This document shows, piece by piece, positions 1 through 64,000 of a stretch of DNA of 64,000 nt. Under the pieces are notes generated by a model, which did not search any database, was not told the DNA's origin, and saw only the letters and a list, made by a program, of their open reading frames with translations. The position numbers were made by a program, and so were the translations under genes. The stretch lies in contig NW_005434658.1 of NCBI RefSeq assembly GCF_000315625.1, forward strand, positions 277,139 through 341,138, read 5' to 3'. How positions within the stretch are numbered: the stretch's first letter is position 1; each line of letters starts with the position of its first letter. Source of the stretch: Guillardia theta CCMP2712. Taxonomy: Eukaryota > Protista > Cryptophyta.

Positions 1-616
1 GCAAGGATGCGCCGGGCAGCGCCAGCATGAGCGTGTCCAGCCACCTGCACGCGCTCTGCATCGCAGCTGCCTCGTCGCTCGTGCTGTCCGTCACGTAGAC
101 GGGCAGGAGGCGGTCGGACATCAGGAGCGAGTGTCCCACCAGGTAGCAGGCCTGACCTGCCAGGTCCCAAAACTGCAGCGACACGTTGGTGGTGGAGGAG
201 GAGGAGGAGGAGGACGATGGAGGAACGAGGAGACATAAGGAGGGAAGAGGGAGGAAGATAGCAGGAAGGAAGTTGGAGGGGGAGGAAGGGAGGGACAGAC
301 GGACGCACGGACGGACGAGGGACGAGGGACGAGGGAAGGAGGGAGGGAGCAAGAGGAGGCAGGAGAGAAGGAAGGACGGAACGTGCCTGGTGATATTCTT
401 GTCATCTGATATTTCTTGAGGTGTGTCGGTAGGTCGTCGTCTTGCTTGGCTGCAGAAAATCTCGAAGAGCTCCTGATGATCGAGAGACTGTCAGTGAACA
501 AGGTCCAGGGTGAGGAGGAGGAGGAGGAGGAGGTTGGGGAAAGAAAGTGGGAGGTACTGCTGCTGCTGCCGCAGCAGCAGCAGCGCTGAGAAGCACGGGG
601 TCGGGAATAGCTGGAA

Positions 617-657
<41 letters not shown>

Positions 658-1518
658 GAGCGGAAGCAGCACCTGGATTGAACCTCCTGGCTGCCTCTCG
701 TGTGCACGTCACGACCTGCCTCCCTCGCCTCGTCGCTCCTCGTGCTTGGGCGCTGGGGATGCTCCAACAGCTCCACCTTCCTCTGCTCGGATCTCTCACT
801 CGCTCGCCCTCCAGCTGACGTGGCAACGTACCGACTCGACCTTGAGCCCCCACGCGTGCTCGGCGGGAGGCTCGCCTTCCCCTCTCATGTCTTCCAGAAG
901 CTCATCATCCTCCTCTCCCTCCTCCCCCTCAGCTGGCGTCATGAACTGCACCAGACGCTTCAGCATGCCAATCTCTGGCTTGTTCGCTCCCATCCCATCC
1001 TATCCTATCCTATCCCCTCCATCCTCTCCCTGCATTCCTTCCCTCACTTCTCTGCTCTGCTCACGCTCTGCTCTGCTCTGCTCTGCTCTGCTCTGCTCTG
1101 CTCTCCTCTCCTCTCCTCTCCTCTCCTCTCCTCTCCTCTCCTCTCCTCTCCTCTCCTCTGCTCACGCTCTGCTCTGCTCTCCTCTCCTCCCCTCCCCTCT
1201 GCTCACGCTCTGCTCTGCTCTGCTCTCCTCTCCTCTCCTCTCCTCTCTTTCACCTCATCGCGGGAGAATTTGCAGTTGAAGGTTTCTGGAGCCAGAGGCG
1301 TCCGGCCAGGAAGACCAAAAGCTGCGAGTTTGCTGACCTGAGAAGAATCGATTAGAGAGCAATCGTGACTGGAGAAGGAAAGAGGGAGGAGGAGCGAGGG
1401 CAAGCAATGTGGACAGAGATTGAGGCGTCACCGAGTTCGAGAGATATTGGGCCCTATCAACCTTGTCGAGCATCAGCAAAACCAAACCAAACACCAAAAC
1501 ACCAGCACCAGCACCAGC

Positions 1519-1549
<31 letters not shown>

Positions 1550-3389
1550 GCACCAGCACCACCACCAACAGCATGGACTTACCGTCAGTTGCAGCCATTC
1601 AAGAACCGACTGACTTTCGTTCTCAACGAGAATCTTCTCCTTGCACACGGTGATTGACTCTCTTCCCGGCATGTCGACTGCAATAAGGCGGAATGACAAA
1701 CATCGCAAGAAAGCAAACAGCTTGCTGACATTGCTGGTTGTCAGTGTTGTTGATGTTGTTGTTCAGTTCAAGTCCAACCCCAACGGTGATAGACCGCCTT
1801 CTGCTTGCCTGCTCTGAACTGCTAGAAATGAAGGTTTCGTCAGATAAAAGCCGAGCCCCCAGCATCGAAAAGCTGACCTGACAGGTTGCTGTCTCTCTTA
1901 TCAATCATCTTGTTGTTTCGGAAGCGAAAATTGTTGCTGATCAGAGACTGTTGGCAAGTTTGTTAGGGGGAGAACGGAGGGAACGGGAAAGACACGTACG
2001 TTCTGAGCTATGACGTTTGCTTCTGCAACCTGATGGACCAAACTCACTGTTGTTATCATCGTAATCTTCACAACAGGAGCATTTCACAATTACATCATCT
2101 TCATCTCTATCATGATCTCCATCATAATCTCCGTCGTGATCGTCGTGATCCTCATCATCATCATCATTGCCCTCATCATCATCACCACCATCACCATCTC
2201 CATCATCATCATCATCATCATCTCCATCATCATCATCTCCATCATCGTCGTCGTCGTCGTCATCATCATCATCATCATCATGTCAAATCATTCCAACAAC
2301 AATCATCATATCTGGCTTCCAACCTTCCTCGACAACACGCCTCGTAGCACTCGACGGGAAATGATGTTGTTGATTGGTTGCCTGTTGTCATTCAGCACAT
2401 GAACATCTAGTTTATCAAAGTGATCAACGTTCTTGGAGAGATACTCTTCTTCAACAAGGCTTCCGTCTACAGAAATTGTTAGGGGAATCATTCGTTACAA
2501 CTTTGTAATGCTTCGCTGCAACACTCGCGTTATCAAATAATCTCCACAATCAATATGATCATTATCATCTCATCAGGATGGTTTTGTCGTCATCATCATC
2601 ACCACCACCATCAGCACCATCAGCACCACCACCACCACCATTGTTATCATCTCAGTCATCTCAAACATCATCATCATCGAAATCACCATCATCATCATCA
2701 TCATCATCATCTGAATCATCACCGCATTCGCCCTGTATCTGTGAAAGCTCGACAACATTCTTTAGAATTCCTTGCTTTCCTGCGCAAAAAACAGCAATGT
2801 CAAAAATTACATTCACTCGTATTCGACATCTCTGAAGAAGAAAATTTTCTTCCTCCTTCCTCGAACACAAAATATTTCTTTTGACTTTTCCAATCACCGT
2901 CTCATTTTTCCTCTCCTCCCCTCCCTCCCATCCCTCCCATCCCTCCCCTCCTCTACCTGGCATCGGATAATGCTCTGCAAACGTCTTGAGCTCTTCGCTG
3001 TCAAACATTTGCAAGAAGAAGGCTTCATCCTCCACCGATCGCTTCTTCACGCGCCCATCATGCAAGGCCTGCACACTTGGTCCTGTCTCTTGCTCCCTCT
3101 CCTCCTCCTCCCTCGCTGTCCTTCTCGATCCAACCTCCGTCGGCCTTTTCGATCTCCTTCAGACATGTCCCGACTCTTCACAAAACAAACAGATGGCTGC
3201 ACCTGTCCTGGTACGAATGAGCTTCAGGCAGAGGAGGCAGGAGCTCATCCGTCGCGTTGCTTGAGCTTGAACCAGATTGCGCCGATCTGTCAATCGAAGT
3301 CTTGTCAAACAACAACGTATTTGCGTCAAACAACAACACTGCAAACACGTTGTTGTTAGCGTCATCATCATCATCGCCATCATCTCCAT

Positions 3390-3420
<31 letters not shown>

Positions 3421-3443
3421 TACATCACCATCTCCATCTCCAT

Positions 3444-3494
<51 letters not shown>

Positions 3495-4550
3495 ATCTCT
3501 AACTCTAACTCTAACTCCATTGTCCTCAAACCTCTAAAATTGCAACACTGTCCTCCAAAACTTTCCACCTACAAGTTCTCACCTTCTCTCCCTGAAGCTC
3601 TGCCGTGATTGAGACCCATGAACAACTTGATCCGTGAAAACGTTCTTCCTCCTCTCCATATCCTCATGCTGCTCCAGGTCCGGCACAAACGCTGGAGGGA
3701 TCTGCAAACAAACATCATCTTGATTCTGTTCAACACCATCATGGTATGCACCAACGGCCGGATGGATGGTGACTTGGTATGCTGAGCCACAAACTTGCTC
3801 TTCCTCTGGCTCTGCAAGCTCTCAAGCTGAAGCAGCAAGTCACATCTAAAACTCCTCTAGGTTCACTGCAGCACCTGGCCAACCTTCCTAGCATCAAGAT
3901 TCGAATCTCTGTTGCTCGCCATGGCGCTCATTGGCGGAGGACCAGCTCTGTCCTCTGTGCTGGCAGAGCTCCTACTTCTCGTGACATTCAAGAAGCTGTT
4001 CGCCTGCAAGGACAACTTCACCTTCTCACACTTCATGCTATCAGGCACATACCCGATCGATGGCTTCATCGGGGTTGAGGGACTTCGAGTCGAAGGATGG
4101 CAGGTTCTTGATCAAGACTGCCCTTGTCATACCATTCCTGCGATCTGGGCCTTCCAACAGACTCGCTGCGATCCCTGCAATCTCTCTTCTCGGCATTCTT
4201 CCTTCCTGACTTGGTAATTTCTCTACCTCACAAACGAGATTCAACAGCCCACCCTTGCCCCTCACATGATCTTCAACTCAGAGCTTCGGCTGTAACACCA
4301 TGTCAGTACTCATCACAAAGGTCTCATCGAAACATGTGACGATCTGCACTGCGATTCCCCATGGCATGCTCATAGCGCCTTGGTTCTTTTCAGTACCCCG
4401 ATTTTCTCAGTCTCGGCACTATGTGTTTGCTTTTCCTGTCCTTCTCCCTCCGCTACCTTCCTTCTCTGTCCTCTCCCTCCTCTCCTTCTCCTTCTCGTGT
4501 CCTCTTCTTTCTCGCCATGCCATACACCAGATTGAGCATCGGCTTCCGAT
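1..4550 (-). CDS. Multi-exon gene, truncated at the window edge, with a Roc/small-GTPase-like segment (ROCO-like). Upstream exons are uncharacterised and may belong to a separate gene.
   Basis: Minus-strand translation of 172..1 (not in the ORF track) reads FWDLAGQACYLVGHSLLMSDRLLPVYVTD...ACRWLDTLMLALPGAS. This resembles the Roc G3 region (WDFAGQxxYxxxHxxFLS...WL). Exon fragments separated by microsatellite introns extend to about 4550. The 5' end is uncertain. Confidence 0.45.
1050..1245. repeat. (CTCTG)n/(CTCCT)n pentanucleotide microsatellite, intronic
   Basis: Direct tandem repeats visible in the sequence. Confidence 0.95.
2090..3495. repeat. Several degenerate (CAT)n/(CAC)n tracts (about 2090-2285, 2590-2710, 3362-3492), probably intronic
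   Basis: Trinucleotide tracts that generate spurious poly-H/I/S/M/D ORFs. Confidence 0.9.
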
Positions 4551-4838
4551 GTAGTGAGCCCCGCGGTTGGTAGGGGGTGGAATGAGGCTCATCATCGAGT
4601 CTTTGGGGGGCGATTTGGAGGTCAGGGGGGTACTGGTCTACAGGGGTAGGTCCATAGTTTCCATTTGGGTCTAGAAAGACAGGGGTACTAAAATGGATTT
4701 TAGTGGGTAATGGTCTTCAGAGAAGGGGTACCCAGTAGAAAGTAAAATTCACAGATGGGGTAGGTAGGTCTCGGACAGAGAAGAGGGAGTGGGGGTAGTG
4801 CCGTTTGGCCTGTGCGACAGTGTCAGGGTCAAGCCTCC

Positions 4839-4892
4839 TCGACTCTCCTGATTGTCCTCGTACTGATTTTTAACTTAACTTTGAGTAAAGAA
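4839..4892 (+). repeat. Dispersed ~54-bp conserved non-coding element, copy 1
   Basis: TCGACTCTCCTGATTGTCCTCGTACTGATTTTTAACTTAACTTTGAGTAAAGAA; one mismatch to 58865-58918. Confidence 0.9.
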
Positions 4893-5124
4893 GCTGTACG
4901 GTTGATGACCGGAAGTCAGGGCAGAGCAGAGCGCAACGGGGGAGAAAGGGGAGGAGCAGGACCAGGACCAGGAGAGCAGGAGAGCAGGAGAGAGCAAGAG
5001 AGCAAGAGAGCAAGAGAGCAAGAGAGCAAGAGAGCATGAGCATGAAGACAGGAGGGTAAGAAAGTAGACTACAGGAAGCGGCGCAAAGACCTAGAATTCT
5101 TCAGAACAGAACCCCCTGATTGAG

Positions 5125-5700
5125 ATGAATGCTGAAAGAAGAGGCTCGACGAAAGAATTCCCTTACTTTCGGCCGACGTTCAGCCCACAGTTTCGACCAG
5201 CCAAGGGCTTCTTCTATGATCATGCCTCGCCGGTCAGTGAGAGGGCGCACAGAGATCGTTTTGTCACTGGTGGGACTCGCCCGCGAACTGGTCGATCCCC
5301 CGACGGACGGGAGAAGGAGCCGAGGAGCACAGTGGAGGACCAGGCTTCCAACGTGCTTCACCTTGTGCTGGAGAACAAGATCAGCGACGACCGCTTCCTG
5401 ACCTTCGCATGCGCCGCATCGGGGGAGCTTGACGAGGCGCTGTGGAGGGAGGCATTGAAGATTATGCGGCACAGGCATGTTGAGCCGAGGGACAGTCACC
5501 GAACGGACTCGATCCATCACCGGCAGAGAAAGGCCGTCATCAAGCACATCATCCGCCCTCGGCTGGGGGCGTCCGAGGCGCTCGACGAGGCTTGCGGTGA
5601 ACGCGATTGTGACCCGTGCGGCGCAGGGACTGAACTTCGCTGCTGGCAGATGCTGTCGCCTTCGACTTGGAATCTCCCTTGCGAGCAACTTCCATTGTAG
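5125..5700 (+). CDS. Hypothetical protein, 191 aa, single exon
   Basis: ATG-initiated, non-repetitive ORF with coding-like composition; ends 123 bp from the PLAA stop (convergent pair). Confidence 0.55.
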   Translation: MNAERRGSTKEFPYFRPTFSPQFRPAKGFFYDHASPVSERAHRDRFVTGGTRPRTGRSPDGREKEPRSTVEDQASNVLHLVLENKISDDRFLTFACAASGELDEALWREALKIMRHRHVEPRDSHRTDSIHHRQRKAVIKHIIRPRLGASEALDEACGERDCDPCGAGTELRCWQMLSPSTWNLPCEQLPL

Positions 5701-5823
5701 GCTCCCCGTAGCCTTGTTCTTTGACCAACTCCATCAGATCTGCTGCTCGGGAGTTTTCCTTCGGAGATCCTCGGGAGTTTATTTACAGCCAGTGGTAAAC
5801 ACAGAGATCGTGAGCTGCTCTCG

Positions 5824-8712
5824 TCAAACGACTGAGAGGAGCTGGGACGCGCAGGCCTTGACCTGCTCTGACCATGATCGGTTGAAGAGAAGCAGACGGC
5901 ACAGACCTTGTCGCTAGGATGAGAAGCTTTGATCTCGTTAGCCACAGCCTGAACCTGAAATTCCTTGACCAGCTGCAGGCAAGTGAGGGCGCATGATGTC
6001 ACGAAAGCAAAGCTTACAGCTCTCGACTTGTCATCGATGCTTGCAAGAGTTCCCACAGCAGCGAGGGCTCGATAAACGCTGTCTTCACTCTCCGTCTTGC
6101 CGGCTTTTGGACATCGTCACATCACAAGGGAGATTGCAGCTGATGAGAGGATACCTGCATGGAGGAACTCTGCCCCACCAGAGATCGCCCGCTTCACCTG
6201 TTCCATGCCTCCGACTTCCGCAGCCTTCGTCTCGTACGCTTGGACAGCAACGTTGAGCAGCAACGTCGCGTATGCCAGGTTGACCTGAGACCAGTTGAGA
6301 GAGGGAGGCAATAAGGGAGCGCCTTCACCTGTGCGTTACCATAGGACACGGAGCCGTTGGTTGCCGGCAATACGACATCCAGTCGCTGTAGAATCAGTCA
6401 GTCTTAGAGATCACTGTTGACCAGCCGGAACCTTGGATATCAGCCCTCGCATGTCTGTGCTGCGGAAGCAATTCACGAAGAATCGGGTTGACATGATTCG
6501 TGTGGCTGCAGGAACAGACGCTGCCGGGCCGCTGGTCACACTCGCAACAGCCTTGACAACGTCAAAGTCCTCAGCGTTCTTGACTAAGTAGTTGACAACG
6601 AAAGGATTCAAAACAAGCAATCTGCAAGGTAAAGGAGTTTCAGACGTTTGGAACGGGTAATACGACGAGACCTGAGCACGTCTAAGACAGGGAAAAGATT
6701 CCCAACAGGCCACTTGAGCAGCTTGTTGCGCAGAAGCGCATACTCGTTGTTCGACGGCTTTGAAATTGCATCTTTCCCGAAGGCAACCTTGACCAGGTTG
6801 GCGAAGTAAATCTTCTCTTCACTGTTCATGGCCAGCTGGCTTAGCTTTGAGGCGAAATTTTAGATTTTTTAAGTCAGGGGCCAAGTAAAAATTTTGTACT
6901 TACGTTCTCGTCCATGCTGTTTGCAAGTGCGTCATTGAACTCCATCGCCTTCAAGGTGGATCAGCTCAGCCAGTGCGAAGGTGGTCCACAACTTACTTTC
7001 TTCTCGATGGCCTCTTGTTTTCCAGGCAGCTCGAAGAAAATCTAACGCCCAGCATCAGAGCTCGAGGGGAGCAGTGATAAAGTACAGGGTACCATCGCTT
7101 TCCGTGGGATGTGCTCTTCTGATGCAAACGTGACGAACGTTTCTTTCGCCGGCTTCTGGGACTCGTACATGGCATCGTGCGCTCCTGTCAGAGGATCCGC
7201 CCCTCTCGTGGGCCTTGACTCGGCACCGAGAGTCACGCCCTGGTTTGCGTTCTTGTCGATGAATTGAGCAATCTGTTCCAGATGATCTTGAGGCAGATCG
7301 TTGTTCCATATGAACTCCTGCAAACAAAAATGAAAAAAGGGAACGAGACCGAGACGGTGCGTACTTGAGCCACAGCATAGGGATTTTGACCATAGTTGTA
7401 CCCAAGCTTGAGGGTAACTCCCTCATCGATCTCGATGTCAAAGATCCTGTCATATGTTCTCCCATCCATCATCACTTGCCCTCCGTCGCCTCCTCCACCA
7501 GCTGGCCCATCAACAACAACTCCGATCTGATCCCACTTGCTCTCTCCCGAGTTCCACGAGTAAGCATATGCCTTCTCGTCAACACGAATGATCTTGGTTG
7601 CGCCATCTTTGGTACCGGGGGCCTCGAGGGCTTCCAAGCCGGGCAACTCACTCATTTTTACTCCTCCGACTTCTTGAGCTGCTATTGCTTGCGATGCCAA
7701 CGAAGCGTCATAAGCAGCGAGAACATCAGCATCAGCAAATCTGGACGTGTCACGCGAAAAAACACGAGCAATTCCATCAGCACAAGCTGTCACGATATCG
7801 CCATCTGGAAGAGTGCATACTGCCCAAACCGATCCTGTATGAGGCAGAGTTGCAACACAGTTGCCATCCCGCCAAACCTTGCAAGTCTTGTCTTCTGAAG
7901 AAGACACGATGTCTCCGGAGGGGAAAACAGATAAGGAGTAAACGAAACTTTGATGTCCATTCAAGACCATCAGGCAGTCTCCACTTAGCGCCCACAATCT
8001 AATCGAGCAGTCATTGCCAGCAGACGCGAACCCAACTCCTGGGAAATGAGCGAGCGCACGTACACAGTCTGAGTGTCCGGTGTAGGTATGCTCGCAAACG
8101 TTTCCTTTCCAGCGTTTGATGGTCTTGTCCGCCGAACCCGTCAGAATGGACCCATCCTCGAAGCAGATCGCCGCCCACACGGCTTGCTCATGGCCTGACA
8201 GCACGGAAACACAGCTCCTGGACTCAAGATCCCAAACACGCGCAGTCTTGTCCCAGGAGACGGACACCAGATGTCCAGTCGGGCTGATCGTCAGGCCGCA
8301 AACTGTGAGCGTGTGCCCCTCTAGAGTTCCCACGATCGAATCTCCCTCCCAGATGTTGATGACAGGCTTCACAATGGTTTGCCCACTCATTGTCCGGTCG
8401 TATCCACCTGAGACGACTGCCCCTTGCGGGTGCATCTTGCAGGGTGGAACCTCGGCTACACATGCAACGAAATGCTCGTGGCCGAGAAGCACAGCCGAGG
8501 CCTCAAACTGTCGCTCGCTCACCTTCGAAAGACACAAAATGTGAGAACAAGCAAGCAGAATGATTGTTGGGCGATACCTTGCTCCATTTCCTCACAGACT
8601 TGTCCCTCGAGCAGGTGACGATAGAACCGTCTGTTATTGTGCAGATCGAGCGGATGTCTTGTTCGTGCCCAACTAACTCGCATCGTAGTTTCCAGATGTC
8701 GCCGCTAGACAT
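5824..8712 (-). CDS. PLAA: Phospholipase A2-activating protein / Doa1/Ufd3 (WD40-PFU-PUL), multi-exon
   Basis: WD40 repeats (LVGHEQDIRSIC, GHSDCVRAL, GHQSFVYSL); PFU (YDRIFDIEIDEG, LKLGYNYGQNPYAVAQ, QIAQFIDKN, ADPLTG); PUL (KWPVGNLFPVLDVLR, LAYATLLLN). Last exon reads VKACASQLLSVV* with the stop at 5824-5826. Confidence 0.93.
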
Positions 8713-9508
8713 CTTTTGACCTGTCTAATAGCCAATTAGAGATGGAAAGAGTCCCTCCCGTCCTCTTCTTTTTCTCAAGCTAATGTAAATGCACATCTAC
8801 CTCCATCGACATCAATAGACGGCATGTCCGATCTCTGATCACCTAATCCTAAGCCCTCCTTCTCTTTCCTTCCATCGTGATCATCGTTCATGATCTCATA
8901 GTACTTTGGAAACCTCAGTATCTTGACCATCATGAGTTTCATCTTCAAAGGACCTCCAAAGCCTCCCTCCCCTCCAGCTACCTCACTTCGTTCCATCACC
9001 ATGCCTTACCTGCCTGTCCCTGCGCCTCTAATACAATTGTATGACCACTCTCTACTTTCCTGCTCCTCTCTTCCCTCCCTCCCTCCCTCCCCTCCCCTCC
9101 CTCCTCTGTATTTCTATGATGTATTTCGTGACAAGAACTTGCAGCTTGGTGAGAAAAGTAAGGCAACGGGGGACTTGTCGGAAAGGGGCGGGTAATACGC
9201 TTCCAGCATGCCAAACAACCAATGAGTGAATGCAGGACGGGGCTGCATTCAAATCATCACAGATAGCGGTAGGCTGGTCGCATCAGGAAGGCAGAAATTA
9301 CCATCTGAGGCAAGAGGGGACTGGAGCTACAGCGGGGAGGGTGTAGTAGCGATACAAGGGGATTTTCTCAAGATCATCAAGGATCGCATCATTGCTCCGT
9401 CAGGACCTGATTGCCTCTCAACTATGAAGCAATGTATGCGTTATTGAGGTAAAGGTCTTGTACAAGAATGCCCTAGGAGCCCTAACGGAAAGACGCCTTG
9501 TAGATGGA

Positions 9509-9608
9509 NNNNNNNNNNNNNNNNNNNNNNNNNNNNNNNNNNNNNNNNNNNNNNNNNNNNNNNNNNNNNNNNNNNNNNNNNNNNNNNNNNNNNNNNNNNN
9601 NNNNNNNN
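9509..9608. other. Assembly gap (100 N)
   Basis: Run of N. Confidence 1.
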
Positions 9609-10477
9609 CAAAAATTACAGGGGTACTTTATTCGATTTGATGAATACCAGGGGTAACTTAAGAAATGAAACATGAGGGGATCAAGTTTCATATGTGGGTA
9701 GGGGTAGTGAAAGATGATATGGGGGTGCTTGGATAGGGGTATGGACATTCCATTGGCCGTTGTCCACGTAACTATCTGTAACGGTCTGTAACGTGTAATC
9801 CGCGCATGGCAAGTGCCTGCCGCGGAACTTGGCAATGAGGGACTAGAGGACGAGGAGGACGAGGAGGACGAGGAGGACGAGGAGGACGAGGGCGAGGGCG
9901 GGGGCGAGGGCGAGGACGAGGACGAGGCGAGGACGAGGAGTGATGGTGAAGAGAGCGAGAGATAAGGAGAAGGAGAACGCTGTGAAAGAGACGGGGATGG
10001 AGTTGAGGAAGATTACGAAGGAGGAGGAAGAGAAGACGACAATGGCAAGGACTGGAACCCAACAAACTGTTGATCCCATGCCATGATGCTCCAACCTTGC
10101 CAACTTGCACTCGCACCCATCAAGTGAAGCCGTCTGACTTCTCCTGTTCACATCCGTTCGTAATCCCAGCGCTGCTTGCCTGCATTCGTGTGCCTATTTC
10201 CTTGGTTTCCTTTGCTCTTTCATCTTGCCTACTCTGCTGTGACTCAGTCATCATACAAACATCGGTGTTTCACTTGTATCTTGCAGTCCCTTGCTTTCTG
10301 TATCCCTCGCATTGTTCTTGTGGATTCTCAAGTCACGTTGTAGTTCCTTTCCTTGCGCTGCATGCCATCTGACACTTTCGCTGCATCGGCAGAACTTCTC
10401 GTCATGTTTTGAAGTCCCACAGACAGTGAAGAGTAGAGTGCAATCTTGATTTGCAACGGCTGGTCAATCTTTCGAGC

Positions 10478-12443
10478 ATGTCGGGCGGCTCGTCTTGGTC
10501 GAACGCGGACTTCCGGTCCCTGCTCTCCGGCAATTCCCTGAACGTTGCAGTGGGACAGACATGCAAGCTGAAGCACGAGGACGGGAGCACATCGGACGTG
10601 GAGATCGTAAGGCTGAACGTTCATCCAAACCCGATCATGCACGAGGTCAGGCTGGGAGGGGAGATCGTGCGGGTGAACGCAGATTCCCTCTATGTGGAAG
10701 AGGCTCCGAAGCAGAACACAGTGAGCTCAAGGGGCGTGTGGATCGAGTACAAGACCCCGGCGGGGAGGAGTTACTTCTACAACAGGTGAGCCCTGTGGTT
10801 GTGTGAGTTGGTGTTCAGTCCAGCTGTCTGCCTGGGCTTGCCTCTTGTTGATCAACCGGTGATGAACCGGTACCGCTGAGTGCGATCCGTACCTTGTGCG
10901 TCCTTCATGCCTGCTCTCCTCCCTGTACGCGATCCTCCTGTACTCTATGTAGTAAGGAAGCTACAAGATGCCAGACTCCCCCCAACCTTGACATCGTTAC
11001 TCACGCTGCCTCTGCTCAGCTTTAGCGGGGAGACGTCGTGGATCAGACCGACGACCGGGAGGATCCAGAAGGGCGCTGTCATGCGGCCCGTCCCCGGCAC
11101 CGACTGGTCCGAGTGCTTCACTCCCGCTGGTGACCGGTACTTCTACAGCAGGCGGACAGGGGTGACTAGCTGGGAGGTGCCGGAGGAGATCGCTTCCTTG
11201 GTGATGGGGCCGGGGGATGATGCAGAGGAGGAGATTGCAGTAGAGGGAGGAGGAGGAGGGGAAGGAGGGAACAATGGGGTGGCACAGCAAGGCTCGGCCG
11301 GCAATGCTGCAGGAGGTGAGGGCGGGGACTTGATTGTGGCTGGAGGCGGAGGGATGGAGGAAGTGGAGATGGGGGAGGAGGAGGCGTTGGAGGAGAAGAA
11401 GGCAAAATTCAAACGCTTCCTGCTGGAGAAGGGAGTCGTGGCAGGGTCGAGCTGGGAGAAGGAGCTTTCCAAGTTTTGCTTTGACAGCCGTTACAAGACT
11501 ATCCTGGACAACCCGAACGATCGCAAGTCGGTGTTCCACAGCCTGAACAAGATTGATGTGATGAAGTATAAGGAGGAGCTGATGATGGAGGAGGCCAACA
11601 AGAAGGCAGCGGTGGTGGAGGAGGCCAAGAAGCTGCTGGAAAGCTTCGAACGCGACGGGACCTTGACGTATGACATGGACATAGAGAGCGTCTGGTCTCA
11701 CCCCGTGATGGGAGAGAAGCTCAAGGCTCTGGATGTGGAGCGGACGGAGAGGAAGCTCATTGTGCTGGTGAAAGAGCTGACGCACAAGAAGTTTGCAGAG
11801 AAGAGGAAGGAGGTGAGATTAGGACGTCCCGTTCCTCTTCCCCGTCCCCGATCCCTTCCTGTGCCTCCTCCTCCGAATCTTTCTTCTCCTCCCCCTCCTC
11901 ACAGGCTCCTCCTACACTCCCCCTGCCACTCCCCCCTGCACGTCAGATCCGTTGACGTGCATGCTGCAGGTGGCTGAGCTTGAGGAGGCGATGAAGGAGA
12001 AGATCGTGGCGTTCGTGCACGAGAGGAGGCACAAGGAGTGGGTGCCCTTCAGAGAGAGTCTGTGCGAGCAGGACGAAGAGAGATGGAGGGACGTCGGGGA
12101 GGAGACATGGAGGGTGCTGGAGCGATGCTTCCTCGAGGCGGTCAAGGCGATCCCCATACCTGTGGTGAAGGAGAACAGGCCGTCCAAGGGGAAGGGGCTC
12201 AACCTGTTCAAGAAGAAGCCGGCGAAGCCCGCCGCTCCCGCCGCTCCTGCTGTCCCGCCCGAGGAGAAGAGGGAGGGAGGCAGGGAGCGGTCTCGGTCGA
12301 GAGAGCGATGGAGGGAAAGGTCACGGGAGAGAGGAAGGGATCGGTCCAGGGAGAGGGGGAGGGATCGATCGAGGGAGAGGGACCGGTCCAGGGAAAGAGG
12401 GAGAGACCGGTCAAGAGATCGGTCGAGAGAGCGTTCCACGTGA
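10478..12443 (+). CDS. TCERG1/PRP40C-like WW + FF domain protein with an RSRE-rich C-terminus (3 exons, about 10478-10785, 11020-11812, 11970-12443)
   Basis: WW1 WIEYKTPAGRSYFYN|SFSGETSWIRP; WW2 VPGTDWSECFTPAGDRYFYSRRTGVTSWEVP; FF domain FKRFLLEKGVVAGSSWEKELSKFCFDSRY; RS-like tail. Confidence 0.85.
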
Positions 12444-12673
12444 TATTGATGAAGATAAAGACATTGAAAACCTGGGTGCTAACAGATATGAAGGAGGGGA
12501 TGGAAAAACTTTGTTGACACGTGCTTGTTGGTTCACTTGCAACCGAGGATAGAACAGGAAGACAAGGAAAAACATCTCGAGAACTTGGCGTTACACACGT
12601 CATCACTATCCTGCTGGTTTGCACTATCAACTTCCCACCTGCTCTGTCCTCCTCTCCGACCTCTTCCCACTCC

Positions 12674-15047
12674 TCACTCGCGCCCCGGGAGCGCCCGGGC
12701 ATGTCCCAGCGACTGGGAGATGCGAGGGAGCTGGGAGGGCGGGACCTGCGGCATCTGGAAGAGGAGGCGAATCGTGCGAGAGGAGGCTCGCTCAAAGAGG
12801 TGGGTAGAAGCCTCTAGCAGGAACCTCTGCGCCTGCGGCTTCTGCCGGAGAGACTGGTACACGTCACGTGCCAGGGCCGTCAGGCGGTCGGGCCGCTGGA
12901 GGTAGCGGTCCAGGAAGGAGCTCGAGCGGAGGAGCTCCAGGCGGCCGAGGGCTTCGCGGAGGGAGGGAGGAAGCTGGGGGAGTCTGGGACTGTCAGGAAG
13001 TGGTCCGGACCGAAGGATGTCGGGGAGGAGGACCCTGGAGGAGGAGAGAGCATACTCAAGAGCCTCGAGGCCAAGTCCGTCGACAAAGTCAGTCAGGTCG
13101 TCCACCTGGCAGAGAAGTAAGGAGCTGAGATGGCGCGGGGTTAGCATGAAGGGAACTGGTGGAAGAAGGACAGAGGAGGATAGGAATAGATGGAGGCGAG
13201 GAGGAAGAACGAGGACGAGAAGAATGGAGGAAGGGGGGCGAAGGAGGGAGGAAGGAGAAGGAGGAAGGAGGGGAGAGGGAGGGAGACGGACGCACCATAT
13301 TTTCTCGAACTTGCTCGTTCTCCTCCGAGAAAAGAAAGTCAATGAAAAGCCTCGAGGCCTGCGACAGGTCCCACTCGTCGAAGTCGGACGCCGACTGCAA
13401 CAGGTTCTCCAGCCGCTGCCATCGCACCTTCCGCTCCCTCGTCAGCACCATGTACTCCAGAGCATCCTGGAGCTGCGAGTCGGTAAGGACGCGGCTGGCA
13501 ATGTAGGGATACGCGTCGTTGATGATGCGGAACTTTCCGTCCACCTGGATCGCAAGCCCCTCCAGCACTCCGAGGCATCGCACAATGGCGGTGTAGTAGG
13601 GGGGCAGGTTGAAGGGGAACTTGTACATCACGTCGCCGAGCTCTCCAATAACGTTCTTGATGTTGAACGTATCGACGGAGGAGCCCAGCACGTCCGGGAG
13701 CGCCTTTGTCAGTGCATCCTCGATCGGCTGCACGTCCGTACCCGGCGGGATGAAACCAAGGCGCACGTAGAGCTTGCAGAGGGAGTTGAAATCTCGGTTG
13801 ACCATATGGATTACTGCCTCCAAGATGCCATAGCGCTGGTACGGCTCCACCTCCGACATCATGCCGAAGTCGAGGTAGACGAGTTTCCCGTCGCTCGTAG
13901 CAAGCAGGTTCCCTCCGTGGGGGTCAGCATGGAAGAAACCCTTCTCAAGCATCTGCTGCAGGGAGCACTGGACCATCGCCCGGACAAGCCTTGTCTTGTC
14001 CTTTTCGGAGACGAGGGGGGAAGTGAGACGAACTCCCTCAACCCACTCCATGACCAGCACCTTCCTGCTTGAGAACCTCCAGAAGATCTTGGGTACATAA
14101 ATGTCCGGGTTGTTCCCGTAGAGCTCCGCGAACCGCTCTGCATTCCTCGCCTCCTGCAGGTAGTCGATCTCCTCGTAGATGAGCTTCCCGAACTCCTCCA
14201 CCACGGACCGAAGGTCCAGGTCCCTCCTGAGCAGCTTGATCATCTGGCTCAGCGTCCCGCTGAGCTCTCGGAGGATGTAGATGTCCAGCGCAATGACCTC
14301 CTCACACTCCGGACGCTGCACTTTGATCGCCACCGCCTCTCCTGTCTTGAGGTAAGCCTTGTACACCTGCCCGATGGACGCTGCGGCGACGGGCTCGGGC
14401 TCCACCCGCTCGAAGATGTCTTGCAGCTTCATCCCGAGCTGGTCCTCGATGATCTTGAACGCGACTTCGTTGGGGAAGGGGGGCAGGCGATCCTGCAGCT
14501 TCTGAAGCTCCTGGAGGTACTCAGGAGGAAGGAGATCGGGACGGGAGGAGAGGGCCTGCCCGGCCTTGATGAAGGCAGGGCCCAAGTTCGCAATGAGCTC
14601 CATGAACTCCTTGGCCCTCCTGGGTCGGTTCGCCTTCTCCACGCCGCGCTGGAAGTCCAGGAGGACCTGGCCGAGGAAAGTCGTGAACGGCACTGAGATC
14701 TGCATGTCCCGACGCCACACGTCCAACGTTCGTAGGTTGAAGTACTTTTCCGCCTCTATGGGGTCGTAGCGGGAGCCCAAGGCTGCTGACTTAGCCGCCT
14801 GCTGCGCCTGCTCCTCGAGCAAGGCGTCTCTTGACTTGCCACGGGCTCCTGTGTTGAGATCTGCACCCTTGGGAAGCGCCCGCGGACGAACCCGCGGAGG
14901 TTCGCTCAATGCGGAGGAGACGTGTAGCACCCTCTTGCCAACCCTCATGGAGGTTTGGATTCCAAAGGGAGAGACGGAGAGGAGATGGCATGCCGAGAGG
15001 AGTAGAGGTAGCAGGACTGACTTCCTAGTTGGCATCTTACTAAACAT
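12674..15047 (-). CDS. ABC1K/UbiB atypical kinase, probably plastid-targeted (intron about 13104-13292)
   Basis: LGPAFIKAGQALSSRPDL, PVAAASIGQVYKA, VAIKVQRP, FFHADPHGGNLL, LDFGMM. N-terminal hydrophobic signal ending VSP-F, similar to the ASA-F bipartite leader motif. Confidence 0.92.
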
Positions 15048-15684
15048 TGTCGACGGTGCACGGCATGAAACAGAGCAAGGTTGTAATGAAACCCCTGCAG
15101 AACACCGTGAATGAGATAAAGAAACACAACTCCATCCTTCCATTTTCCCCTTCACTAGGTCCTCTCCACCCTTTGTCCTGCGCTATCCACCCCTGCACTC
15201 CTCCGACTCCCTCGTCCTCCTTCCGTCCCCTTATCACTCACTCCAACCTCACACAATCATCACCTTGCGTCCTCCATATTCTCTCATTCTCCTCCCTGCT
15301 CCCCTCTCCCTCCTCCCTCCTCCCTCCTCTTCCACCACCGATGCGGGGCGTCAGCTCAAGCAGTGCTTTACAGGGTTACCACCACCCTACACTACGACCC
15401 CTTTAACTCACACCTACCACCCCCTTTCGCAGGCTGCTGCTTGTGACATCAGTTTTTACTGATGTGCGGGCCCGCCTCATGCTCTAGCCCGGCCCGGGCC
15501 GGCCGCCGGGCGGCCGACTCCGCCGGCTGACTCACTGAGGCTCGGACCGTGGCCCGGTCTCCGCCCCTCTCCGACGGTACCGTACTACGTATCCAGGGGG
15601 AGGTCGACACCGCCCGGTACTGGCTTATCAGTGGAAACCACTGCATGATACACAGAACTCCGGCTGATTACTACTAGTTACTAT

Positions 15685-17475
15685 CTACAAAAGTTTGTCG
15701 AAGACGTCGAGGGTGAGGACTCGTGATTTGAAGTTCCACTCGGTGACGACGGAGAGCGAGGCAGCCCCAGACTTTGCCAGCTGCGCTCCCCTCCTCACTG
15801 CTAGTAGCTCGAGCTCGTCCTGCTCACTCAGATCGTTCCCAGCCGCCACGAGAGTGCGGAGCGACGGGAGGCTTTGAACGAGCATGAGAAGAGCGTCCTT
15901 ATTGACGCCTGTCCCCGACACGTTGATCTCGCACAGAGGATGACAGCCCTTGTCCTCTCCCCAGCACAAACTTTGCACGGCGGCCGCACTGAGGTTTGAG
16001 CAGCAGGAGCAGTTGAAGACCTGGAGCCGCACGCAGTTGAGCAGCGAGCGGTTGACGCAGGAGTCACTGAAGCTGGTGCAGCTAGAGATGTCGAGCAGCT
16101 CGAGCTCGGACGCATGCTTGCCCAGCGCCCTCAGGCTGCGGTCCGTGAGCAGCTTGCATCCTCTTAGGATGAGCTTCTTGAGGCGGCAGGACCTGACGAG
16201 GCCGATGAGCGACGCATCCGTCACCCGCACGCACTCCGATATGTCGAGCTCCTGCAGCTCCTTGCAGCCCACCAGGTTCATCAGCCCTGAGTCTGTGAGC
16301 TGCGAGCACTTGGAGAGGGACAGCATACGCATCCGCGGACATCCTAGGGTTGTGTGGAGCGGGAGATCGCTGTTGGCTGCTTCCTCCCAGTCAAGGCTGT
16401 CGCTCTCCCGCACCTGCACCCGAGGGCCCATGTTCCACACCGCGTCCGAACCCACCTGCGGGCATCTGGACAAGTTGAGAGCTGTCAGATTCGAGCTCGT
16501 CCGCACCACTTTGACCACAGCCTCCTCCGTCAGTCTCGGAAGGCTCCCAACGTCCAGCATCACCAGCCGGCTGCTCCCCACCACAGCAGCCAAGCAGTCA
16601 TCCGACAGCCTCGGGCACTCTCGGACCCTCAAGTCCACCAGCCTCCGGGCATTGAGCATCAGCCGGGTCACAGCGAAGTCCGTCACTCCCTCGCAGCCGC
16701 TCAGCCAGACACTCTCCAGCTGCTCCAGGTTCTTCACCAGGCTGATCACCCCCTGCTCACCGACTGCCGAGCGCCGAAGATCCACATGCTGCAGCTGCGG
16801 GCAGTTGTTTGCCACATACTTGATAGAATGATCGCTGATTAGATAGCACCTGGGCAAAGAATGACGAAGTCAAGTCCAGCAATACAGCTCATGACGCACA
16901 AGATCTTACCCCTCGAGATGTAGCGCTCGCAGATCTGTCATCCAAGGGATCAGTTTGATCAGAGAAGCGTCCAGGATCATGTTCGGTCTCCACTTTGCTG
17001 CAGCTTGCAGAATCTGGACACAGGGCTCACGAGGGCAAGGATACGAGGGTAGTGCAACCTTCTCCATGAGCTCTTCTGGAATGTAGTATGGGTTCCTTTC
17101 GAAGATTTGAACGCCTGGTGCACAGTGATTGGGCAAACTCCGACATTTTACAGGGAGTTCCATAGTTCCACTTACTTCCGCTGGCGATCACTTTGCCGAC
17201 TGCTTCATAGCAGAGCTCCAACAGCCTGTGAAGGTGCTCTGAATGTCCGAACAGCAAGCCATCAGCACTTACGTCGGGAAATGGCTCTCGCCCGAAGGAC
17301 CTGGGTTGTTTACGGCGTCATGCGAACAAAAAGAGGAGTCAGGAGAGGTGAAAAGTCGAAGAGCGACAGCGCGCTCAAGAGATAGGAAGGGCACGAGCAC
17401 ATACCGGCATTCATCAGTGGCCTCGTCCTGCTGCTCCTCCTCTCCTTCCCCTCCGCCACCTCCTGCTGCCGCCAT
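15685..17475 (-). CDS. Leucine-rich repeat protein (AMN1/FBXL cysteine-containing LRR type), multi-exon
   Basis: Repeated LxxLxLsgCxxvTDxgl motifs in the 15685..16857 ORF; N-terminal exons include SLLELCYEAVG and YIPEELMEK. Confidence 0.8.
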
Positions 17476-17710
17476 GACCACAGCCGAGCCCCGAGTTCCT
17501 GCATGGCACCACCTTGCATTGGAACAATTGACGACTTGTGGGGCAGAAGATCATCAATAGGGAAATCAATAGAGGGGAACCAAAAGGGCAGCGATTTTAT
17601 AATATCGTTGTATAACCCGGGGTGCATGTGCAACATGCCCGGGATCCGTTCCTGCCCTCCTCGCCCCCTCGTGCCGCCGCTCCCTCCCTCCTCCCCCCTC
17701 CTAGCCCTCC

Positions 17711-17798
17711 AGCGCACTACTCTAGCCTTTCCTCTTCCCTCCTACACTCCTAGCGCACTACTCTAGCCTCTCCTCCTCCCAGCGCACTACTCTAGCCT
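17711..17798 (+). repeat. Three spaced copies of AGCGCACTACTCTAGCCT
   Basis: Copies begin at 17711, 17752 and 17781. Confidence 0.85.
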
Positions 17799-18604
17799 CT
17801 CCTCTCCCCCCCCCTAGCATACTCCCTCCTACCGCAGCTCCCCTCGTCCTATCGTTCTCACTCCTTTCCTTCTCATGTTGTTGAACTCGCTCGCTCGCTA
17901 CTTTCCCTCCAACGTCGCTGTCTCCGTCTATCTTTCCCTGGCTGCTCTCCTCCTCTACAACGATTCGATTTTCTTTCTCCAATTGAGCTCCTACCTTTTA
18001 GTTCCGTTCGCCCTCTCCCCTGATTCAACATCGATCATTGCCTCTTTCTGTTATCTCTCTCCCTTTTCTCATTCCCGCAACAACCCTCCACGATCTTGCT
18101 CCTTCATTCCCCTCTCCTTCACTCTTCCCGCTCCCTCCATGCTTGCTTTGCTCTTCATTCTTGTAGGATGGTCCTGCTGTCTCTCAACTGAGACATTGCT
18201 TCCGCCTATATTTCTCCGCTGATTTATTCTGCTTTTGCTGTGTCGAGGTTACAACTTTGACTTTCTCGTTGCTCTGCCATTCCCCCTCTTCTATGTCCGC
18301 GCTCGCTCTCCTCGCGGCCTTTCATTGCATATCTTTCGCTTATTCCTCCTTGGTATTCCTTTGCTGTCCCCTCGAAAGTTCTCTATCATTCTGAGAGCTG
18401 ATATGAAGCCCCTCCCTTTCGATCCTTTCAGTGCTCAGACGAGCAGCTCTCTCAAGAATGCATCGCTCTTGATGCTCGCATGGTAGTTTGTGAGGAGGTT
18501 AAACGTGAGTGTCCACCACCTGTACGCCATTTGATGACTCTGATGACCTTTGAGCCGATCATAGCACTGGAGTGCTACTGACGCTGTTGGCTCGAGCAGG
18601 GGGC

Positions 18605-19391
18605 ATGAGCAAGGTTGAGTTCGTGGACCTGTCGGGGCTGCGGATCGATGGCCGACGGCCCAACGAGCTGCGAAAGGTTGTGATCAAGCACGGGAACTTG
18701 CAGAACGCGACAGGATCGGCGATCTTCCATCATGGCAACACCAAGGTGAGCGGGAAGTGCGTCCATTTTCCCAGCTGCTGACGTCCTCCTGCAGATTGTA
18801 GCAACTGTTTGCGGACCGAGGGAGTGCACATCGAGGTCTAAGGAGCTCCACGATCGAGCAGTCGTAACTTGCTCTGTCATCGTCTCCCCCTCGGCGTACT
18901 CGCACAGGAGGAAACGGAACAGAGGCGACCGGGTGGTCGCAGAGCTCGAGTCCCTCGTCAGGCAGACGTTCGAGGAGCTGATTTTCACCTCCATCTTCCC
19001 CCGGTCGCAGATCGACATCTCCGTCGAGATCGTCCAGGCGGACGGGCCTGTCAGGGCATGTGTCGTCAACGCCGTGAGCATGGCGCTCATCGATGCCGGT
19101 CTGCCCATCAAAGACTTCCTCTGTGCGTGCGAGGTCGGCTACATCGACGGGCAGCTCCTGCTAGACATGAACGGGGAGGAGGAGTCGGCGAGGGGCCCGG
19201 ACCTGTACGTCTCCTACATGCCCTGCCAGGACGCAATCGTGTCCACGTTCCTCGAGCCGAGGCTGCCCCTTGAAGTCTTCGGGCAGGTGAGACTCTCTTC
19301 CTGTGCAAGGGTGGGGCAGGGCTGATGATCGTTGCCTCAGGCTCTTGACCTTGCCCTGAATGGTTGCCGTGAAATGTACAAAATGCTCCAG
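18605..19391 (+). CDS. RRP41: Exosome complex component RRP41 (RNase PH family); 3' end probably lost in the gap
   Basis: GLRIDGRRPNELR, GSAIFHHGNTK, FPRSQIDISVEIVQADG, NAVSMALIDAGLPIKD, LLLDMNGEEE. Confidence 0.92.
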
Positions 19392-19407
19392 GTAAACCCC
19401 TCCCTCC

Positions 19408-19507
19408 NNNNNNNNNNNNNNNNNNNNNNNNNNNNNNNNNNNNNNNNNNNNNNNNNNNNNNNNNNNNNNNNNNNNNNNNNNNNNNNNNNNNNNNNNNNNN
19501 NNNNNNN
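19408..19507. other. Assembly gap (100 N)
   Basis: Run of N. Confidence 1.
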
Positions 19508-19660
19508 CTCTCCACCTCTCTCTTCGACCTCGTCTCCTCCCTCCTCCCTCCTCCTCCTCCTCACCCACCCTCCTTCACCCTTTCACCTTCCCGCCATTAC
19601 CCCGACCATCCCAACCCCAACCAGATGCGGCTGCTCGTAAATTCAATCCGTGGGTGCGCC

Positions 19661-20446
19661 ATGTCGCTACTGCGCCGCCAGCTCGCGCTCGCCATTGTCA
19701 TGCTCAGCCTCAGGCTCGCTGGCGCCTTCATGCCTCCTGCTTTCGGAGCTTCTGCATGCCTGCATGCCAGGGCTGCTCGCTTCCAGACCCAGAGGAGGAC
19801 GAGGTTGCGAGGGCAAGCGAGCCATGTTGAGATGTCGAGGGAGGGAGCTGTGCATTTCATCAACCTCAGCAACGGGCTGGAGGCGCTTCCCATGCTGAAT
19901 GGCGTCCCAGTCGCGTTCACGCGTATCCAGAGCTCGCACTGTGAGTCCAGGAACTTCAACGGCATCGTCAACGGCCTCGACAACACGCTCCTGCTCTACC
20001 TCGCCCTCGGTCAAACCTGTTACATCCACGACTATGGCAGCAGGAACAAGAAGCGCAAGGCGCCGAGAGCCATCTGGTATGGCGTGACCTTCATCCGCTA
20101 TGCTCTCCACAAGGTCTGGGAGCTGCCCGGGGAGCCAGACAAGCCGATGCTGCGGGGCCACAACGTGGCGGCCGACTTCGACTACGCTATCAACAACCTG
20201 GACAAGGGAGCGAAAAAGAGGCTCAAGTACTTTCAGAGTTACGTGCAGACACAAGAGATCAAGTTGCTCGGAGTGGTTGGACCCACCGACATCGACGGCC
20301 GGAGAGACTTGCATGTCGAGCTGGCCATGGAGTACGCATGCGGCAACGGCAGCCTCGTCCAGGATCTTGACTTCATGCCATGGCAGGGGAGCGACAGTCT
20401 GGAGATCTTCGACACGAAGCTAGGCTTCAAGCTAGAAGACGAGTGA
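19661..20446 (+). CDS. Uncharacterised protein with a bipartite plastid leader, single exon
   Basis: MSLLRRQLALAIVMLSLRLAGA-F signal plus a basic transit-like segment; globular domain HFINLSNGLEALP...FTRIQSSHCE...LALGQTCYIHDYGSR...PRAIWYG. Confidence 0.75.
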   Translation: MSLLRRQLALAIVMLSLRLAGAFMPPAFGASACLHARAARFQTQRRTRLRGQASHVEMSREGAVHFINLSNGLEALPMLNGVPVAFTRIQSSHCESRNFNGIVNGLDNTLLLYLALGQTCYIHDYGSRNKKRKAPRAIWYGVTFIRYALHKVWELPGEPDKPMLRGHNVAADFDYAINNLDKGAKKRLKYFQSYVQTQEIKLLGVVGPTDIDGRRDLHVELAMEYACGNGSLVQDLDFMPWQGSDSLEIFDTKLGFKLEDE

Positions 20447-20606
20447 GGTGGCAGGGGAGCAGTGCGCAAGTGTTCATCTAATTTCTCTTTATTTATAACT
20501 GACCTTGGTATTCCACATTTCCATTGAATGTACAGACTTGTTATGCGCGTTAACTTGACAAATTCATGTTGTGTATGGTACATCGTGTCGCTCTGCCGCT
20601 GTGGTA

Positions 20607-21941
20607 TCATTTGTTTGTTTGCGATGCCTGGTCCACTTTGTCCGCTCTCGGGGTTTTCGCTGCGGGGGCATCGGATGCCCCGTCGCTCTTGTCACCTTTG
20701 CTAGCCCGTGCCAGAGGCTCGTGGCCCTGAAGGAAAGGATGGCGCATCGCTTCCTTGGGCGTGATCCTCGCGTTCGGGTCGAATGTCAACATCTTGAGGA
20801 TGAGGTCTTCGAACATACTGTACATGGCTTCCTGCTCCGCCGAATATGGCGGAGGGGAGGGTTTCCTGATGATTTGCTTGAAGTCTCGAGTTGCTCGTTC
20901 CAAAACCTTGGAATCAACCACGATGTAGTACCTGGACTCGTCGAACTTGAAGCAAGACTTGACCTTTGACTTGGCCCCGGCGTTCTTGACCATCTCCATC
21001 GGAGGCATCCCGAGGACGTCACAAATCTTGTACATCTGTTCCGCTTCGTTCTTCCCGTTGAAAAGAGGTTGCCCAGTATGCATCTCCACCAGAATGCACC
21101 CCAAGCTCCACATGTCGATCGGGTAGCTGTAAGGATGGCACAGCAGCACCTCAGGAGATCTGTAGAAGCGAGATTGGATGTAGGTGAACGGCTGTCGTTT
21201 GGAGCTGCAAGAGCTTCCAAAGTCAATCACCTTGACTCTGTGGTCATCGTGTCGGACAAGCATGACATTCTCAGGTTTCAAGTCACAATGGATCACGTCC
21301 AGGTCAGGGTGCCGCAAACAGTCAAGGGTTTTCACCAAGTGCTTCGCAAATTTGGACACCAGCTGCAGCGAGACTCCCTTGTACTTGGAGTACTTGAGGA
21401 GATCATACAGCGTGAAGGGCAGCAGCTCAAAGACCAGACAACAATGGTTCCTATGAACGAAGTCGTCGGTCAACTTCACGACATTTGCATAGTCCACCCA
21501 ATCAATTGAGATCCCATTCTGAATCACTGAGTTCATCCCCCGTAATTTCTTCAAGAGAGCAATTTCACTTTTCGCCTGCTCGTGCCAGTGGCGATGATTC
21601 TTGGTTATCTTGATTGCGACATGTTGCTTGTTCCGATTGCTTTCCATGGTATCAATAGCATATACAACTTGACCGAAAGATCCTTTTCCCAACAGAGGAG
21701 ACGATCCGTTTGACCTTGTAACAATTTTGTATCGATTGTTAATCACATCCCCAGGTCTGATAATGTAATCCCCATTCTCATCGTCATATCCATCATTGTG
21801 TCTTCGATCCTGTTTTGCATAATACTTTTCATTGATCCCCTGATACGTATCCAAGAGCTTGACAGTCAGGAGGAGCAGGGGGTTGTTTGGTCTGGTTCGA
21901 AAAACCATCTGTGTTGCCGGGCTTTCCCCATCCTTCATCAT
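20607..21941 (-). CDS. DYRK-family dual-specificity kinase, DYRK1-like, intronless
   Basis: DH box NDGYDDENGDYII, LGKGSFGQVV, HCDLKPEN, IDFGSSC, YIQSRFYRSPEVLL. The N-terminal LTVKLLDTYQGINEKYY resembles the DYRK1 N-terminal motif. Confidence 0.93.
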   Translation of the reverse strand: MMKDGESPATQMVFRTRPNNPLLLLTVKLLDTYQGINEKYYAKQDRRHNDGYDDENGDYIIRPGDVINNRYKIVTRSNGSSPLLGKGSFGQVVYAIDTMESNRNKQHVAIKITKNHRHWHEQAKSEIALLKKLRGMNSVIQNGISIDWVDYANVVKLTDDFVHRNHCCLVFELLPFTLYDLLKYSKYKGVSLQLVSKFAKHLVKTLDCLRHPDLDVIHCDLKPENVMLVRHDDHRVKVIDFGSSCSSKRQPFTYIQSRFYRSPEVLLCHPYSYPIDMWSLGCILVEMHTGQPLFNGKNEAEQMYKICDVLGMPPMEMVKNAGAKSKVKSCFKFDESRYYIVVDSKVLERATRDFKQIIRKPSPPPYSAEQEAMYSMFEDLILKMLTFDPNARITPKEAMRHPFLQGHEPLARASKGDKSDGASDAPAAKTPRADKVDQASQTNK

Positions 21942-22107
21942 TGTATTCTGAGCAACTTCGTTGCTTTCACTCCCTTCCGGGTCTGGAAACCACGGACATG
22001 GTCAAAGAATGCGCGCAAGATGGAAAACCAATGTACCTATTCTATGTGAACTGCTTGCTTCCGTATCCTGCATGGTTGAATCGCCGTCTGGATGCTCCTG
22101 GTAATCG

Positions 22108-22700
22108 TCATGAAATGAGCTCCATAAGATATGAAATCGAGGTTTGCACCTTGTGCAGTTCGACATGCATCGCATTGGGAGGATTTTCTACTGAGTTGCT
22201 TCCACGCATATTCTCATCTTCAGACGCTGCAGCGATCACCATCTCGATGTCATCGGGATGCGGGAGCGATTGAGCGCTTGTCCTGCGCAAACATCAAACC
22301 AAGATGTTTTGGATTGTGATGACGGAACCTTTCATCTGATTGGACTCCATCTTTCTGTTTCTTCTTTGAAGAGCGAGTATTGTATCCTGATTTCACACTG
22401 TCGGACATTATCTTATTTTCTACTCCTGTATTCATATCTCTGTCAGTGCACTGATCTACACCGCATCATCAATCAAACCTGCACAGAAGGCGAAAAGACA
22501 CTAGCTGAACTACAACATCTGCTTGAGGAAACATCGTTTGCAGATGGAAAAATGGTGCCCCTTTGCGAGTTCTGCGGACATCCCGGCAACGATATGAATG
22601 CAGCGTCCAGTCACAACCTGCAAATCAAGAAAACATTCAAAACCGCTTTCGTCATACATATGTTTGAAACGTATCTAACAAGATCTGAGTCACAAGAATG
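22108..22700 (-). CDS. Possible hypothetical multi-exon gene
   Basis: Short minus-strand open segments (22108-22290, 22250-22435) with plausible splice sites; no recognisable domain. Confidence 0.25.
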
Positions 22701-24148
22701 ATTCATAACATTCTATTCGTCCACTCCTGGCGAATCCTGGCTATTTCTACAATCAAATAGACTCCTTGCTGTGTGATCGGCGATTTACAAAGGTGTTACA
22801 ACAACTATCACATTACTTTCTTTCCTCTCACATCGGAGCCCATTGATACTTGTTTGAACTCGATACGATTAACATTTCATTCTCACGCATCGTCTTCTGC
22901 GTTGTTTTCCACAATCATCGTTGTCTTCAATTCAAAATTTCAACTGGTGACCAGGAAACTCCTCCCTACACCTCCTCAGCTATGTTCGTCCTCATACTCC
23001 CTACGAGCAAGTCCCCGTGCCCTCATTGCAGTCTACCTTCTCTTCCTTCTTCTTTGCATCCACATCATCTCTGACCCTTCCTCCTGCATCTGCATTGCCT
23101 GGAGCGTGTTTCTGCCGCCATGCCCACCGTTAAAAGCTCATACTCTCACCGTTCAGATTCACTACCCCACCCTGCATCAATTCATCCCACCCCCACAGGC
23201 TTATCTTGACAGTGGACCCCCATAATTACCAAAAGTACCCCACCATTGCTATGGAAGGCTCCGTCGAACTTACTACCCCCACCTCCAACTAAAACGGTAC
23301 CTCAGGTTGCCTGAGTCGTGTGGCAACGACCATCCTGGCCCCGGACCCCCCCTACATTCTTGACCCCTTCCTTTCAGGCTCTTTTCCGGTCCGAACCAGG
23401 GGTACGTGGTCTCTCAGCGCACCACTTGCCCTTCGGCCATTTGAATCTGGGCCTTGTCGCCACTCAAATTCAAGTTCTGCGCGGCTGACCGCCGGGGGGG
23501 GCCGGGCCGCCCGGCGGCCCGGGCCCGGCATTTGACGGAGTACAAGTTCAGTGTTAGACTTGTACTATGCCAAAGTAATGCAGATATCATATCGACCTGG
23601 GCTGCAACCGTGAAGACAGTTCGGAAAGTTCAAGTTTTGCTCCGAACTTAAAAAAGAAGACCCGGAGTTTAATGCACACGAAACAAGGATTCACTGAGTT
23701 GAGGAGCACATGAGAGCCTCGGATAGACTGTATAAGGCTAGAACTCATATGAAACCCGAGTGGCAACTTCTGAGCAAGACGGCTAGGAAGGCCTCCTCTT
23801 CGTCAAACGTACTACATTGCCGCCAGAGTTTTGTTAACTCGGCGCTGTCTGACTGGCATGCGATCACTCGGCGGATCCATCAGCATTGCGCGCGACCGGC
23901 GGCTGTGCCGTGTCTGCGTGTGAGCAGCTGATGGGGATAGTTGAGTTTCAAGTTTCAGTATCAGCATTCCGATAATTCTTCAATATGCGTCTGTTAACTT
24001 GTGACGGCACTCAAGATAGCTAAATTGTCGCTAGTCGCTGTAGCTGGCAATCACTTGCTACGAGTGCGACGCTGAACTATCTGCTGCGCTGCAGGAAGAT
24101 ACGGGACAGTCACCGCAGTATACTGTCGTTAGAATCATGATACTCAGC

Positions 24149-26117
24149 TTACATGTTCTGCTTCGACTCCCAGGCTGCCTCCTGGAGCGATATTTCAGTG
24201 GTGTCCGATGATCAGTACAACCAAGGCAGCATTTGAGGGCTCACAACCTTCGACTTGAGCTTCCGATGGAATTCGTCCGCGTCCATTGAGAGAGAGCTTG
24301 CAGTCAATGTATCGTCAGAGGCTGGAAAGAATAAGGTACAGTTCACCTTGCAGTCAAGTTGTCGATGAAAGTCACAGCTGTTTGCAGTTGAACCAAGAAG
24401 TACTGGCGCTCGCCGCCGAAGCGTTTTGGATTCCTGAAGTGCGAGATGTATTCCAGCATACTGCGAGCAAGGATAGTACACAAGGTCAGCTTGAGCTGCT
24501 CGAGATGGGGCATCACCTGTATACATTCCGTGGCTGAGCCTTGAGGACGCAGATGATGAAGATCTGAAGGTTGAATGACGACAGCCATACAAGGAACGCA
24601 CAAGGGGAGGAAACAAGTCATCGGCATTACCGGCAAGAACTCGTCCGCTGAAGCAGCTGATCCACCTGCAGGACACGTCAAGGTGTGGAAGAGCCATCTA
24701 AGATAGACTGACCCGTCAAGATGGCTGTCTCATTCAGCATCCGGAAAATCATCCTCGCAGACTGATACACACACTCAAGCATTTCTTGTGGAGATTGTAC
24801 CTGGGCATACAAACATCAACGGCATCAAAACAGCACTGAGTGAGAAACAATTACCTTGAGCAATTGGCAAATCATTTGTCTGGCAAAAATCAACGCTGGA
24901 TGTGTATAATGGCACTTGCGTATGTCAAGGTGCTGAAAAATCGAACCGAACAATCAGATGCAAGTTGAACGGCAAAGTGAAAAACACACCCAAGGTTGTA
25001 CAAATTGCAGGCACCACATCTTCTTCCGCAACCTTTCATCTTTTTCCTTCCAATCTTTGCTCATGTTCTTCAAAATTGTGGGATAGACCCTTGCGTCTCT
25101 CAAGATCATCGTTTCAAGCGCATCGATAGCATCAGCCAAATCATCCTCATCTAGTCCACTCCATAGCTTGTTGGTCTTAATTGGATTCTCCATAGCACCA
25201 AGAAAGCTATGAACTAAGTTGTAATCTCCAATCTTGGGATTCTTCAACAGGAAAGCCGTCAGGAACGAAAGTACCATCTCCTTCAGGGGAATGGCAGCTT
25301 CGTCCTCGAACTTCGACTTGAACTCATTGAATTTCGGTGCGAGATCCATGTCACTCACATTGCACATGTGCCAGTTGTTACAGCCTGACGCCCCATCGAG
25401 GATGGTCGCCATCGTGTCCCTTCGGCGGTCCTCTCCTGGCCTGGCCATCCAAAGGGGAGGTCCAAAGGCGTCGAGCCGTTCGATCCTGTCGCGAACAGAT
25501 GAGATCTGGCTTTTGAGGGATGCAACCCGGTCTGTCTTCTCTTCGATCTTCGCTATCAAGGTTCCATGCTCCTGCTGAAGGCTGCTGACTAGCTTCCCCC
25601 GCTCGCTCATCATGTGCTGCAGCTCCACGATCTCATCCTGTTGACTCTGCACTTTCGACTCGAGACCGAGCAGACGGTGACTTCCTGCTCCTCCTGCCTT
25701 GGCGCTGCCAGAATCAGCGGGAAAGTCATGGTTCATGAGTGGTGACACAGCAGCAGAGGGGAATATCCTGAGCGAAGATGTCAACCACTCTCCCTCGTGG
25801 GGAGACCCTGGGGACGTGCCGTTTCCTTCTTCGTTCCTGTCACCTTGCTCTAGCAGCGGCGCACTGGACGCTTGCAAGACATTGGACAAGCTGTTCGAAA
25901 CGTCACTCAGAAGCTCCTTCGGGGATGAGAGACCCTTGTTCGCCAACTGCTTCTTCAGATCCGAGACTTGACTCAGCAAGTGCGCCTTCTCTCTATGTGC
26001 CTTGTCATGCAGACCATCCAGCCGGGACTTGAGGTACCTCTCACGCTGCTGAGTGTCTGACTGTAGCGATTTCAGCGCATTCTTTAGCACCTCCAGCTCA
26101 AAGCCCCCGTCGTCCAT
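24149..26117 (-). CDS. VPS9-domain Rab5 guanine-nucleotide exchange factor with an N-terminal coiled coil, multi-exon
   Basis: SADEFLPV, EYISHFRNPKRFGGERQYFLVQLQTAVTFIDNL, LSMDADEF; helical bundle DAIDALETMIL, DERLRKKMWCLQFVQP; last exon EAAWESKQNM*. Confidence 0.85.
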
Positions 26118-26711
26118 GCACACTTCTCAAGAAAGCAGCAGGAAAGGCGAGCCAGAAGCGTTCCGAGCCTGCATGTGGCGGCTCTCGGTCGATCTGCGAG
26201 CGCCTAGCTCTGTTTATCATCCTCACGATGATGCTTCTTGAGCCATCGCCTGCTCCTATCCTCACGCATCGCCTCGGCCGCTGCTGTTCTCTCAAGTCCC
26301 CATGACGGCGACGTTGCCTGTCCCTCGTCCCCTCACATACCGTTTGAAATTCAGTCAACTCAGTCAGCCAGTAGTATTATATACTACTGAGTAGTCACGC
26401 CGCCGGTCACCGGGTAGTACTCAGTGACTAGTCAACTTGACCGGCCCGGTATCTTCAGCAAGAAGCCGCTGAGCAAGGTGTAGCCTGTGTGTGTTGGGTG
26501 ATAGTAACGTGCGGCGGAGCCCCACTGGAAACATAACTAGTAACCGTGCCAGATTCCCACCTTCCCGCCGCCGATCCGATCTGTGACCGACTCCGGGCCC
26601 GGCGGGGCCCCTGCCCGACTCCGCGCGAGCCTCAGTGAACCGTGACTGAGTCACCGCCCGGCCGTGAGCGCCCGGCCGCCGCGTGACACTGTCATGCAGT
26701 GCCTGGGCCAA

Positions 26712-26763
26712 CTTTACTCAAAGTTAAGTTAAAAATGCAGTACGAGGATTGAATCAGGAGAGT
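26712..26763 (-). repeat. Dispersed ~54-bp conserved non-coding element, copy 2 (inverted, slightly diverged)
   Basis: Reverse complement reads ACTCTCCTGATTCAATCCTCGTACTGCATTTTTAACTTAACTTTGAGTAAAG. Confidence 0.85.
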
Positions 26764-27235
26764 TGACTCGGACGGACACGGCCGCGGCGAGAAGACCGTC
26801 GGAAAAGCCTGTGACAGTGAGAACAGCCCCAACCGTCCGGGAGTCCCGCATCCGAGTGCTTTTAAGCTTCCGGATGCCGCACGTGCCGCTGCCCTCGACG
26901 CCGGGCGTCACCGCCGGTCCCGGGCCGGGCCGCCCCCCCGCAGTCACGGTGCCAGAGCTGACCGCCGCGGCGGGCCCGCTCAGAGACTCAAGGTTCACTG
27001 AAATCTATTTCTGGCAGCCGCAATGACTGCTGGCGGTGGCTGACAACTTGGCAAGGACGTGTAGTACTGGCATGAAGCCGCTGAGACAAGTGACCCAGTG
27101 GCCAGTGCCATGTAGCCTGGCATTAGGGAACAGATGAGGTGCAGATCGCTCAGTGAATCGTTAGATGGAAGGAGTGAATGATTATTTGGGTCAATGTCTG
27201 GACACTCACGGTAAACTGACATGGTTGTCCGCAGA

Positions 27236-27606
27236 ATGTTCTCCGAAATTCGTTCGTTCCAGGAGCTGTCAGCATTGACTTTCAGCATTCCGACCCCTTC
27301 CGGCGGTGCCGCTAAATCTCACTTTGGACCTCACTCATGGTACCGCCCATGGGCTGGATCGCAAGGCGATGGTTACATTGCCTATGACAACCAGCTCTAC
27401 TGGGATCATGGGTGAGTGCGTTGCTATCCTTGCTGATCACTGGCTTGATCGCATATGCGTCCATCTGAGCTGACATGGGCCATGACAGGTTCGACTACTC
27501 CAACAGCATGTACAGCGATCCCACCGCCCATCAGGACATTGCGCCCAACAGGGATGTGCGCGGCTTCGTCGGCACTGATCAATATCCATACAACGGGATG
27601 TACTAA
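27236..27606 (+). CDS. Small hypothetical protein, about 97 aa, 2 exons (27236-27411, 27489-27606), rich in Y/W/G/D
   Basis: A GT-AG intron with a CTGAC branch joins the exons in frame: MFSEIRSFQELSALTFSIPTPSGG...YDNQLYWDHG|FDYSNSMYSDP...QYPYNGMY*. Confidence 0.65.
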
Positions 27607-27610
27607 GATG

Positions 27611-28530
27611 CTAACCAATCTGAGCCCGCATGGAGGATGAGAGATTTTGAGTGAATCGTAGTAGTTTCAGAGTGTTGCGGACTGGTATGACGACATGTTC
27701 GCAAGATATCACACAGTGTGTGCTTGAGGCAAACCGGGGGTTGAAGCTTAAATCCACTAACGCCAGTCTCTCTTGTGCAAGTCCATCTTCCCAGACAGCA
27801 GCCACTTTGGCTTCCAGTTGTGGATGGTACGGTCCCCCTCTCCCATCTGTGAGTAGAACCTGGAGTTCCTGAAGGAATAGACGAAAGACCTGGGGCAATC
27901 TCGTTCAGCGAGGCTACCAAGTCAGCCACCTCCGAGTACCTGTCCTTCAACCTCTGCGCAGCAGCTCGTTTCTGGATGCTCTTGAACCCATCGGGGGCGA
28001 TTCCAGTGTACAGGAGACTGGCTACCCCCTCTCTCACCCCCAGCCTGTTCCTCATTGACCAGGTAGCCGTGTAACCAGCAGTGCTGTAGGGAAGGGTGAG
28101 GAAGAAGTATGAGAAGCGCTCGGAAGCAAACCTGTGAGCCTTGATGCCCTTTCCCAACCTGTCGGGATCATGCCTGTGCTCAAATACTTCAGTTTCAGGC
28201 CAGGATTGCTCGAAGTTTAGGCGTGCTTCCTACTTCAGGATCGATCTGTCTTTCCAGTCTTCCATGGCCCCTCCAAATGGGGCACGATAACTTTTCTCCT
28301 GAAGCTCAACCCAATGCTAATATGCGAGTTAATGGAAGCAGACGAGTTGTGGAAAGGCGAAATTCCAGATTTCTACCTTGAGTAGGGATCCTCTCCTTTC
28401 TTTCTCCTAGAGATGAAAAGCAGTCAGCTGTGAAGAGAAATCTTCCTCCATCAACAACCTCCGCTATCGTCCTTCTCGTCTGCTTGAGATATTCAAGCCC
28501 TCCGATTCTTTCTCCTGCAGACAGAAAGTA
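27611..28530 (-). CDS. Possible hypothetical multi-exon gene, or further 3' exons of the eL22-like gene
   Basis: Minus-strand open segments with splice-like signals; no recognised domain. Confidence 0.3.
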
Positions 28531-28602
28531 TGGTCAAGTCATGCATTTCACACTCCCACCTATCCACCAGTTGCTTTTATCTTTCGCTCCATGTACATTT
28601 CT

Positions 28603-29776
28603 TTACGCGGAACCTGCCCATCCATCATACACAGCAATAGATCGATATCTTCCTGGTCACGTGTAGTTTGTCGGCATCATTCACTGCATACGCGCTGGCG
28701 ATGAGGTTTTTCCTAGCCATCTCCAATCTGGTTCCGTGCTGTGTCGAGGAAGTCAGTTGGTTACAGCAGTGGTCCCTGCAGTCTGAAACTTGACCACCTT
28801 AGCTATGTACTTGATCTTGTGATATTTGTTCTTGTGAATGTTTGTATATCGAATCTCGAATCTAACGCCCTTCCCTCCTTTCTCTTGACTGCAGGGATTG
28901 TCAAGTCTCAGTCATCGTGATTTCAAGACTGCGGATCGTTCACCTCGCCTTGGAGAAGTCCACTGATACTGGCCGCACGATATCTTTCAGCTCTATCTTG
29001 CAAATGAATTTTTTCGTCAGATATCTGATGTATCTCGTCGAGAATGCTTCGGACAGGAACAACTGATTCTCATTTTAGTCTTTCAACGCAAATCATCAGC
29101 CTCCACGACAAACCTTTCGAGACCAAACTCGCTTCTTCTTCATCTGGGTAGGTTTGTATGCAAGGACAATGACATCGTGACCATCCACCTTAACTTCAAT
29201 CGCATCATCATAGTTGTGCAGCTTCCCATTGTATTTGATCCTTTGCTTGAGATACGTTGCCAAGTCAGTGGCGTTGAACAAGCCATGTGCGATCGCAAGA
29301 GTGCAGTTCACGCTCGCTCGTTTAAGAACAGGAGCGTCAGGAGATCGCATTTTCTTCTTCAGGGATACTTGTGTACCACCCTCGGTCGTGCTCCTCCTTG
29401 CTGACTTGGGCCGCTCCTTTACGATCTTGTTGGCGTGAATGTGGTACTTCTTCAACTCTTCATAGTCATCCACCACCAGCTTGTCGTGTTTCACAGGTTT
29501 GGGTTCCCCCAGCACCAGCTGAGAAAGCCTGGATTCAAACTGCATCTTCGACTTCACCCTGTCCTCGTCCTCCTCGTGGTCAAGCTCCATAGCTGCGGTC
29601 TGCTTCCCAAACTGCTGCTTGAAGCTCTGGCTTTGCCCTCCTCTCAGCCGCAGCAAAAAGTTCAACCGGGAGCGGGGCCCTCGGTCACTTGCGATGCCAC
29701 TCGCCGTGTGTGTCGTTGAGAGCAGAGGCGCGAGGAGGAACAGGAGGAACGGTCGGAACTGGCTTAGCGGGGCCAT
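28603..29776 (-). CDS. Divergent ribosomal protein eL22-like with an N-terminal signal peptide and LRLRGG motif; 3' end uncertain
   Basis: VNCTLAIAHGLFNATDLATYLKQRIKYNGK...FSTRYIRYLTKKFICKIELKDIVRPV...FEIRY matches eL22 motifs (ERIKVNGK, FSKRYLKYLTKKYL, YELRY). Leader is MAPLSQFRPFLLFLLAPLLSTTHTA...LLRLRGG. Confidence 0.8.
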
Positions 29777-30050
29777 TGTTGGATGACCTGTGTTCGTCGC
29801 TGATGGGACGAGGTGTCTGTATCCTTCACCCAAGGACTCAGATCTCTGAGCTCTCAGTTGCACCCTCTCTTCACCATCCTCCTCTCCTCCCTGCTCCTCG
29901 CGCACGAACGGCTCCTGTGCATGGTTACCTTAGCGGAGCTACCCCACCCCACCTCACTCTACCACCCATACCCCCATTTTTCCTTTCGAAAGACCCCTTG
30001 TGGAAGATATACACCCCACCACCACCATACCTAAGATGATAGGTCTCCTC

Positions 30051-31476
<1,426 letters not shown>

Positions 31477-31700
31477 GGACGGAGATGTAGTTTACAAGCG
31501 AGGGAGGGTAAACGCTCACCCTCCTCCTTAGGAGCCTTGGGGAGTTTTGTGAATGAAGGGAAGAGCGAGGAAGGGAGGACAGCGGAGGGGATGGAGGGTC
31601 TGAGGGAGGGATGGAGGGGATGAGGGGGTAAGGGAGGGATGGAGGGGATGGGATGGATGGATGGATGGAGCGGTAAGGGAGGGGTACGGAGGTGAGAAGG

Positions 31701-35557
<3,857 letters not shown>

Positions 35558-35864
35558 CCTCCTCCTCTCAGCTATCCATCATGGTGGACCAGCAGGGAAC
35601 GGGCGGAGCAGCCGTAGCAGCGGAGGAGGCGGAGGGGGGGAAAGTCGGAATGAAGGCGTGTAGAATCTGGTAGTGAAAAGTTGGCGGGGTAGAAGGGAGG
35701 AAGAGGAGAGGAGGAGGATGGAGAGAGGGGGGGAGGGAGCGGGGATGGAGTGAGGGGGGGAGGGAGCAGGGGGTGGGGAGGGCAGAGACAGGAGGAGTGG
35801 CTCGGTAGGGAGACACAGTCAAGAAGAGGGGAGGGCAGTCAAGATGTAAGTTTTAATGGCAAAT

Positions 35865-37188
35865 TTATGAAATGAGCGTCTTTTCTGTGCACTTGCCGTC
35901 GATGCAGCTTCCCTCCTGTGGCGGAAGAAGAGGAGTTAGGGCAAGAGGAGTGTCAAGGATGGAGTTCAAGCAGAAGAAAAGTAGGAGTGAACAGATAACA
36001 AGAGCTCGAGCGCGAGAAAGGGCAAGATTAAGGAAAGAAGGAACGAGCGAAGGAACCAAAGGAATCACCATGTTTCGACTTGTAGGGTTGATACAGAGCA
36101 ACTCACCTGCTTTGCATCCCTGCTGGTAAGAGTTTCGTTTCTCTGAGGAACGAGGGAGGAAGCAAGAGAGGAATGGAGGGGGACGAGAGCGGGGAGATGG
36201 AGGACACCAAGGAAGGAGACGGGGAGGACGACAGGAGGGAGAAAGAGCGTCAGTCGACAGCATATCAGGCAGTGAGCACAACCATCTGCTCTCGGACGTC
36301 TCTGATGTTGGTAGCGACATCATATTGACTGCACAGTGACGAGTATCCATGGGGCTGCGACACCCCCGGAGTGCCGTGTGCCTGAACACTGAAGTACTCC
36401 CTTGCCTGCTCAGCAACCATCGGCAGCCTGTGAGTACCGGAGCATGAATCATCTGCGGCTCCTCGCACCTTAGCCTCGCAGTTCTTGTTTGAGGGAAGGT
36501 TGTACGCGGCCTTGGGCGGGTTGCTGTAGAGCAGCGTCAGGGGCAGTGCCCGGGCCCCGGCTCAGCGGCTGGCCTGTCAGGCTCGTAGATGAACTTTACT
36601 TGGGTCCCATCGTTGAATTTGTCAGCATAGTAGCTGCAGACCTGCAAGCCACGTCATCCTCCATCCCTTTCCTCCTTCTCGTTCTCCCCGCACACTCCTC
36701 CTCCTCCTCCTCCCTCACCAGGCTCCCGAAGCAGGTGCACCATGGCGTCAGATCCTTGTCGCTGGGGTCAGCCCCATGTTTCGCCTTCACAAGACATGAG
36801 CATGATCGATGTCGACTCGAGACAACATGCCCGAAACGCCTTGGATGCTGCCGTTCCGATCGGATTCCCACTCGCATCTGCATACTTCCGTGCCTGAAGG
36901 AACAGGATCAGAACACCCGCATCAGGGGCCTCCCAGCAGCGTGCGGTCAGACCAGGCAAGCTCTTGGTTACCTCGGGTCCTAGAAGACAGCATGTGTGGT
37001 GCGTCCTGTCATTGAAGCAGTGGCCAACGGGCCAGTAGTTCCTCGGTAGTCCACAGGCATCGAGAACCACATCCGATCTTTCATCTGACCAGGCGAACGA
37101 CACGAGGCTGAAGAGACAGAGGAAGGACACTGGGACATGAAACTTCGTCAGCCTGGTTTGACATCGCACACGATTGTTTCATCATCAT
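35865..37188 (-). CDS. Cys/His-rich uncharacterised protein, possibly secreted, multi-exon
   Basis: Spliced reading DACGLPRNYWPVGHCFNDRTHHTCCLLGPE|ARKYADASGNPIGTAASKAF|...WCTCFGSL|VCSYYADKFNDGTQVKFIY...HGTPGV...; start uncertain. Confidence 0.65.
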
Positions 37189-37673
37189 ATGATCTCGTCC
37201 ACACAGCAGGGGAAACTTGCCATGGATCACATAGGGTGAGAGTTTGTGATCCCACTCAGCCATGAAAGGAAGGATGTGTACGAAATCAGAGATGGCGCGG
37301 CCAAACTTGAAGATCATAACATACAAAAGTATCTTGAAGCACAAAAATATCTCACTGCAGAACGTTTGACATGCCCTGTCTCATCTGAGTCCCCCGTGAC
37401 CGCTGCTGCTCCCCTCTTACCTGCCTGGTTCGCCATTCCTCGTTTATGTGTCCGACGGTCGGGCACTTTGTCGAGTGAAAGTTGACTAAATTTACTGGTC
37501 CCGGTCCTGGAGACCGTCGTCGGAGATGAAACCGTCTTCAGTTCATGCTTCCCAAGTTGGAACTTGAAGGTCATCAGTGGCGCAGAGTCTGATCTGTAGT
37601 GCTCCCACGGCACAGTCTGACCGTCACTGTCTACGAAATCACCTTGGACAAGTGAAGTTCATGTGTGTTTATT

Positions 37674-38633
37674 TCATCTTACAACTATGGCAGGCGGTCT
37701 GTGGACTTGCATGCGATATCGATTCCAAGCATGTCGAGAGCTCTTTTCAGTCAGCAGATCTTTGCCTTCGATCTTGGCCTGCTCTTCAAAGCAAGTTCTC
37801 AGCCTCATGTCCGATCGATTGCTTAGTTGCCGTAAAGTTGGATTTCTGAGGGTGCCTTGGTTGGACGCGGGTTTCAACGGCTGGTGCACCTGATAGTTGC
37901 TTTCGACCTCTGAGATCCAAGAAAGAATTTGTTCTACCATCCCCATGTCAACAATAGCTTTGACGGACTTCGCAGTATTCATATCTAACAGTGAGGGTAT
38001 CTTGTCCACCATGGTTCGCAACGAGACAATGTTCGCTTTGATCTGTAAGATGTTTCCTCCTAGCCTGTTCGGAGCGTTTATATGGCTCTTCTGCATGAAT
38101 ATTGCCTGACTGTCGTCGCTATGAAGAATTTGCATGAATGTCACCATAAGCCGGCTTAGCTGTTCCAAACTATGTCGCAACGAGTGAAGCTTTCCATCGT
38201 GACTTACAGCTACTTTGTCAAGCACGCTGAAGTGAATCTTTGCTGTGAGGGAACAAATTGCTTCTTTGAGCTCTTTGCAGGACTTGTGAGCAGAATCCAG
38301 AACACCACGAAGCTCTTGGTTGGTCATGGAAGATATCGATTCGGTTCTTTTCATTTGGAGGTTTTCCTTGATTTCCTTGTTAATAGTATTGAATGGTCTG
38401 ATCGAAGACTTCTCAGGGTATCGCAAGCTCCCTTTGTGCCAATCTGTTGCTTGTTTTGAAAAGACAAGAGTGCGATGATTTGCTCTCACTCCACGACATG
38501 GCGATCTTGCACAATGCCGAGCGTCCCACGCGATTCCAACATTGCTTCCTTTCTTCGCAGGATTCCTCACGGTGCTACAAGCCTTGGACAGAACCTTGGA
38601 CCTACTGGGAGAGAGAAAAGGCTGGCGGGACAT
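37674..38633 (-). CDS. Hypothetical protein, about 319 aa, helical
   Basis: Long non-repetitive ATG-initiated ORF; no domain recognised. Confidence 0.55.
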   Translation of the reverse strand: MSRQPFLSPSRSKVLSKACSTVRNPAKKGSNVGIAWDARHCARSPCRGVRANHRTLVFSKQATDWHKGSLRYPEKSSIRPFNTINKEIKENLQMKRTESISSMTNQELRGVLDSAHKSCKELKEAICSLTAKIHFSVLDKVAVSHDGKLHSLRHSLEQLSRLMVTFMQILHSDDSQAIFMQKSHINAPNRLGGNILQIKANIVSLRTMVDKIPSLLDMNTAKSVKAIVDMGMVEQILSWISEVESNYQVHQPLKPASNQGTLRNPTLRQLSNRSDMRLRTCFEEQAKIEGKDLLTEKSSRHAWNRYRMQVHRPPAIVVR

Positions 38634-39280
38634 CTTGCACTGCTTGCTTCTCGTCTCCTTCCTCTGCCCTCCCGGGTTGCGGTTTCGTCGATTTCGCCTG
38701 TGGGGATGTTGAAGAAGCCAAGGGCGGGGGAAGGGGTAGGGTGATTTGCTACTAAGAGATAGGGGTGGAGAGGCGTTTCAGTTTGTTATGTTTCGGTTGT
38801 AGGGGATGGCCCGACTCGGCGACCATGACATGTACCGCGCGGCGCGACTCAGAAGTCGGAACCTTGCGACCGTCACTGGTGAGAGCCTTCAAAGTATTGA
38901 ACCGTCAACTCCGACCTCTGACTGACGACCGTCATGTCTGAAAGGCCCAAGTTCAGATCTCGTCGCGTAACAAATTTTCAATCAACTACCGTACCGGTAC
39001 GGCCATTGGCCACTCACGGCGGCCGCCCCGGGCACTGCCGTTCAACGGTTGGTGACCGGGTGGCAGTCAGTCGGTCATAACTGAGAAGAGCCAAGTTATC
39101 ACAGTATTGGTGACTTGGCGAAGTAAAATCTATAGATCTGTACAGTGGTACATATCTTATATCAGTCTTGCGATAGGTCAGCGGCCCGGGGGTGAAGCAA
39201 ATGCGAGCGAGCGAGCTCGTTGCAATCAACAAGGATATATTGCAAACAATTTTGAAAGAGCGTAAACCAATCTTCGATGC

Positions 39281-40850
39281 TTAGGCATAGTAATTGAGGG
39301 AAGTCTTCTTCTTGGCTTGCACAACTGCGATACCCTCAACATAGTCTTCGTGTCTGAGTTCGGTTCCACCTCTCCTGAGTGCCAGCATACCAGCTTCCAC
39401 AGCAACGGCCTGAAACAGCAGGGTTCAGCAAATTTCAAGTAGAAAATGGGAATGACTCTTTCATCCTTACCTTCAGCTGTGCCCCGTTGAAATCATCAGT
39501 ACATCTTGCTAGCTCTTCGTAGTTCACATCGTCACTAACATTCATTTTCCTGGAATGAATCTGTAGAATCCTTGCCCTGGCCTCTTCGGTGGGGTGTGGA
39601 AATTCGATTTTGCGATCCAAACGCCCGGAACGGAGGAGGGCAGGATCGAGGATATCAATTCTATTCGTTGCGGCGACCACCTTAATACGATCCTCACTGC
39701 TGAATCCATCCAATTGATTGAGCAACTCCAACATAGTTCTTTGAACTTCCCTTTTCGCAAAGTCAGCGCCAATGTGAGAAGAGGTTAATCCAAATTACCT
39801 GTCTCCTGAAATATCACTGTCGAAGCGCTTCGTGCCCACTGCGTCCAGCTCATCAATGAAAATAATAGCTCCTGAGTTGTTCGACCCCGGACCAGACTTT
39901 TCTTTTGCCAGAGCAAAAGCATCTCTGACAAGTTTCGCACCATCTCCGATGAACATTTGCACAAGCTGAGGCCCTGCCAATTTCAAGAAGCAAGCATTCG
40001 TTTGGGCCGCACATGCTCTTGCCATGAGCGTCTTTCCCGTTCCTGGAGGCCCGTATAGTAGGACTCCTTTTGGTGGACGAATACCAATAGCTTCAAACCG
40101 TTCTTTATGTGTTAGAGGCAGGACGAGCGCCTCCACCAACTGCGCCATAGATGTTAGTGAATACTTAGACAGCGATGACAAGGCAGTCACTTCACCTCTT
40201 GAATTTGCTTGTCTAGTCCACCAATATCGCTGTATTCTTCCGTGGGCTTCTCATCAACCTCCATTGCTTTTACTCTTGAATCATACTCTGCGGGAAGCGT
40301 GTCCAAAATCAAATAGCTGTCCTTGTTCACCCCAACAAGGTCTCCAGGCTGAAGCTTTTCAGGGTCGACCAGACCAACCACCGGCAAGAAAATGGTCTGG
40401 CGAGTAGATGTCTTGATCACTACACATTTTCCCTTTCGGTGAGAGTCCAAATCCACATTTGCGCCATCATCCTCGACTTCGTCTTTCTCCTGGAGTTCCA
40501 AAATCTGTGACCGGAGAAATTATTGGTAAGTTGAGATTGCCGACAGAAATCAATATCAAAATCATGTACCTCAACAATATTTCCAACTAAATAGGGAAGC
40601 TGCTTATTGAGTTTGATCTTATCCGTGTTCTCCTTAATCCTTTCGTTGGTGCTGCTCTGTTCGTGCTTCAAGCGAGTTTCTTCAGACTTCATCGCTTTGA
40701 TTTCATTGTCAAGCAATCTGCAAAGAACCTTACAACGATAATATTCACGATTGATGTCGAAAACCTGCAACGGGAGTTGATTTCCTCTGCTGTTGCTCTG
40801 AGGATATCCTCTCCGAGAGCACTCGCAATTTCATCATCCAAGTTCGCCAT
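39281..40850 (-). CDS. RPT5: 26S proteasome AAA-ATPase subunit RPT5 (PSMC3/6A), multi-exon
   Basis: [71 protein letters not shown]-terminal [10 protein letters not shown] (HbYX motif). Confidence 0.97.
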
Positions 40851-41705
40851 GATAGCGAAAACCCGGCAACCTGACAACGAATTACAATCGAGCAAGTCTT
40901 ATCCACAATTGACTGTTGCAACAAATCATCCTCTGTTTTAGTAGAGTCTAAACTAAAACCTCCAAACGTATATATCCTCGCATGGTTCGAATTTGAACGT
41001 TTTCCACCCGTCCTCGTGCCTAATTTAATCATGATCCAACCTGCTAATCGCAAAATCCGATCTGTTCTATTTATATTTCTGCGCTCGAATCCTCATGACG
41101 GGCAAACTCCTCATTCGCAGGCCCAGCGATCGATTCCATTATCACCTTCACTGCACTGACATCGTTTCAGCTCTCTAACTCCCCTTCCCATGTCCTATTT
41201 CACTCCTTTCCTTTCCCTCTCTCCTCTTCATCTTCTTGCTTCTTAGTGTCGTCTTCACACCACTCTCTCTGCTCTCCATCATCCTGATCTTTCTTGCCCT
41301 GCCATGATCCAACTGTCTCGATGTGCATAGAAACAGCGACAGCTGTCCTCAATAGCACCACCACTACTGTTACCTGCTCTTTTCAGTCAGGTAGTGGGGT
41401 ACTACATCGACCAGTCGACTGATGGGGTACTTGCGCTCTAAAGTACCGGTAATGGATACCACGGGTTAGTTTTACTTGAAGGGTTTGGACTTAATAAAGA
41501 CTTGGGGCAATATGAGGGGAAGGGGTATGTACCCTACCCCCATTTTACACAACATCTTTTTGTTGACCCCTCCTCAAAGACTTTTTGAATCTAATAGTAC
41601 CCGGTTGAATATAACCCTACCTGTCCTACTTGCGTTTCAGAGGACCCTTACCCCCCTTTGCATCTCAACCCTGATCCTGGCCATGCGGGCTTTCGCCGCC
41701 ACAGC

Positions 41706-44700
41706 ATGGCGGGCGATCCAGGAGGAAAGGACGAGAGACCTGCAGGTAACAGTCCATGGCATCACAATTCCACAAGAATCTCACAATGTCGCTGTTTTCC
41801 ATACCATCATCCTGCTCTCCGCTATCCTCACCAATAGATCGACTTCAATCAGGGCACAGGTCATGCTCGGGTCGCTTTCGGTCTGTTCACCCCATCACTT
41901 GCTTTCAATGTGACTAGCATAACAACCAAATCCATGCGCTTTTGTCATGGCACGATCAAAACAACAACTTTGTCGCTCTGACATGCATGATTCTGCGGGT
42001 GACAACCTTTGGTTCATTGTGTCACATATCGCAAGAGCTCGCACAGGCCCGTGCGAAGCATATGATTCATGCATTACATTATGGTGTACACCTGCTCTTG
42101 AGTGTATCAGGATGTTCAAGACTTGTTCGCTGCCTCCCACCCCCAATGCCTGCATGACAATGTTTTTTGCAGGCTGAATTCGACAAGAATCGGGAGGTCC
42201 TTACGAAACAGCTAGAACACCGGCAGGCAAACCTTGTAAAGCTTCAAGAAAAGAAAGACCTGGCTGTCCTGGAGGTCATGGACGATGGCAGCACTGAAGA
42301 CGAGAGTAGCCGCGCTGTAAGGCAGACCAATGCCTCGACCATGCAGGAAAGGGGCAATAAACACCTTGCGGTGCAGTGGGGAAAGCCCCAGCCAAAACGA
42401 CGGATAGTCACTTTCAGAGTGAACTCTATAGAAAAGATTGAGAAGCCTGTGATTGTTCGCTTCCTTGTTGCAAGCCGTGTTGATGGATCCGTAGGTGTTC
42501 AACATGCCTAGAGTGCCTGCTTACCCCTGCTACCGTTCGTGGACCACCCTAGCTCGTAACATGTCAGTAACATACTGAGCACTGAGAACAAAGTGGATGG
42601 TTGATGGCATGCTGAATCTCAGGTTTGTGGACGATGACCCAGTCTTGCGATCTCTCCCATATTTCGGAGAGCAGGATGAAGGACCCTTGGAGTTCTTCGA
42701 GCGAGGGTGCCCTGCCTGTTGTTCCACTGTCGTCCCTGAACAGTTTGTGCAGGTATGAATCAATACTTGCCGACACGAGCAAGTACAGCGATGTGGATGT
42801 TCTAGTGGATCCCAGAAGGTTTTCTTGTGGAATGGTTGTGAAGTTTCTGATATCTTCCTTAGAGTTTGCTTTCGAAAGTTGATCGACTCAATCTTCAAGA
42901 AGTGTGGAGTTTGCTCATTTGTTGAGATCCCTTGTGTAATCACAATGGCAGGTTTGGTGAAAGTCATGAGACCCTTGTCGAGCTCTGTGATGTCTTGAAC
43001 GACATTGAGGTTGTATGCTTAGATTGACTTTTCCTGAGCCGTTGACGGCTGAATGTGTCTTGAGTAGAAAAGTGAGGAGAATCGGGGCGAGCAAGGTTTC
43101 AGTGAGCAAGAACCGGAGATGAAAGTGAGCGATAATGCTGTGGTGAAAGTCTCTTTCACTGTGGAGAATGAGGTTAGCCTTGTGAATCTACCCAGGAAGC
43201 AAATGTTCATCAGCTTGACAGGATGTGAACGTTCACACGCGTCTTGGGGGGGAGGAGAGATTTTCCGCTTGCAGTGACAAGCTCAGCCATTCTGATAGAC
43301 CTGAGCTGCAACATCAGCAACAGATACCTGCTGACGATCTGCTGGATTGTGCGCATGAATCCCGTCCACAAGAGCAGAAGAAAGAGCCTAAGGGTCATTC
43401 GAAAAGGCGAGGTCGCCCCAGCATCGCAGCGAATTTTCACGTGTGGACCATTAAGGTTGTCAGCAGGAGCTCTCTGGTGTGTCGGCTTGACTGTCATGAC
43501 AGGAGATCATGGATGAAAAAGATATCTTGAAGAAGGAGCAGGTGGACAAAGTTGTGACCGAGGATCAAAACCAAGTATGTTGTTGTTTGTTGTGCCCTCG
43601 CGTTGGACAGGAACGACATTCTAGTCGCCGGCGGTGACTTTGGCTTGCTTCAGGGCCCCATAGGCGAAGATACGTACAGAACGTTGTTCTGCAGGTCGAA
43701 GCACTACTCTGTGCCTGACAAACACTGATGCTGAATGGGTTCAGGCGCTGCTTTCGTTACGATTGTAACGCCCATGGAATAGCCCAGCCCATGCCCATGG
43801 TAAGGCTTCAGGCAGTGAACATATTGTGGGTAACATGTCATGAAAACAGGCGAGACCGACGGTCATCTCGCGAAGTGATGGGACATGGGAGGAAGAAGGA
43901 GTGAATGGTGGAAATGCCGAGCATCGAGACGCAGGGGTCGTTGACAGCAACTTAGATAGAAGGGGAGCAGGGGAAATAGGAAAGAGCGAGGGAGCAGATG
44001 CATCACCCCATGATGAAGCGAATAGAATCGACAAGAAGAGGGAGCTAGCGCTCGAGACAGTTATGCGGATCTGTGGGAACGACTTTCAGACCGCCTCGAG
44101 GCTTCTCGGGGAAGAGTGGAAGGAAAGGGAGATTTATCGCTTCATGAAGGACCAGGTAGACAGATCGAGGCAGTGTCTTGCTCTCCCTCTGACATGTCCA
44201 ACTCTCGCTACAGGGCTGGCTGGAAATGTTGCACAAACTTGCGCTGTCAAGGTCGAGTGACAACAACGATCAGCCAGTGGTACACCAGGCGCCAGCGGAG
44301 GCGATGGCAGCAGCAGGGACTGATCAGGAAGAGGACGTAAAGCAACAGGATAAAACTTCTCCAGATTTCAAGAACCGGCTCTCGAACGTCGTCTACGACG
44401 ACGACGTCAGGAGCGAGGTTTACAACGCAGGCTTGACGCACGAGAAGAGGAGGAAGATACAGAAGGTATTGGGTGACCAGGAGATGTCGAGCTGCCGCTG
44501 CTGAATGCCAGTACAGGCGAGAATGAACACCATCACCTACAAGAAACGTCGGACGCTCTCCGGACTCCAGGTTTCCACTTCCGCCCTCGTTGCTTCCCTT
44601 CTGGCACCTGTGGAATTGCTCTCCCCTGCTTCTCTCGCACCTTGTTGCTGCTTCCCCTCCTGGCTGCTACCTCCTGTTCTGTCTCCTCACTGACTCGTCC

Positions 44701-46327
44701 TACCTTGTCAGCCTCCCTTCACACCCTGCGAGTGCGGAAACCAGGGGAAACCCTGCCTGCCAGATCAGGTGAGATTCCTACAGCAATTCTGAGGAGGGAG
44801 GGAGGCTGGGAGAGTTTCGAGCATCTGAGCATATTTCTCGGCAGTGCTCCTGCATCGAAGCCGGAAATTTCTGCGAGAAGCAGTGCAGTTGCCATGCCGA
44901 CTGTGTTTATCGCTTCCCGGGTACGGGCGAGCAGAAGGGGCTGAGAGGTTGTGACGTGGCTGCCTTGCGCAGGTTGTCAGTGCAAGAGGGAGAACAAGAG
45001 GTGTAGAACGAGCGCCTGCCCGTGCTACGCAGCCAACAGGGAGTGTGATCCAGATTCGTGCCTGTGCGGAGCGAGCCAGGTGCTCAGTTTTCCTGCTTTT
45101 CTTCATTTGTCTCCTCTGTTCCCCTGCCTGCATGTGAAAGGCGATCTCGCTCCCTCTTGCCTCAGCTCCTCCGTCCTCCTCTCTCCTGCCTCCTCCCTTG
45201 ACACAGATGGTACCAGCTTCAGAACTTCTTCGGGCCCCCAAGGAGCTCGCATGCAAGGAGGGTAGCGGACACGAGCAGCGAGCAGGAGGACTCGCCGGTG
45301 AAATGCGGCTCGAGCTCGAGCATTGGCGAGTGCTGCAATACCAACCTGCTTCAACGAGTACTCTGCTGCTCTTGCTGGAGCTGCCGGGGGCTGACCATTC
45401 TTGCAGCGGCATGCTCGGCTGCGCATGGGAATCAGCGACGTGTCTGGCTGGGGCCTGTTCTCCTCCGACGACCTTGAGAAGGACGAGTTCATCTACGAAT
45501 ACATGGGTCGTTAGGAGCGTGAGAGGCTGAGGGCTGAAGGGACTGTGTGCAGGGGAGTTGATATCGCACGAGGAGGCGGACAGGAGGGGGTACATCTACG
45601 ACAAGATGCGGTACAGCTACCTGTTCAACCTCAACGAGGTAAGGAGAGGAGGTGGAGGGGAGACTGGCAGAGGGAAGGTGAGCGTGGTAGAACAAGAGGG
45701 AGGATCAAGATGGGCAGAATGTTTTGGAGGAGCATTCATAGAGGGGAGGAGGGAGGAGGGAGGAGGGAGGAGGGATCTTTGTGCGAGGGGAGAGTTTCGG
45801 AGGAGGACCCATGTTTCATCTCCTTGATTCCTTGTAGAGCACAGTAGTCGATGCATCGAGGAAGGGAAACAAGACCAGGTTTGCAAACCACAGCAGCCAT
45901 CCTAACTGCTAGTACGTCCCTGCTCCTGCCACGTGTGTCCCCGTCTAACCTGCGACCGTGAAGTTGCAAGATCATGCTGGTCAACGGGGAGCATCGCATC
46001 GGAGTGTACGCCAAGGAGGTAAGGAGGGAGGGAGGGAGGGTCAGGAAGAGAGCGGGAGAAAGAGAGCGGGAGGAGTGACAGTGGGCAGAGAAGGAGATGG
46101 GGAAGTGGCAAGACAGGCAGGGAAAGGAATCCAACAGGCTGGTCGCAGGCGATTACTAGCGGGGACGAACTATTCTACGACTACCGGCATGGACTAGCCT
46201 ATGACGTCGGTAAGCTCCTTCCGCCTCCTCCTTGCTTCTCCCCTCCTGCTACCCAACTCTTGACCCCTTGCCCTGATCCAACGCCATTGCAGGGCTCTCA
46301 GCAGTTCCAGATTGGATGGAGCGATGA
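41706..46327 (+). CDS. Enhancer-of-zeste/CLF-like histone H3K27 methyltransferase (CXC + SET), many exons
   Basis: CXC segments [19 protein letters not shown] and [15 protein letters not shown]; SET GWGLF...[64 protein letters not shown]; ends AVPDWMER*. Start uncertain. Confidence 0.9.
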
Positions 46328-46559
46328 TGATGGGGCACGGGGAAGAGGAGGGAGGGAGGGGATGGGGATGGGGGAGGGGAACGACATAACTAACGTGAAT
46401 GAAGGTGTCAATGTATTCTTAGACGCTGATCTCTCGTTGCCGACCACACGGTTCGAGATCGTTGGTTCTTTGCCTTCTCCCCCTCCCCCCGGTGCTGGGC
46501 TCGTCAGGCGAGAAACACGGCTGAGCTGGGGCTTAGCTGGCGATCGAAATTTGACCTGC

Positions 46560-46758
46560 TCACTTCCCGCACATCTTGAGCAGACCTGCGACCATAGACT
46601 ACCGGAAGGTTCAGGCAGATAGATGGAAGCGGGGATAGAAGTAGGGTAGGAGGGAGGAGAGGAGGGGAGGAGAGGGGAAGCGAACATCTTCATATACCTC
46701 TTTGGCATGAACAGAAACTGGAGACTCACCCTGTGAGCTAGTGAGTGAGAAGAAGGAT

Positions 46759-46791
<33 letters not shown>

Positions 46792-48626
46792 TCCTCCTCC
46801 TCCTCCTATCCCCCGCTCTTTTCTCTAGTCCCTCCCCCCTCCTCACCAGGTAAATGTCAAACATAGCCTTGCAAAGAGGAGCTGACGAAAATGTTTTCTT
46901 CTGTCCAAGAGCTGAAACCTGCACCAACCCATCTCAGCTTCACCGCCCTCTACCACCCCCTGCTTTTCCTCTCCCACGGACCCCTCTTCCTTCCTCCATT
47001 TGCCAACCTGGAGGTCACTTCCCATCTGGATGAAGTCGATCTCATTGTTCGTCTCCAACTTGCTCATCGAGCCGAAGAAGCTGCGAGGACTCTTGAGAAC
47101 GGAGCAGAGGAAGCATGAACAAACACCCTGCAAGAGGGAAGCGGAAGAGGAAAAGGAAGACATGGAAATAGAGGAGGAGGAGGAGGAGGAGGAGGAGGAG
47201 GAGGAGGAGGAGGAGGAGGAGGAGGAGGAGGAGGAGGAGGAGGAGGAGGAGGAGGAGGAGGAGAAGGTACGCATGTGCAGCACGGAAGAAGGAGAGGCGA
47301 CTTTGATGTTTCACCTCTTGAACGCATCCAACGGCGCATCTGTCCCCTTGACCCTGCGGTGAGTTCAGAGCCCAGGCGACTCCCACCAGCCTCCCAGCTC
47401 GCAGCTACCTGGGCTCAAGAGACTCCGCAAGCGCATTTCCGATCTTCTCAGCTCCAACTAGTGGAGAAGGTAAGGAGGAGAAGGGGAGCGAGGGAGGGGA
47501 GAGGGGAGAGGGGGACAAGAAGAAGGATTCCAATGACTCGACAGCAAGTACACGTGTAACGAGCAAAGACATGAGGGCGCCTAGCAGAAACGAAGAGGAG
47601 GAGGAGGAGAAGGTGGTGGCAGCGGTGGCGGTGGAGGACTGGCAGAGGAGGCAAGGAGAGAGGAGGGAGGAGGGAGGAGGGAGGAGGGAGGAGGGAGGAG
47701 GGACTGGTTGGAACCGGTTCGAGCCATGACGATCTTGAGCGCTTTAGGGTACGAGCCCTCTAGGAGGGCCTTATTCGCAGACTTCTCGTCCTTGGGAGCC
47801 GCCGCCTGAAGCACTGAGTCAACAGACGCAGACTCGTCTCTCCCTGTCCTACTCATAGACTGCTCTGAACCTCCTGTCCCTCCTTTTCCAACCCTCCACT
47901 TCCCCATTCCCCCCCTTCAACAACCTCCCTTCTCGTTCTATTTGCTGTGCTCTCCTCTCTTCTTCTCCTCTCCTCTCCTCTCCTCTCCTCTCCTCTCCTC
48001 TCCTCTCCTCTCCTCTCCTCTCTCCACCTTTGCAGCGTCGGAGTCAACGTACATCCCCACCGCGTACACATTCACAGCAACGGGCCCCAGGATAGCCTTC
48101 TTCCTCTCGCCAGCTCCAATGAACTGCAAGCAAAGTGAGATGAGCATGCCGGACCAGCAAGAGCAAGCAGAACCTTTAGGAGCTTTGAACCTGCCTTGAC
48201 GGTCTCCGGGAAAGTGATTCCTGTCCGAACGATCGTTAGAATCAAAAGCGAAGGACATGTATGCATTGGGTACACGCTCACTGGAAAACCGCCAGCCTCT
48301 ACAGGAAGCAGCGCAGAGTATAGCAGGGAGGGGAGAGGGTGGGAAGAAGAGGAAATCATAATCATGATAATAGACAGGACTCTCCATAAGATCATCTTGT
48401 TCACATCCATGAAAATGTTGCGATCTTGTACTCTACCTGTGTGTTTCTCAACAAATCCCGATCCTCCTCGTAGGCGGTTCGCCAGCGCACCGCCCTGCTG
48501 AGCCTGCGCGACCAGGAGGGGGGAGGAACGTGCATAGGGGCTGAGGGACGAGGATGCAGGGAGAGAGAGGCCGCCTTCTCCTCTGCATGCCGCCAGTGCC
48601 GCCACGATAGTTAGCGCCTTCAGCAT
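46560..48626 (-). CDS. Chalcone-isomerase-fold (FAP/CHI-like) protein with a signal peptide and RLRGG motif, multi-exon
   Basis: VEKHTG|ITFPE, FIGAGERKKAILGPVAVNVYAVGMYVD, LCKAMFDIYL|GESPVS. Leader is MLKALTIVAALAACRG...ANRLRGG. Confidence 0.85.
47171..47263. repeat. (GAG)n microsatellite, intronic
   Basis: About 30 perfect GAG units. Confidence 0.97.
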
Positions 48627-49501
48627 TGTTGTATCGAAATCTGGATCCTTTGTGGAGTGGCAGAGCAAAACCGATATTTGGATCTTATCTCAAATATATG
48701 TAAATTTTGACCAAATTTATTTTGAAAATATAATATATTATGAGAAATAATTTCAAACTCAAAGTTCCAAGACCCTCAGTGATAATCCTATGAAACACAC
48801 ATAAACAGGGTGGTCTCAGTTGTGACTAAATCGATTCAAATCTGATACAGGTCAATTTGAATCAATTCAGTCCATTCCGTCCGATCTCCCCCACCTGGGG
48901 AAATTCAGCACGACTCACAAATATGAGAGAATTTGAGAAAAATGTTGAAATTCTTTTCAACAATTTCAACATTTTTATTTTACAGGAACATGATTTCATT
49001 CACCCTACCCCTCAGATCTGGAATTTTCTCCCTACACAGCTCCCTACACCTCATCCACAATGGCAGGATACTGCTTGAGAGTGGGTTCATGGCTTCGCTT
49101 GTCCGATAGCGGCCATGCTGTTCCTACCTGCCATGGCTTCCTTCTCCGATCATACTACGTCGCCCCACCACCGTTTGTTGCCTCCCACCCCCTTGATTCC
49201 CTTGTTGCTACGTCCTGTTTTCCAACGATTCACATCCCCCAACCACCTCCCCTGCCACCTTGCAGCCCACTGATCTCCCGCCTCGTCCTCATGCTGTTCT
49301 TGTCTCTCATGCCGCATGCTGCCGTATGCCAATCTAGTCATTGAAACCCCCTCTACATTTCGGAGATTTCGAATGCAAATGAGTTTACACGAGATAGGGT
49401 CGGAATGAGTATGGACACGCTTGTACAACAGCAAAGTTTTTGAGAGCATAGCTTGTATTTTACATGCATTGTAATCTCATTTCCAGGACCACCTCCAAGA
49501 C

Positions 49502-51019
49502 ATGAAGAAACTTATAAACAAGCTTGAGAAGGTAACCGGAGTTGATATCGACGGGGATGGCAAGATTGCTGGAAAGCATCAAGTGCACCATGGGCATCAT
49601 GGGCATCATACCGGATACGTTCAGAATGTCCACAACAACACGGGGAATATTGCGCAGCATCCTGCAGCAGGGTACGCACAGGCGCCTGCTGGGACGGAGT
49701 GTCTGCCGGCTGGGTGGGAGAAGAAGTTCGACCCTTCCATCAGGCGTTACTTCTACGTGAACCACAACAACCAGACCACCCAGTGGGAGCCTCCGGCTCA
49801 GGCCCAGCAGGGGTACTACGGCCAGAGCCCAGCCAACAACTCGTGCGGGTCGTGCGGGAGCGTAGTGGAAGCGAACGCGCGCTTCTGCCCCAACTGCGGG
49901 ACGGCAATAAGTGGGTTGGGGGCCCAGCCCAATGCACACCAGCTTCAGTCTCTCTCAGCTCAGTGGAAGCCTACCAACTTCTCCAACTTCCAGATGTACA
50001 ACAACAACGGTACCGTAGGCTACTCGCAGGCCGTCACGCAGCCGGTGAATACTCTGATACACAGCAGCGGCAGGAAGAAAGCTCTTCTGATCGGGATCAA
50101 CTATGCAGGGACTCGCAATGCGTTGCGGGGTTGCATCAATGACGTGGAAAACATGCAGCAGCTGCTCCGAAAGGAGGGATTTCGCCGAGAGGAGATGGTG
50201 ATCCTGACAGACGACGGAAGAGGCGATGCGATGCCAACAAGGAACGAAATCCTGCGGGCTTGTCAATGGCTGGTAGCTGGAGCAGGGCTAGGGGACGTCT
50301 TGTTCTTTCACTTCAGCGGTCACGGCTCTCAGCAGCGGGACGACAGCGGGATGGAGTCTGATGGATACAACGAGACCATTGTTCCCTGCGACATGCAGCA
50401 GATCGTGGACGATGAACTGTGGAACAACCTGGTCTTCCCTCTCCCCAGCGGTGTCCGGCTGACCGCTGTGATGGATTGCTGTCACTCGGGGACAGGCCTG
50501 GATCTCCCGTTCACATGGAAGCACAACCGATGGTTGGAGGACGAGAACCCTTCCCACTCTTGCGGAGACGTCCAGCTGTTTTCGGGCTGCCAGGACGACC
50601 AGACCTCGTCGGATGGTGACGTTGAGAAGTTCAAGATCGGCGGGGCCATGACCAACGCCTTCATCCGTGCTTACAATGCCCAGCCCTTCCAGACTTACCC
50701 CGAGTTTCTCAGCCGACTCAAGTCGAACTTGAGGTCTGCAGGTTTCGGTCAGGTTCCTCAGCTCTCGTCGTCTCAGGCCTTCGATGTCAACGAAAAGGTG
50801 TTCTCCCTGGTAGAGGGCATCGTACCCAACACCAATGTCACAATCGGGAGGTTGCAGAGGAGGAAGATTCGCCCCAAGCGCCAATTCTTTGGTATGATGG
50901 ACGAGTCAAACGTGATGGCTGCTGGAGCGATGCTTGGTAAGTGCCGCTGGGAGAGGTTGGCTTGTTCTTACCCTGATGCAGGTGGTCTCATGCTGGCTGA
51001 CGCTCTCTTCGATTTCTAG
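49502..51019 (+). CDS. Type I metacaspase with N-terminal WW and zinc-ribbon domains
   Basis: KKALLIGINY, LRGCINDV, HFSGHG, DCCHSGT, then p10 FSGCQDDQTSSD and QVPQLSS; WW LPAGWEKKFD..RYFYVNHNNQTTQWEPP; CGSCG..FCPNCG. Probable short intron near 50937-50981. Confidence 0.95.
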   Translation: MKKLINKLEKVTGVDIDGDGKIAGKHQVHHGHHGHHTGYVQNVHNNTGNIAQHPAAGYAQAPAGTECLPAGWEKKFDPSIRRYFYVNHNNQTTQWEPPAQAQQGYYGQSPANNSCGSCGSVVEANARFCPNCGTAISGLGAQPNAHQLQSLSAQWKPTNFSNFQMYNNNGTVGYSQAVTQPVNTLIHSSGRKKALLIGINYAGTRNALRGCINDVENMQQLLRKEGFRREEMVILTDDGRGDAMPTRNEILRACQWLVAGAGLGDVLFFHFSGHGSQQRDDSGMESDGYNETIVPCDMQQIVDDELWNNLVFPLPSGVRLTAVMDCCHSGTGLDLPFTWKHNRWLEDENPSHSCGDVQLFSGCQDDQTSSDGDVEKFKIGGAMTNAFIRAYNAQPFQTYPEFLSRLKSNLRSAGFGQVPQLSSSQAFDVNEKVFSLVEGIVPNTNVTIGRLQRRKIRPKRQFFGMMDESNVMAAGAMLGKCRWERLACSYPDAGGLMLADALFDF

Positions 51020-51166
51020 AGTGATTTGAAAATTTGATGAGCAAATTAGCTCATGCGATGTAGAATCTTGATAAATTTAGAACACAAATCCCCGTCCCCC
51101 TCGAGCGCGGTTCTTGCAAATGTTTGATTGTTTATACCGACAGCAACATGCAAAAAGGCTTGCTTA

Positions 51167-53130
51167 TCACAACTGACAAGCATAAACTGCCATGCTCGTC
51201 TTATCACCATAGAGCTGAAAACAATCATGTCAATACATTTCCCGGTGCGGAAAACATGATTTCACCTGGCATCTTGGTCTCTGAAAGTTGCTGGGATTGT
51301 AGATGAAACTGTTCTGGTTAAGCCAGACTCCCACGGGTGCGTCGTGCTGCTCGAAGGACATGAAAGCTTTGAAGTTGCCGCAGAGTCCGCCATATGCATT
51401 CTTGTTGATCTCATCCCAAGTGGGACGATCTGCAACTTCACGTCAACAGCGACAAATCTCGTCAAGAGCGAGTCACCAGCAAACAGAGACATCAGGGCAG
51501 TGGCGTCACTCTCAGTGAACCTCATGTCCGGGGTGAAAGCATTGCAGTTCTCTGCGATGACGTCAGCCTCTACCTTGCATACCCCCTCCCCTTGAGGTCC
51601 AACCAGGCACGTTGTCCGCGTTCTCTTCGAGGAGAGCACCCTTGAAGCAGATACCGCGGTACATCTTTCCTTCCATGGCCGAGCAGAGCCTGCTAACAGA
51701 CTCGCCGAGGGGTCCAGGAGGTCCCTTGGGTCCCTGGGGGCCCTCGTCGCCAGGAGGTCCCTGTGAGCAGATCGTCAGCTGTGCCTTGCATGAGGAGGAG
51801 CATCGTCTGCCTCTTACCTCAGGCCCAGCAGGTCCATGCATTCCTTCATCTCCCTGGGGGCCCTGCGGTCCCTGACGCCCTTTTGGACCCTACGTAGCGG
51901 AACTCGTCAGCTCAGGTCCAGCTCATAGCTTCTCCACTGTGGTCTCCTCGACTCACCGGGATGCCCTTTGGTCCAGGAGGGCCCTGAGGTCCAGGATTTC
52001 CAGGCTGGAGGGAGGGAAATAAGTACAACCCCCCTGTGCTGCATGAAAGAAAATTACCTTGCCAGGAGCACCGTCCTCTCCTGGAATGCCAGGGCGACCA
52101 GGAGGGCCCTCAGGACCAGTCTTCGTCTTGAGGTGGGACACGATCTCCTTGTACTGCTGTCCCTTCTTGAAGATCCTGTCCTTGATCTTCTGGATGACCG
52201 TTTGCATCTTTCTGTCATACTTGTCCACCATTTCCCTCTGCGCAAGACCATCAAGCAAGTTCGAAATCAAGCTTCAGCACTCGGAACGAGTGCAAGGCAA
52301 ACAATGCAAGAGGATAGTTGAAGTGGATCCAACCTGCTGCTCCTGAATGTCCTTAGCCTTGTCGTTGTCCTTCTCAAGCTTGTGTTCCAGTTTCTGGCAG
52401 ACAAACAAGTCAAAACATCGCTGAAGGCAATGCCGACAGGACGACCTTGATCTTCTTCTCTTGCTCGATGCACTCCTTGCATACGGGAACCTTGAGCGGT
52501 CTTGGTCCAATGGTGATAACATTGGGCTGTGCTGGCTCTCCATGATCCGGCAGCTCAACGGGTAGCTCGAAGGACAGAGGGACAGACTCCGGTGCTGCAT
52601 CGGTGTTGGTCGCCATGGTTCCTTCAACCTCGTATTCCTGGTCGAGCTTCTGTCCTTTGGCAAGCTTGATTTGCTTCTTCATCACTGCCTTCTGAAGCAA
52701 TTGCGTGCTCCTCTGCCTGTTCCCGTAATGGGACAAGCCTGTAGGTGCATGGTGACAACGCAGCAGGTCCAGAAACTGACAAAAAATAGAGAAGTGCACA
52801 ACACCATAGCATCAATGTTGCAAAGCATGCAAAAGGGATCACATCATTGGACGATTTCTTCACAGTCCACATCCTGCGCTGCTTGCTGACACATAAGGAC
52901 AGCAAACACCATGGAGCATCAGAAGTTCTAGGAGGGCTGCTGGCAGGAAGGACATTCCTCGCACATACAAACAACACAGACAGCACACACAAGAGATAGG
53001 ATAACAGCACAGACAGGAGATGATAGAAATTTCTCAAGTTCTGACATGCCTCACCTGCGATGATCATCAACAACCCCAGTGCTCCCAGCGCAGCTGCCGC
53101 CATCCCCAGTGCCCGCGCCGAACGGCCCAT
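51167..53130 (-). CDS. Membrane-anchored or secreted collagen-repeat protein with a Cys-containing C-terminal domain, multi-exon
   Basis: N-terminal hydrophobic segment, coiled coil, Gly-X-Y exons ([48 protein letters not shown]), then [15 protein letters not shown] ... MAVYACQL*. Confidence 0.75.
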
Positions 53131-53354
53131 GGCTCGTTGGCTCTTCGTGAGCAATCGGGCTTGAGTGGGGACGAGGGCTGGGTGGATGGGTTGGTCCCTC
53201 ATACCGCACGAACATGTTGGTTACAAGAAACAATAATACAGGCCTGCCTCAAATATTATATAATAAAATGTAAAAGGCAGTGTTTATTGTTAAGAAGCTC
53301 AAAATTAGTTCGGTAAAAACGAGGCGGGGGCAGCAGGACCAGGAGGAATCCGCA

Positions 53355-54843
53355 ATGGCTTCGCCGATGGAGGTAAGGAAGTTGCTGTGGAGGCAGGAGG
53401 GAGGAATCAACTGAAGATTCTCTTGATGCTGGTTATGTGTGATAACGATATGCAGCAGTGGGGAATGGGATGAGGAAGAGGAAGAAGGAATGTTGAGAGA
53501 AGAGGTTGGATGGAGAAAGAACTATTACAGACAACCGCGGTCTGATTCTTCCGGTCTGATTCTTCCTCAGATTTTGCAGTTTGTAGCATCGGACCCTGCA
53601 TTGAGAAGCATAGGAAAAATCATAGCAACGCTGTTAGTTTCCTTGTTTTCAATCAGCCTCATGCTCAAGAGGACTGGGAGTGGCTACTGGCTAGCACCAA
53701 AGACGTCGAAGTCGAAGAGGGCCTGTGAGTTGTGGTTCTTGGTCTATGGATGTTTCTGGATATCTTGCTTTGGTATCATCATCGCTCTGCGTCTGTACGA
53801 CGATTTCGATAGGAAGGACTACTTTCTAGTGTGCGGCGGGCTTATGCTTCCCCTCCTCCTGCAACCCGTCTTGTTTCCCAAGATCACGGCGGATGACGGC
53901 CGTCCTCTCCTGGAGAGACATTCCTTCAAAGCCAACGTATGGATCTTTATCTTTGGATTCATTGGCAACTACTGGTGACACCACTTACTCTTGCAAGAGG
54001 CTGATCGTTGACTTGCTGCACAACAGGTACACACACTACTTCTACAACGTTCTGAAAGCATCCTACACGATGAAGAGCTGGGATGTGAACGGAGTTCCCA
54101 TTCCCATGTTCTTTGCTACGCATTTCTACTTCACGTTTTATCATGCCCTGTCAAACATGGCAATTAGAAAAGCTGTCTCGACGTACGAAAACAGCTTTGC
54201 AAGAACCATTTACCTCATGCTGCTCATATTCACCATGTCATATATCACGGCATTCATGGAAGCCTTGACTATTTCGGGGTGACAGCTGCTTGGATTATTT
54301 TGCTCCTGCTCATGACCCACGATTCAGATTTTCCTGCTACTCCTTTGCAGACCGACACATGGCGTGGATACTTGGCTCAGCGTTCTACGGGTGTGATAAC
54401 ATGTGGTATTTCTGTCGCTCGATGTGACAAGCTTGTGCCCATAGGATATACTTCATTGTCTCATTCCCAATGTATTACCGAGTGGATGAACTCAAAGTGC
54501 CTCACTCTGCATTCCAAGCTGCCATCGAGAGTTTGGCATCGGTAAGACAAAGTGCTAGCAGTCATGTGGTGTTTTTACTCACACCCTTACCCTCAGGGTA
54601 TGATGGTCCTTTGTCTGCTAGACTTTGTTCGAGTTTATCTGAATCTAGTGAGTTGTGTTCAATTTTTCTTTCATCTAATTCATATCTCTCGTCTCCGGGA
54701 GCATTGCACCTTTGAGGTGGAATAGAATTGGAGTTTAATGATTCTCTTTCTGTTTGAAACAGGATCTGGAATTTCGCCTCAATCGACCCTGCAAGCTTGA
54801 TGGATCGTTGACTTGCGCTCCTTTCACTGGACAGATATGTTAA
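53355..54843 (+). CDS. CPI1: Cycloeucalenol cycloisomerase (cyclopropyl sterol isomerase), multi-exon
   Basis: SKRACELWFL, KANVWIFIFGFIGNYW|YTHYFY.VLKASYT, NGVPIPMFFATHFYFTFYH, TAFMEALTI, GSAFYG|IYFIVSFPMY, GMMVLCLLDF. Confidence 0.92.
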
Positions 54844-54927
54844 ATTCTCACTCTCAAAATGTTTATTGAAAAGATCGGTTGTACTCACGACTTTCCCTTG
54901 AACATATATTGCGAAGGCTACCACCTC

Positions 54928-55962
54928 CTAAATGTCTTGTTCCAACAACTCGTTGATCACTGCCAGCCGCTCCCCGCGCCGCAGCTCGAAGTTCACGTCA
55001 TCTCCTCCCAGCACCTGATAGATCAGCTTCGCGTCCTTGCGCGCAGCATTCGCAAGCACCACAACTACCAGCCCCTCGTTCGCCATCTGCTGGGAGATGT
55101 GGCTGATTCTCTCCTCCGCTGCTTCCGGCAGAGCTCGATGCAGCAGCTTGGTGAGATCTGCGACGACTTCATCGAGCTTCTCGTCCCTTACCCCTTCCCT
55201 GTGATCTTTCTTTACGTGAAGGTGGCTCTCGGCCTCGGACGCGATGATTCTGCCCTGTCGTGCTGCTTCTGCCTTCGCCTCCTTCCCCCAGAAGAGGCCC
55301 AATGTCGAAAACATGCCCCACCCACTGTACTGGATCGGCATGAGAACGCTCATTGTGTAGCCGAAATGAAGCACAGTCGTCAAGAAGATGGCTCCCGTCG
55401 CAATCGTTGCCGTCCAGGCCGCCCAGGCATCATCGCGCAGCCATTGTGCCAGCACCCCAAGCGCAACAAGCAGCACACAGCTCAAAAACGTCGAGACGAA
55501 ATAAATCATGGTCAACCCCTCGGACTTGCTCAGGATCCCATAAAGTGTCGAGGGCATCTCCGCAGCGATAGCCAGCAGGATGTAGGTGGTGAACATCACG
55601 TTGAGAGCGTTGATCGTCATGCACAGCTCGGCCAGCAGGTTGAAGCAGTTGGCAAGCGTCCTCTTGTCTGCACTGATGCTCGAGACGTCTACCGGAGTCA
55701 GCGAGACACTGGTGACTCCCGAGAGGATGAGAGCTGCCATGAGGTTTACGTTGGAGTACATGGCCATGGTCCGGTCTACCACGTACTCTGCAGGGACCCT
55801 GAGCAGCTGCTTGAATGTTGGGTTATGCAGGTAAAACTTCGGATTTCTGAGATCACAAAGGATCTTCTCGAAATCTTCTGGTATGCTGATCTTAGCCTGC
55901 AGCGAGTTTTCCCTTTCGCTGTCATGCCCAACAGTTTCAGGTTGGTGTATCGAATCAATCAT
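54928..55962 (-). CDS. Uncharacterised multi-pass membrane protein, 344 aa, intronless; paralogue A
   Basis: Long ORF with about 4 hydrophobic segments; highly similar to 62915-63952. Confidence 0.8.
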   Translation of the reverse strand: MIDSIHQPETVGHDSERENSLQAKISIPEDFEKILCDLRNPKFYLHNPTFKQLLRVPAEYVVDRTMAMYSNVNLMAALILSGVTSVSLTPVDVSSISADKRTLANCFNLLAELCMTINALNVMFTTYILLAIAAEMPSTLYGILSKSEGLTMIYFVSTFLSCVLLVALGVLAQWLRDDAWAAWTATIATGAIFLTTVLHFGYTMSVLMPIQYSGWGMFSTLGLFWGKEAKAEAARQGRIIASEAESHLHVKKDHREGVRDEKLDEVVADLTKLLHRALPEAAEERISHISQQMANEGLVVVVLANAARKDAKLIYQVLGGDDVNFELRRGERLAVINELLEQDI

Positions 55963-57208
55963 CGGGTACGATGGAAGTTAGTACCACGAGGAAATCCAGT
56001 ACGTTCTGGTCGTTCAAGCATCATGAGCACGGGCGACAAATTCATATGATCTCTCGATCGACGTGTGCCATTTCGTCTCTCATGCCACAACTAACGCCCG
56101 CATCATGGCATTATATTGCTTTCGTTGTATTCCCATTTCCGTCCGGCGTGTGCAAAACAAATTTAGCTTACGGAGATGAATATCAAATAGATTAGCTGAG
56201 TTTTTAAACCGCAAGATAGAAGTGTAGTAAATAAGGTAACTTTGTTTTAGTCAAATTACGTCATCACAAAAAGGTTGCTCAGCACGATGGTGAAGAAGCC
56301 TGAAATCGAGATTTTTAAAAGAAGTTTTAGAATGGGTGGACTTTACTTTATATTTCAAATTTACATCAGTAATTTGATAAATATTTTCGAAACGTGCCAA
56401 TCAGGATTTTCACAACCGTGCCCGAATCGGGTGGGTCCCACTGGTCATTGAGCTAATAGTACCCCTCATTTTCCTAAAACTGAATGGGATAATGGAGGGT
56501 AGGTACAATTGACAATACCTCCCCTCCACGTCCTCGGACTTACATGGACCCTCCCCACTTCCTACCTCTCGTCGACGGTAAAACCACCCCTCATACTAGC
56601 ACCCCCTTCCGGGCTGGATATGCGCAGGCCAGTAACGATGCTGTGAAGGGAGCGAGGCGCTTCTTCACGTTCCCTCCGGTCCTCTCCTCCTTCAGGCCTC
56701 CTTTGTCCATCTTCTCATTACCTGTGTTCACTCCTAGTCCTTTCATTGTGTCTCCAGGTCAAACTCATCTGAACCACCCTTGACCTCGACTGCCGCTGTG
56801 CTGGCTGCAAGGCAGAGGCTTTGTTTGAATCTGTAACAATAATCGGTTACTCTTCCAAGCGCTGTCTGAATCAGTCGCCTTGACATGAAAATACTTTGTT
56901 CCTTCGATAAAGAGTTTTTATCGCTTCCTCCAAGCGAAAAGGTTTGAAGGAACAAATCAAAACAAAACCATCTTTACACTGCACGACAAGGCCAGTGTAA
57001 GAATTTAGCAGCGGCAGTCTCAATCCATTTTTCAATTAATCTATAGATGAATTGACATTTGATCTGCTTATTGCGATTTCGATTGAGGGCTTATTCCTTT
57101 CGTCCACTTTTGAACAAAACACTGAGCAGCAGATTTCGGTCAGTTAAATCCTCTTGGGAAGTCCATGAGTTAGGAAACTGTTCTACTCGGCACCTGGCAA
57201 GATACAAA

Positions 57209-58185
57209 ATGCCTCGCCCGGCACTTGAGCAATCCCGGAGAAGTCGCCCCACCGATCACGTGGCAAGGACGAGAGGGAACACAAGAAGGCGGAGCAGCTT
57301 GTTGAGTTTGGCAGTTCCAGCAGAGCATTTCTGCTGCGGATGTTGCACTCCACTGGCAAGAGCAGTGACGTACACATGTTACTTGATGATCTTTTACACT
57401 GTACACAATGTCACAATATTTGCGATTCAGCATCTATCAAACGATTCTGCTGGCCCTCACCGGTTGCAGTGGTCAACCGCGCTCCAGTGGATTCTGTTGC
57501 TACTTCGGATTTTTGACATTTTCGGTTACACTGTTGGTGTGTTTGCAGTAAGGAACAGGGATCTGTGGAAAGCGAAGATTTTTTACATCTCCCTAATTAT
57601 TGGAGCGATCCTGAGAACAGCTTACTGGATAACACATTTGATTACAATTAACAAGTATTGTGCGGAAGTGCCCTCTTCAAACTGTCATTCCAGCAATTTT
57701 ACAGATGGGATGTGGAATTTGGTGGTAGCAGTGATCCTCTACAATTACCTTGCGTACATTGCGTGGTCCTTCAGAATCCGCTTGGAGGACGGCAGTGCCT
57801 ACGGTGTGATACGACAACCTCAAACAGGGGAGTACATTTTTGGGGTTTCCAGTGAGTTGTATCGAGCATCATCGCTGATTCACCATCGGCCGCAAATTCC
57901 GATGCTTGTCGTTTACGCTCGTCCTTTCGGGGAGTATCTTCACAGCAAGGTCGAGCCTGCGTTGGGTGAGACAGGCGGATCTCTTTGGATGTATTGTCGC
58001 TGACTGAGCATTGTAGGGATGCCTTTGACGGACCGTCCATTGGAGACATCAAGACAAGAGGCTGTTCTGGGACGTGCAGCATGGCCCGCACCAGTGTCGT
58101 CTGTGGACATGGATGGCCATGGATTGAGCAGCGATGCCATGGAGGCAGGACGAGATGTGGATTATTCGTCGTCGGACGACATGTA
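57209..58185 (+). CDS. Hypothetical four-TM membrane protein with a CCGCC motif before TM1; 3' exon structure uncertain
   Basis: ORF 57059..58003 has four hydrophobic helices and a Cys pair in the second loop; a probable downstream exon follows about 58015. Confidence 0.6.
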
Positions 58186-58864
58186 AGCTATCATGTTTGT
58201 GACTCGTGACCTCACTTTTCAATTGACTTTCTCTTGTTGCTCCAGGTATTCTTTGGAGATTGTTGGGCTGTCGAATCAACAAATCGAGGAGAGGTTGAAT
58301 TAAGTTTTTCCTGATGGCTTTCAGGAGAGACTCAGTTATTTTTTTTCCACCGTGGCATGTCACAGTTTTGTTTTGGAACGCATCTCGATAACTGCTCTAG
58401 GCAGTCTATCCTCTCAGTTTTCGCCGGTTATTTTCATTGGTACCGTGATTTACACTGTGATTCGCAGTCGAAAGGTTCAGTGAGAGCGCTCTGATCACTG
58501 TCAATGATTGACTCTCAGTGTGACGGCCCGCTTTGTTTCACGGTGGCTTGTTATAATCCTTGCCCATAAATGAAGTTGCTACCAAGCTGACCGATTCCAT
58601 GGGCCGCATGCCACGCGCGCCGACCGTCACCGTTAAGTTCCGGGCCCCTCGTCACGGTGGCAACCGTTGAACTTCCGAACTCCGCCCGGCCCGGCCGTTC
58701 CGAAACTTGAAACCAAATTGGGCCCGGCGGCGCACCGCGGTGACGGTGACCGTGCGCTGCCGGGGCCCGGCCCCCCGGGCCACTGGCACTTGGCCGGGCT
58801 GACACTGGCTCGGAGTCACCGATAATGATGACTCAGTGAGCTAGCACTTAATTATAATCATGAA

Positions 58865-58918
58865 TCGACTCTCCTGATTGTCCTCGTACTGATTTTTGAC
58901 TTAACTTTGAGTAAAGAA
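58865..58918 (+). repeat. Dispersed ~54-bp conserved non-coding element, copy 3
   Basis: 53/54 identical to 4839-4892. Confidence 0.9.
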
Positions 58919-59490
58919 TCCTACGTGAGGACTACGGCTCAGTGAATGCTGCCGCGCCCCCGGGCCCACCCCACGCCCCCGGGCCCACCCCACGCCGCCC
59001 CGGCGGCCCCCGCCCCGGGCCGCCGGGCCGCAGGCCGGGCCGGGGCCAGGGGGGGGATGAGGGTCAGCGCAATGGCTCTTCGGTGATGGGTAAGATGTTT
59101 GGAGGAGATTGGCAGGAGAGAGAAGGAAGGAGAGAAAGATGGATCAAAGTATGAACAGATAGCAAGAAGAGAAGACACCTTGTTGTGATGCTCAGTGCTC
59201 CTTTAGTTCAGAAGGGTTTCACCTTCGTTTTCTTCTCATTTGCAGTCACTCGTGGCCAAGTAGTTTATGCCTTGCTAGTTTGCTTCATCTCCATGCGTTC
59301 ATCTATCTGCTCTAACACCCTCAAATCTGTTATCACGAATGCGATCCTGCGGACACAATGCCTCTGTCAGCTGGCTTGTTTTTTTGTGAATCTGCCAACA
59401 TCCATATTTCGACCGGAATGATACAATTATTTTTGGAAGTTTGTGTCCCTGATCATTGTCAATTTCGATCCCGCTTCATTGACTTTCTTC

Positions 59491-61459
59491 ATGGATTCAC
59501 AGGGGGGTCGGAATTTCTTATTGATTGTCAAAATACCTGAGCAACACGAATCTTAGTTGCGAGAATCATCGATTGGTACACCGCAGGGCCAACTTGCCAT
59601 AAGTAATGACTGAGGTGGATGCATCCTTGCACTGCCTCTAGTCTTGTATGACACCTGGTTAGATGCAATCGAAGCAGGGGATGAGCATCGATGAAGCTCT
59701 CGACCGCATCGGTGATCCCCATTCTTTTTCGCTGACATGGCCATGATGGTTTTCTTGAACAGATCTCGGAAGGGGTCAAATATTTTCCATTGCAACGATG
59801 TGCTTGCTCTGGATCGGTGAAGGCATGCAGATCTTCATCTTCTTCTACCTCCCGAAGGCTTTGAATGATGATTGGGGAACACCAGCGGATGACGTCGCAT
59901 GGATTGACGGTGATGATGAACCTGACTTGAAGATTGAAGTTCTTGTCGCTGAAATGAGACGTTACCAGGTGCGATGTTTCTTGGTGTAGCAATAGGCGCA
60001 CTGATCGGGGGATACACCGGAGATGCCTATGGCAGACGACCGACTTTGCTCTTCTTCGTGGGTCTTTCTGTCATCTCCGGCTTGTTCTGTTGGTGGTTTG
60101 CGCAAAGCTTCATTCATCTGCTCCTTGTCAGATTCGTTGTTGGTGTGGGAGCTGGGGGTTTCGCTCCGGTCTCGCTGTCACTGACCCTTGAAGCCTGTCC
60201 TTCACGGTACCGAGGCCGGGTTGCGTTGGCAGTTCCAGGGTTTGCTGGGGCGCTGGGGCGCGTCCTGACAGCTGCATTGGCAGAGGCCTTATATGACACT
60301 TCCTACAATCCACATTACGCAAGGTTCAATTGGAGAGGCTGCATCGTGATCTGCACGATCCCTTTCATCTTGGGATTCTGCCTTGGCGTTTATGCCATAT
60401 CGGAATCAGCAAGGTGGTTGCTTGTCAAGGGACGAGGTGAAGAAGCGAGTGATGGGCTGCACAACTTAGCCCTGAGGAATGGAACAGCGGACGAATTCCC
60501 CAAAGGAACTCAACTGAGGAAGGTGGAGTGTGACGAGCTGGAGGCGATGGATGACGTTTCGTGGCATCGACTCTTTATGGAGCCCTTGCTTACACCTCTC
60601 CTCCTCACCTCGATCTCACATCTCTGCATAGCAATCGCTTACTTCGGAATGATCTTCTCTCTTCCGGTGTACCTCGATGTTTACGGCGCGGCCCACGGAT
60701 GGACAGAGGAGCAGAAAGATCTCATCCTTGTCATAGTCGCGGTATCTGAGGTTCCGGCTCTGATGATTGCGATGTGGACCATTGAGATTTATGGCATCGG
60801 GAGACGGTACACAGTGATTGCAAGCATGATTGGTTGTGGGATTTCCTGCATAATCTTCAACTTTCACGTCGTCGCAACTGCCTTGAACAACACTTATGCG
60901 CTGGTCATCCCGAACTTCTTGGGGAGAGGGTTTGCTGCCGCGGCCTTGATCACTGGCAACGTGTACATGGCGGAGATGTTCCCCACTGGAACTCGAGCAG
61001 CTGCAGCTTCCATTTCCAGAGCCTCTGGTCAGGTTGGCGCAGCTCTTGCTCCCATCGCTGCAGGGTTCCTTCTTGTGGACTACAGGCAGGGAGACTATGG
61101 AATGTGGACAAAGTTGCAGCCTCTAAGAGTTTACGTTCTCTTTTCCATCTTCTCGTTTCTTGGAGCATTTCTCTTCTACGAGCTCGGTGCAGAAACAGCC
61201 GGAAGGCACCTTGCCAACACCCAGCAAGAGAGCATGGAGCAGGTAATTCATCCTTGCACTTTCTACTTCAATCTTACGTTTCCGGCTGCAGATCGAAGAG
61301 GCTCCAGATAAAAGTGAACTCCGCCTTTCATCGACCATAAAGGAGATCCTCGGCGACAAGAACCAAGCGACAGATTCCGAGAAGGAGGGCTTGCTGAAAG
61401 ACCTGCCAACGAAGGAAGCCGGCGATGAAGGATGGCAAGCTAAACCCTACCAGTATTGA
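59491..61459 (+). CDS. MFS transporter, SV2/SVOP-like
   Basis: IDEALDRIG, LLWIGEGMQI, GGYTGDAYGRRPTL, LEACPSRYRG, ESARWLLVKGR, GRRYT, YMAEMFPTGTRA, ETAGRHL. Confidence 0.9.
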
Positions 61460-61590
61460 TATTCATTAAGCACTTTATTGTACCTTGCATGCTGCGACAA
61501 ATCTTTCAAATGATGTTCAGCTACTCAGTGTTGCGTTGTTTTGACATCGACAAGGACAGCAAGCAGGATATCAGATTGGAGACAGAATGA

Positions 61591-62276
61591 TTATTTGTCC
61601 TGAATTCACATCAAGAGCGTGGCAGCGGGGACCCAAACAAATACCTTGTCGTGCTCTTCCTCTTCCTCTTCTTCCTCCTCCTCATCGTCATCATCATCGT
61701 CGTCATCCTCAAAATCCTGTCGTGATTGGCTCAGAAATTCTTTACGACATATGTTGTGTACCTCTGGCGGTCTTGGTCGTCCACTGGAGCCTACATGGAT
61801 CAAGGAAGACTTCATTCAACAAGCAACCGTAGACCAAGAAAACATGCATGAAAGACAAAAATGCAAAGTCCAAGACAAACATCAAGCGGGCGGTCAGACA
61901 AGGAAATCAAATATGTGGGAATATGGGAAGGCAGTTCATCAGTAGGACGTGCATGCATAGACGGGAAGGCATGCAGATACGCAGGCAGATATGATAGTAA
62001 ACAATTGAGTAAATTAGACAATCGAGCCACAAACTCATTCAGACATGTAGGCAGGCGGGCGGGCGAGAAGGCAGACGCAGCCAAGGGCGGTAGTTCATTC
62101 AATAACTGACCGGATCCAGCCTTGGCGAGAGTCTTCTTGACCTTTCCATCCGAGCTTTCTCCTCCTCCTCCTCCTCCTCCTCCTCCGATACATCCGCAAC
62201 CCATCAGCACCACAATCACGATCCCTGCCAGCATCGCCAGCACCGGCGCGAGCGACATCAGCCCCTCCTGCTCCAT
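61591..62276 (-). CDS. Small single-pass membrane protein with an acidic C-terminus, multi-exon
   Basis: MEQEGLMSLAPVLAMLAGIVIVVLMGCGC, poly-G, then exons ...GRPRPPE|DFEDDDD..EEEHDK|DK*. Confidence 0.5.
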
Positions 62277-62914
62277 TGCGCCCCTCCTTTCCCGCCACTA
62301 CCCCTACCCCTCTACAACACCATTCACATTCATTTCAAATTTTACCCCCAAATACAGAACATTGTTTTTGAAAATTTCAAAATAAAAGATGAAAAATAAT
62401 TGTTACTCCAAATGTTTAGACCTGCTACCCCTGCACCCCCACCTCCTCTGCAACAGAGGTCCAATTCTGGGTCCATGATTAGTTCCCCCGGCTCCCAGCC
62501 TGACAACATCCTGCGATGTTTTTCTTCTTCTTTTTTTCTTTTACAGTTTGATCACGACCCCCACAAAAGATTCCAGTAGAGGTGTTACCTGGTTACCCCC
62601 GAAAAAAAAATGTTTTTTTACTCCAGTACTAACATGTTACACTTGAGTAATATAAAACTGGGGGGAAGGAGCCGAGGTAGGCAGGTAGGAGGAGGGGAAG
62701 CAGGAAAGTAAGGCGAAGTGTGCGGGAGTTCTCATCGAGGAGGATCTGAGCAGTACTTTCATCCCTTATCCTTCCCTGCTCTGTGTTGTTTGCCGCCCTC
62801 GCAGTAGGCGGTGAGCTCTAGCTTCTCGAGGGCCTGGGGTATGCCTTGAAGCATCTCAGTTCAGTGCCAACAACTGCCCTGCAGGGTTCTGGTGGAGGAG
62901 AGCCTCACATCGCA

Positions 62915-63952
62915 ATGCACCGTCTCAGAGGAAAGCGCTCAGCGGTCAGGGGAGATGTGGCCATGGCTACTCCGCAAGAACTCTTGACACATGACAGCGA
63001 CAGGCAGAGGTTTCACAATATCCTACATGACCTCAGAAATCCAAGGCTGCGCATACACAACCCCACAACCAAACAGCTGCTCAGAGTCCCTGCCGAGTAC
63101 GTGGTAGACCGGACCATGGGCATGTACTCCAACGTAAACCTCATGGCAGCTCTCATCCTCTCGGGAGTCACCAGTGTCTCGCTGACTCCGGTAGACGTCT
63201 CGAGCATCAGTGCAGACAAGAGGACGCTTGCCAACTGCTTCAACCTGCTGGCCGAGCTGTGCATGACGATCAACGCTCTCAACGTGATGTTCACCACCTA
63301 CATCCTGCTGGCTATCGCTGCGGAGATGCCCTCTACCATCTACACCTTCCTGAGCAAGTCCGAAGGCTTGACCTTCATTTACTTCTTTGCGACGTTCCTC
63401 AGTGGAATTCTGATCTTGGTGCTGGGTGTGCTGGCACAATGGCTGCACGGAGATGCCTGGGCGGCCTGGACGGCAACGATTGCGACGGGAACCATCTTCT
63501 TGACGAGTGCAGTACACTATGGATACTTGATGAGCGTTCTCATGCCGATCCAGTACAGTGGGTGGGGTTTTTTCGCTTCGCTCAACCTCTTCTGGGGGAA
63601 GGAGGCGAAGGCAGAAGCAGCACGACAGGGCAGAATCATCGCGTCCGAGGCCGAGAGCCACCTTCCCCTGGAGAGAGAGTACCGGGAAGGGGTAAGGGAC
63701 GAGAAGCTCGATGAAGTCGTCGCAGATCTCACCAAGCTGCTGCATCGAGCTCTGCCGGAAGCAGCGGAGGAGAGAATCAGCCACATCTCCCAGCAGATGG
63801 CGAACGAGGGGCTGGTAGTTGGGGTGCTTGCGAATGCTGCGCGCAAGGACGCGAAGCTGATCTATCAGGTGCTGGGAGGAGATGACGTGAACTTCGAGCT
63901 GCGGCGCGGGGAGCGGCTGGCAGTGATCAACGAGTTGTTAGAGCACGAGTAA
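62915..63952 (+). CDS. Uncharacterised multi-pass membrane protein, intronless; paralogue B (inverted relative to A)
   Basis: Long ORF with blocks identical at DNA level to 54928-55962. Confidence 0.8.
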   Translation: MHRLRGKRSAVRGDVAMATPQELLTHDSDRQRFHNILHDLRNPRLRIHNPTTKQLLRVPAEYVVDRTMGMYSNVNLMAALILSGVTSVSLTPVDVSSISADKRTLANCFNLLAELCMTINALNVMFTTYILLAIAAEMPSTIYTFLSKSEGLTFIYFFATFLSGILILVLGVLAQWLHGDAWAAWTATIATGTIFLTSAVHYGYLMSVLMPIQYSGWGFFASLNLFWGKEAKAEAARQGRIIASEAESHLPLEREYREGVRDEKLDEVVADLTKLLHRALPEAAEERISHISQQMANEGLVVGVLANAARKDAKLIYQVLGGDDVNFELRRGERLAVINELLEHE

Positions 63953-64000
63953 CGAGGGAAGAGAAGGAGGCTATGGTACAAAAGAGTCGACCAGGTCCCT

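What the first reader, a model, noticed from the sequence alone, without database searches (positions are those of the whole stretch)
28603..29776. Cytosolic-type ribosomal protein eL22 with a secretory leader: candidate nucleus-encoded subunit of the nucleomorph (periplastid) ribosome
Seen: a strongly diverged eL22 core preceded by a hydrophobic leader, LRLRGG and a charged extension of about 100 aa. Established: eL22 is eukaryote-specific and has no role in the ER lumen or plastid stroma; cryptophyte periplastid compartments contain 80S ribosomes. Inference: the protein is imported to complete the symbiont-derived ribosome, by endosymbiotic gene transfer or as a retargeted host duplicate.
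Basis: partly seen in the sequence, partly recalled or inferred. Interest (0 to 1): 0.7.

Follow-up and report, generated by a model that had tools for sequence, protein, structure and literature searches.

The report
Periplastid-targeted long eL22-like protein
This Guillardia theta nuclear gene makes a 494-residue protein built around a ribosomal eL22 fold; its import leader ends in ubiquitin's last residues, which probably sends it to the relict endosymbiont cytoplasm, but a second, compact eL22 with the same kind of leader is the likelier missing ribosome subunit.

Summary
The minus strand carries an ATG at 29776, a hydrophobic leader, LRLRGG, a charged stretch of about 100 aa and a diverged eL22 core. 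Spliced transcript contigs from three studies, plus orthologs, give 11 exons, CDS 29776-27757 and 494 aa, with a conserved C-terminal extension of about 200 aa that has no known relative. The public model (EKX50090.1, 101 aa, "cytoplasmic type") is truncated.

Periplastid targeting is well supported:
- Transcripts include the leader.
- A leaderless cytosolic eL22 exists elsewhere in the genome.
- Published tables list no nucleomorph rpl22.
- The same "signal peptide ... RLRGG" leader sits on the nucleomorph-localised histone H2A, on eS7 and eL38 paralogs and on starch enzymes. It is absent from 24 LHC loci.

Other agents of this scan noted the leader class before on other DNA of this genome.

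The claim that this is the missing eL22 subunit is weakened. A compact eL22 with an LRGG leader lies on another contig. Both the short and the long family are conserved in other cryptophyte-like sequences. I read this gene as a periplastid eL22-fold RNA-binding protein, possibly ribosome-associated, and probably not the canonical subunit.

The parts
29777..29938 (-). 5' UTR; transcript contigs end at 29938, 29912 and 29905
   Evidence: table 8
29854..29922 (-). Out-of-frame upstream ORF of 22 codons in the 5' UTR (uATGs at 29922 and 29877)
29696..29776 (-). Signal-peptide-like leader, aa 1-27 (R8, h-region aa 10-20, small residues A-S-G at its end)
   Evidence: read from the sequence, no SignalP run
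29636..29695 (-). Pro-region aa 28-47 ending in LRLRGG (aa 42-47, nt 29653-29636), a mimic of the ubiquitin C-terminal tail; presumed processing site
29342..29635 (-). Charged region aa 48-145 with the conserved blocks T-M-E-L-D-acidic...VK and H-x-H-A-N-K-I-V; no confident fold
29114..29341 (-). eL22 domain, first part (rest of exon 1; Pfam match aa 153-214)
28944..29062 (-). Exon 2: eL22 RNA-binding helix FSTRYIRYLTKKF, after an 18-aa family-specific insertion that spans the exon 1/2 junction
28798..28888 (-). Exon 3: last eL22 strand (RFEIRYTN), after an 11-aa insertion
28661..28738 (-). Exon 4: start of the conserved C-terminal extension (HGTRLE.AR)
28568..28613 (-).
28459..28514 (-). Exon 6
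28377..28406 (-). Exon 7
28234..28316 (-). Exon 8 (HWVELQ..YRAPFGGAM)
28132..28173 (-). Exon 9; the upstream junction comes from the contigs' loose end, the downstream donor is inferred
27940..28083 (-). Exon 10; both flanking introns (28131-28084 and 27939-27890) are inferred from GT-AG ends and ortholog collinearity
27757..27889 (-). Exon 11, coding part, ending ...KPKWLLSGKMDLHKRDWR plus TAG (27759-27757)

Best explanation
The gene encodes a long-form eL22-fold protein that is imported into the periplastid compartment (PPC), the relict cytoplasm of the red-algal endosymbiont. Proposed route: the signal peptide takes the precursor into the ER lumen around the plastid. The short pro-region carries it across the periplastid membrane. 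The leader is then removed at the ubiquitin-tail mimic LRLRGG, leaving a 447-aa, strongly basic protein (net charge +42). Its eL22 fold keeps the RNA-binding helix. The mature protein probably binds nucleomorph-derived RNA as a ribosome-associated, ribosome-biogenesis or other RNA-binding factor. The compact paralog on contig C13 more likely fills the canonical eL22 site of the PPC ribosome. Shown here: gene structure, transcription including the leader, the eL22 fold, family conservation, and the link between this leader class and PPC proteins. Inferred: localisation of this protein, cleavage after GG, RNA binding, and the division of labour with the C13 copy.
For: Gene and transcript: seven GT-AG junctions are identical in contigs from three studies, and the 5' ends lie upstream of the ATG. 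The 494-aa model is 58% identical and collinear with P0082.

eL22 core: Pfam hits on the exons; orthologs score 55-67 bits; PDB eL22 chains match at E 5e-12. The ortholog model matches eL22 chains at Z 14.2, rmsd 1.9 A over 94 aa, and the top 13 matches are all eL22.

Leader: all 9 family members with a complete N-terminus have a hydrophobic h-region followed by h-h-(R/H)-L-(R/K)-G-G, while the spacer varies from 10 to 100 aa.

Leader class and the PPC:
- The same leader precedes the extended H2A locus on contig C4, which I take to be GuiTh_1001763, the H2A that PMC5443833 localises to the nucleomorph.
- It precedes eS7 and eL38 paralogs, two proteins also absent from the nucleomorph, directly at their mature N-termini.
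- In an unselected sample, 6 of 18 RLRGG sites follow a signal-peptide-like start, against a 2.1% base rate (P = 1.3e-6).
- Two of those six are a starch phosphorylase and a CBM20 protein. Cryptophyte starch lies in the PPC (my own knowledge).
- None of 24 LHC loci has the leader.

Against a role as the canonical subunit: the compact C13 eL22 with an LRPLRGG leader has leader-bearing orthologs. The long and short families are each monophyletic (100/100 and 100/99) and are not shown to be sisters. The long family has two conserved insertions and a 200-aa extension found only fused to the eL22 domain.
Against: No localisation data exist for this protein, and no signal-peptide predictor was run. 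Cleavage after GG is untested. In Toxoplasma PUBL an RGG that precedes a ubiquitin domain is not processed (PMC5487736). Deubiquitinases normally need the folded ubiquitin body. Nothing excludes that the long form occupies the eL22 site: it keeps the rRNA-binding helix, is very basic like a ribosomal protein, and is well represented in transcript assemblies. The taxonomy of most orthologs is unknown; only Hanusia phi is named.
Confidence: 0.5

Rival explanations
1. One reading: this is the nucleus-encoded eL22 subunit of the PPC (nucleomorph-served) 80S ribosome. Its extensions would be ribosomal-protein expansions, and the C13 copy would serve another purpose or alternate with it.
For: The nucleomorph lacks rpl22. 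The eL22 fold and the FSTRY..YLTKKF helix are conserved. The PPC-type leader is present. The mature protein has net charge +42. The family is old and conserved. A separate cytosolic eL22 exists.
Against: A compact, leader-bearing eL22 family that resembles canonical eL22 more closely in size, and somewhat more in sequence, co-exists and is conserved. The ribosome has one eL22 site. The long family sits on a very long stem (1.95 changes per site) with two core insertions and a 200-aa extension of unknown fold.
Confidence: 0.3
2. The leader sends the protein into the ordinary secretory pathway or ER, not the PPC, and the eL22 fold does something unrelated to ribosomes there.
For: Only the N-terminal hydrophobic segment is directly visible. 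Mammalian eL22 was also described as a heparin-binding protein (molecule name).
Against: The leader class is shared with the locus taken to be the nucleomorph-localised H2A, with ribosomal-protein paralogs and with PPC starch enzymes. A very basic RNA-binding fold has no obvious role in the ER lumen.
Confidence: 0.07
3. Public annotation: a short cytosolic eL22 paralog (L22e_2, 101 aa) translated from the internal Met; the leader would be untranslated.
For: GenBank model EKX50090.1.
Against: That model's intron 1 contradicts the junction 29114/29062 seen in three studies. The ORF is open from ATG 29776 to 27757. The leader, charged region and C-terminal extension are conserved at protein level in at least ten orthologs.
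Confidence: 0.03
4. Origin hypothesis, compatible with the readings above: the leader tail and the stretch after GG descend from a polyubiquitin junction, so the gene began as a ubiquitin-fusion-like construct.
For: phmmer matched aa 35-83 to repeated polyubiquitin junctions. Aa 28-47 against the ubiquitin tail beat all 2000 shuffles. Aa 48-135 aligns collinearly with ubiquitin residues 2-68, and only 7 of 2000 shuffles reach that score.
Against: Orthologs show no significant post-GG similarity. Pfam PF00240 gives no hit. AlphaFold shows no beta-grasp fold there, with pLDDT under 50.
Confidence: 0.15

Closest known systems
Eukaryotic ribosomal protein eL22 (RPL22; Pfam PF01776)
   Same: Same fold (Z 14.2, rmsd 1.9 A over 94 aa), 28-40% identity in the core, and a conserved RNA-binding helix.
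   Different: 494 aa instead of about 120. It has an import leader, a 100-aa charged N-terminal region, two core insertions (18 and 11 aa) and a 200-aa C-terminal extension with no relatives.
Compact leader-bearing eL22 of G. theta (contig C13, locus L004)
   Same: Nuclear gene, signal peptide, leader ending in LRGG, eL22 core; also conserved in other cryptophyte-like sequences.
   Different: About 190-aa precursor in my approximate model, with no core insertions and no C-terminal domain. It is only 22-31% identical to the long family and is not shown to be its sister.
[quoted passage not shown] 2017, PMC5443833)
   Same: The H2A locus with an N-terminal extension (contig C4) starts with a signal peptide and a spacer ending in LSLRLRGG; the paper reports nucleomorph localisation.
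   Different: Unrelated mature protein. The paper describes a bipartite signal but not the RLRGG ending. That the C4 locus is the paper's gene is my inference.
Ubiquitin-ribosomal protein fusions eL40 and eS31
   Same: A ribosomal-type protein made behind ...LRLRGG and presumably released by cleavage after GG. rpL40 and rpS27A are nucleomorph-encoded.
   Different: Only the 6-12 residue tail of ubiquitin is present here, not the folded domain. The eL22 core lies 100 aa downstream of GG.
Paralog pairs RpL22 / RpL22-like (Drosophila) and RPL22 / RPL22L1 (vertebrates)
   Same: Two eL22 paralogs in one translation system, with extra-ribosomal RNA-hairpin binding known for this fold. Drosophila eL22 also carries a long extension (PDB 4v6w chain of 299 aa).
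   Different: Those pairs are close in sequence and cytosolic. Here the two are deeply diverged and both appear to be exported to a second eukaryotic cytoplasm.

Membership tests
eL22 (PF01776) | Profile match above Pfam's gathering score | tested here: met
   30.6 bits (exon 1) and 24.1 bits (exon 2) against a cut-off of 23.6; full-length orthologs score 55-67 bits.
eL22 (PF01776) | eL22 three-dimensional fold | tested here: met
   Tested on the ortholog P0071:130-487, not on the spliced G. theta model. VIA Z 14.2, rmsd 1.9 A, 94 of 97 residues; the top 13 matches are all eL22. Foldseek agrees.
eL22 (PF01776) | Conserved RNA-binding helix F-S-K-R-Y-L-K-Y-L-T-K-K | tested here: met
   FSTRYIRYLTKKF in G. 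theta; several positions are invariant across 15 family members.
eL22 (PF01776) | Small single-domain protein of about 100-140 aa | tested here: not met
   494-aa precursor, 447 aa after the presumed cut, two core insertions, 200-aa extension.
eL22 (PF01776) | Stoichiometric component of the 60S subunit | not testable with these tools
   Needs PPC ribosome purification with mass spectrometry or cryo-EM.
Cryptophyte periplastid (PPC) pre-proteins | N-terminal signal peptide | tested here: inconclusive
   Hydrophobic h-region (KD 2.53) after R8, with small residues at its end. No dedicated predictor was available.
Cryptophyte periplastid (PPC) pre-proteins | No aromatic residue at +1 of the transit-peptide-like part (rule as quoted in PMC5443833) | tested here: inconclusive
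   The likely cleavage sites (after THT or after ASG) give A or I at +1, but the site was not predicted by a tool.
Cryptophyte periplastid (PPC) pre-proteins | Leader ending in (L)RLRGG, the class signature seen in this scan | tested here: met
   LRLRGG at aa 42-47, kept in 9 of 9 N-complete orthologs. The class is linked to the nucleomorph H2A locus, eS7, eL38 and starch enzymes, and is absent from LHC loci.
Cryptophyte periplastid (PPC) pre-proteins | Experimental localisation in the PPC or nucleomorph | not testable with these tools
   No data for this protein.
Ubiquitin-fusion ribosomal proteins | Complete ubiquitin domain upstream of GG | tested here: not met
   No PF00240 hit. Only the 12-residue tail aligns with ubiquitin.

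The most novel reading that the evidence does not exclude
Cryptophytes maintain two deeply diverged, nucleus-encoded eL22 proteins for the endosymbiont-derived translation system. The long form, with a C-terminal domain not found outside this family in my searches, would either define a structurally distinct PPC ribosome population or be a previously unknown nucleomorph RNA-binding factor built on a ribosomal-protein fold. It would mature by a cut after a ubiquitin-tail mimic.
Probability: 0.3. Interest if true: 0.75.

Novelty: new variant of a known kind. Interest (0 to 1): 0.6.

Why it matters
How the nucleomorph-served 80S ribosome gets the subunits its own genome has lost is still largely a prediction. 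This locus gives a corrected 494-aa gene model for a protein now annotated as a 101-aa cytosolic eL22. It shows that two conserved eL22 lineages carry periplastid-type leaders, so the question of which one sits in the PPC ribosome can be tested directly. It adds a strongly conserved example, 9 of 9 orthologs, of the ubiquitin-tail leader ending. That ending offers a simple sequence rule for predicting the PPC proteome and points to a protease activity worth looking for.

Tried and rejected
- My first C13 model spliced exon 1 at 963. The ortholog L083 shows exon 1 runs on to ...NEWSGRNIG and that a further small exon exists. The C13 model is therefore approximate upstream of the core.
- A ubiquitin-like domain after GG is not supported.
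- The C-terminal extension gave nothing in Pfam, NCBIfam, a PDB profile search, the ESM Atlas or the word search. Structural aligners matched only the eL22 core. The first AlphaFold run was poor (pLDDT 52). The second resolved only the core and two or three helices.
- Raw RNA run X19 laid no reads, so it is no test.
- A word search with the C13 ORF found one near-identical fragment only, so I could not build a red-algal versus host phylogeny. The small tree has three canonical sequences and cannot give an origin.
- The genome-wide nucleotide pattern for RLRGG shows no enrichment by itself (2240 hits against 2653 for the control). The signal appears only at protein level.
- eL37 showed one nuclear locus, uS13 one strong and one weak, and the two uL29 loci had no RLRGG nearby.
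- The joined spliced model was never sent to a search or fold tool. Searches used single exons by reference or database orthologs. The joined sequence was used only inside local scripts.

Full report
**What is at the locus.** The window belongs to the Guillardia theta nuclear genome: contig C16 of an 87-Mb assembly, and the annotated product carries G. theta accessions. On the minus strand an ORF starts at ATG 29776. In-frame stops lie upstream and no earlier in-frame ATG exists. It reads a hydrophobic N-terminus (h-region FLLFLLAPLLS, aa 10-20), then a short Ser/Arg-rich spacer, then LRLRGG at aa 42-47. A charged stretch follows, and then a sequence that Pfam recognises as Ribosomal_L22e on two separate exons.

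**Gene model.** Contigs from three independent studies lie on the stretch as one spliced molecule of about 1.8 kb. They share seven identical GT-AG junctions on the minus strand, and their 5' ends at 29905-29938 lie upstream of the leader. The runs are only guessed to be RNA, but intron-less contigs can only come from spliced RNA. The raw-read RNA run X19 laid nothing and is no test.

The contigs continue 450-484 nt beyond 28233. Two more short GT-AG introns (28131-28084 and 27939-27890) are inferred from full-length orthologs. With them the ORF ends at TAG 27759-27757, which is 319 nt of coding sequence plus a 131-165-nt 3' UTR and so matches the contig lengths.

The result is 11 exons and 494 aa, collinear and 58% identical to ortholog P0082. 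The public model EKX50090.1/XP_005837070.1 ("L22e_2, cytoplasmic type", 101 aa) starts at an internal Met. It uses an intron 1 that the transcripts contradict, and it stops in intron 2. I did not send the joined model to any search or fold tool. Searches used exons by reference or database orthologs.

**The protein family.** An exhaustive HMMER search with exon 1, and a word search with an ortholog's C-terminal part, found at least ten distinct relatives of 414-578 aa. One is from Hanusia phi. The others come from environmental or transcriptome assemblies without names. All share the same layout:
- a leader;
- an acidic/basic region with the blocks T-M-E-L-D...VK and H-x-H-A-N-K-I-V;
- an eL22 core with two family-specific insertions (18 aa before the FSTRY helix, 11 aa before the last strand);
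- a C-terminal extension of about 200 aa ending in KPKW(L/M)(L/F/M)SGK(M)(D/N)LHKRDWR.

The core folds as eL22. The AlphaFold model of P0071:130-487 has pLDDT 79-90 in the core and matches eL22 chains at Z 14.2, rmsd 1.9 A over 94 residues. The top 13 matches are all eL22 (Foldseek; sequence level).

The extension is predicted as a few helices plus low-confidence segments. It has no relative in Pfam, NCBIfam, PDB or the ESM Atlas, and in the word search it occurs only fused to the eL22 domain. The mature protein would be very basic, with net charge +42.

**Is it sent to the periplastid compartment?** All nine family members with a complete N-terminus have a hydrophobic start followed by h-h-(R/H)-L-(R/K)-G-G. 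The spacer between them varies from 10 to 100 aa and is not conserved. That pattern is what a short functional motif looks like.

The same leader type recurs in G. theta exactly where PPC import is expected:
- The H2A locus with an N-terminal extension on contig C4 begins with a signal peptide and ends its leader with LSLRLRGG. Three canonical H2A copies have no leader. I take this locus to be GuiTh_1001763, the H2A that Onuma et al. report in the nucleomorph (PMC5443833).
- eS7 and eL38, like eL22, are absent from the nucleomorph gene list (Maier et al. 2013, Table S2, PMC3879969). Each has a second nuclear copy whose leader ends in MRLRGG or LRLRGG right where the mature protein begins.
- In an unselected sample of 18 in-frame RLRGG sites, six follow a signal-peptide-like start within the same ORF. 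The base rate is 2.1% (P = 1.3e-6).
- Two of those six are a starch phosphorylase and a CBM20 starch-binding protein. Cryptophyte starch is made in the PPC (my own knowledge).
- None of 24 LHC loci, whose products go on into the plastid, carries the motif.

I found no open-access paper that pairs "LRGG" with cryptophyte or nucleomorph terms. Subscription papers were not searched.

Other agents of this scan had already noted the leader class at other places in this genome. I treated those notes as leads and rely only on the tests above. How the motif works is inference. It most plausibly marks where the leader is cut, perhaps by a ubiquitin-tail-specific protease. rpL40 and rpS27A, which are ubiquitin fusions in most eukaryotes, are nucleomorph-encoded. 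If they are still fusions there, which I did not check, the PPC already needs such an activity. A caution: in Toxoplasma PUBL an RGG before a ubiquitin domain is not processed (PMC5487736).

But the third locus, on contig C13, encodes a compact eL22 with a signal peptide, a Ser-rich spacer and LRPLRGG. Another first-stage note had flagged it.

A metagenome scan found C13 orthologs, including a spliced transcript, with leaders ending in LQLRGG, LRLRGG or HRLRGG. Both a short and a long leader-bearing eL22 lineage are therefore conserved. In a small tree each is monophyletic (100/99 and 100/100), the long one on a stem of 1.95 changes per site, and no sister relationship is shown. Core identities are 35-42% for short against canonical, 28-40% for long against canonical, and 22-31% for short against long.

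The ribosome has one eL22 site, and the short form looks like an ordinary eL22. I therefore consider it the likelier PPC ribosomal subunit. I read the long form as a distinct PPC protein that uses the eL22 fold, known elsewhere to bind RNA hairpins outside the ribosome, for a ribosome-associated or other RNA-binding task. This is a judgement, not a demonstration.

**Ubiquitin ancestry.** The HMMER search also returned many polyubiquitins that match aa 35-83. The tail match is clear: aa 28-47 against STLHLVLRLRGG beat all 2000 shuffles. The stretch after GG aligns collinearly with ubiquitin residues 2-68 in G. theta (7 of 2000 shuffles reach the score). That similarity is not significant in orthologs, gets no Pfam hit and shows no beta-grasp fold in the model. 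A descent of the leader from a polyubiquitin junction stays a weak possibility.

**Limits.** Missing are: localisation data, a signal-peptide predictor, expression data for the C13 copy, a red-algal versus host phylogeny, and taxon names for most orthologs. The last two introns are inferred, not seen in reads. The C13 model is approximate upstream of its core.

Noticed in passing
window 48462-48668 (-): A second gene in the window starts with a signal-peptide-like MLKALTIVAALAAC..., and its spacer ends in ANRLRGG (the motif starts at 48476). The downstream exon gave no Pfam hit, so the protein is unknown.
   Followed up: partly
L004 (G000 C13:978264-979244), + strand: Compact eL22 paralog with a signal peptide, a Ser-rich spacer and LRPLRGG. 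Orthologs in environmental contigs L083, L085/L090 and L086-L089 keep an LRGG leader. It is the likelier periplastid ribosomal eL22.
   Followed up: yes
L009 (G000 C99, - strand) and L016 (G000 C15, + strand): eS7 and eL38 paralogs whose leaders end in MRLRGG and LRLRGG directly before the normal N-terminus of the ribosomal protein. Both proteins are absent from the nucleomorph gene list.
   Followed up: partly
L057 around 415-600 (+) (G000 C4): The H2A locus with an N-terminal extension, which I take to be the nucleomorph-targeted H2A, has a leader ending in LSLRLRGG. An LHC gene lies tail-to-tail nearby on the other strand.
   Followed up: partly
L047 and L052 (G000 C1 and C2): A starch phosphorylase and a CBM20 starch-binding protein carry the same signal peptide plus RLRGG leader, which fits periplastid starch metabolism. 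L048 is a CCHC zinc-knuckle protein with the same leader.
   Followed up: partly
window 29854-29922 (-): A 22-codon out-of-frame upstream ORF lies in the 5' UTR of the gene. The longest contig holds it whole; the two shorter ones keep only its second ATG.
   Followed up: no
window 30067-30483 (-): An Asp/Glu-rich low-complexity ORF lies just upstream on the same strand. A separate short contig touches 30031-30060, so it is probably another transcript.
   Followed up: no
protein P0081 (environmental ortholog): The gene model joins an E2 ubiquitin-conjugating-enzyme N-terminus, which has its own leader ending in PLRLRGG, to the long eL22 protein, which has a second leader end CLCLRGG. It is probably two neighbouring leader-bearing genes merged by the gene caller.
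   Followed up: no
protein P0002 (Hanusia phi transcript model): The ortholog model reads exon 2 out of frame and runs through introns 2 and 3, so it is a partly unspliced or alternatively spliced transcript. Only its first 225 or so residues are reliable.
   Followed up: partly
G000 C98:155187-155784 (+): A weak ubiquitin-like match lies directly upstream of a perfect ubiquitin unit in a 209-aa open frame. It could be a leader-bearing periplastid ubiquitin.
   Followed up: no
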